Part shown: one piece after another, positions 1 to 64,000 of the stretch
Position numbering within the stretch: the first letter of the stretch is position 1
How the letters are laid out: the number at the start of each line of letters is the position of its first letter
Sequence record: OR880646.1
Origin: Escherichia phage ECP2301
DNA: 64,000 nt
Direction: 5' to 3' (one strand)
Position numbers and translations under genes: made by a program
Notes under the pieces: model-generated
Told to the model about the DNA's origin: nothing
The model's input: only the letters and a program-made list of their open reading frames with translations
Databases searched by the model: none

Positions 1-192
1 CTGCGTGGTTCCGATCCGAAGAACTTCCAACCAGTAATGGGATTCAAAACTCGTTACGGTATCGGTATCAACCCATTTGCAGAATCCGCTGCTCAGGCTC
101 CGGCTTCTCGCATCCAGAGCGGTATGCCTTCTATTCTGAATAGCCTTGGTAAAAACGCTTACTTCCGCCGTGTATATGTTAAAGGTATCTAA
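1..192 (+). CDS. 23: Major capsid protein gp23, C-terminal fragment (5' partial at window edge)
   Basis: Frame-1 translation ends ...NAYFRRVYVKGI*; followed by terminator hairpin and gene 24 as in T4; start lies outside window. Confidence 0.8.
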   Translation: MRGSDPKNFQPVMGFKTRYGIGINPFAESAAQAPASRIQSGMPSILNSLGKNAYFRRVYVKGI

Positions 193-204
193 TCTTTGAC
201 GATT

Positions 205-236
205 TAAGGGACCTTCGGGTCCCTTTAGTTGTTTTT
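205..236 (+). terminator. Intrinsic terminator after gene 23
   Basis: gggacc-UUCG-ggtccc hairpin followed by TTTAGTTGTTTTT. Confidence 0.75.
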
Positions 237-240
237 ATGG

Positions 241-248
241 TATAAATA
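241..248 (+). promoter_or_regulatory. Late promoter for gene 24
   Basis: TATAAATA about 28 nt upstream of gene 24 start. Confidence 0.75.
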
Positions 249-275
249 AATCATATAAACCAAAAGGAAAGCGCA

Positions 276-1559
276 ATGGCTAAAATCAACGAACTTCTGC
301 GCGAATCAACCACAACGAATAGCAACTCAATCGGTCGCCCAAATCTCGTTGCTTTGACTCGCGCTACCACTAAATTAATATATTCTGACATTGTAGCAAC
401 GCAAAGAACTAATCAACCTGTTGCTGCTTTTTATGGTATCAAATACCTTAACCCGGATAACGAATTTACATTTAAAACTGGTGCTACTTACGCTGGCGAA
501 GCTGGATACGTAGACCGAGAACAAATCACAGAATTAACAGAAGAGTCTAAATTAACTCTCAATAAAGGCGATTTATTCAAATATAATAATATCGTTTATA
601 AAGTATTAGAAGATACACCATTTGCTGATATTGAAGAAAGCGATTTAGAATTAGCTCTTCAGATTGCAATCGTTCTTTTAAAGGTTCGTCTATTTTCTGA
701 TGCTGCAGTAACAAGCAAATTTGAAAGCTCTGATAGTGAAATTGCGGATGCTAGATTCCAGATTAATAAATGGCAAACCGCAGTTAAATCTCGTAAACTT
801 AAAACTGGCATCACAGTTGAATTAGCACAAGATTTAGAAGCAAATGGATTCGATGCTCCTAATTTCTTGGAAGATTTGCTTGCAACCGAAATGGCGGATG
901 AAATCAATAAAGATATTCTGCAGTCTTTGATTACAGTGTCAAAACGCTATAAAGTTACAGGAATTACTGATACTGGATTCATTGATTTGAGTTATGCATC
1001 TGCACCTGAAGCTGGTCGTTCATTATACCGAATGGTATGTGAAATGGTTTCACATATCCAGAAAGAATCAACTTATACAGCAACGTTCTGTGTTGCTTCA
1101 GCTCGTGCCGCTGCGATTCTTGCTGCATCAGGTTGGTTAAAACATAAACCAGAAGATGACAAATATCTTTCACAAAATGCCTACGGGTTCTTAGCTAATG
1201 GTTTACCGCTTTATTGCGATACCAACAGCCCATTAGATTATGTAATCGTTGGCGTAGTAGAAAATATCGGTGAAAAAGAAATTGTTGGGTCAATTTTCTA
1301 TGCTCCGTATACAGAAGGTCTTGACTTAGATGACCCTGAACATGTAGGTGCATTTAAAGTTGTAGTTGATCCAGAAAGTTTGCAGCCATCTATCGGTTTA
1401 TTAGTTAGATATGCTTTATCTGCAAATCCTTACACTGTAGCAAAAGATGAAAAAGAAGCAAGAGTAATTGATGGTGGAGACATGGATAAAATGGCGGGTC
1501 GTTCAGATTTGTCTGTTTTATTAGGTGTTAAGCTACCAAAAATTATCATTGATGAATAA
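276..1559 (+). CDS. 24: Head vertex protein gp24
   Basis: 427 aa, T4 gp24 length; paralogue of gp23; late promoter TATAAATA at 241-248 and RBS upstream. Confidence 0.93.
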   Translation: MAKINELLRESTTTNSNSIGRPNLVALTRATTKLIYSDIVATQRTNQPVAAFYGIKYLNPDNEFTFKTGATYAGEAGYVDREQITELTEESKLTLNKGDLFKYNNIVYKVLEDTPFADIEESDLELALQIAIVLLKVRLFSDAAVTSKFESSDSEIADARFQINKWQTAVKSRKLKTGITVELAQDLEANGFDAPNFLEDLLATEMADEINKDILQSLITVSKRYKVTGITDTGFIDLSYASAPEAGRSLYRMVCEMVSHIQKESTYTATFCVASARAAAILAASGWLKHKPEDDKYLSQNAYGFLANGLPLYCDTNSPLDYVIVGVVENIGEKEIVGSIFYAPYTEGLDLDDPEHVGAFKVVVDPESLQPSIGLLVRYALSANPYTVAKDEKEARVIDGGDMDKMAGRSDLSVLLGVKLPKIIIDE

Positions 1560-1562
1560 AAC

Positions 1563-1590
1563 AAAGGGACCGAAAGGTCCCTTTTTATTT
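1563..1590. terminator. Bidirectional terminator between gene 24 and rnlB
   Basis: gggacc-GAAA-ggtccc with T-tract on plus and A-tract upstream (T-tract on minus). Confidence 0.75.
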
Positions 1591-2593
1591 AACTTACCAA
1601 TTCAATCCAAGCCGGACGAAGTACATCTTGTACCATTTTAACTAATTCCTTCTTAATCAAAGAAGGATTATCCGCTTGAGTTAGAGTAATACCTTCACGA
1701 GAAGTTTCTTCCAAAATATCTTGAACCGTTAGTCCCATCACCTTTCCAAAATCTTTTGGACCAATTTCACCAATTTTAGAAATAACATTATTTACTCGGT
1801 TCAGTGTAACATAACAAGCTAAAATTCCCAGCAATTTATTATCAGCTTCTGACAGTTCAACTTTAGCTTTAATAGGCTTATCAGACTTTTTCTTTTCGCT
1901 AAATTTAGAGTTCTTGCATTTGATAGCTACGCGATTGCCATTAGGCAGCCAAGAAGGATAACAAGGTTTCAATACATATCCTTCAGCGGTAAATACTTCG
2001 CCTTTTGCTTCAGCATTCCAAACGCATTTATTTGCATCAACTAATCCAGCATGGTCTACCGTAAAATTATAATCCTGTACGACAGAATCTAAATCATTTG
2101 GCAATTTAATCAGCTCTTCAAATTTACCGCGACCTAAAAGTGGAGCCACTTTAAATTTAAATGTATTGCAGAATGATTCCATCATATAATCATCGACATA
2201 AGTCACATCACCACTTTCTGTAGTAACAATAATGTCAAATACATAAAAATCTTTATCGCCATAATCGACATTCTTCTGAATGCCAGGTCCAGCGAATTCG
2301 CCAAAAACTTGATAAGATACAACCGCTGAAGTTTCCATAATATCTTGTACTGCTTTAATGGAATCAGCGTAATTCTTTAAAACAATTTCATACCCAAAGA
2401 AATCTTCAGCAGGAAGAATAGGACCAGTGCGTTTAGCACAAGTTACTTTATCACGCTCAATAATCAATGAGAAATTTGTGCCATGAATCTTTTCACGAGC
2501 TACCCATTCGCCGCCAGTCAATCCTAAACTGTAAAGTTTTTCAATAAATTTAGAGTTGTAATGATTTTCAAGACTGCTATACTTTTTAAACAT
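1589..2593 (-). CDS. rnlB: RNA ligase 2
   Basis: 334 aa, T4 Rnl2 length; nucleotidyltransferase motif region (EKIHGTN); position after gene 24. Confidence 0.9.
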
Positions 2594-2602
2594 AATTAAT
2601 CC

Positions 2603-2881
2603 TCAAAATGTAATTTCTAACCAATCACCATCACGCTGATCACTATTGACTTTAAAGCTAAATCCTTCTTTTCTCAGCCAATCACCAATTTCTTCAGTAA
2701 TCAATTTATCGCGAGCAGTACAATAATAACTAAAATATGTTTTACCTTGTTCAGCTGCTTTATTAGCAAGTTCCGAAAAATCTTTAATAAAACACTCTAG
2801 CTTAAACTGTTTACTTTTAAGTGCTTTTTCACGTAATTGATTAGCAAAAGATTCATTTTCATAAAGATCATACTGTTCCAT
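2603..2881 (-). CDS. Hypothetical protein (T4 24.2-like by position)
   Basis: 92 aa ORF, tightly packed with neighbours. Confidence 0.6.
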   Translation of the reverse strand: MEQYDLYENESFANQLREKALKSKQFKLECFIKDFSELANKAAEQGKTYFSYYCTARDKLITEEIGDWLRKEGFSFKVNSDQRDGDWLEITF

Positions 2882-3083
2882 TTTTCACCTTTTTATTAAT
2901 ATGCCTTTTTCTATAGACAACTTTTTCTCGAGTTTCAAATTTATTCTTAGCAGTCATAGCTCGAGCCCATAATACAGCCACTTCCTTTGCCTGTAAGTTC
3001 AATTCACGAGCAATTTCAATGAATGACTTTCCAGACTCATGAAGAGTAAACACCACAACCTCAGTTCTCATAATCAATCTCAT
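2868..3083 (-). CDS. Small putative HTH DNA-binding protein (T4 24.3-like by position)
   Basis: 71 aa ORF; helix-turn-helix-like segment SFIEIARELNLQAKEVAVLWARA. Confidence 0.55.
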   Translation of the reverse strand: MRLIMRTEVVVFTLHESGKSFIEIARELNLQAKEVAVLWARAMTAKNKFETREKVVYRKRHINKKVKNGTV

Positions 3084-3149
3084 GTTATCGAGTTGGTGCC
3101 ATTATATACATCATTTTCTGAGTGTGTTTTGTGTGCTTTCAAAATGAAG

Positions 3150-3170
3150 AAAGGGGCCGAAGCCCCTTAT
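3150..3170 (-). terminator. Stem-loop / terminator downstream of hoc
   Basis: ggggc-CGAA-gcccc hairpin followed on minus strand by TTTCTTCATTTT. Confidence 0.65.
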
Positions 3171-3172
3171 GA

Positions 3173-4591
3173 TTATGGATAGGTATAGATGATACCAGTT
3201 TCTAAAGCAGTTTTATGAATGATGTATCCATTACGTGATTCTTGAACATCAACTTCTGGATAGTCTTTCATCATCTTCTGAAGGGTGTAACGATGCAGGT
3301 AGTATTTACTATCTGGATCTTCAGTTTTCCAATCTTTACCTTCTTCGGTCATTTTTTGGATTTCATCCATAACCCACCAGCCGCACCAGATATAAGCCGA
3401 AGTACGATGTGGAAGAGGATGAACATAAGGCAATTCACCTTCTGGTTCTGGAGCAACTTTATCAGTTACCTGAACTTGACCTTCTGCTGTGATAGTTTTG
3501 CTATCATAATCAGTAGCAGTAACAGTTGCAGTAACTTCAATAGTTTGACTTCCAATAGATGATGTATCAACGGTGTATACATTAGTTGACCCTTCTACTG
3601 GAGAAGAATCTTTCTTCCATGAATATTCAATTTGAGCTTCTTCTGGAGCATCAGTGACATTAGCAGTAAATGTAGCCGAAGCATCTTGCTGAACGTTAAT
3701 AGAAGGAGGAGTCAATGTAACCTGTGGATTCATTGTCTTCTTATTAACTGTTAATGATACTTCATTAGAAGTAACTTCCTTTTCATTGTAATTTTCTGCA
3801 GTTACTTGAGCTACACACTTAACTGTTTTAGCTCCAACTGTGGTAGGAGTATAGTTAAATGTAGTAGTAGTTTCTCCATCGACCAGAGAACCGTCAACAT
3901 ACCACTGATACGTAGCAGACGCTCCTGGTGGCTGTGAAGCCAAGGCAGCAGTAAATTGAACTGGGGTTCCAATTACCCCGGCAGCAGGATTAGCAGGAGT
4001 TACGGCTAACGTAGTTGTCTGTGTCTTCTTATTAACTGTTAATGACACTTCATTAGAAGTAACTTCCTTTGCATCATAATCTGCCGCAGTTACTTGAGCT
4101 ACGCACTTAATTGTTTTAACTCCGCTTGTGTCAGGAGTGTAATTGAATGTAGCGTCAGTTGCTTCGCTTACAGGAGAACCGTCAACGTGCCATTGATACG
4201 TAGCAGATGCACCTGATGGCTGTGAAGCTAAGGCAGCGGTAAATTCAATTGGAGTTCCAATCACTCCAGCATCAGGGCTACCAGGAGTTACAGCTAAAGT
4301 AGTTGTCTGTGTCTTATTTTGAACTGTGATAGTTGTACTAATTTCTGCTGTTTCAGGTTCAGATTCTGCAACTTGATTGGTTGCAACGACTTTAATAGTC
4401 TTTTGACCGGCAGGTCCTTTTAGTACATAACTAAAAGTTGCTGACGTTTCTTCCTGCGGAGCGTCGTCTACAGTCCAAGCATATGTAATAGGTCCATCTC
4501 CAGTTTGACCACTGGGTGTAGCAGTAAACTGCTGAGTCTGATCTATAACTCCAGTAGGTGTTTTAGGAGTTATATCAACTGTAAAAGTCAT
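3173..4591 (-). CDS. hoc: Hoc outer capsid protein, enlarged by tandem Ig-like domain duplication
   Basis: 472 aa vs 376 aa in T4; Ig-like repeats; C-terminal capsid-binding region conserved; position between 24.3 and inh. Confidence 0.85.
   Translation of the reverse strand: MTFTVDITPKTPTGVIDQTQQFTATPSGQTGDGPITYAWTVDDAPQEETSATFSYVLKGPAGQKTIKVVATNQVAESEPETAEISTTITVQNKTQTTTLAVTPGSPDAGVIGTPIEFTAALASQPSGASATYQWHVDGSPVSEATDATFNYTPDTSGVKTIKCVAQVTAADYDAKEVTSNEVSLTVNKKTQTTTLAVTPANPAAGVIGTPVQFTAALASQPPGASATYQWYVDGSLVDGETTTTFNYTPTTVGAKTVKCVAQVTAENYNEKEVTSNEVSLTVNKKTMNPQVTLTPPSINVQQDASATFTANVTDAPEEAQIEYSWKKDSSPVEGSTNVYTVDTSSIGSQTIEVTATVTATDYDSKTITAEGQVQVTDKVAPEPEGELPYVHPLPHRTSAYIWCGWWVMDEIQKMTEEGKDWKTEDPDSKYYLHRYTLQKMMKDYPEVDVQESRNGYIIHKTALETGIIYTYP
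3735..4310. repeat. Tandem direct repeat, 2 x 288 bp (in-frame Ig-domain duplication inside hoc)
   Basis: Unit starting gtcttcttattaactgttaatga at about 3735 recurs at about 4023; encoded 96-aa units are near-identical (KTQTTTLAVTP...SNEVSLTVNKK). Confidence 0.85.
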
Positions 4592-4600
4592 AAGTTATCC

Positions 4601-5281
4601 TTATTTTAATGTTACGAAAGAAGAATTGCGTGTTTCACGAATTAGAACTGATCCGTCACGATTAATGTAGTAAATTAAGCTAAATAAAGTTTGGTGTGCC
4701 GACGCATGTTCAAAACTAGTTGGGTGAGATTTCCAATCCGGAGTTTCAGCAATCCACTGGTAAATCCACCAAGGAACAGTGCAGAATCCTGGATTTTTTC
4801 CAATCAGCTGAAGATTCGGACTAAAGTTTTCCGGAAGAGTAAATACAGACGGCTTTTCAGATTCAATAATCTCAGCTACAGCCTGCTCGAATTTTTCTTC
4901 AACAAAAGGAGTATCTTCAATCAAAACATCGGTATTTTCAGGAATTTTATCCGTTTCTACTACTTCAATTTTAATGTCAGATTTAACCGGAGAATCAATC
5001 AGAAGTGCTGCCTCTGGATTGACTTCTTCATCGTCATATTTTAATCCGTCTGCAGCATCAGCAGCATCAATTAAGTCTTTAATAGATAACCCATCAGTCT
5101 CTGGCATAGGTTCACTAGCGAGCTTCTGGAGGGCTTCTTCAATATCATTAACGATATTATCAAAAGATTTATTCTTTTTGACCTTTATACCAAACTGTTC
5201 AGCATATTCAGCTAATTTAGCTTTAGCTTCTTTATTATCATCAAGAGCCTTCAGCTCTGCAATATAATCTTTATCTATCAT
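4601..5281 (-). CDS. inh: Inh, inhibitor of prohead protease
   Basis: 226 aa ORF at T4 inh position between hoc and uvsW. Confidence 0.7.
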   Translation of the reverse strand: MIDKDYIAELKALDDNKEAKAKLAEYAEQFGIKVKKNKSFDNIVNDIEEALQKLASEPMPETDGLSIKDLIDAADAADGLKYDDEEVNPEAALLIDSPVKSDIKIEVVETDKIPENTDVLIEDTPFVEEKFEQAVAEIIESEKPSVFTLPENFSPNLQLIGKNPGFCTVPWWIYQWIAETPDWKSHPTSFEHASAHQTLFSLIYYINRDGSVLIRETRNSSFVTLK

Positions 5282-5294
5282 AATATTTCCTCAG

Positions 5295-5302
5295 TATAAA
5301 TA
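5295..5302 (+). promoter_or_regulatory. Late promoter for uvsW
   Basis: TATAAATA about 30 nt upstream of uvsW start. Confidence 0.7.
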
Positions 5303-5331
5303 TAGATATATTTATTACATGGTATTTAGAC

Positions 5332-6843
5332 ATGACTGACATTAAAGTACATTTTTATGATTTTAGTCACGTGAGAATTGATTGTGAAGAAAGTACATTT
5401 CATGAACTCCGTGATTTCTTTAGCTTTGAAGCTGATGGGTATCGTTTTAATCCGAAATACAAATATGGTCACTGGGATGGACGAATCCGTCTTTTAGATT
5501 ATAATCGCCTTCTTCCATTCGGTTTAGTCGGGCAAATTAAAAAGTTCTGCGATAACTTTGGCTATAAAGCCTGGATTGACCCACAGATTAACGAAAAAGA
5601 AGAATTATCAAGAAAAGATTTTGATGAATGGCTTTCTAAATTAGAAATCTATTCAGGAAATAAAAGAATTGAACCGCATTGGTATCAAAAAGATGCAGTG
5701 TTCGAAGGATTAGTTAATCGTCGTAGAATTCTTAATCTTCCAACATCCGCAGGTAAATCTTTAATTCAAGCTTTGCTTGCTCGGTATTATTTGGAAAATT
5801 ATGAAGGTAAAATTCTTATCATTGTTCCAACAACTGCTCTGACAACTCAGATGGCTGATGACTTTGTTGACTATCGTTTATTCAGTCATGCAATGATAAA
5901 GAAAATTGGCGGTGGAGCATCAAAAGATGATAAATATAAAAATGATGCACCAGTCGTTGTTGGTACATGGCAAACTGTAGTAAAACAACCGAAAGAATGG
6001 TTCTCACAGTTTGGAATGATGATGAATGATGAATGCCATCTTGCTACAGGAAAAAGTATTTCATCTATCATATCAGGTTTAAATAACTGTATGTTTAAAT
6101 TTGGTTTGTCTGGTTCATTACGTGATGGCAAAGCTAATATCATGCAGTATGTTGGAATGTTTGGCGAAATATTTAAGCCAGTAACGACTTCTAAATTAAT
6201 GGAAGATGGACAAGTAACTGAGCTAAAAATTAATAGTATTTTTCTTCGCTATCCCGATGAGTTCACTACTAAATTAAAGGGAAAAACTTACCAAGAAGAA
6301 ATAAAAATTATCACTGGACTCAGTAAAAGAAATAAATGGATTGCTAAATTAGCTATTAAGCTTGCACAAAAAGATGAAAACGCTTTTGTCATGTTTAAAC
6401 ACGTATCGCACGGTAAAGCTATTTTCGATTTAATTAAAAATGAATACGATAAAGTTTATTACGTATCAGGGGAAGTTGATACCGAAACACGCAACGTAAT
6501 GAAAACCTTAGCTGAAAACGGTAAAGGAATAATTATAGTAGCTAGTTATGGTGTATTTTCTACCGGTATTTCAGTTAAAAATCTGCATCACGTTGTTTTA
6601 GCGCACGGTGTTAAATCTAAAATTATTGTATTGCAAACAATAGGTCGCGTATTACGTAAGCATGGTTCTAAAACAATCGCAACAGTCTGGGACCTCATAG
6701 ATGATTGCGGTGTTAAGCCAAAATCTGCTAATACGAAAAAGAAATACGTTCATTTGAACTATCTTTTAAAACACGGCATTGATCGTATTCAGCGCTATGC
6801 AGATGAAAAATTTAATTACGTAATGAAAACAGTTAATTTATAA
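5332..6843 (+). CDS. uvsW: UvsW RNA-DNA / DNA helicase
   Basis: 503 aa; SF2 helicase Walker A (LPTSAGKS) and DExH-like box (NDECH); late promoter TATAAATA at 5295-5302. Confidence 0.92.
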   Translation: MTDIKVHFYDFSHVRIDCEESTFHELRDFFSFEADGYRFNPKYKYGHWDGRIRLLDYNRLLPFGLVGQIKKFCDNFGYKAWIDPQINEKEELSRKDFDEWLSKLEIYSGNKRIEPHWYQKDAVFEGLVNRRRILNLPTSAGKSLIQALLARYYLENYEGKILIIVPTTALTTQMADDFVDYRLFSHAMIKKIGGGASKDDKYKNDAPVVVGTWQTVVKQPKEWFSQFGMMMNDECHLATGKSISSIISGLNNCMFKFGLSGSLRDGKANIMQYVGMFGEIFKPVTTSKLMEDGQVTELKINSIFLRYPDEFTTKLKGKTYQEEIKIITGLSKRNKWIAKLAIKLAQKDENAFVMFKHVSHGKAIFDLIKNEYDKVYYVSGEVDTETRNVMKTLAENGKGIIIVASYGVFSTGISVKNLHHVVLAHGVKSKIIVLQTIGRVLRKHGSKTIATVWDLIDDCGVKPKSANTKKKYVHLNYLLKHGIDRIQRYADEKFNYVMKTVNL

Positions 6844-6856
6844 GGGCTTCGGCCCT

Positions 6857-7099
6857 TTGGAGAAAAAGATGTTACTAGAATTTAAACAATTTCTTTATGA
6901 AGCTTCTATTGATGAATTTATGGGTAAAATTGCCTCTTGTCAAACAATAGAAGGTCTAGAAGAACTTGAAGCTTATTATAAGAAAAGAGTTAAAGAAACT
7001 GAATTAAAAGATACTGATGACATCTCTGTGAGAGATGCTTTGGCAGGAAAAAGAGCTGAATTAGAAGATTCAGACGATGAAGTAGAAGAAAGCTTTTAA
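6857..7099 (+). CDS. uvsW.1: UvsW.1 small acidic protein
   Basis: 80 aa ORF immediately downstream of uvsW with its own RBS. Confidence 0.7.
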   Translation: MEKKMLLEFKQFLYEASIDEFMGKIASCQTIEGLEELEAYYKKRVKETELKDTDDISVRDALAGKRAELEDSDDEVEESF

Positions 7100-7155
7100 A
7101 TTAAAAAAAGGCCCAACCGAAAAGGAAGGGCCAAAACTATAGACTAAAGGTCACA

Positions 7156-7323
7156 CTATAGCAAAAGTTGTGTTTCATTTAATTGTTCTTCCGAACTTTC
7201 TGAAACTGGTAGTTCTTTAATGTAATTATAACAAGGCCCAGGATGTACAGGACCTTTGTCTGTTTCAACAACCAATGCAGAATCGATTGGAGTTTTACAG
7301 ACAACGCAAATCTTATCTGACAT
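7156..7323 (-). CDS. Small Cys-rich (zinc-ribbon-like) protein, about 55 aa
   Basis: Hand-translated MSDKICVVCKTPIDS...GPVHPGPCYNY; RBS GAGGAG 5 nt upstream; below the ORF-track length cut-off. Confidence 0.5.
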   Translation of the reverse strand: MSDKICVVCKTPIDSALVVETDKGPVHPGPCYNYIKELPVSESSEEQLNETQLLL

Positions 7324-7351
7324 GATTGTCTCCTCTAAATTATATATCTAT

Positions 7352-7576
7352 TTATATAACTCTCATATGCATATCAATGCCCATATCTTTAGAATAAAAA
7401 TATTCATCAAGATATCCAGCAAATTTTCCTTTAACATAAAGTACATCTTCACCGCATGGGTGGTCGGCCAGGATACGAATATCCTGACGCTTAAGATTAT
7501 ACTTTTTCATTAAGAATTGAATTTCCGTTTCGAATTCTTCTTCATAATTAAAAGCATCATCAATGCTATATCTCAT
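7352..7576 (-). CDS. Hypothetical protein (uvsY-upstream-region ORF)
   Basis: 74 aa ORF abutting uvsY stop. Confidence 0.55.
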   Translation of the reverse strand: MRYSIDDAFNYEEEFETEIQFLMKKYNLKRQDIRILADHPCGEDVLYVKGKFAGYLDEYFYSKDMGIDMHMRVI

Positions 7577-7989
7577 TATTTTCCAGCCTCAAATGCTCGC
7601 ATGTCTTGAATATGCTTAATAGCAAATCCGCGTGATTTAATAGCATCAAGAGCTCCGCTACAGAAATCCAATAAAATTCCCCAATATTGCAATGAAGTAT
7701 CAACTTTTAAAACATCCTTATCAGCTGATAGAACTGTCTTCATTTCTGATTTCTCATAACGATCCATACTAAATTCATCACCATCTCCTCGTCCCGAGTA
7801 GTAGTCTAATCTAGCTTTAAGAGCAACTTTTTTCTGTGCGTCAATTCTAAGCATTTCCTTTTTAATACTTGAATGCTTATTGAGCCATTTACTATATAAC
7901 ATCACATTATTAGCTGCTTCATACTGTAATTTAGTCGAATCTATAAACACATCTTTCTTCAATTCTTCTTGAAGATCTTCTAATTTCAT
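7576..7989 (-). CDS. uvsY: UvsY recombination mediator
   Basis: 137 aa, T4 UvsY length; position next to gene 25; MotA-type middle promoters upstream. Confidence 0.9.
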   Translation of the reverse strand: MKLEDLQEELKKDVFIDSTKLQYEAANNVMLYSKWLNKHSSIKKEMLRIDAQKKVALKARLDYYSGRGDGDEFSMDRYEKSEMKTVLSADKDVLKVDTSLQYWGILLDFCSGALDAIKSRGFAIKHIQDMRAFEAGK

Positions 7990-7994
7990 ATTGT

Positions 7995-8058
7995 TCTCTA
8001 TTCAATTGTTATTGGATGGACTTAGATTCATTATACCACGTTTATACGTGAAGCATTA
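7995..8058 (-). promoter_or_regulatory. Tandem MotA-dependent middle promoters for uvsY (T4 oriF region)
   Basis: Minus strand reads cTTGCTTCcagtaacagagTATAATGCTTCAcgtataaacgtggTATAATga: two TGCTTC boxes each about 12-13 nt upstream of a TATAAT. Confidence 0.6.
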
Positions 8059-8454
8059 TACTCTGTTACTGGAAGCAAGTTGTAGTTTTATCTGCTCAAT
8101 ATCATCAGGGTTATCGATGACCGAAAAGCGTATTTCTACTATTAGAGTATAATCATCATAAACCGGTATTACATTAACTGCTAATTTATCAATACGCGGC
8201 TCGTAGTTTCTTACTGCGCTTTCAATGTTACGCTCAACCGTGTCAGCAGTAAGAGGAGTCATATTCTCAAAAAGCTGATCAGATAAATCACATCCAAATT
8301 CTGGGTCAAATGGCCTTGACCCTTTCCTGGTTGTAATAATTCCTAAAAGGCTATTTTTAATTGACCTTAATCCAAGAGATCTTGAAACATCTTTGTCCCA
8401 ATCCATTTTCATTTCTGGGTCAATGTCAGAATAAAGCTTATTAATATTTGCCAT
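8056..8454 (-). CDS. 25: Baseplate wedge protein gp25
   Basis: 132 aa; T4 length and position. Confidence 0.9.
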   Translation of the reverse strand: MANINKLYSDIDPEMKMDWDKDVSRSLGLRSIKNSLLGIITTRKGSRPFDPEFGCDLSDQLFENMTPLTADTVERNIESAVRNYEPRIDKLAVNVIPVYDDYTLIVEIRFSVIDNPDDIEQIKLQLASSNRV

Positions 8455-9080
8455 TACAATAGCTCAAAGAATTCTTTGAGTCCTCTTATTACATGAGCGT
8501 GAGTTTTTCCACACTCTGGACACTTAATTGGAATAGCCAAATAAACAGTAGGCTTTAAAAGCATATCTTTTATAGCTACAATATCTGACTCTGTGATGAT
8601 AGAGTATAAATCTTCCAGTTCTTTTTCATTTAAATCTTCAACTGGAATGCTTTCCCCGTTAGCATGAATCGTTTCTATACATGATACTATCATGTGGGCT
8701 ATATTTTTATCATCAAAAATTTTAGGGTAATGGAACTTAATTTTAATGTCACCCAGTGTATACCAGAGGTCTTCTGGTGCATCTATTTGTGTATGTAATA
8801 GATTTATATGGGTTGGTATTTCAGTTCCACAGGTGCACTTCCAGGAGTTTTCGTGATTAACTTCTCCAAGAGAATGCGCCCATAAATGAATCAGCAGTAG
8901 TTCTGATTCTTGACGGTTTAAATCTTTTGCATTTGTACAGTCTTTAATTAGCTTTTTAACGATCTCTTCTACTGAACCGTTCTTTTTAGCAGTAATAAGT
9001 TCTAGATATTCTTTAAGAGTAAATGCGCGACAGTTGATTATTTTAGAACCAACTCTCACATCAAATTTGTATTCATACAT
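8454..9080 (-). CDS. 26: Baseplate hub protein gp26
   Basis: 208 aa; overlaps gp25 start; position. Confidence 0.85.
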
Positions 9081-9105
9081 ATTTAGCTCCTTTATTTATC
9101 ATATT

Positions 9106-9113
9106 TATAAATA
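9106..9113. promoter_or_regulatory. Divergent late promoter(s) between genes 26 and 51
   Basis: tatttataaata: TATAAATA readable on both strands, 15-25 nt from each start codon. Confidence 0.7.
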
Positions 9114-9130
9114 GAATAAAAGGAGCATCT

Positions 9131-9880
9131 ATGGCAAACATTATTCGTTGTAAATTACCAGATGGTGTTCATCGTTTTAAACCATTTACGGTAGAAGATT
9201 ATCGAGATTTTTTGTTAGTTCGAAACGATATAGAACATCGGTCACCACAAGAACAAAAAGAAATAATTGCTGATTTAATTGCTGATTATTTTGGAGACTA
9301 TCCGAAGACTTGGCAACCATTTATATTTTTGCAGGTATTTGTAGGGTCAATAGGTAAAACTAAAGTACCAGTCACATTTGTGTGTCCAAAATGTAAAAAA
9401 GAAAAGACAGTTCCATTTGAAATATATCAAAAAGAATTAAAGGAACCTGTTTTTGATGTAGCTAATGTTAAAATTAAATTAAAGTTTCCTTCTGAGTTTT
9501 ATGAAAATAAAGCAAAGATGATTACTGAAAATATTCATTCTGTTCAAGTAGATGAAATATGGTATGATTGGAAGGAAATTAGTGAATCGAGCCAAATAGA
9601 ACTTGTTGATGCCATCGAGATAGAAACATTAGAAAAAATTCTTGATGCAATGAATCCTATTAATTTAACATTGCATATGTCATGTTGTAATAAGTATGTA
9701 AAAAAATACACTGATATAGTAGATGTGTTTAAGCTATTAGTTAACCCAGATGAAATATTTACTTTTTATCAAATCAATCACACACTCGTAAAAAGTAATT
9801 ATAGCTTAAATTCAATAATGAAAATGATTCCTGCTGAGCGCGGATTCGTATTAAAACTGATTGAGAAGGATAAACAATAA
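9131..9880 (+). CDS. 51: Baseplate hub assembly catalyst gp51
   Basis: 249 aa; T4 length and position. Confidence 0.85.
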
Positions 9881-11055
9881 TGAGTATGTTGCAACGCCCT
9901 GGATATCCAAATCTCAGCGTTAAATTATTTGATAGCTACGACGCTTGGAGTAATAATAGATTTGTTGAATTAGCTGCTACTATTACCACATTAACTATGC
10001 GGGATTCTCTTTATGGCCGAAATGAAGGAATGTTGCAGTTTTATGATTCTAAAAATATCCATACAAAAATGGATGGAAATGAAATAATTCAGATTTCTGT
10101 AGCTAATGCAAACGATATTAATAATGTTAAAACACGAATTTATGGATGTAAGCATTTTTCCGTGTCAGTAGATTCAAAGGGTGATAACATCATTGCTATT
10201 GAATTGGGAACTATTCATTCTATAGAAAATCTTAAATTTGGCAGACCGTTTTTCTCTGATGCAGGTGAATCTATAAAGGAAATGCTTGGTGTCATTTATC
10301 AGGATCGCACGTTATTAACTCCAGCAATAAATGCTATAAATGCTTATGTTCCTGATATTCCATGGACTAGCACATTTGAAAACTATTTGTCGTATGTCAG
10401 AGAAGTTGCTCTAGCTGTAGGAAGTGACAAATTTGTATTTGTGTGGCAAGACATCATGGGAGTTAACATGATGGACTATGATATGATGATAAATCAAGAA
10501 CCGTATCCAATGATTGTCGGTGAGCCATCTTTAATAGGTCAATTCATCCAAGAATTAAAATATCCATTAGCATATGATTTCGTTTGGTTGACTAAATCGA
10601 ATCCTCATAAACGCGACCCAATGAAAAATGCTACTATTTATGCTCATTCATTTTTAGATTCTTCATTGCCAATGATTACTACAGGAAAGGGCGAAAACTC
10701 TATTGTAGTATCAAGGTCAGGTGCTTATTCTGAAATGACTTATAGGAATGGCTATGAAGAAGCTATTCGTCTTCAAACTATGGCGCAATATGACGGCTAT
10801 GCTAAATGTTCTACTGTCGGTAATTTTAACTTGACTCCTGGCGTTAAAATTATTTTTAATGATAGTAAAAACCAATTTAAAACAGAATTTTACGTTGATG
10901 AAGTTATCCATGAATTATCCAATAATAATTCAGTAACTCATCTATATATGTTCACTAATGCAACGAAACTGGAAACAATAGACCCAGTTAAGGTTAAAAA
11001 TGAATTTAAATCTGATACTACCACTGAAGAAAGTAGTTCTTCCAATAAGCAATAA
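9880..11055 (+). CDS. 27: Baseplate hub subunit gp27
   Basis: 391 aa; start overlaps gp51 stop. Confidence 0.9.
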
Positions 11056-11533
11056 AGAAGTTTCTATTCCTAAAATGGGTCTTAAACACTATAACATTTT
11101 AAAAGATGTTAAAGGTCCTGATGAAAATTTAAAACTTCTTATTGATTCTATTTGTCCGAATTTATCACCAGCAGAAGTTGATTTCGTTTCTATTCATTTA
11201 TTGGAATTTAATGGAAAGATTAAATCTTGTAAAGAAATAGATGGTTATACTTATGACATTAATGATGTTTATGTGTGCCAAAGATTAGAATTTCAATACC
11301 AAGGAAATACATTTTATTTTAGACCTCCTGGAAAATTTGAACAGTTTTTAACAGTGAGCGATATGTTATCCAAATGCTTGCTTAAGGTCAATGATGAAGT
11401 TAAAGAAATTAATTTTCTTGAGATGCCAGCATTCGTTTTAAAATGGGCAAATGATATTTTTACAACTTTAGCAATTCCTGGCCCTAATGGTCCAATAACT
11501 GGAATTGGTAATATTATTGGATTATTTGAATGA
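11000..11533 (+). CDS. 28: Baseplate hub distal subunit gp28
   Basis: 177 aa; start lies inside 3' end of gene 27 (exact start uncertain). Confidence 0.8.
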
Positions 11534-13302
11534 AAAAGCCACAAGAAATGCAAACGATGCGTAGAAAAGTTATTTCAGATAATAAACCAACACAGGAAGC
11601 GGCTAAATCCGCTTCCAACACTTTATCTGGGCTTAACGATATATCTACGAAATTGGATGATGCTCAAGCTGCTTCTGAATTAATTGCTCAAACTGTCGAA
11701 GAAAAATCGAATGAAATAATTGGAGCAATTGACAATGTAGAAAGCGCAGTGAGTGATACTACTGCTGGTTCTGAGTTAATTGCTGAAACTGTCGAAATTG
11801 GCAACAATATTAATAAAGAAATCGGTGAATCACTCGGAAGTAAATTAGATAAATTAACGAGTTTACTAGAGCAAAAAATCCAGACATCCGGAATTCAACA
11901 AACAGGAACTAGTTTAGCTACGGTTGAAAGCGCTATTCCTGTTAAAGTCGTTGAGGATGATACAGCTGAATCTGTTGGTCCTTTATTACCAGCTCCTGAA
12001 GCAGTTAATAATGATCCTGATGCTGATTTTTTCCCTACCCCTCAGCCAGTTGAACCCAAACAAGAATCGCCAGAAGAAAAACAGAAAAAAGACGCATTTA
12101 ACTTAAAATTATCTCAAGCTTTAGATAAATTAACAAAGACTGTTGATTTCGGATTTAAGAAATCTATTTCAATTACTGATAAAATATCAAGCATGCTATT
12201 TAAGTATACTGTCAGTGCTGCTATTGAAGCTGCTAAAATGACTGCAATGATATTGGCTGTTGTTGTTGGAATAGATCTGCTGATGGTTCACTTTAAATAT
12301 TGGTCAGATAAATTTTCGCAGGTTTGGGATTTGTTTAGTTCAAACTTTACTAAATTCTCTAGCGAAACCGGAACATGGGGTCCTTTATTACAGAGCATCT
12401 TTAGTTCTATTGATGAAATTAAAAAATTCTGGGAAGAGGGAGATTGGGGCGGTTTGACAGTAGCTATTGTAGAAGGGCTTGGAAAGGTTCTTTATAATTT
12501 AGGAGAACTTATTCAGCTTGGAATGGCTAAATTATCAGCAGCAATTCTTCGAGTCATTCCTGGCATGAAGGATACTGCTGATGAAGTAGAAGGAAGAGCA
12601 CTAGAAAATTTCCAAAATTCTACTGGAGCATCTCTCAATAAAGAAGACCAGGAAAAAGTAGCAAATTATCAAGATAAACGAATGAACGGAGACCTTGGTC
12701 CGATAGCAAAAGGATTAGATAAAATTGCTAATTGGAAAACTCGTGCATCTAACTGGATTCGTGGCGTTGATAATAAAGAAGCACTAACTACCGACGAAGA
12801 ACGTGCAGCAGAAGAAGAAAAATTAAAGCAACTTTCACCAGAAGAAAGAAAAAATGCTTTAATGAAGGCTAATGAAGCTCGGGCCGCGATGATTCGTTTT
12901 GAAAAATACGCTGATTCGGCTGATATGAGTAAAGACTCAACGGTTAAATCAGTTGAAGCTGCCTATGAAGACCTTAAAAAACGAATGGATGACCCGGATT
13001 TAAATAATTCACCGGCAGTTAAAAAAGAACTTGCTGCTAGATTTTCTAAAATTGATGCTACTTATCAAGAGCTCAAGAAAAATCAGCCTAATGCCAAACC
13101 TGAAACTTCTGCTAAATCGCCAGAAGCAAAACAAGTCCAGGTAATAGAAAAGAACAAAGCACAGCAAGCTCCTGTTCAACAAGCATCTCCTTCGATCAAT
13201 AATACTAATAATGTTGTTAAGAAAAATACTGTCGTTCATAATATGACACCCGTAACGAGCACGACTGCTCCTGGTGTATTTGATGCGACTGGAGTTAATT
13301 AA
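11530..13302 (+). CDS. 29: Baseplate hub / tail-length determinator gp29
   Basis: 590 aa; T4 length; coiled-coil rich. Confidence 0.88.
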   Translation: MKKPQEMQTMRRKVISDNKPTQEAAKSASNTLSGLNDISTKLDDAQAASELIAQTVEEKSNEIIGAIDNVESAVSDTTAGSELIAETVEIGNNINKEIGESLGSKLDKLTSLLEQKIQTSGIQQTGTSLATVESAIPVKVVEDDTAESVGPLLPAPEAVNNDPDADFFPTPQPVEPKQESPEEKQKKDAFNLKLSQALDKLTKTVDFGFKKSISITDKISSMLFKYTVSAAIEAAKMTAMILAVVVGIDLLMVHFKYWSDKFSQVWDLFSSNFTKFSSETGTWGPLLQSIFSSIDEIKKFWEEGDWGGLTVAIVEGLGKVLYNLGELIQLGMAKLSAAILRVIPGMKDTADEVEGRALENFQNSTGASLNKEDQEKVANYQDKRMNGDLGPIAKGLDKIANWKTRASNWIRGVDNKEALTTDEERAAEEEKLKQLSPEERKNALMKANEARAAMIRFEKYADSADMSKDSTVKSVEAAYEDLKKRMDDPDLNNSPAVKKELAARFSKIDATYQELKKNQPNAKPETSAKSPEAKQVQVIEKNKAQQAPVQQASPSINNTNNVVKKNTVVHNMTPVTSTTAPGVFDATGVN

Positions 13303-13310
13303 GGAATAAT

Positions 13311-14405
13311 ATGGCAATTGTTAAAGAAATAACTGCTGATTTAATTAAAAAGTCCGGTGAGAAAATTTCAGCCGGACAGAGTACTAAATCAGAAGTAGCA
13401 ACTAAAACATACACTGCCCAGTTTCCAACTGGGCGTGCTAGTGGTAATGACACTACAGGGGACTTCCAGGTAACAGATCTATATAAGAATGGATTATTAT
13501 TTACTGCATACAATATGTCATCTAGGGATTCTGGAAGTCTTAGATCGATGAGATCTAACTACTCTTCTTCATCTTCGAGTATTTTAAGTACAGCTAGAAA
13601 CACTATTAGTAGTACAGTATCAAAACTATCAAATGGATTAATATCAAACAATAATTCAGGAACAATAAGTAAAGCTCCTGTTGCAAACATTCTTTTACCG
13701 AGATCTAAATCTGATGTTGATACGTCATCACATAGATTTAACGATGTTCAAGAAAGTCTTATCAGCAGAGGCGGAGGTACTGCTACTGGTGTGTTAAGTA
13801 ATATTGCTTCAACTGCAGTATTTGGGGCACTGGAAAGTATAACACAAGGCATAATGGCTGATAATAATGAACAGATTTATACTACAGCCAGAAGTATGTA
13901 TGGTGGTGCTGAGAATAGAACTAAAGTGTTTACATGGGATTTGACTCCACGTTCAACAGAAGATTTGATGGCTATTATTAATATCTATCAATATTTTAAC
14001 TATTTTTCTTATGGTGAAACGGGCAAATCTCAATATGCTGCTGAAATAAAGGGGTATTTAGATGATTGGTATCGTTCTACATTAATTGAACCTTTATCTC
14101 CGGAAGACGCAGCTAAAAATAAAACACTATTTGAGAAAATGACATCGAGTTTAACTAACGTTCTAGTAGTTTCAAACCCGACAATTTGGATGGTGAAAAA
14201 CTTTGGTGCAACGTCTAAGTTTGATGGAAAAACGGAAATATTTGGCCCATGCCAAATACAGAGCATCAGATTTGATAAAACGCCTAATGGTAACTTTAAC
14301 GGATTAGCTATTGCTCCAAACCTCCCTAGTACATTTACTCTTGAGATTACTATGAGAGAAATTATCACGTTAAACCGTGCTTCTTTATATGCGGGGACTT
14401 TTTAA
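13311..14405 (+). CDS. 48: Baseplate tail-tube cap gp48
   Basis: 364 aa; T4 length and position. Confidence 0.88.
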   Translation: MAIVKEITADLIKKSGEKISAGQSTKSEVATKTYTAQFPTGRASGNDTTGDFQVTDLYKNGLLFTAYNMSSRDSGSLRSMRSNYSSSSSSILSTARNTISSTVSKLSNGLISNNNSGTISKAPVANILLPRSKSDVDTSSHRFNDVQESLISRGGGTATGVLSNIASTAVFGALESITQGIMADNNEQIYTTARSMYGGAENRTKVFTWDLTPRSTEDLMAIINIYQYFNYFSYGETGKSQYAAEIKGYLDDWYRSTLIEPLSPEDAAKNKTLFEKMTSSLTNVLVVSNPTIWMVKNFGATSKFDGKTEIFGPCQIQSIRFDKTPNGNFNGLAIAPNLPSTFTLEITMREIITLNRASLYAGTF

Positions 14406-15370
14406 TGTATTCTTTAGAGGAATTTAATAATCAAGCAATAAACGCAGATTTCCAGCGTAATAATATGTTTAGCTGCGTTTTTGCGACAACTCCATCAACT
14501 AAAAGCTCTTCGTTGATAAGTTCAATTAGCAACTTTTCTTATAATAACTTGGGTCTAAATTCAGACTGGTTAGGATTGACTCAAGGTGATATTAATCAGG
14601 GAATTACCACGCTAATTACTGCTGGCACACAAAAACTGATAAGAAAATCAGGGGTTAGTAAATATCTTATTGGTGCCATGAGTCAACGTACAGTTCAAAG
14701 TTTATTGGGCTCATTTACAGTTGGTACATATTTAATTGACTTCTTTAATATGGCATATAACTCATCTGGGTTGATGATATACTCTGTAAAAATGCCAGAG
14801 AATAGATTATCCTATGAAACTGACTGGAACTATAACTCTCCTAATATTCGTATAACTGGGAGAGAATTAGACCCTTTGGTTATTTCATTTAGAATGGATT
14901 CAGAAGCTTGTAACTATCGTGCAATGCAAGACTGGGTTAACGCTGTTCAAGACCCAGTAACTGGATTGCGTGCTTTGCCACAAGATGTCGAGGCAGATAT
15001 TCAGGTTAATCTTCATGCTCGTAATGGATTACCTCATACTGCAGTGATGTTCACCGGATGCATTCCAGTGTCAGTGAGCGCTCCTGAGTTATCATATGAT
15101 GGAGATAACCAAATAACTACATTTGATGTTACTTTTGCGTATAGAGTCATGCAGGCTGGGTCTGTTGATAGACAAGCTGCGCTTGAGTGGCTTGAATCTG
15201 CTGCTATAAATGGCATTCAAAGCGTTCTCGGAAATAGTGGAGGTGTTACTGGATTATCTAATTCGCTTTCACGACTTAGTAGATTAGGGGGAACTGCTGG
15301 AAGCATTTCAAACATTAATACTATGACAGGAATTGTCAATTCGCAAAGTAAAATATTAGGAGCAATATAA
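14405..15370 (+). CDS. 54: Baseplate tail-tube initiator gp54
   Basis: 321 aa; overlapping start with gp48 stop. Confidence 0.88.
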   Translation: MYSLEEFNNQAINADFQRNNMFSCVFATTPSTKSSSLISSISNFSYNNLGLNSDWLGLTQGDINQGITTLITAGTQKLIRKSGVSKYLIGAMSQRTVQSLLGSFTVGTYLIDFFNMAYNSSGLMIYSVKMPENRLSYETDWNYNSPNIRITGRELDPLVISFRMDSEACNYRAMQDWVNAVQDPVTGLRALPQDVEADIQVNLHARNGLPHTAVMFTGCIPVSVSAPELSYDGDNQITTFDVTFAYRVMQAGSVDRQAALEWLESAAINGIQSVLGNSGGVTGLSNSLSRLSRLGGTAGSISNINTMTGIVNSQSKILGAI

Positions 15371-15372
15371 CA

Positions 15373-15400
15373 ATGGGGACCGAAAGGTCCCCATATTTTT
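15373..15400 (+). terminator. Intrinsic terminator after gene 54
   Basis: ggggacc-GAAA-ggtcccc hairpin followed by T-rich tract. Confidence 0.7.
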
Positions 15401-15689
15401 ATTTACGGAATGAAATGAAAGCAGCAACTGAAGCAACTAAACTGTCTTCAATATAAACTTCAATTTTTACCGGAGCTTCTGACTCAAATTTGCCTGTTAC
15501 TACACCTTGGAAAATGCTTTCAGTCTGTTCTGGCTTTGAAAAATTTTCAGAAGGAAAAATTCCGAACTTTTTATCTGTTCCAAAAATTTTGATAAATTCA
15601 TCATAAACTGCTTCATTAAAAGCGTTATCAGCAGGAATAACGCCTTCAACTACAAGTTCTTGACCTAAAAAGCGTAAAGAAGATTTCAT
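15399..15689 (-). CDS. Hypothetical protein (alt-upstream-region ORF)
   Basis: 96 aa ORF with GAGGA RBS; preceded by repeated promoter/leader cassette. Confidence 0.55.
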   Translation of the reverse strand: MKSSLRFLGQELVVEGVIPADNAFNEAVYDEFIKIFGTDKKFGIFPSENFSKPEQTESIFQGVVTGKFESEAPVKIEVYIEDSLVASVAAFISFRK

Positions 15690-15697
15690 TTTGTGTT

Positions 15698-15750
15698 CCT
15701 CATGTTATGTCAGTAAGATTACTATAACACAACACGAGGGACTTGTAAAC
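15698..15750 (-). promoter_or_regulatory. Promoter plus leader cassette, copy 1 of a 53-bp exact repeat
   Basis: Minus strand GTTTACAAGTCCCTCGTGTTGTGTTATAGTAATCTTACTGACATAACATGAGG; identical to 31676-31728. Confidence 0.6.
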
Positions 15751-17807
15751 TACATCTTGAACTTTTTAGACATTCCGTTGATGTTAACCAAAGAAGCCAA
15801 GATTTGAGAAACTTCGTTTTCCTCTTCTTTTGATTCTTCTACAAGGAATTGATTAAACCCAGCCATTGGACGAACTTCGCCAGTTTCCATTAGATGATCG
15901 CCATCATATACCGATTCTTCTAATTGTTCAGAAGGAGGAACGATTGTGCCTTCGATTAGATACTTGTTATAAGCAGTTTCTTTCATCATGTACGTGCTCA
16001 CTTTATTAATCTTCAGCAAAATTCCACGCGGTAGAATAACTTCAGCTTCTGATGGAAATCCCGATAAATGACCTGGAACGATAACTTTGATTCGCTCAGC
16101 CCCTTTAATTACCATACCTACGCTAGTTTCAGCATCTTCATTCGCATAAGCAGAATGACTGCCCATATGCATTAAATCTTCAGCATCAACAGAACCTTCT
16201 CCTTCACCAGAAAATACTGCGCCGGAATCATCTAGAGCCATATAGTTTTTACCATGCTCACCGAAGATATTTGGTTTAAGCGATGTTGATACGAAGTTCT
16301 TGAAATAGAACATTTTATTTTCAATATTATGGCGTAAAGTTTTAAAAGTAACTTCTTGTCCACGATAAAGCGTAGTTCCTGGAGGAAGAACTGAACCTTT
16401 GGCAAAGGCAGAATCCAGCGTCTCGATGTGTTTAATAGCTCGTTCCATATATTCTTCACGGGTAGAATCTGGTTTACCCAAGAGGAACGAGTTCATTTCA
16501 ACATATGAATCTGCACAATAATCTTCAATTACATCAGACTCAGCCTGAGTCAGTCCTTTTGGAGTTACTTCGGTGCTTGAGTATTCATATGCCTGAGCAG
16601 CAGATTCATTAATCAATTTATAAATGCCATTCATGACAAATTGAATAATAGCTACCTTTTCGTCTGGCGTAGCTTTAGAACCTTTAACTAAATCATTGAT
16701 AATTTTCTTAATAACATCAAAGCTATTAGAAATATTAATGTCAGCGAGATCGCTCAAAATTTTATCGGTTTTATAATCAAAAAATTCTTTATTCTTTAAA
16801 TATTCTTGAGAACCTTGATGTGTTATATCGCTCTGCAGTCTGATAGACGGATCACGTAAACGCGCATGGGCCAATGCAATATGATTTCGGAAGCTTTCTA
16901 GTTCATAATCGTTAGATTTAAAACGAGAAGCACTTCTCATACCACCGATAGCTCCTTTGCCGAAGTTTGAACCAATCTGAATAACACCAGAGTTCATTGG
17001 TCCTTCTGCTTTATATACCGGAACTTTAGATTCAAACTCTTGATATTTCTTGGCAGCGAAGCTATCACCCTGTAGCGAAGCATCGACAGTAGAATATTGA
17101 GCTTGTGCTGCTAATCGACGACTAATTTTAGTTTTCTGAATAACAGCTTGATCCGTGCGCTTATCATTTTCTAAAGCAATAGAAGCAGCAACAGCAACAG
17201 CTTTAGGAACAGCATTACCTGTTTTAACATCTACATAAACATCACCAACCTTTGATTCAACTTTTGTGAATAACTCAGTTGAAATAGGAGGTACACCTGG
17301 AATGTCTTCTAAATTGGCATTTTTACGGTAAACCATAATATATGCATACTTTTTATCATAATCCCAGATTTCCTTTAAAAGAACATATCGACCTGCTCCT
17401 TTAGTACGTACTAAACGGTCAGCAATAACTTGCATTTGACGAGCTGCGCCATTTGTTTTACTTTTTAGTACGCGGAATAAGCATGCATCAATTTTATACT
17501 GTTTCATTGTTTGAAGAGCAGTATCAAAAACGGCATTAATGACACCAATTGGATTTCCACCCAAGTTTTTAAGTTTAACTAATGATAGTTTCTCATTAAC
17601 ACCTATCATTACGATATGCATCATTTTATCGCCTGGCTTAACGTTTTTATTTGTATCACCGCCAGAGGTGTATGTACAAAATCTAAATCCAGGAAGCACG
17701 CTTTCTTCACCGGCTTGAATAGCAAAAATTTGAGGTATTTTATGCTTAGGATTTAAGTTAACAACCGGCGCCGAAGCGCCGTCAAATAATTCTGTAATAA
17801 GTTCCAT
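15750..17807 (-). CDS. Alt-like mono-ADP-ribosyltransferase, second paralogue
   Basis: 685 aa; N-terminal ~170 aa alignable by eye with Alt; R-S-ExE ART motifs (YRGQ, FVSTSL, SEAEVILPRG). Confidence 0.85.
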   Translation of the reverse strand: MELITELFDGASAPVVNLNPKHKIPQIFAIQAGEESVLPGFRFCTYTSGGDTNKNVKPGDKMMHIVMIGVNEKLSLVKLKNLGGNPIGVINAVFDTALQTMKQYKIDACLFRVLKSKTNGAARQMQVIADRLVRTKGAGRYVLLKEIWDYDKKYAYIMVYRKNANLEDIPGVPPISTELFTKVESKVGDVYVDVKTGNAVPKAVAVAASIALENDKRTDQAVIQKTKISRRLAAQAQYSTVDASLQGDSFAAKKYQEFESKVPVYKAEGPMNSGVIQIGSNFGKGAIGGMRSASRFKSNDYELESFRNHIALAHARLRDPSIRLQSDITHQGSQEYLKNKEFFDYKTDKILSDLADINISNSFDVIKKIINDLVKGSKATPDEKVAIIQFVMNGIYKLINESAAQAYEYSSTEVTPKGLTQAESDVIEDYCADSYVEMNSFLLGKPDSTREEYMERAIKHIETLDSAFAKGSVLPPGTTLYRGQEVTFKTLRHNIENKMFYFKNFVSTSLKPNIFGEHGKNYMALDDSGAVFSGEGEGSVDAEDLMHMGSHSAYANEDAETSVGMVIKGAERIKVIVPGHLSGFPSEAEVILPRGILLKINKVSTYMMKETAYNKYLIEGTIVPPSEQLEESVYDGDHLMETGEVRPMAGFNQFLVEESKEEENEVSQILASLVNINGMSKKFKM

Positions 17808-17810
17808 GAT

Positions 17811-19907
17811 TTATCCTTGAACGAACTTGTAAGGCATGTTTGTAATATCTATGCAAGACGCAATAATTCTAAGAGATGATTCTACTTTTTGTTTAACATT
17901 TGATGAAACAAATGATGCAAAATCAACTCTGTCTTCTATTTCAATATCACCTGTCATTGCAACTACTTCACCAGTTTCCATTAGACGGTCACCGTCATAA
18001 ATTACTGATTCGGTGAGTTCTTCCGTAGTCATAACTTCAGCTTGAATGAGTTTTGTATTATTAGATGTTGTTCCATCATTATTAGAAGCATCAGTTATTT
18101 TATTAACTTTGACCATCAATCCGCGTGGTAGAATAACTTCAGCTTCTGTTGCTATTCCGAGACTTCCTGGATATACAACATTAACTTTATGAGCTCCATC
18201 AATTGCCCATCCTATTTGAACTTTAACGTATTCAGGATTTTCTTTATACGCTCTTATTTCGTTTGGATTAATAGTTATTCCTTCTTCATTTTTATCAACT
18301 GTCAATTCATTACGAGCTTCTGGTTCTAAAAGACCAATACCAGCATGTGTAATTCCAAAACGTCCAAAAATGATAGGAGTTAAAGAAGTAGATACAAAAT
18401 TTCTGAAATAGAACACTTTATTTTTAACTAGTGCTTCGTATATAGGAGCAGTCATACTTTGAGCACGATAAACTGTAATGCCTTCTGGTATACGGTCACC
18501 ATTTTCAAAAGCTGAATCTAAGTTATTTATAGCAGATTCAATTTCTTTTTCACTCATTACATCATATCGTTCTGGATTGTAGCGTCCTAAAAGAAGATTA
18601 TTGATGTCAGTATATCCTGAACCACAATACTCTCTAATGCCGCGCTTTTGTGATGGAGTATATTTAGAACCATCGCGAGCAATAGTAATATCAATCATTG
18701 GACCTGCACCAATTCCAGAAAAACTATAAATCATTCGTTTGAGGAATTTAGTTTTTGCTGCGTTCCAGGAATTTTTAGTTATTTCTTCCCAGACTTCATC
18801 TGGCTGTCCTTTACGTGTTTTATTATGTTTATCAAGCCAATTATCTTTATATTCTTCAAAGAGTTGATTAACGGCTGCTGCGTATTTCTCTAAACATTTT
18901 ATTGAAGTAGTTGGTTCATTTTTAATCGCATTAAGAATTACATCTTTTATCTTTTCAGAAACTTCATTAACCTCACTTTTTGAAAAGAATTTATAATCAT
19001 AGTGAAGTTCATCTGCAGTTCCTTCGGCAATGATTTTTGCTGCCTTAGTTTTAGAAGCTATTGAATTAATTCCAAGTTTCATTTCTTCTGCTTCGGGAAT
19101 TAAAGGAGCGGTAGCAGGTTTATTGAAATTAGCTGCGGTAGATTCATACTTCTGGAATAATTCACTTTCAAATCTAGAAGATTCTAATGATTGACTTTGT
19201 GCAATTGCTCTACGGGAAATTTTAACTTTAACGATTACAGCTTGATCAGAACGTTTATCGTTTTCTTGCGCAATAGATGCAGCAATTGCCTCATTTTTAG
19301 TTACTTGAGCTCCGGTATCTTTATTGATATAAACATCACCGACCTTCGATTCAACTTTAGTAAAGAGCTCGGTACTAATTTCAGGAACTCCTGGAATGTC
19401 TTCTAATGATACATTTTTGCGATGTATAAGAATATATGCGTACTTTTTATCGTAATCCCAGAGTTCCTTAAGAAGGACGTATCTGCCACCTGAACGACTA
19501 CGGATAAGTCTATCAGCAATAAGTTGAATTTGTCGAGCTTGACCAGCAGTTTTAGACTTAAGAATACGGAGCATACAGGCATCAATTTTATACTGACGCA
19601 TTGTTTGCATCGCAACAGTAAAAACTGAATTGATGTAATTAATTGGGCTTGGACCGAGACCTTTTAATTTAGCGATTGAACCTTTAGCAGTTAATGTAAA
19701 AGGAACAATATGCATCATTTTATCGCCCATCTTTAAATCGCGATTAGTATCACCTCCAGATGTATAGGTACATAAACGAAAGCCTGGTTGTTCAATTGCG
19801 TCATCAACATGAACTGAAAAAATTTGCGGTATTTTCTTCTTTGGATTTAAGTTTGTAATCGGAAGAGTAGTATCTTCGTCAAATAATTCTGTAATGAGTT
19901 CCATCAT
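17811..19907 (-). CDS. alt: Alt ADP-ribosyltransferase (virion-packaged, modifies host RNA polymerase)
   Basis: 698 aa; N-terminus MMELITELFDEDTTLPITNLNPKKKIPQIF matches my recollection of T4 Alt; R-S-ExE motifs (YRAQ, FVSTSL, TEAEVILPRG). Confidence 0.9.
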   Translation of the reverse strand: MMELITELFDEDTTLPITNLNPKKKIPQIFSVHVDDAIEQPGFRLCTYTSGGDTNRDLKMGDKMMHIVPFTLTAKGSIAKLKGLGPSPINYINSVFTVAMQTMRQYKIDACMLRILKSKTAGQARQIQLIADRLIRSRSGGRYVLLKELWDYDKKYAYILIHRKNVSLEDIPGVPEISTELFTKVESKVGDVYINKDTGAQVTKNEAIAASIAQENDKRSDQAVIVKVKISRRAIAQSQSLESSRFESELFQKYESTAANFNKPATAPLIPEAEEMKLGINSIASKTKAAKIIAEGTADELHYDYKFFSKSEVNEVSEKIKDVILNAIKNEPTTSIKCLEKYAAAVNQLFEEYKDNWLDKHNKTRKGQPDEVWEEITKNSWNAAKTKFLKRMIYSFSGIGAGPMIDITIARDGSKYTPSQKRGIREYCGSGYTDINNLLLGRYNPERYDVMSEKEIESAINNLDSAFENGDRIPEGITVYRAQSMTAPIYEALVKNKVFYFRNFVSTSLTPIIFGRFGITHAGIGLLEPEARNELTVDKNEEGITINPNEIRAYKENPEYVKVQIGWAIDGAHKVNVVYPGSLGIATEAEVILPRGLMVKVNKITDASNNDGTTSNNTKLIQAEVMTTEELTESVIYDGDRLMETGEVVAMTGDIEIEDRVDFASFVSSNVKQKVESSLRIIASCIDITNMPYKFVQG

Positions 19908-19927
19908 ATCCTCTCTAGTGTTTATTC

Positions 19928-19935
19928 TATTTATA
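19928..19935 (-). promoter_or_regulatory. Late promoter upstream of alt
   Basis: Minus strand TATAAATA about 20 nt upstream of alt start; consistent with late expression of a packaged protein. Confidence 0.6.
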
Positions 19936-19956
19936 AAATTAAAGGCCCGAAGGCCT

Positions 19957-20145
19957 TTAATAATCTATTGGTAAGAGAGTACGGTATATTTCAAACTTTG
20001 GACCTTTTTCATAGGCATCAAATGTTTCTGTGAATTTATTATAAGCATATGCATCTATAAATTCAATCATAATTTGTGATACAGAAGTAGAAACATCTCC
20101 ACCTTCTTTTTGAGCCACGACAATTGTTTCTAAGTAAGCTTTCAT
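19957..20145 (-). CDS. Hypothetical protein
   Basis: 62 aa ORF between ligase and alt. Confidence 0.5.
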   Translation of the reverse strand: MKAYLETIVVAQKEGGDVSTSVSQIMIEFIDAYAYNKFTETFDAYEKGPKFEIYRTLLPIDY

Positions 20146-21605
20146 AGACCAGTTACCTCATGAAAATCACCAAATACATCCTCGAATGTATTAGCTTTAG
20201 TTTTATCTTCACGTAAACGAATCGCAATCGGAAGAAATAATTTAACGTAATCAGTGCGGCCATCAGATTTTAACCAACCATTGCATTCACATTCTAGAAT
20301 TTTTCCAATATAATAATTTTGGTTTTCCATAATGCGAGTACGGTCAAGTTCATGCGATTTTACACCGGCTTTATCTTTTAAGCCTGAACCAGCATTTACT
20401 TTAATTTTTCCACACTCTGATTCAAGAATAAATCCACCTGCTTTAGTAGGGTCTTTACGGTGAGGATAAATTCCTACAATTTTTAAATCAACATCAATTA
20501 CTTCTTTAAATTTATAAAGATTTTTTGAACGAGCATTTTCCCACAATCCATCGGTATTTTTGAGAATAATACCTTCAAGACCTTGGTCAATATATTTTTT
20601 ATAAATTACCTTAGCTTCATCTAGGTTATTTACTACCTGGTTTTCAATTAAAATTACTTTATCATATCCTGATGTCATTTGTTCTAGTTTAGAAAAACGT
20701 ACATCATACTTCAAACGAAACGCCGGAAGACCGTATATTTCTACCAACGGGACATAATCCCAGACCTGAAACTTCATGCATTGAGCTTCTTTTTCAGAAA
20801 TGGTTCCTTTTAAGGATTTATTGGCGATTCCATTAGAAGTAGTACGAGATTCCGCTACTTCGGCGAATTCTTTAGCTTTACTAATTTCAGGATAAGCATC
20901 AAAAAGAAAATCTAGGCCTTCTGGTTCCTTTTTAACTTGCTCATGGTATACCAATTCGCCATCGATTAACACACCTTCTGGATGAATCTGGCGGGCTTCA
21001 GCAGTCATTTTGATTAACTCTTCCTTAAGAAGATCTAATCCTAGATATTCATTACCAGCTCGTGATAAAAGACGAACATCATCTAATTCATCACCTCGGA
21101 CTTCAGCAAAACACCGAGCTCCATCTGCTTTTAACTGTGCAAAGGCTGGAAACTTGATATTCTTATTAATGCCCTTTTCATCATAAGAACTTGCCAGCAT
21201 TTGAGGTTGTTCAGGAATTAAACCTGGCCAAACTTTATTTGCAATAGATACTGAAGCACCGCATTCAAGATCTCGCATCATAACTCGACGCAAAACTTCA
21301 ACATCATCCTTTTTACCATCGGTGATATATCCAGTTAATTCCTCAATTGCCGCATTTCCAGTCAATTTCCGAGTAGCTAACGTGAATTCAATGAAGTCAA
21401 GCATATCAGTAATGGTCAGCATTCCAAAACTCTGGGTAGCAATACCAGGCTTAGGCCATTTCTTGATATAATACTGTAACCCACGAGAATAAGTCAGACG
21501 ATATACTCGTTTAAGCAATTCATTATCTTTATTCTTTTCAAGAATTGCTTGCTTCTGCTTAGTTGATCCAATAGATGCTATTTCATTCAGAATTTTAAGA
21601 ATCAT
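20142..21605 (-). CDS. 30: ATP-dependent DNA ligase
   Basis: 487 aa, T4 DNA ligase length; adenylation motif KADG (AQLKADGARC). Confidence 0.93.
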   Translation of the reverse strand: MILKILNEIASIGSTKQKQAILEKNKDNELLKRVYRLTYSRGLQYYIKKWPKPGIATQSFGMLTITDMLDFIEFTLATRKLTGNAAIEELTGYITDGKKDDVEVLRRVMMRDLECGASVSIANKVWPGLIPEQPQMLASSYDEKGINKNIKFPAFAQLKADGARCFAEVRGDELDDVRLLSRAGNEYLGLDLLKEELIKMTAEARQIHPEGVLIDGELVYHEQVKKEPEGLDFLFDAYPEISKAKEFAEVAESRTTSNGIANKSLKGTISEKEAQCMKFQVWDYVPLVEIYGLPAFRLKYDVRFSKLEQMTSGYDKVILIENQVVNNLDEAKVIYKKYIDQGLEGIILKNTDGLWENARSKNLYKFKEVIDVDLKIVGIYPHRKDPTKAGGFILESECGKIKVNAGSGLKDKAGVKSHELDRTRIMENQNYYIGKILECECNGWLKSDGRTDYVKLFLPIAIRLREDKTKANTFEDVFGDFHEVTGL

Positions 21606-21871
21606 TGTTCATCCTTCAGAGTTTGATTTACAGCTCTATTATAAATCAATTCATCATTAAGCTCAGTTAAAGACCTATGATATGTAGTTCTAACTTTATT
21701 TCCTTGCATCCAGTGCTTGATATAAATGAAACCTTGCTCTACACATTTTTTAAAAATTCGTTCGTCTTTTTGAGCTCGGAATTCTGGATTGCATCTAAAG
21801 AATTGATTTACGTGACCGTAATCACGTGTAGTATTACCTTCATTTTCATAAATAGTGTGAACGACAAACAT
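21602..21871 (-). CDS. Hypothetical protein (30.1-region)
   Basis: 89 aa ORF overlapping ligase start. Confidence 0.55.
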   Translation of the reverse strand: MFVVHTIYENEGNTTRDYGHVNQFFRCNPEFRAQKDERIFKKCVEQGFIYIKHWMQGNKVRTTYHRSLTELNDELIYNRAVNQTLKDEQ

Positions 21872-22710
21872 TAGAATGCTCCTTGGAAAATATTATCACC
21901 ACAAGTAGGTCTATTATACAAATACTCTATGCCACCAGGTTTAATATAGTTCCATGTCTGAAACGGATGTGTCTGATATGGATGATATAGATGATTATAA
22001 GGATTAAATCCAGGCGTTCTCCAGGTAGTGTTCCAACGAAAAGAATCATTTTTAATCATCTTTTCAATTATATCTTTTATAGCTTTTTCACTATCAAAAC
22101 TTTCTTTATTTTCCTTTGGTGAAAAAAGCTTATTTTCTACATCATTCCATGTATAAACTCGCTGCGCAGTTTTTGGAATATTGTCACGCTCTCCTCGAGC
22201 CATCCAATAAACAGGAACATTTAATATTTCACTCGCATGATCGCAATGGTGCGCTAGATCGTCAATATAACAAATCACGTTATATTTCTCTTTTGCCTTT
22301 TTGAATAACTCTTCTTTTGAAGAATCATGACCACACATCATTACTTCTGAGAAGGCACCAGGAAAAAGAGCATTCAAATTAAATTGACGATTCAACAGAG
22401 CGTCAATAGAATCACCCAATGCTGTAACAGCTACAAAATTATAATCTTCTTTTAGTTTGTTAATTACGCACAGGGCATCTTTATATGGAGACAGGTAACG
22501 AATAAAATCTGATCGATTGTATTTTTCAATTAGCTTGACACCAAGTTCTTCATCACAATTAAAGAGTTTACCTGGAGAAATAAATTTCTCATCTTGGATC
22601 ATTTTTAAAATATGTTCTAACGGAAGATTATATTTCTGAGCAAAATAAGGAAGACCTGATTGCCAGCTTAAACATACTCCATCAATATCAGTCAAAATAG
22701 TAGGCTTCAT
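21871..22710 (-). CDS. HAD-superfamily hydrolase-like protein (30.2-region)
   Basis: 279 aa; N-terminal DxDG motif (ILTDIDGVCL) typical of HAD phosphatases/nucleotidases. Confidence 0.6.
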   Translation of the reverse strand: MKPTILTDIDGVCLSWQSGLPYFAQKYNLPLEHILKMIQDEKFISPGKLFNCDEELGVKLIEKYNRSDFIRYLSPYKDALCVINKLKEDYNFVAVTALGDSIDALLNRQFNLNALFPGAFSEVMMCGHDSSKEELFKKAKEKYNVICYIDDLAHHCDHASEILNVPVYWMARGERDNIPKTAQRVYTWNDVENKLFSPKENKESFDSEKAIKDIIEKMIKNDSFRWNTTWRTPGFNPYNHLYHPYQTHPFQTWNYIKPGGIEYLYNRPTCGDNIFQGAF

Positions 22711-23171
22711 AGAGAGTCTCTTAGTAGGTTTAACACATCAATAAATTCAGCTTCGGTTAGTATTGTATCATCTTTTGTTAGACCACTAGCCATGCTGTGC
22801 TTCAAAACTTTTCCTTTCGAGGCTTGTAATGCATCACGAAAGCCCCTGTTTTGGATCGCTGCTTCAAAATATGCATTTGTGTATAATTCTTTCCACGCCG
22901 GGGAGTATCTTGAAAACGGAACTCCAAGCCAGAAGAGGGTCCCACGGTCCTGAGCTCTAGCATAAGCTCGTCCAGCTTGTTGGGCGGCAAGCCCGGATAA
23001 CCCAAATATACGACGTTGCTGTTCAATATTTTTCACCTTACACCCTTGGAGGAATCCTTCGAGACCTCCAAATTGGATACCATCCATAACAAAAGGCCAT
23101 TGGGCGAAATTACTTAATGCGCATGATGGCCATTTAAAATTGCTTCTTATCTCTAGCTCAGACATTTTCAA
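22707..23171 (-). CDS. NADAR / YbiA-like (DUF1768) protein
   Basis: 154 aa; LSNFAQWPFVMDGIQFGGLEGFLQGCK closely parallels E. coli YbiA FSNFAAWPIKVDGKTWPTSEHYFQAQK (from memory). Confidence 0.75.
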   Translation of the reverse strand: MKMSELEIRSNFKWPSCALSNFAQWPFVMDGIQFGGLEGFLQGCKVKNIEQQRRIFGLSGLAAQQAGRAYARAQDRGTLFWLGVPFSRYSPAWKELYTNAYFEAAIQNRGFRDALQASKGKVLKHSMASGLTKDDTILTEAEFIDVLNLLRDSL

Positions 23172-23364
23172 TACTTATAATTTCAACATCAGCCCAATGA
23201 CCATAGCAAGGAAGACGAAATTCAACTGGCCAGTTAGGGTCCTTTTCTAATATAATAGACTCAACTTTCGGTTCTTCATGTTCATCAGTATATGGATTTT
23301 TATCTGTTACTTTATATGTGACCTTAATGTACTGAATTCCAAAAATCTTATTAATTATATTCAT
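23158..23364 (-). CDS. Hypothetical protein
   Basis: 68 aa ORF in tight array. Confidence 0.5.
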   Translation of the reverse strand: MNIINKIFGIQYIKVTYKVTDKNPYTDEHEEPKVESIILEKDPNWPVEFRLPCYGHWADVEIISIENV

Positions 23365-23558
23365 ACTAATTCCTTTAATCCGTAAATAGGAGATAATTCA
23401 TCACCCATACGAAGGTCTTCATTTCCATCTACCCAGGAAACAATATAAGCCTCTTTTATTTGAATACCACTCCATTTAAATGGAGGTAGAACCTTAGAAA
23501 TTAATCCAGGTATACCAACTCCCTTTAATTCAACAGTTTGACCTAAAAAGAATTTCAT
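23361..23558 (-). CDS. Hypothetical protein
   Basis: 65 aa ORF in tight array. Confidence 0.5.
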   Translation of the reverse strand: MKFFLGQTVELKGVGIPGLISKVLPPFKWSGIQIKEAYIVSWVDGNEDLRMGDELSPIYGLKELV

Positions 23559-23845
23559 TAGAACCTCATCTGAAAACCGTGCGATTTAACATTACCGCCG
23601 CCAATATCAGAAATATTAATTTCACGCGCAATTGAAGGGTCAATGTCAATTTCACGATTGAGTTTAGTGATAGCTAAAGTATCGCGGCCATTTACAGTAC
23701 GGAACTCTAAAGGGCAGACTACATTAACATAGTTTTTAATCGATTCACTGGTAGGTTGCAAATGAGCAGGAAGGTCTTTAGGCGCCTTAGAGAAAACCAC
23801 TTCACAGAAATTTTTGCGGGTGTCAAAATAAGTAGTCATAAACAT
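23558..23845 (-). CDS. Hypothetical protein
   Basis: 95 aa ORF. Confidence 0.55.
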   Translation of the reverse strand: MFMTTYFDTRKNFCEVVFSKAPKDLPAHLQPTSESIKNYVNVVCPLEFRTVNGRDTLAITKLNREIDIDPSIAREINISDIGGGNVKSHGFQMRF

Positions 23846-23886
23846 AGTATTTTCCTCAGTAAGGGGCCGAAGCCCCTCATTTTATT

Positions 23887-24252
23887 TTAAATATCAAATT
23901 CGTTAAGAACTACATCAAAGATTGCTTCAAGATGCTCAGGTTTAGCTCTGTTACTCAGAATATGACGGATCCAAGTTTTAACCAGAAGCTTGCGATTAAC
24001 GCCATTCCAGCAAGGATGAGTCCCTAAATCGCGTTGACGAAAATCATCATCCAGGGCGATTTTGAAGTTGGAACCTTCCATTGTGATTGAAACCGTGATG
24101 CCATTTTCAAATCGCATATAAACGTAGTTAGGAGTCATATACTGTTCAATTTCGCATACTGATCCATTTTGATGTTTCCAAAGGCAAATAGTATCAATAG
24201 AACCTGCAATACCATTAGAAACATATTTACGTTCAAAGTTGATGTAGTTCAT
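23887..24252 (-). CDS. Hypothetical protein
   Basis: 121 aa ORF preceded by hairpin 23863-23876. Confidence 0.55.
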   Translation of the reverse strand: MNYINFERKYVSNGIAGSIDTICLWKHQNGSVCEIEQYMTPNYVYMRFENGITVSITMEGSNFKIALDDDFRQRDLGTHPCWNGVNRKLLVKTWIRHILSNRAKPEHLEAIFDVVLNEFDI

Positions 24253-24320
24253 TTTTATTCTCCGAGATGTTTAATTGCGGTACATGTATATAATATCATA
24301 TCCTGTACCAAAGTAAACAA

Positions 24321-24653
24321 TTATTTTACTACTTTCCAGTGCTGCATGTCAAGTTTACCAACTTTTTTCATCTTCTCAATTAAGCGTTCTGCGCGTTGGC
24401 GAGCTGTAACATAATGCCATTCACCTAATTCATTTTGTTCAATTTTTCCAACGATTACTGTATTCAATTCATAAATCCAACCAGTAAAGAAATTATGAAC
24501 TTGAATTGTAAAGGTGAAATCTGTTCCCATACCTTCTGTTGTTTCTACTTCAATAATATCACCTTCAACTGCCATTAAGAACCACATAGTTTCATCATAT
24601 TTACCATTGAAGCATTTAGTTTTAACTGCAGCGTTCAGATTAATCGTTTTCAT
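24321..24653 (-). CDS. Hypothetical protein
   Basis: 110 aa ORF. Confidence 0.55.
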   Translation of the reverse strand: MKTINLNAAVKTKCFNGKYDETMWFLMAVEGDIIEVETTEGMGTDFTFTIQVHNFFTGWIYELNTVIVGKIEQNELGEWHYVTARQRAERLIEKMKKVGKLDMQHWKVVK

Positions 24654-24737
24654 TTTATTCTCCTTTGTTTGTGTAAGATAATACTATCACAAAGGAACCA
24701 TACTGTAAACAACTTTGTGCAATCTTTGGAAAATAAA

Positions 24738-24762
24738 AAAGGACTCCCGAAGGAGTCCTCAA
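24738..24762 (-). terminator. Intrinsic terminator
   Basis: Minus strand ggactcc-UUCG-ggagtcc followed by TTTTTTATTTT. Confidence 0.8.
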
Positions 24763-24763
24763 C

Positions 24764-24940
24764 TTATGCTTTCTGCTTACCAAAACGAGAAGCATCATCT
24801 CGAAGAACCGCACGTGCTCGGCGCATGATCTTCTCAACAGTTTGATTGATACGAGAGTTCGACCCACGCTTGTAGCCAGCGCGTTTAGAATCACCAACTT
24901 TCTTTTCAACTGCTTTCTTTGCTTTAGCTTGTTTTGCCAT
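24764..24940 (-). CDS. Small highly basic protein (about 58 aa), function unknown
   Basis: MAKQAKAKKAVEKKVGDSKRAGYKRG...; start placed at internal ATG with AAGAG RBS; terminator directly downstream. Confidence 0.5.
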   Translation of the reverse strand: MAKQAKAKKAVEKKVGDSKRAGYKRGSNSRINQTVEKIMRRARAVLRDDASRFGKQKA

Positions 24941-24982
24941 TATAAATTCTCTTTTAAATGAAAATGCAGGACTTATTGGCAT

Positions 24983-25338
24983 TGCCTGCGCAAGCCCTCA
25001 AGGGGAACATAGGTTTTTGAATATTTAACGACCAGGATAACCATAAACCCGTCATCATACCTTATAGCTCTTATCTGTTGCACACCGTTAGCTTAAAGGT
25101 TCCGGGTTCGATTTCTCGAGGATAAGATATATACTGATGGATATATAGGCCTTGAGGCGTACTCCCGATTGGCCATCACCTCGGGGTAGCATGCACTTGC
25201 CGCTATAAGAATAACATTCAAGAGGTACACCGTAAAACTGCCGGGGTCTTAAAACTATAATGATTCGCAAATCATTAATCAGACAGTTCGACGGCTCCTC
25301 GTTTTAACTTCACACTAAGGCAGTGACTCTCCAATAAA
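24983..25338. other. G+C-rich ORF-free island (candidate structured RNA or DNA element)
   Basis: About 355 bp with no convincing ORF on either strand in an otherwise tightly packed region; visibly higher G+C; perfect 8-bp hairpin 25258-25277; long-range complementary segments. Confidence 0.45.
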
Positions 25339-25587
25339 TTACTTCAGTGTTACCACAAAGTGACGAACTGCTTTTCGTGCAGCAGAAGCCAGAGGCTTAG
25401 CATATTTAAGTTCATCTTTTTCCTGAAGCTCAGCAGCTAATGCAGTTTGAGCAGGATTCAGATGTTTGAAATAACGCAGGATTTCAAGAGCTTCGGCTTC
25501 AACATCAATAGATGCGCCATAGTTTTCGTGACCATTATTCCATGCGTTTCGTTGCAGTTCAAGAGCGTGTTGTAATTGTTTAATCAT
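25339..25587 (-). CDS. rIII: rIII lysis-inhibition accessory protein
   Basis: 82 aa, T4 rIII length; position immediately upstream of gene 31. Confidence 0.8.
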   Translation of the reverse strand: MIKQLQHALELQRNAWNNGHENYGASIDVEAEALEILRYFKHLNPAQTALAAELQEKDELKYAKPLASAARKAVRHFVVTLK

Positions 25588-25734
25588 TTAAAAATTCTCG
25601 TTAGAGATTAAAACTCGGTAGTCACGTTCTTCTGAATTTCATCTTCTTTCGACAGATCTCTCAGTTGTAGACTACCACATAGAATTGTTCGGTTAACTTA
25701 TTATTCCGACACCCAATTCATATTATTATTTATA

Positions 25735-26070
25735 TCACTTATAAAGACACGGAATAGCTTTATAGTGACAGGTAACGAATTTTTGTTTAATTTCTTTTGG
25801 CTGCTTAAGACCCAGAGCTACAAAAGGATGCGGAACGTTTCGAATTTGACCAACTGGAAGAGAAGTCAAATCACCAACTTCACAGAAACCTTCAGGAACA
25901 TCAGGACCAACAGAGTGAACTACACACAGTTCAGGAACTTCACCTTGAACACGTTTACCGATAATAAGTCCTGATTCTGTAACTTCTTCATCACCGGCTT
26001 GTGCAGGTTCAGAAACTAAAATAACATATTCACCGACAGCACGAATTGGTAGCTGTTGTACTTCAGACAT
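25735..26070 (-). CDS. 31: Co-chaperonin gp31 (GroES analogue)
   Basis: 111 aa; T4 gp31 length; mobile-loop-like segment. Confidence 0.9.
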
Positions 26071-26126
26071 CGTTTTTCCTTTTTGTTAACAGATGAATTA
26101 ATAATAACAAATAATTCTTAAAGCAT

Positions 26127-26435
26127 TTATTTACCAATAAATTGGAGCAAATGCTCAACTTTCATACCATTAACGGAAATCAATTTGTCAATAGAAAAAC
26201 CTCGCCATGCACCGAGTTCAACATCAAATACTGGAATCATATCAGTAGATTCTTTCCGAGCAGATTCAGTCAATTTACCAGTTTGCATGGTTGGCATAAA
26301 GTCCGCATCGCGAGTACCTTTCATAGTACGAATAGTGCCATCAGACTTTTCAAAAACTACGTTTGAAATACCCATGGACAATTTAGTTTTCAAAATTTCA
26401 CGAATTGCTACTTTCTGTTCAGTTGTCAGTTTCAT
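26127..26435 (-). CDS. Hypothetical protein (31.1-region)
   Basis: 102 aa ORF. Confidence 0.55.
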   Translation of the reverse strand: MKLTTEQKVAIREILKTKLSMGISNVVFEKSDGTIRTMKGTRDADFMPTMQTGKLTESARKESTDMIPVFDVELGAWRGFSIDKLISVNGMKVEHLLQFIGK

Positions 26436-26672
26436 TTATTTACCTATCACAGTTTTAATATGAGTTGTTCCACGTTCTTTAAGAGTGGAAAGCAATTTTT
26501 GGCATTTTTCTAAATCAGATTTCCAACTATACGGTCTATCAATACAAACCCATTCTGACTTATAATACTGCTTCCATTTAGAGAAAAAATATTTCTTATA
26601 CTCTACAGCAAATGAAATGTTCTCGTTAGAATAAGAACTAATTGCTGTGAGCTGTACCAAACGAAATTTCAT
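26436..26672 (-). CDS. Hypothetical protein (31.2-region)
   Basis: 78 aa ORF. Confidence 0.5.
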   Translation of the reverse strand: MKFRLVQLTAISSYSNENISFAVEYKKYFFSKWKQYYKSEWVCIDRPYSWKSDLEKCQKLLSTLKERGTTHIKTVIGK

Positions 26673-27253
26673 TATTCACCACAGAATTCGTTGATATTTT
26701 CCCAGTTTAACTTATTCAAGTTTTTCTTAGGAACATTAAACACTTCAATACCCGCATTTCGCAGAATATCATCCCAGCCAGGTTTATTTTTATCATATGT
26801 TTCGCAATAAACCAGCTTTTTAATACCAGATTGAGCTATCGCTTTTGCACAATCTGGACAAGGAGAAAGTGTTACATACATAGTAGCACCTTCAATTGAA
26901 GAACCATTTCGTGCAGCAAACAAAATTGCATTTAGTTCAGCATGAATTTCATTTTTAGACGACCATTCGGAGTGAGCGCTACGGTGTTCTTTCGCTAAGA
27001 CAAAACGATCAGTTGAACCAAACGATACGCATTCAGGCTTATGACCTTGAATGATAGTATGTTTAGGCTTATTCAGCAACCAACCTTGCTCAGCAGCATA
27101 ATCACAACAGTTCACACCACCTGCAGGTGAACCATTATATCCAGTAGAAATAATACGTCCATTCTTTTCAATTACTGCTCCTACTTTCCAGGAGCAACAT
27201 TTTGATTCTTGTGATACTAAATATGCAATTTGAAGTACTGTACTCGCTTTCAT
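26672..27253 (-). CDS. cd: dCMP deaminase
   Basis: 193 aa; cytidine/dCMP deaminase zinc motifs HAE...PCxxC (HAELNAI, PCPDCAKA). Confidence 0.92.
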   Translation of the reverse strand: MKASTVLQIAYLVSQESKCCSWKVGAVIEKNGRIISTGYNGSPAGGVNCCDYAAEQGWLLNKPKHTIIQGHKPECVSFGSTDRFVLAKEHRSAHSEWSSKNEIHAELNAILFAARNGSSIEGATMYVTLSPCPDCAKAIAQSGIKKLVYCETYDKNKPGWDDILRNAGIEVFNVPKKNLNKLNWENINEFCGE

Positions 27254-27588
27254 TTCATAATCACCAGATAAGCAGATTTAGCAGTTTCAACACGATAAAT
27301 TTCGTGACGAAGTTTAGTTATACTTTTAATAACAGAACTAATTATATTCTGCCCATCTTTAAAGCGGTTTTTCTTATCAATAAAAATTGCGCCAACCATC
27401 TTTTTGTGAAGCTCAACTGGATACTTCGTCACAATAATAGCATCATACACAGAAGGATGAATACTATTCACTAGAGTGTCATTCATTAAAGTTATTCTAA
27501 TGAACTGTGCTGTTTCAGAGTCAAGCGCTCTATGATCGCCAGTATCATTTTCAAGACAATTATCAATTATATCAGTTAAATTCATCAT
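27250..27588 (-). CDS. Hypothetical protein (cd-downstream)
   Basis: 112 aa ORF. Confidence 0.5.
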   Translation of the reverse strand: MMNLTDIIDNCLENDTGDHRALDSETAQFIRITLMNDTLVNSIHPSVYDAIIVTKYPVELHKKMVGAIFIDKKNRFKDGQNIISSVIKSITKLRHEIYRVETAKSAYLVIMK

Positions 27589-27821
27589 AGTACGCCATAC
27601 ACCCTTTGTGCTTCAACTAATCCATCAAAATCCAATTTAAGATGTGTTATTTGGTCACCATCGCCTGGATTCACAATTACTAATACTGAACGAGGAGTTT
27701 CGGTAATAACACAAACCGATGTTTCAGGAAATCGTTCAGAAACCTTATTTACCAATTCCTGAGCAAATAGTTTAACTTTTTCTTGGAATTCTTTAACAGT
27801 AATTGGTTTTTCACTTAGCAT
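27585..27821 (-). CDS. Hypothetical protein
   Basis: 78 aa ORF. Confidence 0.5.
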   Translation of the reverse strand: MLSEKPITVKEFQEKVKLFAQELVNKVSERFPETSVCVITETPRSVLVIVNPGDGDQITHLKLDFDGLVEAQRVYGVL

Positions 27822-28342
27822 GTTGATCCCAGCTCCTTACTTTCAACGTTTTTAACTAATTTGACAGAAACTAATTCGGCATCTTGTGTAATCATTACCG
27901 GGCCTTCTTTATACTCTTCAAGATATTCTAGAGCTTTCTTTTTAGCTTCTTCCTTCGTATCAGTTTGAGCATAGATATAAAACATGCAACCAGTAATACC
28001 TACTACTTTCCACTTAATTTCTTTATCAGTTTTAATTTCAAATTTACTGACAGAATCATCTTTTTGAACTTCTTCGAAAAAAGAATATTCTAGCATATAA
28101 GCAATTGAAAATAACGGGCTAACTTTATAGGATTCGCCCATTACATCAACAGCTTTATACCAACAGTCATCAATTTCGCGTTTAATGCTAATAACATTTT
28201 TCGCAGGATCTATTTTTACTTTAAATGAATTTTCCCCAATAAATTGAGCAATTCGTTTATTAGCCCCACAAGTTTCATTAAAAATATCTTTATATCCAGC
28301 TTTAAAGCGATAAACCTTATCTTCTTCAAACCATTCGCTCAT
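27815..28342 (-). CDS. Hypothetical protein
   Basis: 175 aa ORF. Confidence 0.55.
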   Translation of the reverse strand: MSEWFEEDKVYRFKAGYKDIFNETCGANKRIAQFIGENSFKVKIDPAKNVISIKREIDDCWYKAVDVMGESYKVSPLFSIAYMLEYSFFEEVQKDDSVSKFEIKTDKEIKWKVVGITGCMFYIYAQTDTKEEAKKKALEYLEEYKEGPVMITQDAELVSVKLVKNVESKELGSTC

Positions 28343-28405
28343 TTCAATTTCCTCATTTGTTTTTGGTAGAGCTATAATATCACAACTCTACCGTAAAGTA
28401 AACTA

Positions 28406-28681
28406 TTAAATTGCTTTGAATTCTGATGTCTGCGATTCAAAACGAATATCGCCTTTGATGACTAGCTCAGCATCAAGACCGAATACGACAATGATATGCG
28501 CGGAACCTGGATACAGCGTAATGGCAATAGAATCCACCTGGTCTGGAAGCAAAGTGTTCAATACATGAGTCACTTGAGCATGAATTCGAAGCTCAGCTGC
28601 GTTATCAAGCTTTTCAAACATATTATTAGCGATAATTTGGCTAAACACTACTTCTACGATTTTAGAATAAGTCGGAAACAT
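28406..28681 (-). CDS. Hypothetical protein
   Basis: 91 aa ORF. Confidence 0.5.
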   Translation of the reverse strand: MFPTYSKIVEVVFSQIIANNMFEKLDNAAELRIHAQVTHVLNTLLPDQVDSIAITLYPGSAHIIVVFGLDAELVIKGDIRFESQTSEFKAI

Positions 28682-28683
28682 AT

Positions 28684-28884
28684 TTACCTCACATAATTTT
28701 CTTCAAGCCAATCAATAACATCCAACGCATTATCAAAAGTTGAACCATCTACTTTGTCTTCTGTTTCATAATCAAGAACATCTAAGCCTACTCTTCCATC
28801 AACAATAGGCCATAAACAAAATAGATATTTCTTTTCTTTTTCAATTTTATCACAAAGTCGATAAATCTTTTCTATGTTATTCAT
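28684..28884 (-). CDS. Hypothetical protein
   Basis: 66 aa ORF. Confidence 0.5.
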   Translation of the reverse strand: MNNIEKIYRLCDKIEKEKKYLFCLWPIVDGRVGLDVLDYETEDKVDGSTFDNALDVIDWLEENYVR

Positions 28885-29073
28885 AAGTTTTCCATGGTAA
28901 AGGCAGTTTAGTTTTCTTTACTGTTAGTTCAACATCAGGATTCTTTTCTCTTAATTTAAGGCATTCCTCCCAAGCTCTGATTTCACTAGTGAATACACAA
29001 AATTGCCCATTACTAGTACCAACTAAACCACTATTTACAATAACAATAGACCAAGTTTCATGATGCCACGCCA

Positions 29074-29074
<1 letters not shown>
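28877..29074 (-). CDS. Hypothetical protein
   Basis: Start trimmed to internal ATG that overlaps pseT stop (TAATG). Confidence 0.45.
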
Positions 29075-30299
<1,225 letters not shown>

Positions 30300-30533
30300 T
30301 TATTTTTCCTCAACCAATGATTGAATATAATCATGCAGGTCTTTAGATGCTTTACCCCACTTATTTTGGTATTCATTTTTAAGATTAGCACGTGATTGAG
30401 CTAATAAAACATCATTAGTTGGAGGTAAAGATTCTAATCGTTGAATCTGGCGTCCGTAAATCATTGCAGCCATCTCGGATTCATAAATCAATCCTTTGAG
30501 ATGTTCAAATTGATGCCATGAAATCATTTGCAT
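30300..30533 (-). CDS. Hypothetical protein
   Basis: 77 aa ORF. Confidence 0.5.
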   Translation of the reverse strand: MQMISWHQFEHLKGLIYESEMAAMIYGRQIQRLESLPPTNDVLLAQSRANLKNEYQNKWGKASKDLHDYIQSLVEEK

Positions 30534-30823
30534 TTATCCTCTTTTAACTCTTGGCGATAATAACATATCATAGTTTTCTGATCATGTACATATCGTTTTA
30601 CATCATTAAGCCAAATACGAAATTCCTGGGAATCTTCGAATGGCATACCGACCCAAGCTTTACCATCAATACCTTTAACTTGCCAGGATAGTTTAGCTTC
30701 ATCATATGACTTTATTTGTACTGGCCAATTAGGATGAACTGTTTCTTTCTTTACTTCTAGAGGCTTTGTCGAACAACCAACTAGAAGACCAATAGATAAT
30801 ATTACTGCTGATAGTTTAATCAT
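30524..30823 (-). CDS. Outer-membrane lipoprotein, o-spanin-like
   Basis: 99 aa; signal peptide with lipobox LLVGC; later Cys residues; directly downstream of and overlapping the i-spanin-like gene. Confidence 0.7.
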   Translation of the reverse strand: MIKLSAVILSIGLLVGCSTKPLEVKKETVHPNWPVQIKSYDEAKLSWQVKGIDGKAWVGMPFEDSQEFRIWLNDVKRYVHDQKTMICYYRQELKEDKCK

Positions 30824-31173
30824 TTAGAAAGGTCCTGGATGTCTTCTGCGAACTTGTTGAAGGAGTTGTTGATTTGTTTTTCAACCAATCCTGGCTTATG
30901 AGCCACCACATCCGCCTTCTTTGCGTCTTTGCGCAGTTTTTCATTTTCACGCTCAATAGCAGCAATTGCCTCACGATTTTTATTATTCATCGCATCAATA
31001 TAATTATACTGAATTCGCAAATTATTTAATGCTAAAGCGTTTTCATTGGCCGTTTTTGTAATTTCTACAACAGACGTTTCTAATCTTTCAATTTTATTTT
31101 TTAAAATTAAAGAAGTTCCGCCCAATGCAATTACAATTAATAGCAAACCTGTTGTCGTATTACTTAATTGCAT
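30820..31173 (-). CDS. Inner-membrane protein with periplasmic coiled coil, i-spanin-like
   Basis: 117 aa; N-terminal TM segment GLLLIVIALGGTSLIL then charged helical region. Confidence 0.7.
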   Translation of the reverse strand: MQLSNTTTGLLLIVIALGGTSLILKNKIERLETSVVEITKTANENALALNNLRIQYNYIDAMNNKNREAIAAIERENEKLRKDAKKADVVAHKPGLVEKQINNSFNKFAEDIQDLSK

Positions 31174-31670
31174 AAAGTTTTAATAACCTCTATAATATCG
31201 TCTTGAGAAAGACCGTTAATTAAAATATGATGTTCAGCCGGAGATTTAGAAATTTTAAAGCATGCCTCAACATCTTCTGCCATATCCGATGCGCTACGAT
31301 TTGGATTACTAATTCCAAGACGATGTTTTCCCGTCAAAGGATTAACGATGATATAGCATTTACAGTTATTAATATGAACATTAGGTTGAGTCTGATTAAT
31401 GAATACATCACAATCATATTTCGCAAGCTGATTTTCTAAAAAGACTTTCATCTCCTCAACTGCATCAGGAAGCATATCACGGGCTTGCTCAAGACGACGA
31501 TTTCGATATTCTTTAATGGTCGTTTTCCGCTTGACTTGTTTAGCTAAATCTTTCTTAAGATCGGTGATATATCCAACTCGACGATTTCCTTTAAATACAG
31601 AAATCCCATCTGTAGTATCACCGTATGCTTCAACGACCATCTCAGTAGTAATAAGCTGCAAATCCATCAT
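31164..31670 (-). CDS. alc: Alc, inhibitor of host transcription
   Basis: 168 aa; T4 Alc length and position between spanin-like pair and rnlA. Confidence 0.7.
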   Translation of the reverse strand: MMDLQLITTEMVVEAYGDTTDGISVFKGNRRVGYITDLKKDLAKQVKRKTTIKEYRNRRLEQARDMLPDAVEEMKVFLENQLAKYDCDVFINQTQPNVHINNCKCYIIVNPLTGKHRLGISNPNRSASDMAEDVEACFKISKSPAEHHILINGLSQDDIIEVIKTLCN

Positions 31671-31675
31671 AAAGT

Positions 31676-31728
31676 CCTCATGTTATGTCAGTAAGATTAC
31701 TATAACACAACACGAGGGACTTGTAAAC
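31676..31728 (-). promoter_or_regulatory. Promoter plus leader cassette, copy 2 of a 53-bp exact repeat
   Basis: Identical to 15698-15750; directly upstream of alc start. Confidence 0.6.
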
Positions 31729-31731
31729 AGC

Positions 31732-33319
<1,588 letters not shown>

Positions 33320-33346
33320 AATAAAATGGGCCTTGCGGCCCACTCC

Positions 33347-34516
33347 TTAAAAATATTTTTTAAAACTCATCATAACTTTATCATCAACATCATTATCAAT
33401 CTGTGCTACAAGGTAAGATGACAGTTCTACTTCTTGTGGCGCGGATTGAACATTATCAGAATTAAGATATTCACGAATCCAAGGATACGGATGTTTAACC
33501 GGAGCATCGGTAATTGGGCATGGAAGACCACACTGTTTCATACGAGATACAGTTAAGTAATCAATAAAGCTCCACATGCTATTTGTATTTAATCCAGGAA
33601 CATCGCCATCTTTAAATAAATGAACTGCCCAGTCTTTTTCTTGACGGTTAACTTCCATGAAAATATCAACTGCTTCTTGTTCACACTCTTGGGCAATTTT
33701 AACCCACTCATCACCATCAGTGCCAAGTTGAAGTTGACGAATAATATATTGGGTGCCTTTAAGGTGAAGCTGCTCATCACGTGCAATGAACTTCATAATC
33801 TTGGCATTACCTTCCATGATTTCCATGTTTTTATGGAAGTTAAAGGTACATGCGAAAGATACATAAAAACGAATAGCTTCCAATGCGTTGATTACATGAA
33901 GGCAAAGATAAAGAGATTTCATTAGTGCTCGTTTAGTACATTCAACAACTTTGCCTAACTCTTCTTTACGAAATCCTTCTGATAAAATTCCTTCATAATC
34001 TTCAACAGCATTCTGATATTCACGAGTTTTAACTAGAACATCATCGTAGTAGCGACCAATGGACTCGGCACGTTTCATAATATCTTCATCTAATACAATC
34101 TCATCAAATACCTTTGACGGATCAGTATAAAGATTTCGCATAATATGAGTGTATGAACGGCTGTGAATAGTTTCACTAAAAGTCCATGTAGCAACCCATG
34201 TATCAAGGCTTGGGTCTGAAATTAATGACATAAGTACAGCAGACGGTGCACGACCCTGAATGCTATCTAGAAGTGATTGATACTTCAAGTTATTAGTAAA
34301 AATATCTTGCTGATACTGGGGAAGCTTGTTAAATTGTGCAGCATCCATCATCAAGTTTACTTCTTCAGGACGCCAGAAAAATGATAATTGCTTTTCGGTT
34401 AAATCTTCAAAAACTTTATGGCGTTGAATATCATAACGCGCAATACCAAGACCTGAACCGAAGAACATAGGTTCTTTTAAAACATCAACTGGATTTGTAT
34501 TAAAAACTGTGCTCAT
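33347..34516 (-). CDS. nrdB: Ribonucleotide reductase beta subunit
   Basis: 389 aa; continuous ORF, no intron-sized interruption. Confidence 0.93.
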   Translation of the reverse strand: MSTVFNTNPVDVLKEPMFFGSGLGIARYDIQRHKVFEDLTEKQLSFFWRPEEVNLMMDAAQFNKLPQYQQDIFTNNLKYQSLLDSIQGRAPSAVLMSLISDPSLDTWVATWTFSETIHSRSYTHIMRNLYTDPSKVFDEIVLDEDIMKRAESIGRYYDDVLVKTREYQNAVEDYEGILSEGFRKEELGKVVECTKRALMKSLYLCLHVINALEAIRFYVSFACTFNFHKNMEIMEGNAKIMKFIARDEQLHLKGTQYIIRQLQLGTDGDEWVKIAQECEQEAVDIFMEVNRQEKDWAVHLFKDGDVPGLNTNSMWSFIDYLTVSRMKQCGLPCPITDAPVKHPYPWIREYLNSDNVQSAPQEVELSSYLVAQIDNDVDDKVMMSFKKYF

Positions 34517-34567
34517 AAATTTTCCGCTTAGTTAATAGATAGTGACTCGTCCGTGAGTCAAATTATA

Positions 34568-36832
34568 TCATAATTTACAGGATGAACAATCTTCAGCTTT
34601 TGGAGTTTCTATTTCATAATCATCAGTACCAGAACCGTCACGGGTATTATGATAATAGAAATTTTTTCCGCCAAAATACCAAAAATACAAAAGGTCATCA
34701 ATCATTATTGACATTGGAACCTTTCCTTTTGGAAAAATCTGCGGGTCATAATATGTATTCGCTGAAGCTGATTGACATACCCATTTAAGCATAATAGCTA
34801 CTTGCGTAAGATAAGGTTTATTACCTTTCTTAGCTAATTTCCACGTATAATCATAGAGGTCTATGTTATGCTCAATATTGGGCACGACTTGATTAAAGGA
34901 ACCCTCTTTTGATTCTTTAACAGAGACTGGTCCACGTGGAGGCTCGATACCGTTTGTACTGTTAGAAACTTGGGAAGATGACTCACATGGCATAAGTGCT
35001 GATAATGTGCTATTACGGATGCCAAAGAGCTTAAGGTCTTCCCGCAGCGACGACCAGTCACAAACGTATTTTGGAGCTGCGATTTGGTCAATCTTTTTAT
35101 TGTACCAGTCGATAGGTAATTCGCCTCGAGACCAACGAGTGTCTGAATAATATTCGCAAGGTCCTTTTTCTTTGGCGAGCTTAATGGATGCTTTAATGAG
35201 TCCATACTGTAATCTCTCAAATAGTTCATGTGTTAAATCGTTAGCATCTTCATAAGAAGCAAAATTACTTGCCAGCCAAGCTGCATAGTTAGTAACACCT
35301 ACACCAAGGTTTCGACGCTTTTTAGCTTTTTCTGCTTCAGGAACTGGATATCCTTGGTAGTCCAAAAGATTATCAAGAGCACGAACTTGGACTTCTGCCA
35401 ATTCATTAATTTTATCTTGGTCTTGCCAGTCAAAGTTATCTAACACAAATGCAGATAATGTACACAATCCAATTTCAGCATCAGGACTATTCACATCATT
35501 TGTTGGAATAGCAATTTCACAGCACAAGTTGCTCTGACGAATAGGTGCCTTTTCACGAATAAACGGAGTATAGTTATTCGTATTATCTATGAACTGTACA
35601 TAAATCCTTGCTGTTCCTGAGCGTTCAGTCATGAGTAATTCAAACAGTTCACGGGCTTTAATACGCTTTTTACGAATATTAGGGTCTTTTTCTGCGGCTT
35701 CGTATAATTCACGGAAACGGTCTTGGTCTTTAAAATAAGAATAATAAAGCTCGCCACCCATTTCATGCGGACTGAACAAAGTAATGTAATCGTTCTTTCC
35801 GAATCGTTCCATCATTAGGTCATTCAGTTGAACGCCATAATCCATATGACGGATACGGTTTTCTTCTACGCCTTTGTTATTTTTCAAAACGAGAAGATTT
35901 TCAACTTCCAAATGCCAAATAGGATAATAAGCAGTAGCAGCGCCGCCACGAATTCCGCCCTGTGAGCATGATTTAACTGCAGTCTGAAAATGTTTCCAAA
36001 AAGGAATAACACCAGTATGGCGTACTTCACCTGTGCCAATCTTAGAACCTTCGGCACGAATCATACCAACGTTAATACCAATTCCAGCGCGTTTGGAGAT
36101 ATATTCAACAATTGAAGCAGAAGCCTTATTGATAGACTTTAATGAATCACCTGCTTCAATAACAACGCATGAACTAAACTGCCGAGTTGGAGTACGGCAA
36201 CCAGCCATAATAGGAGTTGGTAATGAAATCTGTCGAGTAGATACTGCTTCATAAAAACGAATAACGTGTTTTAATCTATCAACAGGTTCATCTTGATGCA
36301 ATGCCATTCCAATAGTCATAAATGCAAACTGTGGAGTTTCATAAATTTGACCAGTGGTTTTATCTTTAACTAGATATTTTTCTTTTAATTGCATCGCCCC
36401 GGAATAAGTAAATTCCATATCCCGCTCGTGCTTAATTTTTGATTCTAAAAATGTAATTTCTTCGGCAGAATATTTTGACAACAATTCAGGGTCGTATTTA
36501 CCTTCATTTACACAGTAAGAAATATGGTCAATAAATGAACGTGGTTCATACTGCCCGTAAACATGCTTACGAAGAGCGAACATTAAACAGCGTGCAGCTA
36601 CATATTGATAATCAGGCTCTTCAACTGAAATAGAATTCGCAGCAGCCTTAATTACAATGGTTTGAATGTCATCAGTTGTCATTCCATCACGGAGATATGA
36701 TTTAATATTTTCATATAATTCATAAGGATCTACAGATGTTCCTTCAGCTGCCCAAGATAAAACTTTAATAATTTTTTGCGGGTCAAAGCTCTGAGAAACA
36801 CCACTACTTTTGATAACATTAATTAATTGCAT
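34568..36832 (-). CDS. nrdA: Ribonucleotide reductase alpha subunit
   Basis: 754 aa; ATP-cone N-terminus, class I RNR catalytic region. Confidence 0.95.
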   Translation of the reverse strand: MQLINVIKSSGVSQSFDPQKIIKVLSWAAEGTSVDPYELYENIKSYLRDGMTTDDIQTIVIKAAANSISVEEPDYQYVAARCLMFALRKHVYGQYEPRSFIDHISYCVNEGKYDPELLSKYSAEEITFLESKIKHERDMEFTYSGAMQLKEKYLVKDKTTGQIYETPQFAFMTIGMALHQDEPVDRLKHVIRFYEAVSTRQISLPTPIMAGCRTPTRQFSSCVVIEAGDSLKSINKASASIVEYISKRAGIGINVGMIRAEGSKIGTGEVRHTGVIPFWKHFQTAVKSCSQGGIRGGAATAYYPIWHLEVENLLVLKNNKGVEENRIRHMDYGVQLNDLMMERFGKNDYITLFSPHEMGGELYYSYFKDQDRFRELYEAAEKDPNIRKKRIKARELFELLMTERSGTARIYVQFIDNTNNYTPFIREKAPIRQSNLCCEIAIPTNDVNSPDAEIGLCTLSAFVLDNFDWQDQDKINELAEVQVRALDNLLDYQGYPVPEAEKAKKRRNLGVGVTNYAAWLASNFASYEDANDLTHELFERLQYGLIKASIKLAKEKGPCEYYSDTRWSRGELPIDWYNKKIDQIAAPKYVCDWSSLREDLKLFGIRNSTLSALMPCESSSQVSNSTNGIEPPRGPVSVKESKEGSFNQVVPNIEHNIDLYDYTWKLAKKGNKPYLTQVAIMLKWVCQSASANTYYDPQIFPKGKVPMSIMIDDLLYFWYFGGKNFYYHNTRDGSGTDDYEIETPKAEDCSSCKL

Positions 36833-37149
36833 AAGTCCTCAACTTGAAAATCGTCTTTAAACAATCGGTTAACTATATGAGCTATTATATCACCATGACA
36901 CGGCTTTGGTTTACATGTGCATCCTAGCCTCATTCCACGTAAAGGCTCTAAATGTGCTTTAGTTATTTCTCCGGATTTAATTCGACGTATAAAATCTTTT
37001 TTGAATAATTCAATGGCAGCCTCCCGGCTGCCAGCATCTTTACCGACGTAATTTCCCCAAAATGTACCACGGTGAATATTAACATCAAAGTCGGATTTAT
37101 ATTTATTCACTACCTGGCATAGACGGCCCGCGCGGTAATAATTCTTCAT
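36823..37149 (-). CDS. Hypothetical protein
   Basis: 108 aa ORF overlapping nrdA start. Confidence 0.5.
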
Positions 37150-37366
37150 ATTGTTGTTCCGTTAAAACAGTAATATCATAGTAGCAATCAGAAGAAGTTT
37201 TAACTGTGGAAATTTTATTATCAAAATACTCACGAGTCATTTTATGAGTATAATACTTTTTACCATAAATGATAATAGGTTGTTCTGGTCCTGGAACTTC
37301 TAACTCGCTTGGATTAGGAAGTGTAAAAAGAACGACACCAGAAGTATCCTTAAATCGTAAAATCAT
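37103..37366 (-). CDS. Hypothetical protein
   Basis: ORF overlapping upstream gene; start uncertain. Confidence 0.45.
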
Positions 37367-37389
37367 ATATCCTCTCAATTAAATTAAAA

Positions 37390-38249
37390 TTACACCGCCA
37401 TCTTTCCTTTAATTGGCGGGTGAGATACGTAGTTGTTAAGAACAAAATTATGTGGCTTTGCGAATTGACTCAACCAAAATACCTGTGATTCTGTGTCCCA
37501 TTCATCAAATTCATCTGGAAATTTTAATTGTAATTCGCATAAATCCATAGGTTCACGACGCAAAAGTTCTTTACATTGTTCTACGTGATTCATATAGATA
37601 TGAGTATTACCACCAGAAAATATCAAATCTCCTGGAATAAGATTACACATCTTAGCTACAATATGAACTAACGTAGCATATGATGCAATATTAAATGGAA
37701 GACCGAGGAAAACATCTACCGAACGTTGATACCACTGCAAATCCAAATAGCCATTACGTACGTTAAATTGATAGAACATATGACAAGGCGGTAATGCCAT
37801 ATATTTAAGTTCAGCTGGATTCCATGCAGAAACAATTTGACGTCTATCATTTGGCAATTTTTTAATACGATCAACAACTTCTATAATTTGGTCTACACCG
37901 CCAAAATCACGCCATTGTTTTCCATAAATTGGACCAAGTTCACCGCTATGGTATCCTAAATCTTTTGCTTGATTTTCGTAATTTTCATCCCAGACTGTTT
38001 TGCCTTGAATTAATGAATCGTGTTGAATTAATCGCAAATCATTGACATTTGTGCTTCCCGATAAAAACCATATTAGCTCAGCAATGCAAGCTTTCCAGGC
38101 GAGCTTCTTAGTCGTTACTGCAGGAAAACCTTTAGTTAAATCCCAGCGTAATTTAGTACCGAACAAAGCAATTGTTCCTGTGCCTGTTCGGTCATCGGTT
38201 TCATAACCGTTTTCCAGGATATCTTTAATTAAAAATTGGTATTGTTTCA

Positions 38250-38250
<1 letters not shown>
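37390..38250 (-). CDS. td: Thymidylate synthase (uninterrupted)
   Basis: 286 aa from MKQYQ...; TS motifs; continuous ORF, so no group I intron. Confidence 0.93.
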
Positions 38251-39278
<1,028 letters not shown>

Positions 39279-39294
<16 letters not shown>

Positions 39295-39638
39295 TGAAAA
39301 GGGTCATGAGCATATCCGCTAGCGTCAATCATTTTAACTAAAGTTACCATTCCTCTGTTAACTGCTTGTGCGATTTCATCAAAAACTTCGTCACTATCGT
39401 CGTAAAGGTCATTAAAAAGTTCTAATACGTTCTTCTGAACTTTTAATTTACGGCCGACAATTTCGCCTACAGTAAATTCGTTTCCGCCAAATCCAGCGTA
39501 AAATGTAATTACACCCATTAACTGGCTTTCACGGGAATCTATGTCGTGTGATAAATTAATAAAAGCCGTCCCAGGCGCGGTTTTAAGTTGGCAACGAATT
39601 TTTACTTGGGTAATTCCAGTTATATGAATGTTAGACAT
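39279..39638 (-). CDS. Hypothetical protein
   Basis: 119 aa ORF. Confidence 0.5.
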
Positions 39639-39648
39639 AATATTTTTC

Positions 39649-39891
39649 TCAAACAGACTTTTTCACAATTTTCCAATCAGCTTTAAACTGTTCAACATCA
39701 GAATGGTAAATCCAAAACCCTGCGCTTTCTCCATCCTCATAAAGAGGGCATCCATCGCATTCATCTTCCCATCCCATATCACGCAAAAGACGTTCAGCTT
39801 TTTCAACAAGTTCAGAATTTTTACCGATGATATTAAAATACCATTTACCTCTAACTTCTGAATCTTTAATGCTCTGACGTTGTAATCTCAT
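39649..39891 (-). CDS. Hypothetical protein
   Basis: 80 aa ORF. Confidence 0.5.
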   Translation of the reverse strand: MRLQRQSIKDSEVRGKWYFNIIGKNSELVEKAERLLRDMGWEDECDGCPLYEDGESAGFWIYHSDVEQFKADWKIVKKSV

Positions 39892-39945
39892 TTTATTCTC
39901 CTTAGTTGATAGGGTAATAGTATCACACTACTACCCTTCTGTAAA

Positions 39946-40326
39946 CTACTTTTTAAAAGTTTTTCGCAAAAGTTCAATGATTTCATCTACATTGTTTTCG
40001 TCAACAATGCAGTGAATTTTTGTTACGCCAGAAACCTTGTCTTCAATTTCATCTTCTTCAGAAGTCGGTTCTTTATACTCGCGAAAACAATGAAATTCGT
40101 CTTCGCAAATTTCTGAAAGTCTATCACAAAGGTAAAAATGCTTTCCATTAGCGCATTCAATGTGTTTTACCGCTTTAAATCCATTAGCAAAGAAAACTTC
40201 TTTAACTTCAAACCATCCGCCATTTTCTCGAATAATTTTAACTATTGACGCATTGGATCGTGGGCTATAATTAATAAATGTATCAATAAGTCTTGGAACA
40301 AGTTCATACTTTTTGCCAATATACAT
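39946..40326 (-). CDS. Hypothetical protein
   Basis: 126 aa ORF. Confidence 0.5.
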   Translation of the reverse strand: MYIGKKYELVPRLIDTFINYSPRSNASIVKIIRENGGWFEVKEVFFANGFKAVKHIECANGKHFYLCDRLSEICEDEFHCFREYKEPTSEEDEIEDKVSGVTKIHCIVDENNVDEIIELLRKTFKK

Positions 40327-40370
40327 TATGTTTTCCTCATTTTAATAGGGGCTTTATAGCCCCTTGATAA

Positions 40371-40634
40371 TTATTGTTCAATCAGTCCCATGTAAAATTC
40401 TGCGTCTTCAGAATCCATACCATCACAATATTCATTAGCCATAAAACGAGTGAGGTCTTCAAGAGGACCTTCAATAACGATTTGAATACTCCAAAACTTA
40501 GAATCTTGTACGCTTGTGATACTAAGTTCAGGATAACGATTACGAATAATTTCTTCAATATATTCAAAATCAACGATGTCAATATCAACTTTAGCCATAT
40601 TATTTTCCTCTTTAATCATCAGCAGTATTGCCAA
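40371..40634 (-). CDS. Hypothetical acidic protein
   Basis: 87 aa ORF directly downstream of an early promoter. Confidence 0.5.
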
Positions 40635-40698
40635 TAGTTGTATAGTACCACAGTCCTTGTGGTATGTAAACTGTTTTGTGAAAAAATTTTTGAAATAA
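40625..40698 (-). promoter_or_regulatory. T4-type early promoter
   Basis: Minus strand A/T-rich UP region, GTTTAC -35, spacer, cTGTGGTACTATAca extended -10. Confidence 0.7.
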
Positions 40699-40699
40699 A

Positions 40700-40722
40700 A
40701 AAGGGGACCTCTAGGGTCCCCA
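40700..40722 (-). terminator. Intrinsic terminator after gene 32
   Basis: ggggaccc-tcta-gggtcccc hairpin followed on minus strand by TTTTTTATTT. Confidence 0.75.
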
Positions 40723-40743
40723 ATTAATTAGTAATATAATCTA

Positions 40744-41652
40744 TTAAAGGTCATTCAAAAGGTCATCCAGGTCCGTGTCATCAGCACTAGATGAACTGCC
40801 AGAGCTTGAGCTCATAAAATCATCTTCAGTTTTTGTATTGAAGTCATCAACATTGAATGCATCCAAATCATCAGCAACTTTATCAGCTTTCTTAGCGGCA
40901 GTCGCTGCGGCACCACCCATAGCAGCAGTTCCCATAACTTGACTGAACTTAGTGCTCAGTTCTTCAAACGATTTGAATTTATCTTTAGAAGTCATTTCAG
41001 AAAGGTCAACCATTTGTTCGAACAGTTCTTTCTGGAAAGATTCATCATCAATGTTTGGAATCGCAGATTGATTCAGGAATTTAGATTCGTCGTAGTTACT
41101 AAAACCAGAAACTTGTTTAACTTTCAGTACAAAGTTAGCACCTTCCCACGGACAAGTTACATCAACTGGAGTTTCACCCATTTCAACATCAACTGCAATC
41201 ATTGCATTGATTTTATCCCAGATTTTCTTACCGAAGCGGTATTTAAATACTTTACCTTCATTTTCTGGAGCAGCTGGGTCTTTTACTACAAGAATGTTAG
41301 CCCAGTAAGAAGTTTTACGTTTAACAAGACCGTACTCTTTATTGTCAGTATTGTACAAATCATTTTTACTGATGTACTGACATACTGGACAAGAATCGTA
41401 ATCACCGTGGGTAGATGAACAGTTTTCAATATACCATTTACCATTTTTCTTGAAACCGTGATTTACAAGAATTGCGAATGGTGCTTGTTCATCATTTTTA
41501 GACGGAAGAAAACGAATTACTGCTTGACCGTTACCCGCATTATCGAGTTTCAGTTTCCACTCGCCTTTATCTTCAGAAGAAAAACCACCTTTATTTCCAG
41601 CCAGTTTAGCCATTTGTGCAGCGAGTTCAGCAGTAGATTTACGTTTAAACAT
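40744..41652 (-). CDS. 32: Single-stranded DNA-binding protein gp32
   Basis: 302 aa; matches T4 gp32 as recalled, including acidic C-terminus ...[12 protein letters not shown]. Confidence 0.95.
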
Positions 41653-41751
41653 TTTTATTTCCTTTTTAATTTAATTAACAGTTGGTGCTATGACGATGTA
41701 TGACCTCATAGCTGGTCAGTGAGATAATTATAATATATTTATAATAAGCAA
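41653..41751 (-). promoter_or_regulatory. Gene 32 5' leader: autogenous translational operator (plus late promoter)
   Basis: mRNA reads ...GAGGUCAUACAUCGUCAUAGCACC...UUAAAUUAAAAAGGAAAUAAAAAUG; TATAAATA present further upstream. Confidence 0.75.
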
Positions 41752-42405
41752 TTAATACTTGCAAGATTTCACAGTTTCAATAAAAACACTTTTAGCTTTC
41801 TGCGAATCAATATTTAAAATTTTTCTATAAGCCTTTAACTTTATAGAATAATTATTCCAGACTAAATTATCAGTCTGTTCATCATGTTTATCGATTATAT
41901 TTAAAAACGAATCAAGCAAGATAAACGTCTCAAACGAAATTATATTCGATTGAAGTAGTTTAAAAATATAACTTGATTGAACTTTTGGATTATACTCAAA
42001 GATTTCTTTAAAAGCAGAAACTTCAACTTTTTTACTAAAATAATAAATGTTGCGAATATCTTCTTCAAACTTAAATTTAATTTGCTTTAAGCGTCCGATA
42101 TATTCACGATAAAACACAAGTGCATCAGCGTCAGAGATGTCACCAATCCAAGCATCTTGGTTAGCAACAAGATTGCTTATAAAGATTAAAGCAAGTTCCT
42201 TTAATTTATATTTTTCTGATAACTTCTGGAAAAAATACTTATCCCTTCGCTTTTGATAAGCGGCATCAGACACCCGCATGCACCAATTATACTTAATTAC
42301 ATCATACTTTCCATTCATATGTTGTTTTATCATTAAGTATAATTTATAAACTGATTTACCATCAATATATCTTTCACCACCAGCAGGCATGCGGAGTTTA
42401 ATCAT
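41752..42405 (-). CDS. 59: Helicase-loading protein gp59
   Basis: 217 aa; T4 length and position. Confidence 0.85.
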   Translation of the reverse strand: MIKLRMPAGGERYIDGKSVYKLYLMIKQHMNGKYDVIKYNWCMRVSDAAYQKRRDKYFFQKLSEKYKLKELALIFISNLVANQDAWIGDISDADALVFYREYIGRLKQIKFKFEEDIRNIYYFSKKVEVSAFKEIFEYNPKVQSSYIFKLLQSNIISFETFILLDSFLNIIDKHDEQTDNLVWNNYSIKLKAYRKILNIDSQKAKSVFIETVKSCKY

Positions 42406-42749
42406 AATAGAAAATCTAATGTATTAGTTTTTTCACAACGAACAACAGAAGGACGTAAAAGATTTTCGTCAATAGCTTCTGACTGAATTTTTTCAATTAT
42501 ACCCGAAGGAATAAATTTAGCAAATTGAGTTTCAGGAATAGAATTTTCTTCTAAGAACGCTGTTGTAGCTTCAAGATAACTCATTCCAAACTCTTCTACC
42601 ATTTTTTCAATAATAAATCCATTTTCTTGGCGGTCAAGAAGCTTTGCTATTTCATCCTTTTCTTTCTTAATTGAAAGTTCTTTTTCTGAAAGACCGGTCT
42701 CATCGACCGGACGAATATCATTTAGAGAAAACTGTGTCATAAAGTTCAA
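42402..42749 (-). CDS. 33: Late transcription co-activator gp33
   Basis: 115 aa; position. Confidence 0.8.
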   Translation of the reverse strand: MNFMTQFSLNDIRPVDETGLSEKELSIKKEKDEIAKLLDRQENGFIIEKMVEEFGMSYLEATTAFLEENSIPETQFAKFIPSGIIEKIQSEAIDENLLRPSVVRCEKTNTLDFLL

Positions 42750-42987
42750 CTACCTCTTCAGTTTCAGCTTCAAACACATCACGGTTATCTTTATGATACA
42801 AAGCTAACAGACGATTAAACATCTTACCATCAACGCCAAGTTCATCTTTGGCACGAATTCGAATATCTTTAATCAATTCATTATAACCAGAAATTTTCAG
42901 TTTATGATCAGATGCTTCTTTAATAAATTTAGCCAAGTCTTCGCCATGGATAGCTTCATCAAATTCAACCATTTCTTTTTTAGCCAT
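42718..42987 (-). CDS. dsbA: DsbA dsDNA-binding protein
   Basis: 89 aa; T4 length and position. Confidence 0.75.
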   Translation of the reverse strand: MAKKEMVEFDEAIHGEDLAKFIKEASDHKLKISGYNELIKDIRIRAKDELGVDGKMFNRLLALYHKDNRDVFEAETEEVVELYDTVFSK

Positions 42988-42995
42988 TATTCACC

Positions 42996-43913
42996 TCAAA
43001 ATTCATTAATGCTATTAGTTAATTTAGAAAGACCCGCTTTTACAAAATATGAATAAATTTTGCCACGCGGTGGTAATTTATATGAATTATAGTAATTCAC
43101 AATGTTTGAAGCAATATTATCAGGAATATAATCAAAATCAATTAGAACTAAATTTTCTTTATAACGATTATATTCAGATTCTGTGAGAAGCACCTTAGCT
43201 TGCTCGCGGTCATTAGCAATAGCTTCAACAATAGAGGTTTTCATTGAAGGAGTTCGTTCACCTTCAACTCTGGTAAACCAAAAGTCAGATCGTACTTTAA
43301 CTGAAGCAACGTTATCCTTTTTGTCGCCTTTAAGGATTTTAGTCATACAGTCAATTTCAGCAGAACCGCTTTTAATTTTAACCCATTTCTTGTGCATCGG
43401 TGACCATTGCTTAACATTTGGGTATTTATGGAGTTGAGTAAAGTCACCATCAGATGAAATGATTAAAATCTTGTGTCCTTCTAAAGAGAACTTTTTAACA
43501 AGAACAGCAATATGGTCATCCGCTTCATACTTATCAATATCCATAACAATGTATGGCATATAAGCTTTCAATTCATCTATAACTTTATGACTGGATTCAA
43601 AATAACCTTCCCAGTCCCAAGTAGATTCTTCTCGTGCTTTTCCACGGTTTTTCTTATAATAATAAGCGAAATCGCGACGCCAATATCCAGATTTCGCGTT
43701 ATCAATACACAATACAATTTTAGTGTATCCAAGAGTTTTTGCTTTTTTGACATTAAACTTAATTGAGTTCAGTATCAAATGACGAACCATTGATAAATTA
43801 ATTTTTTCTTTATCTGGGAAGTTTACCAAAGCAGTTGAAAGCGCAATTTGACTAAAGTCAATTAAGCAGATTCCTTCTTTGTAATCTTCATCCAGCATCA
43901 TTTCTAAATCCAT
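42996..43913 (-). CDS. rnh: RNase H (5'-3' exonuclease / flap endonuclease)
   Basis: 305 aa from MDLEMMLDEDYKEG (T4 RNase H N-terminus as recalled). Confidence 0.9.
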   Translation of the reverse strand: MDLEMMLDEDYKEGICLIDFSQIALSTALVNFPDKEKINLSMVRHLILNSIKFNVKKAKTLGYTKIVLCIDNAKSGYWRRDFAYYYKKNRGKAREESTWDWEGYFESSHKVIDELKAYMPYIVMDIDKYEADDHIAVLVKKFSLEGHKILIISSDGDFTQLHKYPNVKQWSPMHKKWVKIKSGSAEIDCMTKILKGDKKDNVASVKVRSDFWFTRVEGERTPSMKTSIVEAIANDREQAKVLLTESEYNRYKENLVLIDFDYIPDNIASNIVNYYNSYKLPPRGKIYSYFVKAGLSKLTNSINEF

Positions 43914-43975
43914 ATGAACCTCGTTCAATTAGTGAGATTTCTATTATATACCATCCGAATCTTAAAGTAAACAAG

Positions 43976-43983
43976 TATAAATA
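43976..43983 (+). promoter_or_regulatory. Late promoter for gene 34
   Basis: TATAAATA about 35 nt upstream of gene 34 start. Confidence 0.75.
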
Positions 43984-44017
43984 CTTATTATTGAAAACAC
44001 AATAGGAGCCCGGGAGA

Positions 44018-47000
44018 ATGGCCGAGATTAAAAGAAAGTTCAGAGCAGAAGATGGTCTGGACGCAGGTGGCGATAAAATAATCAACGTAGCTTTAGCTGA
44101 TCGTGCCGTAGGAACTGACGGTGTTAACGTTGATTACCTAATTCAAGAAAACACAGTTCAACAATACGATCCAACTCGTGGATATTTAAAAGATTTTGTA
44201 ATCATTTATGATAACCGCTTTTGGGCTGCTATAAATGATATTCCAAAACCGGCAGGAGCTTTTAATAGCGGACGCTGGAGAGCATTACGTACCGATGCTA
44301 ACTGGATTACAGTCTCATCTGGTTCATATCAATTAAAATCTGGTGAAGCTATTTCGGTTAACACTGCAGCTGGTAATGATATTACATTTACTTTACCATC
44401 TACTCCAATTGACGGTGATACTATCGTTCTCCAAGACATTGGAGGAAAACCTGGAGTTAACCAAGTTTTAATTGTAGCTCCAGTGCAAAGTATTGTAAAC
44501 TTCAGAGGCGAGCAAGTACGTTCAGTACTAATGACTCATCCAAAGTCACAGTTAGTTTTAATTTTTAGTAATCGTCTGTGGCAAATGTATGTAGCTGATT
44601 ATAGTAGAGAAGCTGTAGTTGTAACACCAGCGAATACTTATCAAGCACAATCCAACGACTTTATCGTACGTAGATTTACTTCTGCTGCACCGATAAATAT
44701 TAAACTTCCGAGATTTGCTAATCACGGCGATATTATTAATTTCGTCGATTTGGATAAATTAAACCCTCTTTATCATACAATTGTTACGACATATGATGAA
44801 ACGACATCAGTACAAGAAGATGGAACTCATTCCATTGAAGGCCGTACATCTATTGACGGTTTCTTGATGTTTGATGATAATGAGAAATTATGGAGATTGT
44901 TTGACGGGGACAGTAAAGCACGTTTACGCATCATAACGACTAATTCAAATATTCGTCCAAACGAAGAAGTTATGGTATTTGGTGCGAATAATGGAACAAC
45001 TCAAACGATTGAGCTTCAGCTTCCAACTAATATTTCTGTTGGTGATACTGTTAAAATTTCCATGAATTACATGAGAAAAGGACAAACAGTTAAAATCAAA
45101 GCTGCCGGTGAAGATAAAATTGCTTCTTCAGTTCAATTGCTGCAATTCCCAAAACGTTCAGAATATCCACCTGAAGCTGAATGGGTGACTGTCCAAGAAT
45201 TAGTTTTTAACGGTGAAACTAATTATGTTCCAGTTTTACAACTTGCTTATATAGAAGATTCTGATGGAAAATACTGGGTTGTACAACAAAACGTTCCAAC
45301 TGTAGAAAGAGTTGATTCTTTAAATGATTCTACTAGAGCAAGATTAGGCGTGATTGCTTTAGCTACACAAGCGCAAGCTAATGTCGATTTAGAAAATTCT
45401 CCACAAAAAGAATTAGCAATTACTCCAGAAACATTAGCTAACCGTACTGCTACAGAAACTCGTAGAGGTATCGCAAGAATAGCAACTACTGCTCAAGTGA
45501 ATCAGAACACCACATTCTCTTTTGCTGATGATATTATCATCACTCCTAAAAAGCTGAATGAAAGAACTGCTACAGAAACTCGTAGAGGTGTTGCTGAAAT
45601 TGCTACGCAACAGGAAACTAATGCAGGTACTGATGATACTACAATCATCACTCCTAAAAAGCTTCAAGCTCGTCAGGGTTCTGAATCATTATCTGGTATT
45701 GTAACCTTTGTATCTACCGCAGGAGCTACTCCAGCTTCTAGTCGTGAATTAAATGGTACAAACGTTTATAATAAAAACACTAATAATTTAGTTGTTTCGC
45801 CTAAAGCTCTGGATCAGTATAAAGCTACTCCAACGCAACAAGGCGCAGTAATTTTAGCAGTTGAAAGTGAAGTAATTGCTGGACAGAGTCAAGAAGGATG
45901 GGCAAATGCGGTTGTAACGCCAGAAACGTTACATAAAAAGACATCAACTGATGGAAGAATTGGTTTAATTGAAATTGCTACGCAAAGTGAAGTTAATACA
46001 GGAACTGATTATACTCGTGCAGTCACTCCTAAAACTTTAAATGACCGTAAAGCAACTGAAAGTTTAAGTGGTATAGCTGAAATTGCTACGCAAGTTGAAT
46101 TCGACGCAGGCGTCGACGATACTCGTATCTCTACACCATTAAAAATTAAAACTAGATTTAATAGTACTGATCGTACTTCTGTTGTTGCTCTATCTGGATT
46201 AGTTGAATCAGGAACTCTCTGGGACCATTATACCCTTAATATTCTTGAAGCAAATGAGACACAGCGTGGTACACTTCGTGTGGCTACACAAGTTGAAGCT
46301 GCTGCAGGAACATTAGATAATGTTTTAATAACTCCTAAAAAGCTTTTAGGTACTAAATCTACCGAATCGCAAGAAGGTGTTATTAAAGTTGCAACGCAGT
46401 CTGAAACTGTGGCTGGAACGTCAGCAAATACTGCTGTATCTCCAAAAAATTTAAAATGGATTGTGCAGAGTGAACCTACTTGGGCAGCTACTACTGCGAT
46501 AAGAGGCTTTGTTAAAACTTCATCTGGTTCAATTACATTCGTTGGTAATGATACAGCTGGTTCTACGCAGGACTTAGAGCTATACGAGAAAAATAGCTAT
46601 GCAGTATCGCCATATGAATTAAACCGTGTATTAGCAAATTATTTGCCATTAAAAGCAAAAGCTGCTGATACAAATTTATTGGATGGTCTAGATTCATCTC
46701 AATTCATTCGTAGGGATATTGCACAGACGGTTAATGGTTCACTAACCTTAACCCAACAAACGAATCTGAGTGCCCCTCTTGTATCATCTAGTACTGCTAC
46801 GTTTGGCGGATCAGTTTCGGCAAACAGCACATTAACTATTTCTAATACTGGAACGGCAACTCGTCTGATTTTTGAGAAAGGACCTCAAACTGGAACTAAC
46901 CCAGTACAGACGATGACTATCAGAGTTTGGGGAAATCAGTTTGGTGGCGGTTCAGATACAACACGTTCTACTGTATTTGAAGTTGGTGATGAAACGTCTA

Positions 47001-47887
47001 ATCACTTTTATTCTCAACGCAATAAAGCTGGGAATATAACGTTTAGTATCAATGGTACTGTAATGCCAATAAATGTTAATGCTTCGGGTTCTTTGAATGC
47101 GAACGGCGTTGCAACATTTGGTAGTTCAGTTACAGCCAATGGCGAATTCATCAGCAAGTCTGCAAATGCTTTCAGAGCAATAAACGGTGATTATGGATTC
47201 TTTATTCGTAATGATGCTGCTAACACCTATTTTATGCTTACTGCATCGGGTGATCAGACTGGTGGATTTAATGGATTACGTCCTTTAGCTATTAATAATG
47301 CATCTGGTCAAGTAACGATTGGTGAAAGCTTAATCATTGCCAAAGGTGCTACTATAAATTCAGGTGGTTTAACTGTTAACTCGAGAATTCGTTCTCAGGG
47401 CACTAAAACATCTGACTTATATACCCGTGCGCCAACATCTGATACTGTAGGATTCTGGTCAATCGATATTAATGATTCAGCTACTTATAACCAGTTCCCA
47501 GGTTATTTTAAAATGGTTGAAAAAACTAATGAAGTGACTGGACTTCCGTACTTAGAACGTGGCGAAGAAGTTAAATCTCCTGGCACATTGACTCAGTTTG
47601 GTAACACACTTGATTCGCTTTACCAAGATTGGATTACTTATCCAACGACTCCAGAAGCACGTACCACTCGCTGGACACGTACCTGGCAGAAAACCAAAAA
47701 CTCTTGGTCAAGTTTTGTTCAGGTATTTGATGGAGGTAACCCTCCTCAACCATCTGATATCGGTGCTTTACCATCTGATAATGCTACAATGGGGAATCTT
47801 ACTATTCGTGATTTCTTACGAATTGGTAATGTTCGCATTATTCCTGACCCAGTGAATAAAACGGTTAAATTTGAATGGGTTGAATAA
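44018..47887 (+). CDS. 34: Long tail fibre proximal subunit gp34
   Basis: 1289 aa, T4 gp34 length; internal array of about 40-aa repeats (…TETRRG.A.IAT…TDDT.IITPKKL). Confidence 0.92.
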   Translation: MAEIKRKFRAEDGLDAGGDKIINVALADRAVGTDGVNVDYLIQENTVQQYDPTRGYLKDFVIIYDNRFWAAINDIPKPAGAFNSGRWRALRTDANWITVSSGSYQLKSGEAISVNTAAGNDITFTLPSTPIDGDTIVLQDIGGKPGVNQVLIVAPVQSIVNFRGEQVRSVLMTHPKSQLVLIFSNRLWQMYVADYSREAVVVTPANTYQAQSNDFIVRRFTSAAPINIKLPRFANHGDIINFVDLDKLNPLYHTIVTTYDETTSVQEDGTHSIEGRTSIDGFLMFDDNEKLWRLFDGDSKARLRIITTNSNIRPNEEVMVFGANNGTTQTIELQLPTNISVGDTVKISMNYMRKGQTVKIKAAGEDKIASSVQLLQFPKRSEYPPEAEWVTVQELVFNGETNYVPVLQLAYIEDSDGKYWVVQQNVPTVERVDSLNDSTRARLGVIALATQAQANVDLENSPQKELAITPETLANRTATETRRGIARIATTAQVNQNTTFSFADDIIITPKKLNERTATETRRGVAEIATQQETNAGTDDTTIITPKKLQARQGSESLSGIVTFVSTAGATPASSRELNGTNVYNKNTNNLVVSPKALDQYKATPTQQGAVILAVESEVIAGQSQEGWANAVVTPETLHKKTSTDGRIGLIEIATQSEVNTGTDYTRAVTPKTLNDRKATESLSGIAEIATQVEFDAGVDDTRISTPLKIKTRFNSTDRTSVVALSGLVESGTLWDHYTLNILEANETQRGTLRVATQVEAAAGTLDNVLITPKKLLGTKSTESQEGVIKVATQSETVAGTSANTAVSPKNLKWIVQSEPTWAATTAIRGFVKTSSGSITFVGNDTAGSTQDLELYEKNSYAVSPYELNRVLANYLPLKAKAADTNLLDGLDSSQFIRRDIAQTVNGSLTLTQQTNLSAPLVSSSTATFGGSVSANSTLTISNTGTATRLIFEKGPQTGTNPVQTMTIRVWGNQFGGGSDTTRSTVFEVGDETSNHFYSQRNKAGNITFSINGTVMPINVNASGSLNANGVATFGSSVTANGEFISKSANAFRAINGDYGFFIRNDAANTYFMLTASGDQTGGFNGLRPLAINNASGQVTIGESLIIAKGATINSGGLTVNSRIRSQGTKTSDLYTRAPTSDTVGFWSIDINDSATYNQFPGYFKMVEKTNEVTGLPYLERGEEVKSPGTLTQFGNTLDSLYQDWITYPTTPEARTTRWTRTWQKTKNSWSSFVQVFDGGNPPQPSDIGALPSDNATMGNLTIRDFLRIGNVRIIPDPVNKTVKFEWVE

Positions 47888-47895
47888 GAGGTATT

Positions 47896-49011
47896 ATGGA
47901 AAAATTTATGGCAGAGTTTGGACAAGGATATGTCCAAACGCCATTTTTATCGGAAAGTAATTCAGTAAGATATAAAATAAGTATAGCGGGTTCTTGCCCG
48001 CTTTCTACGGCAGGACCATACGTTAAATTTCAAGATAATCCTGTTGGAAGTCAAACATTTAGCGCAGGTCTTCATCTAAGAGTTTTTGACCCTTCCACCG
48101 GAGCATTAGTTGATAGTAAGTCATATGCTTTTTCTACTTCAAATGATACTACATCGGCTGCTTTTGTTAGTTTCATGAATTCTTTGACGAATAACAGACT
48201 TGTTGCTATATTAACTAGCGGAAAGGTTAATTTTCCTCCTGAAGTAGTATCTTGGCTAAGAGCTGCAGGAACGTCTGCTTTTCCATCTGATTCTTTATTG
48301 TCAAGATTTGACGTATCATATGCTGCTTTTTACACTTCTTCTAAAAGAGCTATTGCACTGGAGCATGTTAAACTAAGTAATAGAAAAAGCACAGATGATT
48401 ATCAAACTATTTTAGATGTTGTATTTGACAGTTTAGAAGACGTTGGAGCTACCGGGTTTCCAAGAAGAACGTATGAAAGCGTTGAGCAATTTATGTCGGC
48501 AGTTGGTGGAACTAATAACGAAATTGCACGTCTACCAACTTCAGCTGCTATAAGTAAATTATCTGACTATAATTTAATCCCTGGTGATGTTCTTTATCTT
48601 AAAGCACAGTTATATGCCGATGCCGATTTACTTGCGCTTGGAACTACAAATATATCTATCCGTTTTTATAATGCATCGAATGGATATATTTCCTCGACAC
48701 AAGCTGAGTTTACCGGGCAAGCTGGGTCTTGGGAATTAAAGGAAGATTATGTGGTTGTTCCAGAAAACGCTGTCGGATTTACGATATATGCACAAAGAAC
48801 AGCACAAGCTGGTCAAGGTGGCATGAGAAATTTAAGCTTTTCTGAAGTGTCAAGAAATGGAGGTATTTCGAAACCTGCTGAATTTGGCGTCAACGGCATT
48901 CGTGTTAATTATATCTGTGAATCTGCTTCACCTCCGGATATAATGGTACTTCCTACACAAGCATCGTCTAAAACTGGTAAAGTGTTTGGGCAAGAATTTA
49001 GAGAAGTATAA
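47896..49011 (+). CDS. 35: Long tail fibre hinge protein gp35
   Basis: 371 aa; position. Confidence 0.85.
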   Translation: MEKFMAEFGQGYVQTPFLSESNSVRYKISIAGSCPLSTAGPYVKFQDNPVGSQTFSAGLHLRVFDPSTGALVDSKSYAFSTSNDTTSAAFVSFMNSLTNNRLVAILTSGKVNFPPEVVSWLRAAGTSAFPSDSLLSRFDVSYAAFYTSSKRAIALEHVKLSNRKSTDDYQTILDVVFDSLEDVGATGFPRRTYESVEQFMSAVGGTNNEIARLPTSAAISKLSDYNLIPGDVLYLKAQLYADADLLALGTTNISIRFYNASNGYISSTQAEFTGQAGSWELKEDYVVVPENAVGFTIYAQRTAQAGQGGMRNLSFSEVSRNGGISKPAEFGVNGIRVNYICESASPPDIMVLPTQASSKTGKVFGQEFREV

Positions 49012-49014
49012 ATT

Positions 49015-49042
49015 GAGGGAGCCTTCGGGTTCCCTTTTTCTT
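49015..49042 (+). terminator. Intrinsic terminator after gene 35
   Basis: gggagcc-UUCG-ggttccc hairpin followed by TTTTTC. Confidence 0.7.
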
Positions 49043-49050
49043 TATAAATA
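49043..49050 (+). promoter_or_regulatory. Late promoter for gene 36
   Basis: TATAAATA about 25 nt upstream of gene 36 start. Confidence 0.75.
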
Positions 49051-49073
49051 CTATTAAAATAAAGGGGCATACA

Positions 49074-49733
49074 ATGGCTGATTTAAAAGTAGGTTCAACA
49101 ACTGGAGGCTCTGTCATTTGGCATCAAGGAAATTTTCCATTGAATCCAGCCGGTGACGATGTACTCTATAAATCATTTAAAATATATTCAGAATATAATA
49201 AACCACAAGCTGTTGATAACGATTTCGTTTCTAAAGCTAATGGTGGTACATATTTAAATAAAGTAATTTTTAATAAAGGAATGACTGTTCCTGGCGCAGG
49301 ATCAGGTGACAATGGTATTTTTGCTGGTCCTGGCGATAATGCCACGTATGATACTACAAATATGGATATTGTTTCGTGGTATGGTATTGGTTTTAAATCA
49401 TCGCAAGGTTCAGCAGCCAGAACTGTGGTAATTAATACACGTAATGGTGATATTAGTACAAAAGGTGTTGTGTCGGCAGCAGGTCAAGTAAGAAGTGATG
49501 CAGCTGCTCCTATAGCAGCGAATGACCTTACTAGAAAGGACTATGTTGATGGAGCAATAAATACTGTTACGGCAAATGCGGATTCTAGAGTTTTCCGTAA
49601 AGGCGACACTATGACTGGAAACTTAACCGCACCAAATTTTTTCTCGCAGAATCCTGCGTCTCAACCTTCACATGTTCCACGATTTGACCAAATCGTAATT
49701 AAGGATTCTGTTCAAGATTTCGGCTATTATTAA
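49074..49733 (+). CDS. 36: Long tail fibre distal connector gp36
   Basis: 219 aa; position. Confidence 0.85.
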   Translation: MADLKVGSTTGGSVIWHQGNFPLNPAGDDVLYKSFKIYSEYNKPQAVDNDFVSKANGGTYLNKVIFNKGMTVPGAGSGDNGIFAGPGDNATYDTTNMDIVSWYGIGFKSSQGSAARTVVINTRNGDISTKGVVSAAGQVRSDAAAPIAANDLTRKDYVDGAINTVTANADSRVFRKGDTMTGNLTAPNFFSQNPASQPSHVPRFDQIVIKDSVQDFGYY

Positions 49734-49741
49734 GAGGACTT

Positions 49742-52700
49742 ATGGCTACTTTAAAACAAATACAATTTAAAAGAAGCAAAACCGCAGGTGCACGTCCTGC
49801 TGCTTCAGTATTAGCCGAAGGTGAATTGGCTATAAACTTAAAAGATAGAACAATTTTTACTAAAGATGATTCAGGAAATATCATTGATTTAAGCATTTCC
49901 GCTGGCGGTAATATCAGTGGAAATATCACACAAACTGGAGATTATTTACAGAACGGTACATATAATCTCAATGGAAATCAGTTTGTTTATGCAGGAAAAT
50001 ATATTGAATTTTTACCTAAAACAGCTGGTAATGGTGCATGGGCAAATCAACACCTAAATAAAGCTCCTATCTTTACAGATTTGAGCTCAACTACTTCCGT
50101 TTCAGAATATCATCCGCTGATTAAACAACGCTATAAAGATGGAACTTTTTCTGTTGGTACGTTAGTAAACGAAGGAAGTTTTAAAATTCATTATATCAAT
50201 GAATCGGGAACTTCAAAATACTGGACATTTCGTAGAGATGGTGGATTTGTTGTTGATACAGGAAGTTTGACAGTAACAGATGGAAATATTTCTGCTTCTG
50301 GTAATATTAATTCGGCTACTGGGGTAGTTTCTGCTCCGCAAATCAATACAAAGACTATAGTATTTGACACAAAAGCATTTGGACAATACGATTCACAATC
50401 ATTAGTTCAATATGTTTATCCTGGAACAGGTGAAACAAACGGAATCAATTACCTTCGCAAATTCCGTGCTAAATCTGGCGGTACAATTTATCATGAATTG
50501 GCTTCTGCACAAACCGGAAAAAGTGATGAACTTTCTTGGTGGACTGGTAATACAGCGGTTAATAAACAAATGGGCCTTCGCAATGATGGTTCTTTAGTAT
50601 TACGACGTTCACTTGCAATTGGTACAATTACAACAGATGAAAACATCAATAACTACGGTTCTACTGGAGCAATGGGTGAATGTTATATAGTTATTGGTGA
50701 TGCATCAACAGGTTTATCATACAAAAAAACTGGGGTATATGACTTAGTTGCTAGTGGTCTTTCTGTAGCATCTATTACTCCTGATAGTTTCCGTAGTACG
50801 CGCAAAGCGATTTTTGGACGATCAGAAGACCAAGGTGGTACGTGGCTTCTTCCTGGCCAGAACGCAGCTCTTCTTTCAGTTCGTACTGAAGTTGACCAAA
50901 ATAATAACGGAGATGGTCAGACACATATTGGCTATAATAGTAATGGTAAATTTTATCATTATTTTAGAGGCAGAGGAAGAATGGCCATTGGAATGGCCGA
51001 AGGACTTATTGTTGAACCAGGAATTTTAGATATTAAAACTAGTTCAAATACATTAAGTCTGCGTGCTGATGGTACCGTCGCTTCTGTTCAAACATTAAAG
51101 CTTAATAACGGATTATATTTTAATAGTGATGGAACTAATGCTTCTCTAATTTTTAAAGCAGCTTCAGGTATTGATGGTACTAAACAAATACTTTGGGAAG
51201 GTGGTACTCGTGCTGGACAGAATAAGAGTTATGTAACTGCTAAAGCTTGGGGAAATTCATTTAATTCATCTGGCGATCGTAATCGTGAGACGGTTTTTGA
51301 AGTATCAGATGGACAAGGATATTATTTTTATGCTCAACGTGTAGCTCCTGCACCAGGTTCAACAACTGGCGCAGTTCAATTTAGAGTTGCTGGAGCATTA
51401 TTAACTTCTGGCGGTATTACATCATCTGGTTCTATTGTTACTGAATCTAGTTTAGTTGCTAATAATGGATTATCTGTAAACGGACAAGCTAAATTTGGCG
51501 GAACTGCTGATGCATTAAGAATTTGGAATGCTGAATATGGTGCCATTTTCCGTCGCTCAGAAGCAGCATTACATATTATCCCGACTCCTAAAGATGCTGG
51601 TGAAAGTGGTGGAATAAGTAATCTCCGCCCGCTAAGTATTAGTCTTAATAATGGTATGGTACAAATGCGCCATTCTGTTACGTTAGGAGATGATGGCGCT
51701 GGCGGTAATATGATTACTGTGGACAATGACAGTAAGCGTGTTGTATTAGCAAGTCATAGTCGTATTGCTCCTAATTTCAGAATGCAATTAGGACAAAATG
51801 CTTATATAGATATTGAGGCTTCTGATGGAGTTCGCCCAGCAGGTTGTGGTTCATTTGCATCTCAGAATGACGTAAATGTCAGAGCTCCAATTTATATGAA
51901 TATAGAGCGTACTGCTGCTTCTGAATATATTCCCATTGTTAAACAACGGTATGTAAATGGTGATAGTACTTATTCTATTGGCACATTAATTTCTCAAGGA
52001 GACTTCCGCGTTCATTATCACCAGGGCACGAGTACTACCGGTACTGATTTAAGCTGGGAATTCCGTCGCAATGGTGATTTCCGCGCGGCAGGTAAAATTA
52101 TTGCCGGTGCTGCTACTTTTGGCACTGATGGTAATATTACCGGTGGTTCCGGTAATTTTGCTAACCTAAATACGACTTTAAACCGTAAAGTTAATTCTGG
52201 ATTTATTACCTACGGTTCAACCGAAGGATGGTATAAGTTTGCAACAGTAACAATGCCACAGAGCGCAGCTACAGCAACATTTACATTGACTGGTGGTAGT
52301 GGGTTTAATGATGGATTAAATACCCAATGTTCTATAAATGAAATTGTTCTTCGTACCGGTAATAACAATCCTCCCGGATTAAATGCTGTATTATATAATC
52401 GTTCATTAAACGGATTTCGTAATATAGCTTATATTAATACACATGGGGATACATACGACATTTATATAAATGTCGGTCCTTACGCAAACCAAATGACTTG
52501 TTCTTGGAATGCGTCGGAGCAAGTTACCGTTGAAGTCGTTGGCATTAATGGAACAACTCAATCTCCTGTAGAAGAATTACCTTCTGGTTATGCTACTGGA
52601 CAAGTTGCTAATGTTCTTAATAACTTAGTTGATCGCGGTAAAGTTAAGCGTTACGAAGCTTATTCTGAAATAGCTATTAATAATCAAACTGGCATTCGTA

Positions 52701-53623
52701 TTAGAAGCAACGGCGATAAAACTGGTTCTGTTGCTACAATGCTACGAAATGATGGCGGTAGTTTTTATATTCTGTTTACAGATAAAAATGCCACCGATGG
52801 CGCAGCAACTGTTAACGGTGATTGGAATAGTAAACGTCCTTTCGCAATTAACTTAACAACCGGCGAAGTGTTAATGAATAATGGCATAGCTGTTCGCAGC
52901 GCTGCTTTATTCTACAACAGCATAAACGTCAAAGATAATGGTTCTATTAACTTTGATAAATCGGGTGCGAACCCGAGAAACATGCGTATATTCCATGCTG
53001 GTGATGGAACTCGTGGTAACCGTATTGAAATTGCTGATGAAACTAACTATATTGCTTACTTTGAAAAAACTCCAGGTGGAGCTAACCGCTTTGTAGTAAA
53101 TAATGCTACTGTAGCTGGTGTTAACCAAATGAATTCATTTGGTATTAATATCAATAACGCACTTGGTGGAAATAGTATAGCGTTTGGTGATAATGACACC
53201 GGTATTAAGCAAAATGGCGATGGATTATTAGACATATATGCGAATGGCGTACAGACTTTCCGTTTCCAAAACGGTGATTTGTACTCATACAAAAATATAA
53301 ATGCTCCAAACGTTTATATTCGTTCTGATATTCGTTTAAAATCCAACTTTAAACCTATCGAAAATGCACTCGATAAAGTTGAAAAACTTAACGGTGTCAT
53401 TTACGATAAAGCTGAATACATCGGTGGAGAGGCAATTGAAACTGAAGCGGGTATTGTGGCTCAAACACTGCAAGACGTTTTACCAGAAGCTGTCCGTGAA
53501 ACAGAAGACAGTAAGGGTAATAAAATACTCACTGTTTCTTCTCAGGCCCAGATTGCTCTTCTGGTTGAAGCTGTGAAAACACTTTCTTCTCGTGTAAAAG
53601 AACTTGAATCTAAACTTATGTAA
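49742..53623 (+). CDS. 37: Long tail fibre distal subunit gp37 with C-terminal chaperone-like domain (T2-type)
   Basis: 1293 aa; C-terminal ~110 aa (SDIRLKSNF...ELESKLM) resembles tailspike intramolecular chaperone domains; internal duplicated segments. Confidence 0.9.
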   Translation: MATLKQIQFKRSKTAGARPAASVLAEGELAINLKDRTIFTKDDSGNIIDLSISAGGNISGNITQTGDYLQNGTYNLNGNQFVYAGKYIEFLPKTAGNGAWANQHLNKAPIFTDLSSTTSVSEYHPLIKQRYKDGTFSVGTLVNEGSFKIHYINESGTSKYWTFRRDGGFVVDTGSLTVTDGNISASGNINSATGVVSAPQINTKTIVFDTKAFGQYDSQSLVQYVYPGTGETNGINYLRKFRAKSGGTIYHELASAQTGKSDELSWWTGNTAVNKQMGLRNDGSLVLRRSLAIGTITTDENINNYGSTGAMGECYIVIGDASTGLSYKKTGVYDLVASGLSVASITPDSFRSTRKAIFGRSEDQGGTWLLPGQNAALLSVRTEVDQNNNGDGQTHIGYNSNGKFYHYFRGRGRMAIGMAEGLIVEPGILDIKTSSNTLSLRADGTVASVQTLKLNNGLYFNSDGTNASLIFKAASGIDGTKQILWEGGTRAGQNKSYVTAKAWGNSFNSSGDRNRETVFEVSDGQGYYFYAQRVAPAPGSTTGAVQFRVAGALLTSGGITSSGSIVTESSLVANNGLSVNGQAKFGGTADALRIWNAEYGAIFRRSEAALHIIPTPKDAGESGGISNLRPLSISLNNGMVQMRHSVTLGDDGAGGNMITVDNDSKRVVLASHSRIAPNFRMQLGQNAYIDIEASDGVRPAGCGSFASQNDVNVRAPIYMNIERTAASEYIPIVKQRYVNGDSTYSIGTLISQGDFRVHYHQGTSTTGTDLSWEFRRNGDFRAAGKIIAGAATFGTDGNITGGSGNFANLNTTLNRKVNSGFITYGSTEGWYKFATVTMPQSAATATFTLTGGSGFNDGLNTQCSINEIVLRTGNNNPPGLNAVLYNRSLNGFRNIAYINTHGDTYDIYINVGPYANQMTCSWNASEQVTVEVVGINGTTQSPVEELPSGYATGQVANVLNNLVDRGKVKRYEAYSEIAINNQTGIRIRSNGDKTGSVATMLRNDGGSFYILFTDKNATDGAATVNGDWNSKRPFAINLTTGEVLMNNGIAVRSAALFYNSINVKDNGSINFDKSGANPRNMRIFHAGDGTRGNRIEIADETNYIAYFEKTPGGANRFVVNNATVAGVNQMNSFGININNALGGNSIAFGDNDTGIKQNGDGLLDIYANGVQTFRFQNGDLYSYKNINAPNVYIRSDIRLKSNFKPIENALDKVEKLNGVIYDKAEYIGGEAIETEAGIVAQTLQDVLPEAVRETEDSKGNKILTVSSQAQIALLVEAVKTLSSRVKELESKLM

Positions 53624-53650
53624 AAGAGGGCTTCGGCCCTCTAAGGATTT
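53623..53650 (+). terminator. Stem-loop after gene 37
   Basis: agagggc-UUCG-gccctct hairpin. Confidence 0.6.
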
Positions 53651-53653
53651 TTA

Positions 53654-54448
53654 ATGGCAATTGTAGGTGTTCCTGGCTGGATTGGTGAATCTGCCGTGAA
53701 TGAAACTGGACAACGTTGGATGGATGCTGCAATGAAAGCAGTTCGTGTTTCAGTTCCTGGTTGGATGAGCTCAATGGCCGGACAATCTAAAGAAGTATAT
53801 TACAGCATTGGTGCTAGCAATTCTTATAATAAAGACACACTAATAAATTATCTCAAATCTCAAGGTAGTACTCCTGTTGTTGTTACTATTACTGGTAACT
53901 TAGTTTCTTCATCTGCCGGGCAACCTTGCTTAGATTTTCCTAGTTCATTAACTAATGCTTATGTAACGCTTATTATAAATGGCGGTGTAACAGTATATGG
54001 TCGCGGAGGACGCGGCGCGCAAGCGGGAAACCAGGCGGGTGAAGCTGGTGGTACTGCAATTAACAATGGTATAGGTACTCGTCTACGAATCACTAACAAT
54101 GGAGCAATCGCTGGCGGCGGCGGTGGTGGTGGCGCCCAATCAACTGATAATGGATGGGGAGGTAAATATGTTTCTGGCGGTGGCGGCGGACGTCCTTTCG
54201 GAGCTGGTGGTAATAATGGAGCAAAAGCTCCGGGTGCATCAGCATCTTTAACATCTCCAGGCGCTGGCGGAAAAATGTATTCCGGCGTTGGATACTACGG
54301 TGGTGACGGTGGTAATGTTGGTGAACGAGGTAAGGATGCGGTTAGATTGAACGGCTATTCGAACTCACCTGGCGCAGCAGGTAAAGCTGTTACTGGTAAT
54401 GCTCCAACTTGGACTAAAGTTGGTACAATATATGGTGCAAGAGTATAA
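53654..54448 (+). CDS. 38: gp38 glycine-rich receptor-binding adhesin (T2-type)
   Basis: 264 aa; multiple poly-Gly motifs (GGGGGGGA, GGGGGRP) separated by variable segments. Confidence 0.85.
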   Translation: MAIVGVPGWIGESAVNETGQRWMDAAMKAVRVSVPGWMSSMAGQSKEVYYSIGASNSYNKDTLINYLKSQGSTPVVVTITGNLVSSSAGQPCLDFPSSLTNAYVTLIINGGVTVYGRGGRGAQAGNQAGEAGGTAINNGIGTRLRITNNGAIAGGGGGGGAQSTDNGWGGKYVSGGGGGRPFGAGGNNGAKAPGASASLTSPGAGGKMYSGVGYYGGDGGNVGERGKDAVRLNGYSNSPGAAGKAVTGNAPTWTKVGTIYGARV

Positions 54449-54479
54449 TTTTGAATAAATATCCTTAAAAGGAGGGTCT

Positions 54480-55136
54480 ATGGCAGCACCTAGAATATCA
54501 TTTTCGCCCTCTGATATTCTGTTTGGTGTTCTAGATCGCTTGTTCAAAGATAACGCTACCGGGAAAGTTCTTGCTTCCCGGGTAGCTGTCGTAATTCTTT
54601 TGTTTATAATGGCGATTGTTTGGTATAGGGGAGATAGTTTCTTTGAGTACTATAAGCAATCAAAGTATGAAACATACAGTGAAATTATTGAAAAGGAAAG
54701 AAATGCACGCTTTGAATCTGTCGCCCTGGAACAACTCCAGATAGTTCATATATCATCTGAGGCAGACTTTAGTGCGGTGTATTCTTTCCGCCCTAAAAAC
54801 TTAAACTATTTTGTTGATATTATAGCATATGAAGGAAAATTACCTTCAACAATAAGTGAAAAATCACTTGGAGGATATCCTGTTGATAAAACTATGGATG
54901 AATATGCAGTTCATTTAAATGGACGTCATTATTATTCCAACTCAAAATTTGCTTTTTTACCAACCAAAAAGCCTACTCCCGAAATAAATTACATGTACAG
55001 TTGTCCATATTTCAATTTGGATAATATCTATGCTGGAACAATAACCATGTACTGGTATAGAAATGATCATATAAGTAATGACCGCCTTGAATCAATATGT
55101 GCTCAGGCGGCCAGAATATTAGGAAGGGCTAAATAA
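54480..55136 (+). CDS. t: Holin T
   Basis: 218 aa; single N-terminal TM and large periplasmic domain. Confidence 0.92.
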   Translation: MAAPRISFSPSDILFGVLDRLFKDNATGKVLASRVAVVILLFIMAIVWYRGDSFFEYYKQSKYETYSEIIEKERNARFESVALEQLQIVHISSEADFSAVYSFRPKNLNYFVDIIAYEGKLPSTISEKSLGGYPVDKTMDEYAVHLNGRHYYSNSKFAFLPTKKPTPEINYMYSCPYFNLDNIYAGTITMYWYRNDHISNDRLESICAQAARILGRAK

Positions 55137-55409
55137 TTATTTGTTCGTATACATCTCTAGATATCGATATACACCCTCAAAACCCTCGTTGAATTCGTCG
55201 ATGAGGGTTTTCTTATCTTCTTGAGTTAATTCAGAAACAATTTTACGGAATGAATTCTGATTCAACTTTCTACCTTCATGCGTTACTCCAATCTCATTCA
55301 GAAATGCAATAAAATTAGCACGATTCTCAACAATATCTTCTCGTGAAAATTTAATCAAAATAGACGCAACAGTAATAATTTCACGAACTGTATCAATATT
55401 TTTATTCAT
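55137..55409 (-). CDS. asiA: AsiA anti-sigma-70 factor
   Basis: 90 aa; matches T4 AsiA as recalled. Confidence 0.93.
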   Translation of the reverse strand: MNKNIDTVREIITVASILIKFSREDIVENRANFIAFLNEIGVTHEGRKLNQNSFRKIVSELTQEDKKTLIDEFNEGFEGVYRYLEMYTNK

Positions 55410-55421
55410 TAACTATACCAC

Positions 55422-55574
55422 TCAATTAGTTGACTTTACTATAATATCATCAGATGTTTGATTTGTAAACTGGTCTGTGTTATTTTCTTCAAAAATTTTT
55501 TCTACGAATTCCTTGAACGACTTACGTTCCTGAGCTACATTATGCTCGATTACCTTTTCAAGATTATGACTCAT
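55422..55574 (-). CDS. Small hypothetical protein (about 50 aa)
   Basis: Hand-translated MSHNLEKVIEHNVAQERKSF...; start overlaps arn stop; contains the asiA early promoter. Confidence 0.4.
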   Translation of the reverse strand: MSHNLEKVIEHNVAQERKSFKEFVEKIFEENNTDQFTNQTSDDIIVKSTN

Positions 55575-55849
55575 TCGAAATAATCTTCAATTTCATAATC
55601 ATGGACATAAATCATTATAGTTTTTAATACATCATCAATACTTTTTCCTGGAGCTGGAATTACGTAAAAATATCCAGCCTTTGAGGTATCTTTATAAGTT
55701 CCAACCAAGAAATCATTATTCTCGAGATGTAGTTCTTCAACTAATTCATTAACAATTGAGTGGTATAAATTTGGTAGAAACTTATATAGCTTTTCTAGAA
55801 TATCAATTTTGATTGTGTATTGAACCACAGATTGAGAATCAATAATCAT
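55571..55849 (-). CDS. arn: Arn anti-restriction (McrBC inhibitor)
   Basis: 92 aa; T4 Arn length and position. Confidence 0.85.
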   Translation of the reverse strand: MIIDSQSVVQYTIKIDILEKLYKFLPNLYHSIVNELVEELHLENNDFLVGTYKDTSKAGYFYVIPAPGKSIDDVLKTIMIYVHDYEIEDYFE

Positions 55850-55932
55850 AGACCTTCCCCTTATGTTTCTGTTTGCGATTAGATTCTTTAAACGCTTTCT
55901 TCTTATCCTTATGAACAGAAGCTTTATTAAAA

Positions 55933-56151
55933 TTATGTTTTGCGACTAAATTGTTCATAGTGTTGAATTACCTCTCTCAAACATTTGCATGTGAATGAAA
56001 ACTTTTTAGCTACACCACATTCAAATATATGTTCTCTTAAATCACGTGTATCAGTATATCCCATCTCAACGATAAAATGCCGTATTAGATTTTTATCTTT
56101 ATCATTGAGAGAATTAAAATAATCGGATTTTGAATTAATTTCCCTGGCCAA
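55933..56151 (-). CDS. Hypothetical protein
   Basis: 72 aa ORF. Confidence 0.5.
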   Translation of the reverse strand: MAREINSKSDYFNSLNDKDKNLIRHFIVEMGYTDTRDLREHIFECGVAKKFSFTCKCLREVIQHYEQFSRKT

Positions 56152-56431
56152 ATTGAATCACCTTCAGTTGACGTTTTAGTTCTTTTATCATTTCTTCGTT
56201 CATCGCAATATAAAGATCGCGTAAAGCAGGTTTTAGCATTCCATTTATTGGGGAACTAAATGGACATACATAATCTTTTCCTACGAGCTTTTTGGTGAAT
56301 TCCATATTACAGAATTGAAATGCCGGTTCATTGGCATAAATTCCCCAATTAGTTGACATCATTTTATTGGCATATTCCAGTGCCTGGATTTGATTCTTAA
56401 TTCCATCAATTTGAAACTTTTTAATATTCAT
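56135..56431 (-). CDS. Hypothetical protein
   Basis: 98 aa ORF. Confidence 0.5.
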   Translation of the reverse strand: MNIKKFQIDGIKNQIQALEYANKMMSTNWGIYANEPAFQFCNMEFTKKLVGKDYVCPFSSPINGMLKPALRDLYIAMNEEMIKELKRQLKVIQFGQGN

Positions 56432-56892
56432 TAGTAAAGGTCCTCAGAGTAAAGTTCTTTTTCACTACCACCACGTTCAATACGTACTTGTCCAGCGTAA
56501 GTTGCAATAATCATTGCTTCTTCACGGGTCCAATAATTACTATATTGGTCAATAAACCCTTGGTCATCATCACAAACTTGTTGAGTAACTAATTGAGGTT
56601 TAACTACATCTAAAACTTCTGCCATATCTTTAGAATAATGACGAGCACCTGGAATAACAAGAGTTCGTCCATCTTTTAATTTAAAACGGTTGGCTGCGCA
56701 AACAATTCGTCGTTGATATTTTTGATTTTCGTCCCAATATGCAGACTGCCAACAGATTTCAGGAACTTCTGCAAGAATATCTTCTTCTGTGCATTTATAA
56801 CCATGTGCTTTAAATTTTTCAACAAGACTTTCTGGAGTTTCACGAGATAAAGGAACATTCAGCATTTTTAAACGATTAATAAATGGGTTCAT
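56431..56892 (-). CDS. Hypothetical protein
   Basis: 153 aa ORF. Confidence 0.55.
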
Positions 56893-57218
56893 TTAAACCA
56901 TCCTTTAATACGTTGCCACAAAGTTTTCTGTTGAGCTTTGTTAACACCAATTGAGCGAATAACTGGTTGAGATTCCTGGAATTCTTTATAATCAGCAAGG
57001 TAAATTTCGTAAGCTGCATCTGTAAATGAACTTATCGCCGCCATAAAATTATTGCGAATACCTACTGGAGCATCTTTACTTTCACGAATAATCATGTATT
57101 TACCAGTCTTAATCTTTACGATAGTTCCAAGATAAGCTCCATGGTACCAGATGTCCCACCCCTCTTGAGTGGGTTCTGCACAACGACGAAGTTCATTAAC
57201 AATTTCTAACTTGTTCAT
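56889..57218 (-). CDS. Hypothetical protein
   Basis: 109 aa ORF. Confidence 0.5.
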
Positions 57219-57228
57219 TATTTATTCC

Positions 57229-57864
57229 TCACAGTTCAGATGCTACGGTGATTACTGCTTCAATGTTTTCTGCCGAGCGTTTAATGTCAAGATACACATT
57301 ACCGTTTTTAGCGATTTTACATGACATTCCGATATCAGTAAATTTCTGAATATGGTGTTCCATCATTTTGTATCCAAAAATTCGCATATTTCCGTTGTTG
57401 TTAATTTCAAAATTGCGAATTCCGTGAGTGCGTTTTTCTAAAATAGCAAGATAGTTACTGCGGTAAGTTTCAACCTTTTTAAGAACAAATCCATTTTCAT
57501 CTAAAAGTTTTAACATGAAGTCTTTATCTTCTTCCATATCGGAAGTAATCTCACGAGCTTTACGAGTTGCTCGTTTTTTCAGCAGTTCAGGAGCATTTTC
57601 CTGTGCGTATAAAGTTGCTGCATTTGAAATAATATCCTGAGCTTCACCAGTAATGATTAATCCATCACCAGATTTCTCCACCAGGCCTTTTTTAATCAAT
57701 ACCCCAATATTACTATTAACTACTGCGTTACCTAAATCTGGATGCACCTCACGAACTTCTGCAGCTGTAATGAAATCTTTCTTAGCAATGGTAATTAAAA
57801 TTGCAGCAGTTTTTTCATTCAGAACATCGTTAGAAGCTTTGATGATGTAAGTTACTTTAGACAT
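57229..57864 (-). CDS. motA: MotA middle-transcription activator
   Basis: 211 aa; matches T4 MotA as recalled. Confidence 0.93.
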   Translation of the reverse strand: MSKVTYIIKASNDVLNEKTAAILITIAKKDFITAAEVREVHPDLGNAVVNSNIGVLIKKGLVEKSGDGLIITGEAQDIISNAATLYAQENAPELLKKRATRKAREITSDMEEDKDFMLKLLDENGFVLKKVETYRSNYLAILEKRTHGIRNFEINNNGNMRIFGYKMMEHHIQKFTDIGMSCKIAKNGNVYLDIKRSAENIEAVITVASEL

Positions 57865-57889
57865 TTTCTAATCTCCGTAATTCTGTATC

Positions 57890-57962
57890 AGTAGTTGATA
57901 GTTGTATAGTACCACAGTATGCTTTGGTTGTAAACCGTTTTGTGAAAAAATTTTTGAAATAA
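57890..57962 (-). promoter_or_regulatory. T4-type early promoter upstream of motA
   Basis: Minus strand GGTTTACAACC ... ACTGTGGTACTATACAACT preceded by A/T-rich UP region. Confidence 0.7.
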
Positions 57963-57965
57963 AAA

Positions 57966-57990
57966 AGGGAGAGCCTCAGCTCTCCCTAAA
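57966..57990 (-). terminator. Intrinsic terminator
   Basis: gggagagc-ctca-gctctccc hairpin followed on minus strand by TTTTTATTT. Confidence 0.7.
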
Positions 57991-57991
57991 A

Positions 57992-58141
57992 TTACTGCAT
58001 GACTGTGATAACTGTCATGATAACACGTTGAATTCCGAACGCAAGAAGACCTCCTGCTACAGCAGGAACAACACCTAAACCCGCCAGTAAAATGCCACCG
58101 GATACTAATGCAGCGCTTGTAATACCTATGAATGGACTCAT
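57992..58141 (-). CDS. Small Gly-rich hydrophobic membrane peptide (about 49 aa)
   Basis: Hand-translated MSPFIGITSAALVSGGILLAGLGVVPAVAGGLLAFGIQRV...; start overlaps gene 52 stop (ATGA). Confidence 0.45.
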   Translation of the reverse strand: MSPFIGITSAALVSGGILLAGLGVVPAVAGGLLAFGIQRVIMTVITVMQ

Positions 58142-59466
58142 TTGATTTCCTCTAAATCTTTGGTGTATTCTGTAACTACATCAGTAGTTTTCCAATATTC
58201 GTTTTCTTCTTTTTTAGCTTTAGCTTCTTCAGCAAGTTTCTTTGCTTCGTCGGAAGTCATATGAAAAATATTCATTCCAACTAGTTTATCAACATAAGAA
58301 GAATACATATCAATTTTAGAAAGTTCTTCGGTCAGTTCTTTACGAGTTTTACCTTGTACAACAATTTCACCTGAAATTACTTTCTTAATGAAATGTGCCT
58401 TGGCAAAGGCTAAACGAAATGCTGATTCAGTTTCTTTGATTTTGTTATCAATTCGTTTTTGGACATAAGTTTTACGAACTTCAACGAAGTCTTTGATTAA
58501 ATCAACTACGTTATCGTAAACTTGCAGCTTTCCTTTCTCATTAATAACAGTAATATTCTGTGAACGACGTTCAATCAACCCGAAGTCTTTCATAATTTTT
58601 GCGTGGCGTTCTTCTTCGTTATCACTCAAAGAGTATTCTTTACGGAATTTAACTTTGAAGCCAAAACCGTGCTCACCGCAAGCATCATCCCACGTAATGA
58701 AGCCTTTATCTTCAAGCGGGTCTAAGATTTTACTCACGTAAGTTTCACGATCATACTTATATGGAATCTCAGTGATATTCATTTGAGTTCGTGAAGTAAA
58801 CTTATACGTTCCACGAATTTCATATTGACCGTCAATTTCAACGACTTCACCGCGAAATTCTGGGAATTCTACCTTCGGTTTAGTTACTTTCTTTCCTTGA
58901 AGAGCTTGCAGTACAGCTTTCTTGACAGAAGAAACGCTATGAGGAAGAATGTAAGTTGCATAACCAGTTGCAATACCGGAAACACCATTAAGAAGAACAG
59001 TAGGAATAATAGGCAAATAGAAAGCAGGCGGAATGTGTTCTTTATCTTGATGTACCGGAGCATATTCAGTATCTTTATATACATTATAGAAATTTTTACT
59101 TACACGAGCAAAAATATAACGACTTGCCGCTGCTTTTTGAACGGTACGAGAACCAAAGTTTCCTTGACCATCTAACAAAGGAAAGTTATTATTCCAAGCG
59201 TTAGCCATCAAAGCACCTGCGTCTTGTGCAGAGTTTTCACCGTGATGATATCCAAGGTCTGCTACACCACCTGCAATAGAAGCGAGTTTGTGAAACTTAT
59301 CTTTATTTCCTCGTGCCAAATCAAGAGCTCGAGCAATAACAAATCGTTGAACTGGCTTAAATCCATCAATCATATTTGGGATAGCACGATTTTCAACCGT
59401 GTACATAGCATAAGCCAATGCTTCATTATCAATGATACTTTTTAAATCGCGATTATTCAGTTGCAT
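58138..59466 (-). CDS. 52: DNA topoisomerase II medium subunit gp52
   Basis: 442 aa; GyrA-like cleavage core. Confidence 0.9.
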   Translation of the reverse strand: MQLNNRDLKSIIDNEALAYAMYTVENRAIPNMIDGFKPVQRFVIARALDLARGNKDKFHKLASIAGGVADLGYHHGENSAQDAGALMANAWNNNFPLLDGQGNFGSRTVQKAAASRYIFARVSKNFYNVYKDTEYAPVHQDKEHIPPAFYLPIIPTVLLNGVSGIATGYATYILPHSVSSVKKAVLQALQGKKVTKPKVEFPEFRGEVVEIDGQYEIRGTYKFTSRTQMNITEIPYKYDRETYVSKILDPLEDKGFITWDDACGEHGFGFKVKFRKEYSLSDNEEERHAKIMKDFGLIERRSQNITVINEKGKLQVYDNVVDLIKDFVEVRKTYVQKRIDNKIKETESAFRLAFAKAHFIKKVISGEIVVQGKTRKELTEELSKIDMYSSYVDKLVGMNIFHMTSDEAKKLAEEAKAKKEENEYWKTTDVVTEYTKDLEEIK

Positions 59467-59470
59467 AAAT

Positions 59471-59611
59471 TTACCATACTAGTGAATGTAGTGCCATAAT
59501 AACATCAGAAATGAAAAGCACGACTTGAATTAATCCGAACATTACTCCATAATATAGTGCTACCAATAAAGTAGCAAGGGCTAATGAATAGCCCAAGATT
59601 TTCTTAATCAT
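59471..59611 (-). CDS. Small hydrophobic membrane peptide (about 46 aa)
   Basis: Hand-translated [33 protein letters not shown]... Confidence 0.4.
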   Translation of the reverse strand: MIKKILGYSLALATLLVALYYGVMFGLIQVVLFISDVIMALHSLVW

Positions 59612-59774
59612 TAGTAGATAACAACACAAATGTTAAATATGCACACATACCCTGGGCTAAAGCTTGTGAAAACACACTGCTAGCATCGATACAGATAGTT
59701 AAAACACATGCTACTATCCAACAAACAAATGAAATAACTCCTAGTAATTTTGCAATATTCATATTTTCCTCACT
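59604..59774 (-). CDS. Small hydrophobic membrane protein, Ac-like by position
   Basis: Hydrophobic ORF ...[28 protein letters not shown]...; only in-frame start seen is a GTG overlapping stp stop. Confidence 0.35.
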
Positions 59775-59851
59775 GGCGTCCGAAGACGCCTTTGGTTTTA
59801 AGATTGTTACGATAGAACTGCATCACATGTTCGTTATGGAAATTACTCATA
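59771..59851 (-). CDS. stp: Stp peptide
   Basis: Hand-translated [26 protein letters not shown] (26 aa), matches T4 Stp as recalled; coordinates approximate. Confidence 0.8.
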
Positions 59852-60016
59852 CACACCACACATTTTGCATAAACGTTCAAAACAGATAAATCCGCCACCT
59901 ACACACATCACGACAGCCACATTATCATTAAGAGGTAGACCTAAAGCCGTAAAGATTCCAGTCAATGTGAATAAGGCTAAAACTAATAGGTAACCCATTA
60001 CAAATAGAGCTTTCAT
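59843..60016 (-). CDS. Small membrane protein (about 57 aa)
   Basis: Hand-translated [32 protein letters not shown]...; start overlaps ndd stop. Confidence 0.4.
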
Positions 60017-60471
60017 TAGTATGCCTGCAAAACAAATTTAAAGTTATCCGCCAACATACGATTCATTTCTTCAAGCGTTTGATACTCAGAATGATGATTA
60101 CGAGTAAACGCCAAAGCTAACTGACCTTTTCCAAATCCCGTCGTCAAAGGTTTCATCTTAGAAGCAGGCAAATAAAATACTGTGTATGGAACATTGTTAT
60201 TTGCAATAGTACGCGCAAGCTGAGACCGACGCTGACGAATATGACTTAGAACTGCACTGAATCCTTGCTTAGAACGCTGATTACCTACATAAAATCGTGC
60301 AGATACGCACGGACTATCAAATGGACCACCAAATTTGCTCACTAAAAAGTAAAATCCAGGGTTAGACAAAATGTCTTTATGCGGAGTTCCAAAAACCCAT
60401 TCACCGCCCTTGATTGTACCAATAACAGTAGCACCTGCATTATTCAGATCAGTAACAGTCATGTATTTCAT
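60016..60471 (-). CDS. ndd: Ndd nucleoid disruption protein
   Basis: 151 aa, T4 Ndd length; position between stp and denB. Confidence 0.85.
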
Positions 60472-60530
60472 ATTAATTTCCTCTAATTATTTTCTACTCC
60501 AAGGCCGCATGAATACACACGGCCGATAAA

Positions 60531-60746
60531 TTAATCGTCGCAGTCGACGCTCAATTCCCAGAACTCTTCTACAGTATAAGTTTCAGTATCATTTTCAATA
60601 CAGAAACGTTCATTACTGTTGTTTGCTAAAGTAGCATTAACTGTCATTTTCTCGCTAGTGCTCTTAAGAGGTGAAATACGAATTAACTGATCACCACTAT
60701 CCAAGCAAAAAATTTCGCCAACTTTTACATCTTTAAAAATTTTCAT
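60531..60746 (-). CDS. Hypothetical protein
   Basis: 71 aa ORF. Confidence 0.5.
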   Translation of the reverse strand: MKIFKDVKVGEIFCLDSGDQLIRISPLKSTSEKMTVNATLANNSNERFCIENDTETYTVEEFWELSVDCDD

Positions 60747-60861
60747 AATTCACCTCAGGGAGTATAAAATCCAAATGCAGTTGTTGACCATCCCATCCAA
60801 TACGGAAAATTTGCACCAACGTAAAACATGAGAATATAAAACCAACCACTCAGCAAATTTA

Positions 60862-61080
60862 TCATTTTACACCATTCCAAATTGTTTCAACCACAGATTT
60901 TAAGCCATTTTGATGAATGTCCATTCCGACAACCGCCATCAAATAAATTCCAACTACAACTGAACCTAAGGCAAAAATCAGCATGAAAATGAATAAAGCC
61001 GGAAAAATATTATCGAAAAACCATTCAATAAATGTAAAAGCACTGCGTTTACGCTTCATATTTTCCTCACATAAATCCAA
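60862..61080 (-). CDS. Hypothetical membrane protein
   Basis: 72 aa ORF with hydrophobic segment. Confidence 0.5.
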   Translation of the reverse strand: MDLCEENMKRKRSAFTFIEWFFDNIFPALFIFMLIFALGSVVVGIYLMAVVGMDIHQNGLKSVVETIWNGVK

Positions 61081-61315
61081 AGTAAGCGTTTAATACATCA
61101 ATCATTAAAACGATTGGGAATATACTCAAAACTACTAGTATTATAACTACATTCCATATAGCTTTAACAATCTTTTTCATTTTCTGTTCCTCCGTAGTTG
61201 ATAGTGTAATAATACCACAGAGGAACAGTCTTGTAAACAACTTTTTTAAAAATATTCGTAATAAATGTGAATACCAACTACTACCGCTGAAACTTGCGCA
61301 ACCCACCACGCACAA
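61067..61315 (-). CDS. Hypothetical membrane protein
   Basis: 82 aa ORF with two hydrophobic segments. Confidence 0.5.
   Translation of the reverse strand: MCVVGCASFSGSSWYSHLLRIFLKKLFTRLFLCGIITLSTTEEQKMKKIVKAIWNVVIILVVLSIFPIVLMIDVLNAYFGFM
61195..61260 (-). promoter_or_regulatory. T4-type early promoter
   Basis: Minus strand GTTTACAAG ... cTGTGGTATTATtaca. Confidence 0.6.
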
Positions 61316-61423
61316 GCAATAAGCACAGAATTCAAAATTTTCATAATAACCTCATTACAAAAGTAAATATTAAACAAATTAATGGAATACTAACTAACCA
61401 AACAAAACACCACCACAATGAAC

Positions 61424-61696
61424 TCATAGTTCAATCTCAACGATTTTCATTTCATTACTATTAATAGCCGCTTTAAGACTATCTGAAAGAATTACACACC
61501 AGTGGTCATTCATATGACCATTAACTAAGCGTGTAATTTCTTCGGGAGTTGAAAAATAAGGCGTATCAGACTCCCAGTGCGATAGTCCCAAGCGAGTATA
61601 AATCATACCTTCATCATCGCTAGAATATTCAACTGACACAAACTCATCAGTTATTTTATGTTTAGCGTAATAAAATTTAAATTTCATTTTACTCAA
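61424..61696 (-). CDS. Hypothetical protein
   Basis: 90 aa ORF. Confidence 0.5.
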   Translation of the reverse strand: MSKMKFKFYYAKHKITDEFVSVEYSSDDEGMIYTRLGLSHWESDTPYFSTPEEITRLVNGHMNDHWCVILSDSLKAAINSNEMKIVEIEL

Positions 61697-61911
61697 TAAT
61701 CTGCTAAAAGATCGACGATTGCATCACGAAGACACTTATTCGCAATACGTTTAAGAGCAATTTCAGTTTCTGGAGCATTTTGAATAATCATTGAATTCAA
61801 TTCAGCCTCAGCAAACTGAAGTTCTTTAACTAATTCAGCTTTATATTTTCCTTGCCCTTTCTTAGCTTTTGCTCGTTTTAATTCAGATGTAGTAAACATT
61901 TTATTCTCCAA
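61693..61911 (-). CDS. Hypothetical protein
   Basis: 72 aa ORF downstream of an early promoter. Confidence 0.5.
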   Translation of the reverse strand: MENKMFTTSELKRAKAKKGQGKYKAELVKELQFAEAELNSMIIQNAPETEIALKRIANKCLRDAIVDLLADY

Positions 61912-61914
61912 ATC

Positions 61915-61985
61915 CGTATCAGTTGATAGTTGTATAGTACCACAGTCCTTGTGGTATGTAAACTGTTTTGTGAAATTTTTTTAAA
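61915..61985 (-). promoter_or_regulatory. T4-type early promoter
   Basis: Same family as 40625-40698: GTTTACATACCACAAGGACTGTGGTACTATACAACTATCAACTG. Confidence 0.7.
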
Positions 61986-62538
61986 TGGAAAGATACCATC
62001 CGTTGTAGTTGCTTTTTCTTACAACCTTACGAAGGTCTTCTCTGTCACCAATGAACTTCGGAGTGTACTGAATGACACCTGGATGAATTTCTTTAGTGTT
62101 GAATATAATTATACAGTCAGCGACCTGATGATTCAGAATGGGCCCTAGATTTATTCCAGAACCATATGGATACTCTCCGCTGCATCCTGTTGTTACAGAA
62201 ATCCAACGTGAGTCAGTTTGATGTGTCTTAACTTCTACACGAAGCCCGCAGTATCTTGGATGCGCCAATACATCCCATGCGTATGTATACGGGTCATTAA
62301 CATCCTCTTGGCCTTTGTTAACATACCCGCTTAGCCAATCTGCTACAAAAAACTCTGCGTACACCGCGATACGACATCTTTCGATAACTTCTGCTTTATC
62401 CTGGTTCGGGTTTTGTTTTAAAGAGTATCTTGCTGTATCAGCAATTTTGACCTTCATTTCACTAGTCAAGTCACTGTTCGATAGGGTAAATGTCGGAATC
62501 TGAAATAGTCTCTGTAAACCCGGATTCGTTTTCTGCAT
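61981..62538 (-). CDS. denB: Endonuclease IV
   Basis: 185 aa, T4 DenB length; position next to rIIB. Confidence 0.8.
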   Translation of the reverse strand: MQKTNPGLQRLFQIPTFTLSNSDLTSEMKVKIADTARYSLKQNPNQDKAEVIERCRIAVYAEFFVADWLSGYVNKGQEDVNDPYTYAWDVLAHPRYCGLRVEVKTHQTDSRWISVTTGCSGEYPYGSGINLGPILNHQVADCIIIFNTKEIHPGVIQYTPKFIGDREDLRKVVRKSNYNGWYLSI

Positions 62539-62788
62539 TTAGACTTTCCTTTTTACCGCTGAGATAAGCGTTATATACTTTAAGAGTGCCGTAATAAATT
62601 CGGTCATTTTCATCTAAAGACTCACGGTCAAGTTCATCGAGTTCCTTTTTATCCATGACTATAATATCATTGCAGTAAAGAAACCCAAGTTTTTCGTGAC
62701 CAAACTCAAATTTATTGCAGTACACAATATTAGCGTGATGATTTCCGTGCAGTTTAATCTCTTTTATGTCGGAATCACCGATATTCAT
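62471..62788 (-). CDS. Hypothetical protein
   Basis: ORF overlapping denB start; start uncertain. Confidence 0.45.
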   Translation of the reverse strand: MNIGDSDIKEIKLHGNHHANIVYCNKFEFGHEKLGFLYCNDIIVMDKKELDELDRESLDENDRIYYGTLKVYNAYLSGKKESLNAENESGFTETISDSDIYPIEQ

Positions 62789-62817
62789 ACAATAAATCAT
62801 AATTTTTCCTTAAAACA

Positions 62818-62845
62818 AAAGGGCCGAAGCCCCTTATTTTATTTG
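62818..62845. terminator. Stem-loop with flanking T-tracts
   Basis: GC hairpin with GAAG/CGAA-type loop, T-rich on both sides. Confidence 0.55.
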
Positions 62846-63033
62846 AATTGTGCAATTCTTTTTTCTAAACAATCTGCGTAAGATTTCATTGAGATGAACT
62901 GTGAAAGCAGTAATTCTTGCTCAACTTCATTAATCGTTAGAAACTTTGTACTTTCTAAAAATTTGCTCAGTGCATTAATTTTGAGCATTAATTGATCGTA
63001 TTCTTCTTTTACTCGTGCTTGATAACCTAACAT
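62839..63033 (-). CDS. Hypothetical protein
   Basis: 64 aa ORF. Confidence 0.5.
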   Translation of the reverse strand: MLGYQARVKEEYDQLMLKINALSKFLESTKFLTINEVEQELLLSQFISMKSYADCLEKRIAQFK

Positions 63034-63061
63034 AATTTTCCTTAGTTAAGGGCCGAAGCCC

Positions 63062-64000
63062 TTATTTAAATTGTTCAGTAACGTCTTCAACTACTTCGTA
63101 TTGGCAGGTACGCATTTTAGCATCGTTGTAATCAATCGGAATTGATACTACATCACGCGGATGCACTTTAACTTTTACAACTCGACTGGTTGAACTGCCA
63201 AAGTGACGAATATAAGATTTAGAACACACATGCAGACCACGAGAACAAGTTTGTGTATCATCGTCATTCACACGAGTACGTGGCATTTTAACTACTTTAC
63301 CAGGACTGTTATCAAAAGTATTTGAATGACAGTCAAAGTAATTACTGCGAACTACTTTCCATGCATAGAAGTAACCATCTTCTGTAATTTCAATATCGTT
63401 TGCTACCAAGAAATCGAAGAGTCGAGATACCGCTTTTTGGCTCGGGTTTTCCAACAGATTTTCCAAGAACGGAAAATAAAATTCAAAGTTTTCGCCTTTT
63501 TCCATCGAATCGAGAATACGATCAACTAAACCAGACCGCAATTCAATATTTTGATAGAACAAGCTTCCACCTTCAATTCGAACATCACCGGAAATATATT
63601 TTTCAACAGCGCGACGAACGTTAATTTTTTGCGCCGCTTCTTCCAATTTATCTGCAACAAGCAGATTAAGAATTTCCTGGAAGTTTGAATGAGTATTAGG
63701 AGTTGCGTTATAAGTTACACCATCAACAGTAATTGAAATGAATTTTTTAGATGCATTCCAAATAATGTCAGATTTAGCAACTGGAGCAATAGCTATATCG
63801 CTATTAACTTTAACCGTAATGTCACCGCTAATAGTAACTTTAGGACGTTTAGCTTCTTCAGCATTTTTCAAAACACGGCGGATTGTGTCAACCGATACAT
63901 CCTTCCAATAAGCTAATTCCTGCTGGGTGTAATTACCACTTGAATACAGTTTGACAATTTCAGCTTGTTCGTTTTTGGTCAGGCATTTAATATTGTACAT
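63062..64000 (-). CDS. rIIB: rIIB rapid-lysis protein
   Basis: 312 aa, T4 rIIB length; ATG start is the last codon of the window; position next to denB. Confidence 0.88.
   Translation of the reverse strand: MYNIKCLTKNEQAEIVKLYSSGNYTQQELAYWKDVSVDTIRRVLKNAEEAKRPKVTISGDITVKVNSDIAIAPVAKSDIIWNASKKFISITVDGVTYNATPNTHSNFQEILNLLVADKLEEAAQKINVRRAVEKYISGDVRIEGGSLFYQNIELRSGLVDRILDSMEKGENFEFYFPFLENLLENPSQKAVSRLFDFLVANDIEITEDGYFYAWKVVRSNYFDCHSNTFDNSPGKVVKMPRTRVNDDDTQTCSRGLHVCSKSYIRHFGSSTSRVVKVKVHPRDVVSIPIDYNDAKMRTCQYEVVEDVTEQFK

Follow-up and report, generated by a model that had tools for sequence, protein, structure and literature searches.

Hoc (highly immunogenic outer capsid protein) of phage T4 is a dispensable decoration protein that binds the center of the gp23 hexamer and adheres to mucin glycans (PMC10385173, PMC11853027). 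Its 180-Å fiber comprises three Ig-like domains mounted on a capsid-binding domain that is conserved (PMC10385173), and the number of Ig-like domains in its homologs is known to range from 1 to 10 (Fokine et al. 2023, PMC10385173). The Hoc of Serratia phage Muldoon, which belongs to a far more distant lineage, spans 1174 aa with 10 such domains (PMC10385173); compared with it, the Hoc analyzed here represents a one-unit step inside a single genus. Variants that differ by whole Ig domains are also encoded by PhiPNJ-9 (PMC11853027) and vB_Eco_EH2, but these have fewer domains, whereas the present one has more, and hoc of PhiPNJ-9 shares only ~65% nucleotide identity with T4 hoc.

The DNA under study is a 64,000-nt stretch of Escherichia phage ECP2301 (OR880646.1), referred to below as the window; over 20 kb it shares ~98% identity with two members of Tequatrovirus, Shigella phage ESh26 and Escherichia phage ime09. 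The window's Hoc has domain 1 (D1), domain 3 (D3), a near-identical C-terminal domain and the inh/24.3 position in common with T4 Hoc (376 aa; PDB 5vf3, 8t1x). The difference lies in domain 2 (D2): T4 carries one D2 unit, a B>A mosaic by the diagnostic sites described below, while the window carries two, designated c1 and c2. The same architecture and unit order are found in the Hoc proteins of ime09 (AEK12435.1, 472 aa), HP3, pSs-1 and AR1. The hoc genes of ime09 and the window are distinguished by point differences and a few short patches only, such as c1 nt 109-111; AR1 Hoc has a B1-type second unit and a D1 that is 2 aa longer than that of the window. The Hoc proteins of UGKSEcP1 and UGKSEcP2 (568 and 570 aa) contain a window-like array with one extra B>A mosaic unit between its ends.

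The two-copy architecture is already public and annotated, in some genomes for more than a decade (AR1, ime09). A literature search found no explicit description of a 472- or 568-aa Hoc in Tequatrovirus, and no paper presenting the D2 array as a recombining polymorphism of one, two and three units; what it did yield was the general variability of Ig number (PMC10385173) and a three-domain variant (PMC11853027). This polymorphism is an incremental population-genetic description and not a new type of system.

Gene identity and domain layout

The minus-strand ORF at 3173-4591 encodes 472 aa and encloses a 288-nt tandem repeat in frame. In a phmmer search it matched T4 Hoc (PDB 5vf3_Z, 376 aa) with E=1.3e-244 in two stretches, query residues 1-181 aligning to T4 residues 1-181 and residues 189-472 to T4 residues 93-376; because of this two-stretch alignment, the extra 96 aa correspond to T4 domain 2 (residues 93-188). 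The Pfam search returned PKD with 39.3 bits (cut-off 23.5), together with sub-threshold Ig_3, Ig_2 and I-set. The ORF order rnlB-24.2-24.3-hoc-inh-uvsW in the window is that of the annotated ime09 locus and follows the T4-like arrangement. Full-length homology, a string of Ig-like domains, the conserved C-terminal domain and a T4-like position were thus all found, and they support the assignment of the gene as hoc with an in-frame tandem extra Ig-like domain 2, giving four Ig domains against T4's three. An earlier note, made from the DNA letters, had proposed an in-frame tandem 288-bp repeat that gives two 96-aa Ig-like units and a 472-aa Hoc versus 376 aa in T4. Repeat searches, the ORF itself and the PDB 5vf3_Z sequence confirm this description, and the comparison with T4 Hoc confirms that the domain counts differ.

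All features of the gene lie on the minus strand. D1 (aa 1-92; 4316-4591) forms the distal tip of the fiber; it is modeled as a β-sandwich with pLDDT ~90 and is the most variable domain. It is followed by the first repeat unit, c1 (aa 93-188; 4028-4315), an A-type paralog of D2 that groups with the first copies of other alleles, and by c2 (aa 189-284; 3740-4027), a B2-type paralog that groups with their second copies. D3 in T4 numbering (aa 285-380; 3452-3739) aligns to T4 Hoc residues 189-284 and has Pfam Ig_3 and I-set matches over residues 289-373. The capsid-binding C-terminal domain (aa 381-472 plus the stop codon; 3173-3451) aligns to T4 Hoc residues 285-376 almost unchanged.

A model of the 472-aa protein was built with AlphaFold2 from 27 two-copy alleles (mean pLDDT 83). 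It contains four all-beta domains over residues 1-376 with pLDDT of ~88-96, a separate domain being formed by each repeat unit. The modeled C-terminal domain was poor (pLDDT <50 at residues 379-403), so the overall geometry of the model is unreliable. The top PDB matches in a Foldseek search were four-Ig ectodomains, namely Sidekick Ig1-4, Dscam1 Ig1-4 and ICAM-5 D1-D4 (E~1e-13).

Divergence, ancestry and frequency of the two copies

A repeat search of the window located a direct repeat of two 288-nt copies, 3734-4021 and 4022-4309, that are 83% identical, and Tandem Repeats Finder reported 3734-4327 with a period of 288, 2.1 copies, 83% matches, 0 indels and a score of 822. Placed in codon register, the repeat resolves into c1 and c2 of 96 aa each, both starting with KTQTTTLAVTP and ending with SNEVSLTVNK. 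The two units differ at 50 of 288 nucleotides (82.6% identity), 25 of these differences falling on third codon positions, and at 21 of 96 amino acids (78% identity). By NG86, dS between them is 0.46, dN 0.13 and dN/dS 0.28; the chance of 238 matches in 288 positions from base composition alone is ~1e-89. The copies had been described as nearly identical and of high identity, which in view of these values is overstated.

To place the copies among those of other phages, units were taken from 12 two-copy and 10 one-copy hoc alleles. Identity between phages was 81-99% for c1 with c1 (mean 88%) and 82-100% for c2 with c2 (mean 89%), against 73-83% for c1 with c2 (mean 77%). In the neighbor-joining tree the c1 units form one clade, 'A', and the c2 units another, 'B', with 100% bootstrap, also when third codon positions alone are used, and the order is A then B in 12 of 12 two-copy alleles. 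The window's c1 has 94% nucleotide identity to c1 of HP3 and of ime09, and its c2 97.6% to c2 of ime09 and to the single unit of fPS-65. Since the two clades separate with full bootstrap support, the A/B split is older than the diversification of the sampled alleles, which are as little as ~88% identical. Judging by these relationships, the A/B pair was inherited by this phage and not made in its genome.

When hoc was compared by megablast with 50,697 phage records, 655 of them matched. The best match was ime09, with 97.6% identity and an identical gene length of 1419 bp, followed by EPIMRB01, U115, pSs-1, HP3 and others. For copy number, 60 rows were taken at even steps through this ranking of 655 records, and 53 of them could be classified: 25 (~47%, a figure drawn from redundant GenBank records and not from a population sample) have two units (1418-1425 bp), and 28 have one unit (1130-1161 bp). 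Three-unit alleles were absent from these 53 Tequatrovirus records. Among the best 120 clusters in a large protein database, 80 have 376 aa, 29 have 472 aa and 8 have 568-570 aa, the last group being three-unit alleles such as those of phages UGKSEcP1 and UGKSEcP2. With the two-copy form also seen in ime09, HP3, pSs-1 and AR1, the window holds an ordinary, common two-unit hoc allele, neither recent nor private.

The c1-c2 identity of the window is the highest of the 12 two-copy alleles (82.6% versus 74-80%), and 8 of its 11 window-specific changes make one copy match its paralog. At c1 nt 109-111 (window 4205-4207), TCT (Ser) stands in place of the AAC (Asn) of the six closest c1 units and equals the state of the window's own c2; a short tract of gene conversion could be the cause, as could import from a different allele carrying GASATY. 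Gene conversion between the window's own copies was considered and is no more than hinted at, as the sites at 109-111 count as a single event and c1 units of other phages have identical states. Exchange between phages explains the paralog-matching changes equally well. Short conversion or exchange tracts may be the cause of the window's top-ranking c1-c2 identity.

Recombination and origin of the domain 2 array

We consider it very probable that the window carries a common two-unit allele of a copy-number-polymorphic D2 array, composed of old A and B2 paralogs and changed by in-register recombination. Two routes would operate. Unequal homologous crossover between diverged units would collapse or expand the array and leave chimeras, and in-register recombination could take place at the short, conserved linker found at the end of each Ig domain (TV-x-N/K-KT). 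In consequence, the population holds alleles of one, two and three units, with 376, 472 and 568 aa. In the window the product is a Hoc fiber in which the conserved capsid-binding domain carries four Ig-like domains.

The linkers are consistent with the second route. All three domain junctions of the window carry ACAGTT...AAGACA (aa T-V-x-N/K-K-T): the D1/c1 linker at 4310-4327 reads ACAGTTCAAAATAAGACA (T-V-Q-N-K-T), and both the c1/c2 linker at 4022-4039 and the c2/D3 linker at 3734-3751 read ACAGTTAATAAGAAGACA (T-V-N-K-K-T). The c1/c2 junction combines the left part of the c2/D3 junction with the right part of the D1/c1 junction. A junction of this composition is the signature of in-register whole-domain duplication, and the linker provides a fixed-frame microhomology for gain or loss of whole domains.

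Evidence for the first route comes from the one-copy alleles, which were typed by 12 nearly fixed A/B diagnostic nucleotides. By these, L004 is pure A and fPS-65, RB6, RB51 and L002 are pure B; teqhad, T4_ev240 and G50 are A>B chimeras, and RB55 (identical to T4's own D2), L003 and JE01 are B>A mosaics. The single unit of teqhad follows ime09 c1 across nt 1-218 and ime09 c2 across ~nt 241-288, with one difference in each segment, and its flanks are 98.6% identical to those of ime09; as both the chimeric unit and the flanks fit unequal homologous crossover, teqhad is read as a collapsed two-unit allele. The B>A mosaics, including T4's D2, could have arisen by equal crossover of one-copy A and B alleles with copy number unchanged, and for that reason they alone are no proof of a copy-number change. 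HP3, with two units, and Yersinia phage fPS-65, with one, have hoc flanks that are 100% identical over 840 nt; the array therefore turns over faster than the rest of hoc.

The unit types found in the array are A, B1, B2, B>A mosaics and a rare divergent 'C' (P0060). Two-unit alleles comprise the subsets A-B1 (AR1, PYps55T, slur04 and others) and A-B2 (the window, ime09, HP3, pSs-1). The three-unit allele of UGKSEcP1 consists of an A unit (98% to ime09 c1), a B>A mosaic and a B2 unit (98% to the window's c2), and further three-unit compositions are A-B1-B2 and A-B1-(B>A). Loss of domains was also found. The 281-aa Hoc of vB_Eco_EH2 (OZ034684.1, L040 601-1446) has D1 fused in register to D2 at ...GPITYAW/YVDDSQVGGE... 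and keeps two Ig-like domains only, a deletion through recombination between paralogous domains. A distant Hoc clade from IMG/VR (L005, L006, L007, L008, L011; ~47-57% identity) has lengths of 282, 377 and 472 aa, a series that stems from an independent D3-type duplication (L005, L006) and D2 loss (L011), with a KKTM-type junction linker. Copy numbers of one, two and three, the teqhad chimera and the HP3/fPS-65 pair are together what an array subject to unequal recombination would display. The earlier suggestion that the locus is recombination-prone thus stands at the level of the phage population, while the recent event that was proposed along with it does not.

A recent tandem duplication in this phage's own lineage could account for the window having the highest c1-c2 identity among the 12 alleles and for the 8 of 11 changes that match the paralog, and yet we regard it as refuted and extremely improbable. 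The copies are neither near-identical nor absent from close relatives: they are 17% divergent at the nucleotide level with the dS given above, about half of the sampled Tequatrovirus records have two copies, and orthologous c1 and c2 units, in a bipartition with 100% bootstrap, are present in the nearest phages (ime09, HP3, pSs-1) as well as in the distant AR1. Short tracts of conversion or exchange, like that at c1 nt 109-111, account better for the raised identity. An assembly artefact is more improbable still, to the point of being negligible. Collapse or expansion errors yield identical copies and not copies of 83% identity, the 50 differing sites place reads unambiguously, and the reading frame is intact; moreover, independently sequenced phages have matching copies that are 94-98% identical to those of the window, and the structure recurs in dozens of independent genomes.

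The origin of the A/B pair allows more room. A linker crossover between diverged one-copy A and B alleles in a mixed infection would have joined units that were already different, so that the pair would not go back to duplication within a single genome with later divergence, and the c1-c2 divergence would not date the event. Pure-A (L004) and pure-B (RB6, RB51, fPS-65, L002) one-copy alleles do exist, joining of an A end to a B start would be allowed by the linker microhomology, one three-unit allele resembles a foreign unit inserted into an ime09-like allele, and recombination is very frequent in T4-like phages. Pure one-copy alleles are, however, equally expected from collapse with crossover in the conserved unit ends, and even a crossover of this kind would be old and shared and not recent in this phage; we view such an origin as a serious but minority possibility. 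D1, D2 and D3 are mutually only 27-37% identical, and the D2 of the distant IMG/VR clade is too different for rooting the A/B split. It is less likely again that a three-unit A-B1-B2 array was ancestral in Tequatrovirus and gave the two- and one-unit forms by serial deletions. ERZ27275837, P0005 and P0006 do carry A, B1 and B2 in that order, and the two-unit alleles fall into exactly the A-B1 and A-B2 subsets. Nevertheless, three-unit alleles are uncommon (8 among the best 120 clusters, 0 among 53 sampled records), an A-B1-B2 array is also obtainable by one unequal crossover of A-B1 with A-B2, and the compositions of other three-unit alleles differ. The preferred reading remains an old A and B2 pair within a recombining array of variable copy number.

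Several further hoc variants were encountered. vB_EcoM-RPN187 has a hoc span of ~852 nt, similar to EH2. The 386-aa Hoc of vB_EcoM_G50 (NC_054917.1, L038 301-1461) contains a 30-nt (10-aa) tandem micro-duplication, NEKEVTSNED/NEKEVTSNEV, inside its A>B chimeric D2 unit. In P0060 (472 aa), a two-unit allele, the second unit has diverged strongly (KAQTTTLAVTPASPAAVEIGTATTFTANVSNQPASAVIAYTWKVDGSTISGQ...) and is of neither A nor B type; this 'C' unit suggests import from a more distant hoc. The D1 region of the window (4316-4591, the first ~273-276 nt of hoc) is ~96% identical to the 5' end of hoc in RB69 and vB_EcoM_DalCa, the remainder of whose hoc has no megablast-level match to the window, an indication that phage genera have exchanged the distal Ig domain. 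For the IMG/VR sequence L014, the single ORF picked out has 1039 aa, against a Hoc match of 551 aa.

Selection, likely function and database records

Among ten 472-aa alleles, pN/pS was 0.37 for D1, 0.27 for c1, 0.20 for c2, 0.13 for D3 and 0.02 for the capsid-binding domain, the latter having 99.4% amino acid identity among alleles. Predicted loops make up 47% of a unit and hold 15 of the 21 amino acid differences between c1 and c2. Purifying selection together with this loop bias indicates that both copies are kept functional, with somewhat different surfaces.

A natural Hoc variant without D3, that of PhiPNJ-9, binds MUC2 via D2, the key residues being S183, L184 and T185 (PMC11853027). Two S-L-T tripeptides are present in the window's Hoc, one at residues 183-185 and the other at 279-281. 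Across 27 aligned alleles, T185 is retained in at least 90% and the remaining five positions do not vary. By domain count, the 472-aa fiber would reach roughly 22 nm, exceeding the 18 nm of T4 by the length of about one Ig domain (~4-4.5 nm), and it would offer a second, slightly different D2 surface for glycan or mucin adherence. A longer reach or a higher avidity is a plausible effect of the extra domain. More tentatively, the D2 array could be a recombination-driven cassette locus: co-infecting phages would reshuffle the number and type of units at a higher pace than the flanks diverge, and so tune fiber length and glycan or antibody recognition to animal and mucosal environments. We hold this to be unlikely; if true, it would make the array a capsid-surface counterpart to tail-fiber mosaicism, of which the literature search turned up no description.

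The window itself is of little weight, being a frequent deposited allele of a protein whose variation in Ig number is published. Of greater use are the natural 376-, 472- and 568-aa alleles with near-identical flanks (HP3, fPS-65). They constitute ready near-isogenic material, suited to tests of fiber length and D2 number against mucus adherence, immunogenicity and display capacity. Such tests matter for phage therapy and for platforms that use T4 Hoc in display and vaccines.

Some of the records compared have irregularities of their own. Several GenBank hoc spans are off by 1 nt (1132, 1418, 1420), and in other records hoc is split or unannotated. The T6 record (MH550421.1, L034) lacks a CDS for its 1132-nt hoc span, in which the longest ORF has 186 aa; hoc of BYEP02 (L039) is split in two, and FriedrichMiescher is annotated with 'Hoc part 1/part 2'. 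Such off-by-one and split records are due either to sequencing errors or to genuine frameshifts in a gene that is dispensable. MG010123.1 ('Staphylococcus phage SAJK-IND', 32 kb) contains a T4-like hoc that is 93% identical to that of the window, and the record is therefore probably mislabeled or contaminated. P0033 bears the name 'endonuclease [Shigella sonnei]', and for several Hoc clusters the stated source is an E. coli assembly. The RefSeq taxonomy of HP3 (NC_041919.1) is 'Rosemountvirus', and its hoc locus is Tequatrovirus-like.

Follow-up and report, generated by a model that had tools for sequence, protein, structure and literature searches.

The alt region of the genus Tequatrovirus, in its standard form, is likely to encode two arginine-specific mono-ADP-ribosyltransferases (mono-ARTs), Alt and Alt2, that are probably expressed late, co-transcribed and coupled in translation, and likely to act on different targets. 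We analysed a window of 64,000 nucleotides of Escherichia phage ECP2301 (OR880646.1), in which the two genes, copy 1 (alt) and copy 2 (alt2), lie in tandem on the minus strand (Table 1). The pair, pointed out in a first-pass annotation, is not unusual: members of the genus normally carry it, and it is already known and annotated in hundreds of genomes, where the second gene bears the labels alt.-2, alt_2 or 'Alt2'. Of the possibility that the second copy is a common, characterised paralogue with identical target specificity, half is borne out, as the gene is common and named. The Alt2 protein appears to have gone unstudied because T4, the model phage, holds only a deleted and frameshifted remnant of its gene.

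Table 1. Features of the alt-alt2 locus in the window (positions in the 64,000-nucleotide stretch).
Feature	Position	Strand	Remarks
Hairpin AAAGGCC-TTCG-GGCCTTT, then T-run	19941..19958	(-)	terminator after alt.1, directly ahead of the late promoter of alt
T4-type late promoter motif TATAAATA	19928..19935	(-)	24 nt upstream of ATG 19904; motif match
Copy 1 open reading frame, longer form	17811..19907	(-)	698 aa
Copy 1, alt (T2-type allele)	17811..19904	(-)	697 aa from second ATG
Copy 1 gp21 motifs	ITE-6 (E6 19889-19887); LTE-632 (E632 18011-18009)	(-)	
Copy 1 catalytic codons	R480 18467-18465; S505-T-S507 18392-18384; E587-A-E589 18146-18138	(-)	
Copy 2 Shine-Dalgarno AAGGA	17814..17818	(-)	within final copy 1 codons; 6 nt before ATG 17807
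Copy 2, Alt2	15750..17807	(-)	685 aa; intact counterpart of T4 alt.-1/alt.-2
Copy 2 N-domain, aa 1-240 (PF26846)	17088..17807	(-)	6-aa propeptide and alpha/beta domain
Copy 2 central helical region, aa 241-410	16578..17087	(-)	
Copy 2 ART domain, aa 411-631	15915..16577	(-)	C3/VIP2/Vis-like fold
Copy 2 C-terminal tail, aa 632-685	15753..15914	(-)	predicted propeptide removed by gp21
Copy 2 gp21 motifs	ITE-6 (E6 17792-17790); LEE-631 (E631 15917-15915)	(-)	
Copy 2 catalytic codons	R482 16364-16362; S507-T-S509 16289-16281; E587-A-E589 16049-16041	(-)	
A5 run in copy 2	17644..17648	(-)	A4 in T4, the frameshift splitting alt.-1 from alt.-2
Upstream 9-nt direct repeat CTAAAAAGT	17460..17468	(-)	gene nt 340-348; left edge of T4 deletion
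Downstream 9-nt direct repeat CTAAAAAGT	15761..15769	(-)	gene nt 2039-2047; right edge of T4 deletion
Sigma-70-like promoter TTTACA-17-TATAGT with TG	15721..15749	(-)	before alt.-3; consensus match only

The list of open reading frames and the reading of the spacer bear out the earlier description of two adjacent, co-oriented genes of 698 and 685 aa, 3 nt apart: copy 1 stops with TAA at 17813-17811, the spacer is 'atc' (17810-17808) and copy 2 begins with ATG at 17807. The frame of copy 1 opens with ATGATG, and the distance from a GAGG is 2 nt for the first of these start codons and 5 nt for the second. Given this spacing, and since T4 Alt begins MELITE, the true start is probably the second ATG, at 19904 (697 aa); the annotation of copy 1 in phage Ge15 also has 697 aa. 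The gene order that marks the Alt family (gene 30 - alt.1 - alt(s) - alt.-3 - genes 54/48) is kept here. As previously proposed, a late promoter motif precedes the upstream copy; it is TATAAATA, the T4 late -10 consensus (see also PMC1524935). The genes alt and alt2 are not parted by a terminator, and the 3 nt between them hold no promoter motif. Hence, late expression and co-transcription of the two genes are probable, as far as motif matches can tell. The hairpin ahead of the late promoter has its equivalent in Ge15, where a terminator is annotated at the same place, and the sigma-70-like motif before alt.-3 delimits the alt-alt2 unit on its 3' side. The AAGGA upstream of copy 2, annotated as a ribosome-binding site in Ge15, falls within the last codons of copy 1, and this suggests translational coupling.

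Both genes carry the R-S-ExE signature of mono-ADP-ribosyltransferases that had been reported for them: Y479-R480-A-Q, FVSTSL (S505-T-S507) and TEAEVILPRG (E587-A-E589) in copy 1; Y481-R482-G-Q, FVSTSL (S507-T-S509) and SEAEVILPRG (E587-A-E589) in copy 2. The worry that careful alignment might leave the second copy without catalytic residues is dispelled, as R482, STS and ExE are all there. In fact, R482, S507, S509, E587 and E589, together with E6 and E631, are invariant among 20 homologues, down to 42% identity. The E-x-E form of the last motif predicts arginine specificity. Both proteins match Pfam PF03496 (ADPrib_exo_Tox) with scores (129.4 bits, 1.4e-37, for copy 1; 72.6 bits, 3.5e-20, for copy 2) so far over the curated gathering cut-off of 23.4 bits that the match is not due to chance. 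They also match the 'Alt-like' phrog_802 over their full length (residues 1-697, 1.6e-272, and 1-685, 8.3e-256). Precomputed assignments to PF26846 (Tevenvirinae_ADPRT) exist for near-identical cluster representatives, one a 99% match (P0001) and one a T2-type match (P0091). The N-domain of the Alt family occurs in only 69 clusters out of 1.84 billion representatives, at the N-terminus in every case. The ART domain of copy 2 has the ART fold, of the C3/VIP2/Vis-like kind. Sequence comparison thus supports the reading of both copies as tandem Alt-type mono-ART paralogues.

The two proteins align end to end by BLASTP (41% identity, E 2e-158), but the likeness is unevenly spread. The N-domains are 67-68% identical over about 240 residues, residues ~241-410 are essentially unalignable (12-19% identity), the ART domains are 33-35% identical and the C-terminal tails 42%. 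The first-pass annotation was therefore right about the alignable N-termini and the divergent centres, but it put the conserved block at only about 170 residues and counted as divergent the C-terminal regions, which can be aligned. Within the ART domain, the divergence of copy 2 from copy 1 peaks between the STS and ExE motifs, where the loops are 7-23% identical. The helical region and the STS-ExE loops face the substrate in related toxins. Because these substrate-facing regions differ almost completely and the NAD-site residues are invariant, it is plausible, and in our view most likely, that Alt2 would have targets different from those of Alt.

Both window proteins follow one plan. A predicted 6-residue propeptide ending in I-T-E comes first; next are an alpha/beta N-domain of ~230 aa that is lineage-specific, a variable helical region of ~170 aa and an ART domain with R / S-T-S / E-x-E, and a tail of ~55-65 aa starts directly after an (L/I)-x-E motif. 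T4 Alt (gpAlt, NP_049811; 682 aa) lies, as here, between alt.1/gene 30 and alt.-3/gene 54, and its late promoter motif, domain order, R/STS/ExE site and both gp21 motifs are as in the window copies. Copy 2 is 42% identical to it overall (68% in the N-domain, 15% in the centre and 36% in the ART domain). The upstream copy had been said to match T4 Alt. This is true of the N-domain (99% identity, dS 0.15) and of the tail (92%, dS 0.22), but not of the centre (34%, dS 1.39) or of the ART domain (63%, dS 1.04). Copy 1 is thus ruled out as the T4 Alt allele, for it holds a different cassette of centre and ART domain, the T2-type. The central region of copy 1, and with it the T2-type, occurs in 318 phage records (T2, RB6 and RB14 among them), against 175 of the T4-type. 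'Alt' in non-T4 genomes stands for two non-equivalent alleles. T4 Alt acts on RNA polymerase alpha (at Arg265), MazF and others and counters Mokosh, but it would be unsafe to expect the same of either copy in the window. Against Mokosh type I, infection is rescued by T4 Alt, and the Alt of Bas37 does not replace it (bioRxiv 10.1101/2025.11.20.689424); we infer that Bas37 Alt is T2-type because, at 2097 nt, it equals the copy 1 open reading frame in length.

Alt2 is under strong purifying selection. Across 9 genomes (dS up to 0.26) its dN/dS is 0.039 and its length of 685 aa does not vary; the N-domain is the most constrained part (dN/dS 0.015). Synonymous-site analysis further shows that phage lineages, and also genera, exchange the effector cassettes of centre and ART domain, and that the N-domain stays lineage-specific. 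Alt-family N-domains cluster by phage lineage and not by paralogue. The ART type of copy 2 groups with ORF199 of the Dhakavirus WG01 (100% bootstrap) and that of copy 1 with WG01 ORF200; the ART module of copy 1 is 94% identical to the latter (dS 0.41), in surroundings that are saturated. The tandem Alt arrays of WG01 (ORF199-201), of the Aeromonas phages 44RR/B614 (a pair) and of RB49 have the locus and architecture described here, and alt loci with one to three tandem copies occur in Straboviridae (Nolan et al. 2006, PMC1524935). With the C3-like, VIP2-like and Vis toxins (PF03496), sequence identity is only 17-24%. These toxins use secretion or a binary-toxin pore, whereas the Alt family uses capsid packaging and ejection; unlike them, it has an extra N-domain, a helical region and propeptides at both ends.

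One might think of Alt2 as a redundant back-up, packaged and active on the targets of Alt (RNA polymerase alpha and others), that provides an extra dose. The two copies have family, catalytic residues and processing motifs in common, and the T4 lineage thrives after the loss of Alt2. Moreover, Alt2 insertions had no condition-specific effect (log2FC 0.00 to 0.19) in three of the six HIDEN-SEQ comparisons considered. Yet redundancy is at odds with the unalignable central 170 aa and the low identity in the STS-ExE loops, and a dose duplicate is not expected to show a dN/dS of 0.04 and an invariant 685 aa in 9 genomes. The ART type of Alt2 also persists as a clade of its own with Dhakavirus ORF199, and the Alt proteins of T4 and Bas37, far closer to each other, are already not interchangeable. 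We thus regard a mere back-up as unlikely and favour distinct targets for the two enzymes.

Copy 2 is 94-99% identical in nucleotides to the intact genes found at the same position in T2, T6, RB14, RB51, Bas35, Bas37 and Bas39. It is the orthologue of T4 alt.-1/alt.-2 (NP_049810, NP_049809), whose bases can be aligned one to one with its first 345 nt and its last ~20 nt. The T4 remnant results from a deletion of 1699 nt between 9-nt direct repeats and from a 1-nt frameshift. The part missing from T4 is present in T2, T6, RB14 and RB51, and altogether in 401 of ~498 Tequatrovirus records, and the deletion junction is common to 91 records (T4 and 90 others). Database notes speak of a 'duplication of the first part of alt' in T4 and of an 'apparent insertion in alt.-2' in T6 and Kha5h. 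These notes give the event backwards: most records have the intact gene, and T4 has undergone a deletion. About 18% of related phages, wild isolates included, are without Alt2, which is thus dispensable on some hosts. There are also a frameshift in alt2 of UTI-E4 and a fusion of alt and alt2 in KAW1E185. Such cases, with the 91 deleted and frameshifted records, are what one would expect if copy 2 were a decaying, pseudogene-like duplicate, as the annotation of T4 alt.-1/alt.-2 implies. But the frame is intact and always 685 aa, here and in ~400 records, and low dN/dS goes together with invariant catalytic residues. For the copy in the window, decay is refuted by the intact frame and the selection analysis, and we give it practically no credence.

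T4 Alt is cleaved by the prohead protease gp21 at ITE-6 and LTE-619 (PMC5694885). Motifs of the gp21 type stand at homologous columns in the two window proteins and in every one of the 15 family members that were compared across 8 genera, and E6 and E631, among the invariant residues of copy 2, are the P1 glutamates. In the AF2 model, built on a shallow 20-sequence alignment, E631 is at the start of a disordered linker (residues 629-652, pLDDT < 50). Since both gp21 cleavage motifs of T4 Alt are kept, Alt2 is probably packaged, trimmed by gp21 and injected; the mature protein is predicted to span residues 7-631. This strengthens the earlier suggestion of a second packaged ART. It might alternatively be made late and act in the producing cell, or be only a component of the head core or scaffold. 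In the literature consulted we found no direct evidence, proteomic detection included, of Alt2 in virions, or of its cleavage, activity or different targets, and the gene has no promoter of its own within the late operon. Transposon tolerance is also lowered in Bas37, where the orthologue bas37_0032 is classed as 'Intermediate' (116/164 TA sites hit; mean count 44.5 vs 203.6 for Alt; bioRxiv 10.1101/2025.11.20.689424), and this could mean a role in assembly. Yet Alt2 has kept, in common with Alt, the MELITE propeptide, both (L/I)-x-E motifs and the N-domain in full, and the invariant catalytic residues speak against a purely structural role. In fact, a single-copy member of the family gave 189-191 spectra in Klebsiella T4-like virions (PMC13119998). 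A protein that is not injected therefore seems quite improbable to us, and we retain delivery with the virion.

If Alt2 follows the model of T4 Alt, both enzymes would enter the prohead core, be trimmed by gp21 at both ends, remain in the filled head and then be ejected together with the DNA. In the first seconds of infection they would ADP-ribosylate host proteins on arginines at the expense of host NAD+, and the sets of proteins modified by Alt and Alt2 would differ, with possible overlap.

T4 is the reference for host take-over by phages, and its ARTs Alt, ModA and ModB are textbook cases. Alt2 would be a fourth ART that most T4-like coliphages in nature have, as do T2 and T6, and that was deleted in T4; the annotation notes of T4, T6 and Kha5h should be corrected, since T4 lost sequence and the others gained none. 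Another enzyme that is injected would be at work ahead of all phage gene expression, and is thus a good candidate first-strike factor for anti-defence or host reprogramming. The predictions on Alt2 are exact: a mature protein of residues 7-631 and the catalytic pair E587/E589. One might speculate, more tentatively, that Alt2 is a second capsid-delivered ART with targets of its own and that the alt locus is a site for effector cassettes, where 'warheads' of centre and ART domain are swapped between lineages and genera, in the manner of polymorphic toxins. If so, the lineage-specific N-domain and the propeptides would serve packaging and delivery, and the targets of Alt2 might be, for example, a component of a defence system, of translation or of RNA metabolism. 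Some of the differences in host range and sensitivity to defences among T-even phages would then go back to the T4 lineage having lost Alt2.

The genes around the alt pair are those of a T4-like phage: alt.1, the ligase gene and alt.-3, with baseplate genes 54 and 48 on the opposite strand. Many Tequatrovirus genomes are 98-99% identical to the 4.9-kb stretch holding the pair. As the first-pass annotation described, the ORF list and the junction sequence give two adjacent, co-oriented ORFs of 698 and 685 codons, 3 nt apart: the stop of copy 1 (alt, the upstream gene; TAA, 17813-17811) is followed by atc and then by the start of copy 2 (Alt2) at 17807. Copy 1 opens with a double ATGATG (19902-19907, minus strand), with a GAGG spaced 2 nt ahead of the first ATG and 5 nt ahead of the second. 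Given this spacing and the N-terminus of T4 Alt, which reads MELITE, the true start is most likely at 19904, giving a protein of 697 aa; annotations elsewhere vary between 697 and 698 aa, with 697 aa in phage Ge15. The late promoter proposed for the upstream copy is indeed present as a consensus match, and a consensus promoter scan gave nothing promoter-like at the junction between the copies. Since the Shine-Dalgarno motif of copy 2 also lies inside copy 1, these motifs make co-transcription and translational coupling of the two genes plausible. An Rfam search of window positions 13000-23000 gave no match.

Features of the alt locus in the window
Feature	Position	Strand	Remark
DNA ligase gp30	20142-21605	-	upstream of the alt pair
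alt.1	19957-20145	-	upstream neighbour of copy 1
Hairpin	19958-19941	-	directly before the late-promoter motif
T4 late-promoter consensus TATAAATA	19935-19928	-	24 nt ahead of copy 1 start
Copy 1 ORF	17811-19907	-	698 aa, ORF list
Shine-Dalgarno AAGGA of copy 2	within 3' end of copy 1	-	sequence read
Copy 2 ORF	15750-17807	-	685 aa, ORF list
A5 run in copy 2	17648-17644	-	T4 has one A fewer
CTAAAAAGT repeat pair	17468-17460 and 15769-15761	-	edges of the T4 deletion
Sigma-70-like site	15749-15721	-	ahead of alt.-3; consensus-scan match, downstream of the pair
alt.-3	15399-15689	-	downstream neighbour of copy 2

Just downstream of the pair, alt.-3 has the sigma-70-like promoter to itself and shares with gene 54 a bidirectional hairpin terminator (15373-15394). 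In T4, a C-terminal extension of alt.-3 lets mutants evade CmdTAC (PMC11618068), a defence system, and one HIDEN-SEQ comparison gives the Bas37 orthologue, bas37_0031, a log2FC of -2.70 (q = 0.02).

Both copies encode Alt-type ADP-ribosyltransferases (ARTs). The two proteins far exceed the threshold of Pfam PF03496, are covered at full length by the PHROG profile 'Alt-like RNA polymerase ADP-ribosyltransferase', and align with each other end to end in BLASTP (41% identity, E = 2e-158). Every motif of the R-S-ExE signature named by the first-pass annotation was found in the alignment: R480, S505-T-S507 and E587-A-E589 in copy 1, and R482, S507-T-S509 and E587-A-E589 in copy 2. The second copy thus has the full catalytic set, with R482, S507, S509, E587 and E589 invariant among 20 aligned sequences (identity down to 42%). 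Both the observation and its core interpretation as tandem paralogues were correct. A search of PDB sequences with copy 2 (E <= 0.01) gave no match, nor did NCBIfam. In a three-way alignment of copy 1, copy 2 and T4 Alt, the alignable N-terminal block proved longer than had been claimed, about 240 rather than about 170 residues. Within this family-specific N-domain the copies are 67-68% identical, but the central zone of about 170 residues is effectively unalignable (12-19%), and identity is 33-35% in the ART domain and 42% in the C-terminal tail. Least conserved between the copies are the helical region and the stretch from STS to ExE (7-23%). Recent gene conversion between the copies was rejected, as their N-domains are 62-80% identical in nucleotides with no long identical tract.

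The upstream copy had been said to match T4 Alt. This holds for the N-domain (99% identity) and the tail (92%), but not for the centre (34%) or the ART domain (63%), and copy 1 is not the T4 allele but a distinct, T2-type one. This cassette was counted in 318 records and the T4-type in 175. Synonymous divergence between the types is 1.0-1.4 in centre and ART domain against 0.15-0.22 in N-domain and tail, so an ancient centre and ART cassette is set between flanks of recent origin. Each allele of Alt was found both with and without Alt2: T2-type with Alt2 in the window, T4-type with Alt2 in HP3, PYps55T and Bas35, T2-type without Alt2 in SG1, JEP6 and F25, and T4-type without Alt2 in T4. Such allelic differences matter: against Mokosh type I, phages are rescued by T4 Alt but not by the 'Alt' of Bas37, bas37_0033 (preprint 10.1101/2025.11.20.689424). 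From its length of 2097 nt, equal to the ORF of copy 1, we infer that bas37_0033 is T2-type.

In T4 (NC_000866) alt is followed by two tiny ORFs, alt.-1 and alt.-2, and then by alt.-3, and the annotation takes the tiny ORFs for an old duplication of the beginning of alt. Yet the T4 locus (L001, 5066-5451) follows copy 2 (15750-17807) base for base over its first 345 nt and then over its last ~20 nt. Between these, 1699 nt of copy 2 are absent from T4, and in the window they are flanked by two CTAAAAAGT repeats. The A missing from the A5 run in T4 causes the frameshift that divides alt.-1 from alt.-2. T4 alt.-1 and alt.-2 are therefore the deleted, frameshifted remnant of a full-length gene intact in the window. 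The notes on T6 and Kha5h, which call the intact gene an 'apparent insertion in alt.-2', give the event in the wrong direction.

The state of T4 is not the usual one. By their ligase gene, about 498 records are closely related, and the T4-absent part of copy 2 is present (at least 80% coverage; identity 94-99%) in 401 of them, including T2, T6, RB14 and RB51. A probe for the T4 deletion junction is contiguous in 91, many of them independent wild isolates, and the two sets together make up nearly all the records. Having the Alt/Alt2 pair is the norm, and T4 shows a natural minority polymorphism. Copy 2 is also lost in other ways. In UTI-E4 (L012, 2854-4912) a frameshift splits it into two ORFs, through either a sequencing error or, possibly, a separate inactivation. 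In KAW1E185 (L011, 3136-5193) the locus holds a single chimeric gene of 685 aa. A T2-type copy 1 supplies its N-domain, its centre and the greater part of its ART domain, and copy 2 the remainder of that domain together with the tail. The switch, at gene nt ~1714-1771, falls on the longest exact nucleotide run shared by the copies, their sole identical 22-nt stretch, at the EAEVILP codons. The pair is an ordinary, previously annotated Tequatrovirus state, since copy 2 is publicly labelled alt.-2 (RB14, RB51, ime09), alt_2, 'ADP ribosyltransferase distinct from T4 Alt' (Sf23) or 'ADP-ribosyltransferase Alt2' (BASEL phages Bas35 and Bas39), and alt paralogues in T4-like phages were described by Nolan et al. 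2006 (PMC1524935). Copy 2 is thus a common, named paralogue but hardly a characterised one: beyond annotation labels, Nolan et al. 2006 and tables of the HIDEN-SEQ study, our literature search found no functional study or virion proteomics of it.

Other Straboviridae also have tandem Alt genes at this locus, three in Dhakavirus WG01 and two in Aeromonas phage B614, and a more distant metagenomic relative also carries the pair; Mosigvirus, Jiaodavirus, Gaprivervirus and Krischvirus have a single Alt gene there. Neighbour-joining trees of 15 sequences disagree between N-domain and ART domain. N-domains group by phage lineage, both Tequatrovirus copies falling together (100% bootstrap) and Mosigvirus being joined by all three of WG01 (96%), whereas ART domains group by type across genera, copy 2 with WG01 ORF199 and copy 1 with ORF200 (100% each). 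Between copy 1 and ORF200, protein identity is 47% for the N-domain but 94% for the ART domain. Protein constraint alone was rejected as the cause of the latter value: between copy 1 and WG01 (L014, 2916-4997) the ART module (18009-18680 in the window) has a pS of 0.31 (Nei-Gojobori dS 0.41), against 0.57-0.85 in N-domain, centre, tail, gp48, gp54 and alt.-3, the flanks being saturated. Such low synonymous divergence within high surroundings indicates that the ART module moved between genera after their separation. A lineage-specific delivery part with exchangeable ART cassettes is a lead suggested by few sequences and simple methods. That the N-domain delivers non-ART cargo in general was unsupported beyond one weak case, the distant relative P0184 (541 aa), whose C-terminal half has no recognisable ART motif. 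Another, P0183 (485 aa), has a degenerate ART with Lys for the catalytic Arg and N-S-E for E-x-E, and PF03496 is present in 8 of 10 N-domain members of odd length.

T4 Alt is a prohead-core protein with ~40 copies per head, cut by the prohead protease gp21 after ITE-6 and LTE-619 (PMC9026906, PMC5694885). In homologous columns copy 1 has ITE-6 and LTE-632 and copy 2 ITE-6 and LEE-631, and an (L/I)-x-E lies just ahead of a conserved x-V-Y-D-G-D block in 15 of 15 family members from eight genera. E6 and E631 of copy 2 are invariant in the 20-sequence alignment, and its predicted model places residue 631 where a disordered linker (629-652) begins. These motifs, residues and linker position give good, though indirect, support to the packaging and processing of Alt2 in the manner of Alt, with a predicted mature protein of residues 7-631; a non-injected role for Alt2 is a rival reading. 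Decay of copy 2 is excluded for the window. Its length is constant in nine genomes at 685 aa, with a dN/dS of 0.039 (dS up to 0.26) and strongest constraint in the N-domain (0.015).

At the locus both Alt-family genes are intact and follow a single late-promoter motif, with intact NAD-site and cleavage motifs, the ART fold and purifying selection. Both proteins would enter the prohead, be trimmed by gp21, be ejected along with the DNA and modify host proteins by ADP-ribosylation of arginines as soon as infection begins. Within the ART superfamily, arginine specificity goes with the E-x-E motif. The helical region and the STS-ExE stretch are substrate-facing in related toxins, and the stretch contacts substrates in the C3- and iota-like ones. 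Because the NAD site is invariant while these two regions diverge most, the most economical reading is that Alt and Alt2 have different target sets; the rival, that Alt2 is redundant with Alt, would have them share targets across this divergence.

Supplementary tables of HIDEN-SEQ class the orthologue in Bas37 (bas37_0032, under the label Alt2) as 'Intermediate' (116 of 164 TA sites hit, mean count 44.5), with no condition-specific change in the three comparisons examined out of six; Bas37 Alt is 'Non-essential' (mean count 203.6). Polarity onto an essential neighbour does not explain the difference, since the alt.-3 orthologue downstream is non-essential in Bas37. The lower tolerance of insertions in Alt2 may come from a genuine contribution to fitness or from truncated protein poisoning head assembly. 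Alt2 was overlooked because T4 lacks it; with a predicted mature form and predicted catalytic residues, its biochemical role can be tested directly.

Follow-up and report, generated by a model that had tools for sequence, protein, structure and literature searches.

A 54 bp repeat in the genome of Escherichia phage ECP2301 (sequence record OR880646.1) represents two conserved early cassettes of PeSL-like type, which are predicted to mask the SD sequence of the gene that follows. One copy lies in front of alt.-3 and the other in front of alc. An explanation of the whole pattern is favoured with modest confidence: both copies would be SD-masking early cassettes, the alc cassette would have replaced the one at alt.-3, and selection together with conversion would have kept the two alike. 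The stretch of DNA analysed, here termed the window, is 64,000 nucleotides long and is of Tequatrovirus (T4-like) type; its nearest relatives are HY01, PEC04 and ESh26, with ∼99.5% identity around the first copy.

The repeat, its promoter and its predicted hairpin

The original prediction described a 53 bp exact repeat present at two loci about 16 kb apart. This is confirmed, and the repeat proves to be slightly longer. The 53-mer has exactly two exact occurrences in the 64-kb window, one at 15698-15750 and one at 31676-31728; they are separated by 15,978 bp and run in the same direction. The longest exact repeat extends one base beyond it to 54 bp (15697-15750 and 31675-31728). A search of the window for further copies, with up to 3 mismatches permitted, still gives just these 2 matches, and none is found in 100 dinucleotide-preserving shuffles. 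Immediately outside the 54 bp repeat the flanks of the two copies are unrelated. The genes around both copies are all on the minus strand, and the gene context first assigned to them, with copy 1 before a 96-aa open reading frame (alt.-3) and copy 2 before alc, is correct. The features of the two loci are as follows.

15697..15750, minus strand: cassette copy 1 (54 bp, exact repeat), early promoter, leader and SD of alt.-3
15750-15745, minus strand: copy-1 -35 GTTTAC, with the sigma-70 hexamer TTTACA at 15749-15744
15729-15727, minus strand: copy-1 TGn, followed by the -10 TATAGT at 15726-15721
15726..15739, minus strand: 5′ arm of the predicted copy-1 hairpin (CCCUCGUGUUGUGU..), spacer plus first -10 base, present only in read-through RNA
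15698..15711, minus strand: 3′ arm of the predicted copy-1 hairpin (GACAUAACAUGAGG), with SD GAGG at 15701-15698 (GAGGA to 15697)
15399..15689, minus strand: alt.-3, 96 aa, Pfam DUF5498, served by copy 1
15373..15394, no strand assigned: terminator-like hairpin, bidirectional, downstream of alt.-3 where the leftward transcription unit ends
15750..17807, minus strand: alt.-2, a 685-aa full-length Alt-like ADP-ribosyltransferase paralog
31675..31728, minus strand: cassette copy 2 (54 bp, exact repeat), early promoter, leader and SD of alc
31728-31723, minus strand: copy-2 -35, with the -10 TATAGT at 31704-31699 and TG
31704..31722, minus strand: 5′ arm of the predicted copy-2 hairpin
31672..31689, minus strand: 3′ arm of the predicted copy-2 hairpin, SD GAGGA at 31679-31675 plus flank ACUU
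31164..31670, minus strand: alc, Pfam ALC, inhibitor of host transcription, served by copy 2
31732..32856, minus strand: rnlA (gene 63, RNA ligase 1), start inferred from the length of T4 rnlA

The stop codon TAG of alt.-2 overlaps the first G of the copy-1 -35 element, there is no terminator between the two, and alt.-2 transcripts can read into copy 1. Copy 2 begins 3 nt past the rnlA stop codon, ahead of alc, and rnlA transcripts can likewise read into it. The alt.-2 gene is full-length in the window, as it is in T2, RB9 and RB18; T4 retains mere remnants, alt.-1 and alt.-2 (T4 record 4566-4951), and thus has a deletion just upstream of copy 1.

By its motifs, the repeat is a T4-type early promoter plus leader. 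The minus-strand unit reads GTTTAC AAGTCCCTCGTGTTG TGT TATAGT AATCTTACTGACATAACAT GAGGA, with a leader of ∼25 nt. The earlier assignment of a promoter and a leader with a GAGGA ribosome-binding site is borne out by a consensus scan, which gives TTTACA, a 17-nt spacer, TATAGT and an extended -10 TG at both loci, with 10 of 12 consensus matches. T4 early promoters, which consist of UP, -35, TGn and -10 elements, have the same GTTTAC/TTTACA, 17-nt spacer, TGn and TATAGT (PMC2988021). Their UP element is A/T-rich; here the region upstream of the -35 lies outside the repeat, in the coding ends of alt.-2 and rnlA, and displays the A-tracts CTAAAAAG (copy 1) and AAAAATTATAAAAAATTT (copy 2). The late-promoter motif TATAAATA is absent from the cassette, and the promoter is of the early sigma-70 type. 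A literature search found no mapped transcription starts or translation data for these two loci.

A feature that the original prediction did not describe is an anti-SD sequence (CCCUC...) in the promoter spacer. The predicted hairpin consists of a 14-bp stem and a 4-bp inner stem; its 5′ arm is made up of spacer sequence plus the first -10 base, the inner stem takes in the -10 element, and the 3′ arm holds the SD. At the alc locus, the AAGUCC of the repeat pairs with a locus-specific flank, GGACUU, to form a 6-bp outer stem, so that the layout is 6 + 12 + 4 bp. RNA that reads through copy 1 has a predicted fold of -26.2 kcal/mol (z = -4.9) and that through copy 2 one of -28.5 kcal/mol (z = -4.3), and 0 of 200 shuffles are as stable. 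RNA from the cassette's own promoter, taken after the -10, is unstructured (-1.8 kcal/mol). The predicted probability that the SD is unpaired is 0.001 in read-through RNA vs 0.22 in own-promoter RNA for alt.-3, and 0.008 vs ∼0.71 for alc; the read-through values are the same regardless of the length of upstream context. Read-through RNA is thus predicted to mask the SD of alc and of alt.-3, and such occlusion may take place in vivo. RNA from the cassette's own promoter would be free of the 5′ arm by geometry, for a start site that we infer to lie ∼7 nt past the -10.

Proposed working and related systems

Each copy would place an early promoter and a leader with its ribosome-binding site right behind the stop codon of another gene, one whose transcription also occurs later in infection. 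Middle transcripts that pass through nrdB-denA-rnlA, and late transcripts that pass through alt and alt.-2, would carry both arms, and in such read-through RNA the SD of alc or alt.-3 would be locked within a helix of 14-18 bp. RNA started at the cassette's own promoter would have lost the 5′ arm and would present a free SD. Alc and Alt.-3 would then be made mainly from their own immediate-early transcripts, and the hairpin may serve to keep later read-through RNA from yielding these two proteins.

Published T4 data describe the setting in which this would operate. In time-resolved omics of T4, alc and alt.-3 are of the early RNA/early protein class, rnlA is early RNA/late protein and alt.-1/alt.-2 are middle RNA; alc is also a known immediate-early product (PMC2988021). 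The middle promoters listed for T4 include PnrdB and PI-TevIII, both upstream of denA-rnlA, and have no entry for the interval from rnlA to alc. In the window, one further element is likely, judged by its motif, to be the source of late transcripts through alt, alt.-2 and alt.-3:

19928..19935, minus strand: late-promoter motif TATAAATA, 20 nt before the alt start codon

A comparable device is found in T4 genes e, soc, 49 and I-TevI, where the SD and/or AUG becomes part of a helix in long transcripts from upstream, and a promoter within the region of the 5′ strand gives a translated RNA that does not have that strand (PMC3014915). As in these genes, the SD of the present cassettes is predicted by folding to be paired in RNA derived from upstream, with support from cross-genus covariation, and an internal promoter would free it. 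The internal promoter of e, soc, 49 and I-TevI is a late one, which delays translation to late infection, whereas that of the cassettes is early. The predicted timing is therefore reversed, with translation confined to the immediate-early period, and the cassette would function like the e/soc/49/I-TevI class without being a classical member of it, as it has no late promoter. If the hairpin works as predicted, it is a mirror image of the hairpin of T4 lysozyme (gene e), and it offers a simple cis-acting reason why Alc, which blocks transcription of cytosine-containing DNA, and Alt.-3 would be produced only very early. Synthesis of the proteins would end with the shut-off of early promoters, despite ongoing middle and late transcription from upstream.

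The cassettes also resemble the PeSLs of T4-like phages, as both combine an early promoter, a stem-loop and an SD (Arbiol et al., 2010, PMC2839356; Comeau et al., 2014, PMC4122927). In the PeSLs of RB49 and phi1, the stem-loop is mostly situated between the -35 and -10 elements or over the -10 (PMC2839356), and PeSL cassettes are repeated within a genome and recombine with one another (PMC2839356, PMC4122927). The present cassette has the same layout: it is intergenic, follows directly after an upstream stop codon, and consists of an early promoter, a stable stem-loop, an SD and an ATG. The position of the stem-loop also agrees, since its 5′ arm comprises the spacer and the first -10 base (PMC2839356). 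There are two differences. PeSL stem-loops are described as terminators with a G-run and a C-run (RB49) or as placed just upstream of the promoter (PST/T4), whereas the cassettes found here have the SD itself as 3′ arm and lack a U-tract behind it. PeSLs also cluster round small ORFans in hyperplastic regions and excise them as mini-circles; the two copies described here, in contrast, have 16 kb between them, with essential genes in that interval. Variability is seen in the alt.-2 region, of which T4 has remnants only, and the alc locus is conserved.

An old pair of cassettes and the direction of copying

A blastn search with the 53-mer gives 997 places in 499 phage records, two per genome, with T4, T2 and RB3 included; the lone record with a single place among the 499 is a 113-kb record. 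With the pair so widespread in Tequatrovirus, the duplication is an old one. The copies are 48-53/53 identical in the 15 genomes for which both were read, i.e. they differ at 0-5 of 53 positions (mean 2.2). There is no difference between copies in the window or in IMG contig 128797, one in T4 and in pSs-1, two in HY01 and in ESh26, and five in T2.

Several polymorphisms are common to both loci. At repeat positions 15, 16, 27 and 32 either allele is seen at either locus, and the transversion T33A occurs in RB9 (alt.-3) and in an IMG contig (alc). The two fully identical pairs differ in allele, with A32 in the window and G32 in IMG contig 128797. Haplotype G29/A32 is present at both loci in the window and in pSs-1, and HY01 and ESh26 have G29/G32 at alc and A29/A32 at alt.-3. 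Copies within a genome differ at a mean of 2.2 positions vs 2.65 for paralogs between genomes, which gives p = 0.014 in a permutation that ignores relatedness. Collection scans contributed just 6 loci from viral and 8 from metagenome contigs, so that this conversion test covers 15 genomes. The shared polymorphisms suggest exchange between the copies, and the pattern as a whole fits occasional gene conversion on top of purifying selection. The window represents the fully homogenised case, where exact identity fits later gene conversion plus strong selection.

These data bear on the reading first given to the repeat, namely that a portable promoter and leader unit was recently copied by recombination in this genome and that the two copies are substrates for deletion or inversion. 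In favour of this is the 54/54 identity in the window, whereas the nearest relatives HY01 and ESh26 differ at 2 positions; the polymorphisms common to both loci suggest exchange, and PeSL cassettes are reported to recombine in RB49 and phi1 (PMC2839356). The presence of the pair in all 499 Tequatrovirus records argues that the duplication itself is old, and the part of the claim that stands is that exact identity in the window fits a later conversion event. The postulated rearrangements fare less well. Simple recombination between direct repeats, such as these two copies, cannot invert what lies between them, and deletion of the interval would take gene 30 (ligase), gene 31, cd, pseT, alt and others, of which genes 30 and 31 are essential. 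A 16-kb duplication would also far exceed the terminal redundancy of T4. No rearranged genome or excision product is seen among the 499 blastn-matched records. Recent copying with rearrangement is therefore unlikely as an account of the repeat, and the pair is a normal conserved feature of Tequatrovirus, neither an assembly artefact nor a sign of recent rearrangement.

A comparison with related phages, proposed with the original prediction as a way to find the ancestral locus, favours alc on the basis of hairpin type in the outgroups. In Gaprivervirus, Mosigvirus, Marfavirus and Karamvirus, an early promoter is located directly after the alt stop codon, upstream of alt.-3. Five alt.-3 cassettes from these four genera display a small hairpin that is wholly in the spacer (e.g. 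GCACAAGGAAGTGC), and the SD is free. Karamvirus AS6 has the small-hairpin type at alt.-3 and the SD-pairing type at alc. These two observations, the small-hairpin type at alt.-3 of other genera and the occurrence of both types in AS6, point to alc as the locus where the SD-pairing cassette is ancestral. In addition, the AAGU of the repeat pairs with the alc-specific flank ACUU. Some Tequatrovirus alt.-3 copies have C11 changed to U, which pairs with an alt.-3-specific flank. The repeat is bounded by GTTTAC and GAGGA, motifs that all these promoters have in common.

The identity of the Tequatrovirus cassette to outgroup alc cassettes (0.73) and to outgroup alt.-3 cassettes (0.71) is nearly equal and does not discriminate the donor, so the donor locus is deduced mainly from architecture; the spacer alone differs clearly, with 0.67 vs 0.53. 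The SD-pairing cassette is thus probably ancestral at alc and derived at alt.-3 in Tequatrovirus. We infer that, in an ancestor of the genus, the alc cassette replaced the resident alt.-3 promoter from GTTTAC to GAGGA, probably by ectopic gene conversion. Afterwards, purifying selection on the promoter, both arms and the SD, with occasional conversion, would have kept the copies alike. The pair would thereby represent an example of a regulatory cassette that overwrites a non-homologous promoter and is then kept alike at two loci, a history that bears on the shuffling of regulatory modules in T4-like genomes.

Small spacer hairpins with an SD-like loop (AAGGA or TGGA) are found at alt.-3 of other genera, at alc of Mosigvirus and in the window at 61963 and 40671. 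Their stems covary (GCAC/GTGC, CACA/TGTG, CCAC/GTGG, CACC/GGTG and AACC/GGTT, with 9 other records included).

Cassettes of other genera and alternative roles of the stem-loop

Regions upstream of alc were collected from eight annotated genera and 40 viral contigs, which gave 27 distinct non-Tequatrovirus cassettes. Most of these have the order rnlA stop, GTTTAC, 5′ arm in the spacer, -10, 3′ arm with SD, and ATG, with the 5′ arm starting directly past the -35. The arm pairs differ in sequence, for example UCUCCAUUUGGUU/AACCAAAUGGAGA, AUCCUCAUCAG/CUGAUGAGGAU, AACCUCUCAUUUU/GAAAAUGAGAGGUU and AUCCCCAUUUUGUU/AACAAAAUGGGGAU, and where the SD is of the variant form GGAG or GGGG, its counterpart is CUCC or CCCC, respectively. 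Ten of the non-Tequatrovirus cassettes have the same register; here pairing holds in 96.2% of cells, and 4 of 13 pairs have substitutions on both sides. Neither the pairing nor the covariation score is equalled in any of 500 shuffles, and pairing falls to 33-53% when the register is slid. A spacer folds with its own leader at a mean of -20.6 kcal/mol vs -11.1 with the leader of another lineage.

Pairs were counted on this same-register subset, on a Tequatrovirus-only alignment and by the cross-duplex energy test, in place of two procedures that were set aside. RNAalifold on a plain MAFFT alignment of 33 cassettes gives no consensus structure, with the Tequatrovirus register shifted by 3 columns relative to the others. 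A covariance-model alignment placed the Tequatrovirus rows in the wrong register, and it also drew in reverse-strand matches and other promoters. In the Tequatrovirus-only alignment, 98.1% of pair cells are standard pairs. Changes of pairs within the genus are C-G to U-G, G-U to A-U and one double change, C-G to U-A, which turns the SD into AAGG. There is little variation, and covariation within the genus is not significant (values as high as those observed arise in 134 of 500 shuffles). A few natural variants break a pair (A-C at 18/47 and 29/38, and U-U at 25/40).

Readings of the stem-loop other than SD masking can be weighed against these data. One is that it is mainly an attenuator or terminator, or a 3′-end stabiliser for rnlA and alt.-2 transcripts, and that the SD in its 3′ arm is incidental. 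The hairpin is located directly behind a stop codon, the T4 transcript class switches at both cassettes, and the effect of one PeSL stem-loop in lowering downstream lacZ expression was comparable with that of a strong terminator (PMC2839356). Two promoters of the window, P28403 and P24318, also have hairpins that span the -10 with a 3′ arm that is not the SD. Against this role, the stem is without a U-tract at both cassettes, a terminator scan at both gave no terminator-like site, and an intrinsic terminator (G+C-rich hairpin plus U-run) was rejected on these grounds. Across genera, moreover, the 3′ arm tracks the SD, with GGAG and GGGG variants accompanied by matching CUCC and CCCC, which is unexpected if any stable hairpin sufficed. 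A main role of this kind is considered unlikely.

Translational coupling is another reading, whereby translation of alc and alt.-3 on read-through RNA would depend on the melting of the stem by a ribosome that has reached the end of rnlA or alt.-2. Placement of a stop codon near a stem serves coupling in other operons, and the upstream stop codons are here just 10-14 nt ahead of the first paired base; ribosomes terminating there could partly open the stem. A ribosome at the stop codon, however, would probably reach only the first few pairs of the 14-18 bp helix, and the late appearance of T4 rnlA protein, as opposed to early Alc, argues against tight coupling, which makes this reading very unlikely.

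The inverted repeat might instead act as DNA and modulate recombination or the opening of the promoter, be it as a cruciform, as a hairpin in single-stranded DNA or as a palindrome bound by a protein; it does straddle the -10 region that melts on promoter opening. Most non-Tequatrovirus arms are near-perfect Watson-Crick repeats; the sense strand is the more stable one in 6 of 14 cassettes from other genera, an inconsistent result, and with antisense folding equal to sense the cross-genus data alone cannot separate an RNA structure from a DNA palindrome. RNA-strand specificity is indicated by three Tequatrovirus G-U pairs, by the types of variant and by a 3′ arm that is always the SD: with the G-U pairs, the sense RNA gains 6-9 kcal/mol in stability over its antisense counterpart (-24.4 vs -15.4 and -23.0 vs -17.2 kcal/mol), and most natural variants are exchanges of the G-U/A-U or C-G/U-G kind, a change that is neutral for RNA of this strand alone. 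A DNA-level role is the least probable of the readings and is considered very unlikely.

SD masking in read-through RNA remains the preferred reading for the Tequatrovirus pair, and the upstream layout at alc, with covariation, persists across at least eight genus-level lineages. A broader proposal is that an anti-SD arm in the early-promoter spacer is a general Tevenvirinae device that ties translation of an immediate-early gene to its own promoter and spreads from locus to locus by conversion, with the common -35 and SD motifs as anchors. This is put forward tentatively, as a possibility that is somewhat doubtful at present. A different arrangement is found in Gaprivervirus (VR7 and 3 further records), where an extra small open reading frame, annotated Alc-like, is situated between rnlA and alc and is preceded by a terminator-like hairpin (AAAAAGGGGTGTACAAGCCCCTT) instead of a GTTTAC cassette.

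The window contains 11 early-promoter cassettes, of which three (alt.-3, alc and P61238) pair strongly with their own SD and one (P24710) pairs moderately. A second family of repeated cassettes, D3, was detected.

40634-40705, 57898-57969 and 61926-61997, minus strand: family D3, repeated early-promoter cassettes of 72 nt, 82-88% identity

Unlike the 54 bp pair, the D3 members display a small spacer hairpin (CCACAAGGACTGTGG), extend into the A/T-rich UP region and are inexact copies; two of them have GTTTACATACCACAAGGACTGTGGTACTATACAACTAT exactly in common. Tevenvirinae early cassettes of different loci or genera are ∼70% identical. As hairpins at early promoters are common and the D3 family is threefold, repeated promoter cassettes are normal for this genome.

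At 61172-61238 (minus strand), the early-promoter spacer (CUGUUCCUCUGUGGU) pairs over 15 bp with ACUACGGAGGAACAG, the SD region of a 37-aa open reading frame. The layout is like that of the alc and alt.-3 cassettes, the sequence is unrelated and the duplex is at -26 kcal/mol. Hairpins that span the -10 are found at further minus-strand early promoters, at 24651-24710, 28350-28403, 24290-24318 and near 39946. That of P24710 pairs moderately with the SD (-11.3 kcal/mol); in P28403, P24318 and P39946 the 3′ arm of the hairpin falls in the first transcribed bases and not in the SD. P28403 is a third copy of the repeat family, at 61%.

Other repeats are present in the window. Terminator hairpins of the GGGGCCGAAGCCCC type are found at 3147-3170, 19937-19960, 23857-23880, 62814-62837 and 63043-63066, and also at 1564-1607 and 15373-15394; one of them is just upstream of the alt late-promoter motif. 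Positions 3734-4309 consist of two tandem 288-nt units with 83% identity. Short repeated coding motifs of families D4 and D8 (66-85% identity) are located at 45419-46344 and are probably part of a repetitive structural protein.

Follow-up and report, generated by a model that had tools for sequence, protein, structure and literature searches.

Purine and lysine riboswitches (RF00167 and RF00168) are built on a junction that is closed by a helix, P1, and that carries two adjacent hairpins locked together by a covarying Watson-Crick kissing loop. Their helices vary in sequence while the joining strands stay constant, and they are found on the sense strand, in leaders or in intercistronic sites. 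Junctions with tertiary loop contacts and a conserved core are also a property of the hairpin (RF00173), four-way twister-sister (RF02681) and VS ribozymes, which are comparable in size to the element described here and often reside in phage or mobile DNA. Phage T4 itself encodes two RNAs, rnaC (species 1, 139 nt) and rnaD (species 2, 119 nt), annotated in its record as small, stable RNAs. A further group of short non-coding modules, the PeSL cassettes of T4-type phages, are composite promoter-terminator motifs located in variable regions of these genomes and tied to modular shuffling (Arbiol et al. 2010, PMC2839356; Comeau et al. 2014, PMC4122927).

Our results indicate the presence of a 151-nt element, in the spacer between genes rIII and 30.9 of Escherichia phage ECP2301 (OR880646.1), that bears comparison with all of these systems. 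The window analysed is a stretch of 64 kb of that record. With the purine and lysine riboswitches the element shares the P1-closed junction, the kissing loop, the constant joining strands and the intercistronic, sense-strand site; it differs from them in having no covariance-model match, no bacterial member among the genomes scanned, no conserved expression platform and no common downstream gene. No ribozyme model matches it either, and the signature core sequences of the hairpin, twister-sister and VS ribozymes are absent. Like rnaC and rnaD, which measure roughly 120-140 nt, it is a phage RNA on the same strand as its neighbours; those two, however, belong to the tRNA cluster, where rnaC ends in a tRNA-like arm, whereas the element follows rIII and is absent from T4. 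A relation to them was rejected, as our covariance model of the element (CM R1), run with filters off on the T4 tRNA region, gave at best 8.1 bits, at a site off rnaC and rnaD. In contrast with the PeSL cassettes, it is a multi-helix RNA with covariation and no adjoining sigma-70-type promoter, and neither PMC2839356 nor PMC4122927 mentions rIII or 30.9. By analogy, the architecture would be most like that of kissing-loop junction aptamers or junction-based ribozymes, and by model matching it is a member of none of these.

The locus had been singled out in a sequence-only reading as an ORF-free, G+C-rich island at 24983-25338, and both descriptions hold. No ORF of 50 aa or longer starts with ATG on either strand, and only one gap of this kind in the window is larger. 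G+C amounts to 43.8% in the island, compared with 35.9% over the window as a whole, and just 1.8% of 356-nt windows reach so high a value; in the core (25060-25210) it is 47%. The island is part of the rIII-30.9 intercistronic spacer, the true extent of which is 24941-25338 (398 bp). All genes around the element are on the minus strand, and the features given below are on that strand as well unless otherwise stated. Upstream are gp31 (25735-26070) and, as the immediate neighbour, rIII (25339-25587; phrog_1457, E = 4.7e-44, and T4 annotation), in whose 3' untranslated region the element is found. Downstream, the gene 30.9 homolog (24764-24940) encodes a very basic protein of 58 aa that belongs to phrog_1427 (function unknown) and has no match in Pfam, NCBIfam or PDB. 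Translation most likely begins at the ATG at 24938-24940, so that the product has the same length, 58 aa, as T4 gp30.9; over 44 residues, the Tequatrovirus and Jiaodavirus proteins share 93% identity. An intrinsic terminator after 30.9 (24739-24760; a 9-bp stem with 5 G-C pairs, then a T run) ends the transcription unit, and a weak Rfam match to Atu_C8 corresponds to this terminator.

Alignment with T4 shows an indel in the middle of the spacer, in agreement with the proposal that the island is an insertion relative to that phage. The T4 spacer, with the same gene order and likewise free of ORFs, measures 244 bp, and the difference from 398 bp is due to an extra segment of about 153 bp, at about 25059-25213, whose ends coincide in the alignment with the ends of P1. 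The first impression that T4 has nothing of the kind here is borne out for the G+C-rich core but not for the flanks, which T4 shares. The segment directly after the rIII stop (25211-25338) is almost unchanged in T4 and is predicted to form a long irregular hairpin; its single G/A difference from T4 was seen by eye to keep a pair (U·G vs U-A) on the minus strand only. The segment at 24941-25059 aligns with the 5' leader of T4 gene 30.9 and contains no promoter-like site in a sigma-70 scan; within it are a hairpin CCCCUUGAGGG (24996-25006) and a stem GCAGG/CCUGC (24966-24989) that is followed by AUUUUCAUUU. Many Tequatrovirus genomes match the region at 99.7% identity, and phage Ge15 matches the island at 100%. 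Among Tequatrovirus genomes the spacer is an indel hot spot, with many coverage classes.

Two features that had first drawn attention to the island turned out to be incidental. The perfect 8-bp hairpin taatgatt-cgca-aatcatta is indeed present at 25258-25277, at the top of the irregular hairpin predicted after rIII, but it is shared with T4, is outside the conserved element and is of a kind that is common in the window (30 perfect 8-bp hairpins vs 10.7 +/- 3.3 in shuffled sequences). Likewise, the long-range complementarity ccctcaagg/ccttgagg (24995-25003 with 25150-25157) exists as described but is near chance, since about one 8-nt complementary pair is to be expected within some 400 nt (an arithmetic estimate, 400^2/2/4^8). 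The corresponding segments in Marfavirus read CCUUAUGG against CCUUGAGG, and the CCUCAAGG/CCUUGAGG pairing was rejected because it is not conserved among lineages. Neither feature defines the RNA.

The minus strand of 25060-25210 is a folded RNA domain, 151 nt from P1 to P1. In the model, the closing helix P1 opens into a four-way junction (P1, P2-P3, P4 and P5) with zero unpaired linker bases. The 5' strand of P1, UCUUAUAGC (25202-25210), pairs with its 3' strand, GCUAUAAGG (25060-25068), to give 9 bp here; among lineages, judged by eye, P1 has 4-10 bp and a sequence that differs from one lineage to another. P2 is formed by 3 bp between GGC at 25199-25201 and 25148-25150. It is followed by the near-invariant joining strand AAGUGCAU (25191-25198), in a large internal loop before P3, where AAG-GCAU is invariant in all 19 sequences of our sequence-only alignment. 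The P3 hairpin (25157-25190; 5' strand 25179-25190, 3' strand 25157-25172) has a bulged A and a bulged C and carries loop L3, UGAUGG (25173-25178). The P4 hairpin (25128-25147) has CCAUCA as its loop, L4 (25135-25140), and the two loops form a 6-bp kissing loop that holds the P3 and P4 arms together. The fourth arm is the P5 domain (25069-25127), itself a three-way junction made of P5 (25121-25127 with 25069-25075), a hairpin P5a (25108-25119) with a GAAA loop, and P6 (25103-25107 with 25082-25087), which has a 15-nt loop (25088-25102). The P5a loop is mostly GAAA or GUAA across homologs. The invariant joining strand GCAACA (25076-25081) closes this three-way junction, and GCUAACGGUG-GCAACAGAU of the P5 domain is again invariant in 19 of 19 sequences.

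The fold is carried by covariation. Two alignments were used: A3, made by MAFFT from sequence only, with 19 distinct variants, and A6, a covariance-model alignment of 24 distinct sequences representing 37 copies. RNAalifold predicted 42 pairs on A3, 18 of which have compensatory changes. With the kissing loop added, pairing holds in 98.8% of cells and compensatory double changes occur in 21 of 47 pairs, against 1-5 when the partners are slid, and none of 500 shuffles met the observed values; the model-fitted A6 gives the same picture. The inner pairs of P1 covary in A6 (AU 13, GC 9, UA 1, GU 1). In P3, compensatory pairs amount to 4 of 12 on the MAFFT alignment and 6 of 12 on the covariance-model alignment, and on A3 they were found in P5 (4/7), P5a (3/4) and P6 (1/5). 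P2 is near invariant, its sole variation being a one-sided C-to-U change that keeps a G·U pair; as no compensatory change ever occurs there, covariation neither supports nor refutes this helix. The L3-L4 pairs are among the top mutual-information signals outside the nested structure, a result that is independent of fold prediction. They are 100% paired in the 19 sequences, with three of six pairs compensatory (CG 13/UA 6; GC 15/AU 2/UA 2; GC 17/AU 2), and the loops read CAAUGA/UCAUUG in Cronus and EcS1 and CUAUGG/CCAUAG in L063. Two further pairings were tried and discarded: UGCAUGC/GUGUGCA, which would link the 5' joining strand to the 3' domain, is disrupted in phage Cronus (by eye, on alignment A2), and AAGG/CCUU, between J3/2 and the P6 loop, has zero covariation in A3. 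Folding of the single sequence is unremarkable on each strand (z = -0.6 and -1.2); the comparative data alone are informative. The homologs are moderately diverged (74-100% identity), and therefore many of the invariant positions may reflect limited divergence rather than constraint.

Covariation also tells the strands apart. Read as the minus strand, the nested pairs include 54 G·U cells, spread over 11 positions, and a single A·C cell, the form that a G·U pair would take if the opposite strand were read. This indicates that the functional molecule is single-stranded and minus-sense, the same sense as the mRNAs. From the direction of transcription, the tetraloop preference and the kissing loop we infer that this molecule is RNA, G·T pairs being able to form in single-stranded DNA too. 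A tRNA-like reading prompted by GGTTCGATT on the plus strand was dropped, given that ARAGORN finds 0 tRNA or tmRNA genes in the window and that the RNA is assigned by the strand test to the other, minus strand.

The homologs were also searched for a conserved or frameshifted ORF, which would have spoken against a non-coding RNA, and none was found: every frame of both strands is interrupted by stops in at least 23 of the 24 distinct homologs. Indels in the element are not multiples of three, and variable sites are spread 24/22/20 over the three codon phases, without periodicity. Some GenBank records annotate 'hypothetical proteins' of 34-38 aa across the element; given the interrupted frames and the lack of codon periodicity in substitutions, these annotations are considered spurious. 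Together with covariation and the G·U asymmetry, this strongly supports the early suggestion that the island holds a structured non-coding RNA. Comparison with known RNAs gave no relative. A search of the whole window with the 4227 covariance models of Rfam 15 returned zero matches at gathering thresholds, and at E <= 10 nothing overlaps the element core in scans of 951 nt and 181 nt, the sole matches in the 181-nt scan being chance, C-box-like ones in the 3' flank. None of the GenBank records inspected annotates the element as an RNA, including FN868251, a 2010-era entry covering rIII to 30.4 of phage LZ9 in which it is present and unannotated. Full-text literature searches that used topic words, gene names or sequence strings brought up no account of it, a catalogue of 10,006 viral RNA candidates (PMC10690425) being outside this comparison. 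Taken together, these results suggest that phages encode in this element a structured RNA of a new family.

Within the window, CM R1 detects a sole copy, at 25066-25204 on the minus strand (170.6 bits). The extra segment matches 407 phage records at 80-100% identity, while the flanking region is found in 987. Carrier genera include Tequatrovirus, Moonvirus, Jiaodavirus, Marfavirus, Karamvirus and Roskildevirus, and phages JS98 and EcS1 also have the element. Carriers and non-carriers coexist within one genus, Tequatrovirus, with clean indel boundaries. In every T4-like case examined the element is between rIII and 30.9, on their strand, and between genera its 139-nt core is more conserved (82-96% identity) than rIII (74-80%) or gp31 (71-80%). 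Neither the 5,426 complete E. coli genomes nor the 72,556 plasmids searched contain a match. An exact-pattern scan of 185,579 species genomes, in which remote relatives are beyond reach, returned five chance matches, all rejected by the covariance model, and the same kind of scan in metagenomes found only more T4-like copies flanked by rIII and 30.9. One copy is present in PKM.Lu.22.1, a 76-kb phage of the Grimontviridae, where its neighbours are a gene without known function on one side and a sigma-factor gene (phrog_1740) on the other. When the whole PKM.Lu.22.1 genome was compared with the 64-kb window in six frames (tblastx), nothing was shared except the element; a linked protein partner was discarded on the same grounds.

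The position of the element in the spacer is not fixed. It starts within 11-22 nt of the upstream stop codon in Cronus, PS49, myPSH1140, Merlin and PKM.Lu.22.1, and the gap is as small as 2-6 nt in several lineages; in Jiaodavirus and the window it lies 119-135 nt past rIII. Another conserved module, GUAUGAUG...GGUUAUC...UAAA...AAAAC, is downstream of the element in the window and in Cronus and upstream of it in Jiaodavirus and Marfavirus. What follows P1 also differs by lineage (this module, a hairpin or a terminator), and the next start codon is from about 90 to more than 180 nt away. Each genome carries the element once; apart from P1 it has no terminal repeats, and neither a transposase nor an endonuclease accompanies it.

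Promoters were sought in the window as sigma-70-type sites, and the T4 late consensus was scanned separately. No sigma-70-like site occurs between rIII and the element or inside the element, and no terminator-like site occurs between the element and 30.9, the only strong terminator being the one that follows 30.9. This argues that the element is transcribed within the rIII-30.9 message, and in Cronus, PS49, myPSH1140, Merlin and PKM.Lu.22.1 the short distance to the upstream stop codon leaves no room for a promoter. Judged from these signals, the element is most likely made as part of the rIII-30.9 transcript, and in the window it has neither the promoter nor the terminator of its own that would characterise an independent sRNA gene. 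A candidate late promoter upstream of rIII, on the same strand (25727-25734), is a match to the consensus TATAAATA only, and the window has 12 such matches vs 9 expected by chance. In PKM.Lu.22.1 a strong intrinsic terminator is located about 45 nt downstream of the element, before the sigma-factor gene, and the only promoter-like match would start inside P1.

An RNA so elaborate very likely has a specific molecular partner or activity. Since the element is closed by P1, changes position and neighbours, was transferred alone, was lost from T4 along the ends of P1 and keeps its unpaired strands extremely conserved, the fold itself seems to be functional, independently of its neighbours. We tentatively favour, at somewhat less than even odds, the view that it is a self-contained module that binds a partner and has an accessory role in host takeover or counter-defence. 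The fold would be the functional unit, and its activity would come from its three-dimensional shape and not from coding, simple base-pairing or exact neighbours. The partner might come from the Enterobacterales host or from its defences and be a protein, an RNA or a small molecule, and the module could act on the transcript or after being processed from the rIII-30.9 transcript. As T4 and many of its relatives have lost the element, it must be dispensable under laboratory conditions, and its patchy presence in Tequatrovirus (407 records with the element vs 987 with the flanks) fits an accessory role. Against this view, T4 does without the element, binding of a partner in trans is something we infer, and the lack of its own promoter or terminator in T4-like phages fits a purely cis role as well.

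One such cis role would be that of a riboswitch-like aptamer, which senses a metabolite or an ion and controls read-through into, or translation of, the next gene (30.9, or the sigma factor in the Grimontviridae phage). The P1-closed multi-helix junction, the kissing loop and the near-invariant joining strands recall the purine and lysine aptamers, and covariation supports an aptamer-like fold. Moreover, the element is always upstream of the next gene and oriented like it, conservation of gene 30.9 is likewise unusually high, and in PKM.Lu.22.1 the strong terminator precedes the sigma-factor gene. The main weakness is that no conserved expression platform overlaps or adjoins P1, both the distance and the intervening sequence being variable. 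The downstream genes are unrelated (gp30.9 of phrog_1427 vs a sigma factor of phrog_1740), T4 retains 30.9 and its leader without the element, and no bacterial homolog was found in E. coli genomes or in the species-genome scan. To our knowledge, the riboswitches of phages all belong to bacterial classes. On balance, we consider cis-regulation of this kind unlikely.

A cis-acting element for stability or processing, in which the fold is a barrier or an entry site for host RNases or T4 RegB and so sets the half-life of the rIII/30.9 message, would agree with an intercistronic location that has no promoter or terminator of its own. It would also agree with a start very close to the upstream stop codon in several lineages, and such a role would tolerate shifts of position in the spacer. 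Simple hairpins suffice for this purpose, though, and a fold with a four-way junction, a kissing loop and some 65 invariant bases is far more than a barrier requires. It is also hard to see on these terms why the element should have moved on its own into an unrelated phage, beside different genes, and we give a stability role a rather low probability.

A further possibility is a new class of RNA catalyst, self-cleaving or of another type, whose action would process the rIII-30.9 transcript. Size, a four-way junction with a loop-loop contact, invariant junction bases, context independence and a patchy distribution in phages are traits that resemble those of the hairpin, twister-sister and VS ribozymes. 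However, no Rfam ribozyme family matches even at E <= 10, no candidate cleavage site can be named from the sequence, nothing requires processing at this site, and T4 is without the element. A ribozyme is thus improbable.

The sequence-only reading had also listed a relic of a mobile element and a cis-acting DNA site. A feature acting as DNA, whether such a relic, a PeSL-type recombination cassette or a protein-binding site, would be in keeping with a spacer that is an indel hot spot, with modules that change order between genera and with an indel against T4 that is sharp at the ends of P1. A decaying relic is contradicted by the fact that the element is the best-conserved sequence of its neighbourhood, more so than the neighbouring genes, and evolves by compensatory changes. 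Pairing kept in this way and the excess of G·U over A·C cells (54 to 1) point to a single-stranded minus-sense molecule and speak against a DNA site, there is no promoter-like site in the element, and its single copy comes with no terminal repeats beyond P1 and no transposase or endonuclease; a role at the DNA level is accordingly very improbable. The weakest alternative, a small protein-coding gene or frameshifted pseudogene, could appeal to the 60-aa TTG and 45-aa GTG ORFs listed on the minus strand and to the 34-38-aa proteins of some records, but with stops in all frames, non-triplet indels and even codon phases across the 24 distinct homologs its probability is next to nothing.

T4-like phages are among the best-studied viruses, yet this RNA had gone unnoticed, seemingly because the reference phage T4 lacks it. 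As to what the self-contained module may ultimately represent, it is conceivable, if doubtful, that it is the first of a class of functional RNA restricted to phages, whether a ligand-sensing aptamer of a new type, an equally new catalytic RNA or a decoy against a host factor or defence system of Enterobacterales. A role as riboswitch, ribozyme or anti-defence decoy, if it can be demonstrated, would mean a new class of RNA and a new layer in the conflict between phages and their hosts.

The gp31-rIII spacer harbours a second conserved structured motif, of approximately 63 nt, besides the RNA element of the rIII-30.9 spacer. It lies on the minus strand (window 25615-25677), and other copies are found among the sequences compared, at L002 2414-2476, L004 1344-1389, L007 1414-1476, L008 and L009 1368-1430, and L011 6459-6521. 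The closing stem of the motif covaries (GGUAGUC/GACUACC, GGGAGC/GCUCCC, GGUGGAC/GUCCACC, GGCGA/UCGCC) and encloses the invariant strands UACAAC and AAGAACGUG; an inner hairpin is also present. Compensatory changes were observed in 8 of the 16 pairs (n = 7 sequences), and a scan of the whole window gave no Rfam match for the motif.

A third conserved module of the spacer, with the pattern GUAUGAUG..GGUUAUC..UAAA..AAAAC, occupies window 25012-25058 on the minus strand, with copies at about 2640-2720 of L002 and about 1410-1480 of L004. In the window, T4 and Cronus, the module stands on the downstream side of the RNA element, T4 having the module without the element itself; in Jiaodavirus and Marfavirus it is located upstream of the element. 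The AUGAUGA of this module gave rise to C-box matches in Rfam, which were rejected as chance.

The copy of the RNA element in the Grimontviridae phage PKM.Lu.22.1 is the only one with its own terminator, a strong intrinsic one (L006 1433-1452, minus strand; AGCCCCTCttcgGAGGGGTT followed by TTCTTTC) placed about 45 nt after the copy and directly before the sigma-factor gene. Just 32 nt of the element were matched, with 93.8% identity, in Klebsiella phage vB_Ko_K41P2 (OY979424.1, 164363-164394), which may be a decayed remnant of the element or a fragment in another context.

Gene 30.9 encodes a 58-aa basic protein (window 24764-24940) that is unusually conserved, with 93% amino-acid and about 90% nucleotide identity between Tequatrovirus and Jiaodavirus, compared with 69-79% for rIII and gp31; the protein had no match in Pfam, NCBIfam or PDB. 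Rfam also weakly matched window 24725-24808 (minus strand) to the Rhizobiales sRNA Atu_C8, at 31.4 bits where the gathering score is 50; the matched stretch consists of the intrinsic terminator and the 3′ end of gene 30.9, and the resemblance was judged to be due to chance. Elsewhere in the window, stretches of 364 nt (61060-61423), 285 nt (55850-56134) and 273 nt (57865-58137) contain no ATG-started ORF of at least 50 aa on either strand, and none had an Rfam match at the gathering threshold.

The position of the 63-nt motif differs among the genomes. In T4 and Tequatrovirus it is found upstream of rIII, whereas the copies of Jiaodavirus, Marfavirus, Karamvirus, Moonvirus and Cronus lie upstream of 30.9 instead. 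The motif looks like a relocatable 5′-leader element.

Follow-up and report, generated by a model that had tools for sequence, protein, structure and literature searches.

The gp37–gp38 distal tail-fibre locus of Escherichia phage ECP2301 and its likeness to T2-type fibre tips

Genes and protein domains at the fibre locus

We analysed a window of 64,000 nt of DNA from Escherichia phage ECP2301 (OR880646.1), in which the long-tail-fibre genes follow the order gp36, gp37, gp38 and holin t; the ORF after gp38 matches Pfam Phage_holin_T. Coordinates and lengths of the gp37 and gp38 ORFs (1293 and 264 aa) agree exactly with the first-pass annotation, whose length of 1026 aa for T4 gp37 proved correct on comparison; T2 gp37 has 1341 aa. 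The gp37 protein matches PHROG 1699 ('long tail fiber protein distal subunit') over its full length with 1088 bits and is an exact match to NCBI WVH02246.1 (Escherichia phage ECP2301). The features of gp37 used below are the following:

49742..53623, + strand: gene 37, encoding the precursor of the distal long-tail-fibre subunit (ORF, 1293 aa)
53324..53620, + strand: Peptidase S74 domain, the intramolecular chaperone at the gp37 C-terminus, aa 1195-1293, 99 aa (Pfam PF13884; Ser1195 and Lys1200 in S-D-x-R-x-K)
53321..53326, + strand: predicted autocleavage site Arg1194/Ser1195 (NVYIR/SDIRLK), from the motif position and the alignment with S16 gp37 DLNVS/SDRRIKK

Residues 1195-1252, at the extreme C-terminus of gp37, match the complete Pfam Peptidase_S74 profile (PF13884, positions 1-58 of 58) with an E value of 3.7e-15 and 56.4 bits, the curated cut-off being 22 bits. 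The domain is homologous to the C-terminus of 6F45 chain A as well as to 7DC3, the autoproteolytic domain of MYRF, and by sequence comparison the homology to 6F45_A spans gp37 residues 1137-1291. The S-D-x-R-x-K motif is present as S1195-D-I-R-L-K1200, with the lysine five residues past the serine, and aligns to SDRRIK of S16 and to MYRF. In family S74 (MEROPS S74), this serine and lysine constitute the catalytic dyad. The C-terminal segment of gp37, previously proposed to be a self-cleaving, chaperone-like part of ~110 aa, is a genuine S74 domain as judged from Pfam and the motif, but measures 99 aa from Ser1195; its S16 counterpart has 113 aa (PMC7917993). Fibre cleavage and gp38 docking are described for S16 and the fPS phages (PMC7917993, PMC6851490) and for T2 and T6 (PMC3157838); PMC7917993 gives both the site cut in S16 and its fPS counterpart, DVYIR/SDGRLKI. 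C-terminal processing of T2 gp37 is credited to Drexler et al. 1986 in PMC3157838. By homology, gp37 of ECP2301 would release its C-terminal domain autoproteolytically after trimerisation. The residues preceding the cleavage site differ between S16 (DLNVS/S) and ECP2301 (NVYIR/S).

The second gene of the module and the parts of its product are located as follows:

53654..54448, + strand: gene 38, encoding a monomeric receptor-binding adhesin of the T2 type, 264 aa (Pfam GP38 and Gp38_N; PDB matches; model)
53654..53779, + strand: aa 1-42 of gp38, the N-terminal attachment domain, bearing the docking tryptophans W9, W22 and W37 (Pfam Gp38_N 1-42)
54017..54034, + strand: mapped counterpart of PP01 receptor loop A (W119-I124), aa 122-127, AQAGNQ (indel-prone in the family alignment)
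54143..54172, + strand: mapped counterpart of PP01 receptor loop B (Q161-V170), aa 164-173, TDNGWGGKYV (family length 8-17)
54212..54229, + strand: mapped counterpart of PP01 receptor loop C, aa 187-192, NNGAKA
54272..54295, + strand: mapped counterpart of PP01 receptor loop D, aa 207-214, KMYSGVGY (the PP01 loop is 2 residues shorter)
54341..54361, + strand: mapped counterpart of PP01 receptor loop E, aa 230-236, VRLNGYS

The gp38 protein, listed in NCBI as WVH02247.1 (Escherichia phage ECP2301), matches both Pfam GP38 (PF05268; E 8e-73, 245 bits, profile 1-218 of 218) and Gp38_N (PF21721; E 7e-18, 64.7 bits, profile 1-40 of 40) at curated cut-offs of 25 bits each. Its sequence also matches the solved structures 9V85 (E 2e-55) and 6F45_D (E 7e-46). 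An AlphaFold2 model (pLDDT 90.2) superimposes in Foldseek on 9V85, the PP01 gp38 receptor-binding domain, with a TM score of 0.94 and an rmsd of 1.0 Å, and on 6F45_D with a TM score of 0.78, an agreement that is not fully independent since 6F45 possibly was among the training structures. The model, together with the conservation and indel patterns, points to a fold of β-helix and polyglycine-II (PGII) sandwich. Three tryptophans of S16 gp38 dock into the gp37 trimer (PMC6851490); W9, W22 and W37 align with them, W9 and W22 being at least 90% conserved. Conserved Gly-rich motifs alternate with variable segments in the family alignment, as had been noted earlier for this protein.

The S16 complex of gp37 tip and gp38 (6F45) shares with the ECP2301 module the monomer-capped trimer, the S74 chaperone domain, the three docking tryptophans, the β-helix, the PGII sandwich and the conserved central glycine helix; its gp38 is only about 42% identical, and its receptor is OmpC.

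Receptor and host range

We compared gp38 with its closest relatives and found 100% identity to the protein of Shigella phage KRT47, 99.2% to that of Escherichia phage ime09 and 98.9% to that of Shigella phage Sf22. The gp38 proteins of these phages are OmpC-dependent T2-type adhesins, and their gene order 36-37-38-t is that of the locus described here. PMC12892980 cites Tinney et al. 2022 for the report that KRT47 and Sf22 need OmpC, and loop-5 and loop-7 mutants impair adsorption. Because the gp38 of ECP2301 is identical to that of KRT47, OmpC is most likely the primary receptor, and it would be contacted at extracellular loops 5 and 7. The earlier assignment of gp38 as the likely host-range determinant is backed by the same KRT47 report. 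Over its final ~140 aa, in which the chaperone domain lies, gp37 is 96-100% identical to its KRT47 counterpart, whereas gp37 as a whole, with its different shaft, reaches only about 57% aa identity, so that the real host range may differ from that of KRT47.

A receptor other than OmpC, or one used alongside it, with a different porin or a sugar of the LPS core as the main determinant, is improbable. In its favour, gp38 differs in its receptor loops from its OmpC-binding homologues in PP01 (55% identity, with a loop D 2 residues shorter) and S16 (about 42% identity), loop B of PP01 possibly touches LPS too, two receptors are used by some T-even phages (PMC3157838), and the OmpC dependence of KRT47 and Sf22 comes by secondary citation. 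Against this stand the residue-for-residue identity to an adhesin reported to require OmpC and the statement in PMC12032242 that close relatives among gp38 proteins share a receptor. PP01 gp38 (9V85), the best structural match, binds OmpC via loops D and E: loop D cross-links to OmpC loop 5, and loop E, the main specificity loop, enters the cleft between OmpC loops 5 and 7. PP01 differs from ECP2301 in the sequences of loops A, D and E, and is specific for O157 OmpC with a GVIN insertion. We retain OmpC as the most likely receptor. Host range is also shaped by LPS, O-antigen shielding, short tail fibres and intracellular defences.

Recombination and the glycine-coding DNA

Four further features bear on how the module varies:

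51640..52140, + strand: divergent internal gp37 shaft patch, about aa 634-800 (62-69% DNA identity to vB_Eco_EL)
53197..53203, + strand: recombination crossover at gp37 aa about 1152-1154 (informative sites flip from EL-type to KRT47-type; 100-nt identity profile)
54113..54133, + strand: Gly run 1, aa 154-160, GGC GGC GGC GGT GGT GGT GGC (7 codons; equivalent to central PGII helix 3 of S16 gp38)
54176..54190, + strand: Gly run 2, aa 175-179, GGC GGT GGC GGC GGA (5 codons; within the conserved GGGGGRPFG motif)

Outside the internal patch, the DNA of the gp37 shaft matches vB_Eco_EL at 94-99%; the closest database match of the patch itself is gp37 of Serratia phage PhiZZ30, at 92%. The shaft is of EL type upstream of 53197-53203, and the tip, chaperone domain and gp38 downstream are of KRT47/ime09 type. 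By these identity profiles and informative sites, gp37 is a recombinant, in which a vB_Eco_EL-like shaft with a PhiZZ30-like patch is joined sharply to a KRT47-type tip.

The DNA at 54110-54195 had been proposed to be a slipped-strand hotspot that could diversify the adhesin through gain and loss of glycine codons. The tract is GGN-rich as described, with two Gly runs and a GC content of 0.50 compared with about 0.37 nearby, but does not form a tandem repeat: TRF lists none at 54110-54195, codons are mixed with at most three identical ones in succession, and the longest perfect period-3 stretches, of which there are two, measure 11 nt. Known contingency loci usually hold six or more identical short units. 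The tract shows neither of two marks of a simple-sequence contingency locus, an uninterrupted array and repeat-number polymorphism among close relatives.

Variation among relatives makes slippage very unlikely as a source of adhesin diversity. Eight near-identical gp38 genes differ at 77 sites, five of them third positions within Gly run 1, without a single indel; 67 of their variable codons change only synonymously, compared with 8 that change the amino acid. The 16 members of the 90% cluster include no Gly-run length variant, and the sole length variant of this cluster carries a deletion at gp38 residues 6-7, while the loop D equivalent varies inside the cluster. Across the family, the 9-residue segment of run 1 is fixed in length in 102 of 104 representatives and that of run 2 in 100 of 104, a constancy that shows selection and need not imply a low mutation rate. 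The glycine count of run 1, which ranges from 7 to 9 and could suggest slippage together with the two 11-nt stretches, varies by substitutions at the C-terminal edge of a segment of unchanged length. The family alignment of gp38 contains zero gaps or insertions in the Gly runs, the part of gp38 that varies least in length, and its indels cluster in the hypervariable loops. Small insertions and deletions can shift gp38 receptor use, as stated in the introduction of PMC12032242, a point in favour of slippage. Run 1 corresponds to the central PGII helix of S16 gp38 (helix 3, 151-GGGGGGGG-158), which has a saturated hydrogen-bond network (PMC6851490), and GRM deletions in T6 gp38 yielded no viable phage (PMC3157838). 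On these sequence patterns, the GGN-coding DNA is best described as a length-constrained structural scaffold encoding the polyglycine-II core, not as a mutational hotspot. The module probably diversifies instead through homologous recombination, which takes place at conserved blocks, and through loop substitutions and loop indels.

The fibre tip compared with T4 and T2

T4 resembles ECP2301 in the position of the locus and in a homologous gp37 N-terminus and shaft (96% identity in aa 1-50 and 46-80% in the region of about aa 201-800). T4 gp37 differs by ending in a receptor-binding needle domain with HxH iron-binding motifs and by lacking S74, and T4 gp38 (183 aa) is unrelated. We searched gp37 of ECP2301 for a T4-like tip and found 0% identity across the 150 C-terminal residues and one HxH motif (aa 758), whereas T4 has seven at 883-998 (eight in all). 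BLASTP of gp38 against the T4 gp38 chaperone gave E 0.81 and no meaningful alignment. Both results agree with the original assignment to a T2-type instead of a T4-type module. That gp38 might be only an assembly chaperone as in T4, with the gp37 tip binding the receptor directly, is scarcely credible: several database records call homologues 'distal long tail fiber assembly catalyst' or 'tail assembly protein', and T2-type gp38 is said to act also as a chaperone before remaining on the fibre (PMC7917993), but the 'assembly catalyst' labels are inherited T4 gene names, gp37 has a chaperone domain of its own and lacks the T4 needle, and gp38 belongs firmly to the adhesin family with its solved tip-complex structures.

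As an adhesin-tipped fibre of the T2 type, the module would mature in four steps: (i) gp37 folds and trimerises with the aid of its own 99-aa S74 domain, (ii) this domain probably excises itself between Arg1194 and Ser1195, (iii) one gp38 monomer may then cap the exposed trimeric tip, docking by the helical N-terminal domain with W9, W22 and W37 as homology suggests, and (iv) the C-terminal half of gp38, a predicted polyglycine-II sandwich of conserved Gly-rich motifs, would project five variable loops that bind the receptor. Cleavage, presence of gp38 in the virion and OmpC binding are predicted for ECP2301 from homology or identity. Very probably, the locus is a standard distal long-tail-fibre module of the Tequatrovirus T2 type, with an S74-bearing gp37, a gp38 cap, OmpC as likely receptor and diversification by recombination and loop change; the first-pass interpretation is partly supported overall. 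It is an ordinary, catalogued fibre tip, with both proteins already in NCBI.

The T2 gp38 adhesin reportedly goes back to Riede et al. 1987. The architecture has been known since 1986-87, is structurally solved (6F45, 9V85) and is textbook knowledge for T-even phages. T2 shares with ECP2301 the architecture, the gene order and a gp37 that is 94-100% identical at the N-terminus and over the last ~140 aa, but its gp38 is only 57-64% identical and diverges in the receptor loops. The T2 receptors are OmpF and FadL (PMC3157838). The spacer between the two genes holds one further shared element:

53625..53642, + strand: spacer hairpin C(UUCG)G between gp37 and gp38, with AAGGA (gene 38 ribosome-binding site) and a T-run after it (terminator-like scan)

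The hairpin folds at −13.4 kcal/mol (z −1.6), and the spacer is identical across T2, KRT47 and EL and similar in T4.

Identity of the receptor-recognition module

[quoted passage not shown]

49742–53623, plus strand: gp37, open reading frame of 1293 aa
53654–54448, plus strand: gp38, open reading frame of 264 aa

The first-pass annotation had placed both reading frames exactly and had also given the correct length of T4 gp37 (1026 aa); T2 gp37 comprises 1341 aa. The genes for gp34, gp35, and gp36 lie upstream and that for T holin downstream, in a Tequatrovirus backbone that shares ~97% identity with several T-even phages of E. coli and Shigella across 24 kb.

We determined the type of the fibre tip from the family, the fold, and direct comparison to T4. 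gp38 is matched end to end by Pfam GP38 (E 8e-73) and Gp38_N (E 7e-18), belongs to PHROG 2056 ("tail fiber protein; host specificity"), and matches the solved structures of PP01 gp38 (9V85, E 2e-55) and S16 gp38 (6F45_D, E 7e-46). An AlphaFold2 model of gp38 (55 homologues, pLDDT 90.2) superimposes on 9V85 with a TM score of 0.94 and an rmsd of 1.0 Å and on 6F45_D with a TM score of 0.78, and fold comparison against the PDB returned nothing else close. All three docking tryptophans (W9, W22, and W37) are present. Direct comparison rules out a T4-type tip: T4 gp38 is unrelated (E 0.81), T4 gp37 has nothing in common with the last 150 residues of the window gp37, and the T4-style HxH motif cluster is missing from the latter. 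The main interpretation of the first-pass annotation, a T2-type rather than a T4-type tip, is therefore correct.

The module is known in kind and its sequence is already catalogued. Identical gp37 and gp38 sequences are deposited at NCBI as the consecutive proteins WVH02246.1 and WVH02247.1 of Escherichia phage ECP2301, the latter annotated as "tail fiber/host adhesion protein". A literature search for a paper on this phage, whose genome comprises 166,439 bp, found none. Earlier publications already cover its architecture, the polyglycine sandwich, the chaperone domain that cleaves itself off, as well as recombination at conserved motifs; the module constitutes no new biology.

Chaperone domain and mosaic structure of gp37

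The C-terminus of gp37 carries a Peptidase_S74 domain ("chaperone of endosialidase") at residues 1195–1252, covering all 58 profile positions with 56 bits at a Pfam cut-off of 22. The proposal of a self-cleaving-type chaperone segment at this end thus holds for the domain but not for its length of ~110 aa, since the domain starts at Ser1195 within NVYIR|SDIRLK and the releasable segment comprises 99 aa. The gp37 C-terminus aligns to that of S16 gp37 in PDB 6F45, with SDIRLK facing SDRRIK, and also matches the autoproteolytic domain of MYRF, a known S74 relative. In S16, gp37 removes its last 113 residues by autocleavage at DLNVS^SDRRIKK (PMC7917993). For the T-even phages of Yersinia, whose pre-site strand the window gp37 shares, the same paper gives DVYIR^SDGRLKI as the predicted counterpart; for T2, Drexler et al. 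1986 is the source cited on gp37 processing (in PMC3157838). The domain match, the S16 alignment, and these published sites together argue strongly that gp37 of ECP2301 would be cleaved in the same way.

The nearest gp37 in the phage collection searched is that of vB_Eco_EL (84% identity by tblastn); in global alignments, identities are 92% to vB_Eco_EL, 67% to T2, 57% to KRT47, and 39% to T4. At the DNA level, the window is 91–99% identical to vB_Eco_EL at 50342–51640 and 87–99% at 52142–53140, with an intervening patch at 51640–52140, where this identity drops to 62–69% and Serratia phage PhiZZ30 is the best match (92%). Informative sites switch cleanly from vB_Eco_EL type to KRT47 type at 53197–53203 (gp37 residues ~1152–1154), ~42 residues ahead of the cleavage serine, and remain of KRT47 type through gp38. 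Judged from these sites, the transferred cassette comprises gp38 together with the chaperone domain and the final ~42 residues of mature gp37. Such exchange close to or at conserved motifs has been described (Tetart et al. 1998; Trojet et al. 2011), and the window, which behaves alike, offers a clean natural case of an adhesin cassette recombined onto another fibre shaft with a precisely mapped junction. That the gp38 N-terminus must be inherited along with the gp37 tip owing to co-adaptation is not supported, because vB_Eco_EL pairs a different tip and chaperone-domain variant (71–72% DNA identity, 53242–53441) with an identical gp38 N-terminus.

Shaft segments were exchanged independently of the adhesin, which is all that the comparison shows on the role of the shaft. 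That the mosaic shaft, and especially its PhiZZ30-like patch, could encode a lateral secondary contact to the host surface (such as LPS or O-antigen) seems to us very improbable; if it did, one OmpC-specific gp38 would confer different host ranges on different shafts. Residues 478–647 of the shaft (51174–51682) show homology to the gp34 C-terminal trimerisation region (Pfam Gp34_trimer; PDB 4UXE, 5NXF, and 9X3R; E ~1e-12), which indicates that fibre modules are shared or duplicated between the proximal and distal half-fibres.

Receptor loops and glycine-codon runs of gp38

The receptor loops of gp38 were mapped from the PP01 structure (9V85), and two runs of glycine codons, run 1 (residues 154–160) and run 2 (residues 175–179), were located in gene 38, with loop B between them:

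Loop A: gp38 residues 122–127
Loop B: residues 164–173
Loop C: residues 187–192
Loop D: residues 207–214
Loop E: residues 230–236
Run 1: 54113–54133, plus strand, GGC GGC GGC GGT GGT GGT GGC
Run 2: 54176–54190, plus strand, GGC GGT GGC GGC GGA

The gp38 of the Shigella phage KRT47 is 100% identical to that of the window, and those of ESh26, CrRp10, ime09, Sf22, SA21RB, and SP21535 are 98–99.6% identical to it. Both Sf22 and KRT47 require OmpC and adsorb less well when its loops 5 and 7 carry mutations (Tinney et al. 2022, as cited in PMC12892980). Close gp38 proteins share their receptor, and OmpC binders form a small group (PMC12032242). From the identity to KRT47 gp38, OmpC is predicted to be the primary receptor, a prediction obtained from sequence alone and, like the recombined cassette, of practical value for host-range prediction and for fibre engineering in phage therapy. 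Loops D and E of PP01 gp38 cross-link to OmpC loops 5 and 7; in the window gp38 both differ in sequence and loop D is longer by two residues, which fits an OmpC allele preference differing from that of PP01.

Carriers of this gp38 allele (98–100% amino-acid identity) come from the USA, France, China, and South Africa and had Shigella, E. coli, or Citrobacter rodentium as isolation hosts (window compared with loci L002 and L022–L027), and their gp37 proteins are 57–71% identical to that of the window where measured (KRT47, SA21RB, and SP21535). The pattern suggests an adhesin allele that is stable and mobile.

The GGN-rich tract described at 54110–54195 is real and contains both runs. Its proposed role as a slipped-strand hotspot diversifying the adhesin was rejected, with all tests speaking against it. 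TRF reported no tandem repeat in the tract, and the longest perfect stretches in a period-3 scan are 11 nt. Eight gp38 genes of the KRT47/ime09 type each comprise 795 nt, with no indels and 77 variable columns, five of which are third positions within run 1, so that the run is rewritten synonymously at constant length. Amino-acid changes affect 8 variable codons in these genes against 67 with synonymous variation only, a sign of strong purifying selection on gp38. For 16 sequences from the 90% cluster, the one difference in length is a deletion at residues 6–7, and amino-acid differences are concentrated in loops. Among 104 family representatives, length is unchanged in 102 for the nine-residue segment with run 1 and in 100 for the segment of run 2; the glycine count of run 1 varies from 7 to 9 by substitution at the run edge, and the hypervariable segments span 8–17, 18–26, 9–15, and 16–24 residues. 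The IMG/VR scan yielded only gp38 relatives of ≤70% identity, which were therefore left out of the close-range slippage test.

The fixed run length is explained by the match of the runs to the structural polyglycine-II (PGII) core. The S16 equivalent of run 1, 151-GGGGGGGG-158, forms the central PGII helix, whose hydrogen-bond network is saturated (PMC6851490), and T6 gp38 lacking any one of the Gly-rich motifs GRM2, GRM3, or GRM4 yields no viable phage (PMC3157838). The runs are a constrained scaffold, adhesin diversity comes from the loops and from recombination, and the GGN tract is not a natural source of it; the length-invariant runs dispose of a tempting but wrong hypermutation reading. 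A raised mutation rate may nevertheless be hidden in the tract by selection. Early K3 or Ox2 mutants are said to have included a short duplication; a literature search for laboratory-selected host-range mutants of gp38 that carry small duplications close to the Gly motifs found nothing.

Hairpins and further features of the region

Between 49000 and 55400, 11 terminator-like sites were observed at an expectation of 4.3 ± 2.4. Hairpins and one antisense reading frame are as follows:

49015–49036: stable hairpin with C(UUCG)G tetraloop, directly past the gene 35 stop codon
51376–51726, minus strand: antisense open reading frame of 116 aa inside gene 37
53625–53642: stable hairpin with C(UUCG)G tetraloop, directly past the gene 37 stop codon
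55179–55211: terminator-like hairpin

Such hairpins were reportedly described in T4 intercistronic regions by Tuerk et al. in 1988. The 37–38 spacer, in which the hairpin precedes the ribosome-binding site of gene 38 and then a T-run, is shared unchanged by T2, KRT47, and vB_Eco_EL, with a similar one in T4. We rejected this hairpin as a setter of the gp37:gp38 ratio, given the similar hairpin in T4, where gp38 is non-stoichiometric in the virion, and a fold z of only −1.6. The antisense reading frame is low-complexity and rich in proline and serine, and so probably arises as a side effect of the Gly/Ala/Ser-rich sense frame. Residues 58–123 of the hinge protein gp35 (47896–49011) match Pfam ILEI (interleukin-like EMT inducer, PF15711) with 33.8 bits against a threshold of 27 (E 4.8e-8), which we take to be the published 'GG domain' common to FAM3/POMGnT1 and phage gp35.
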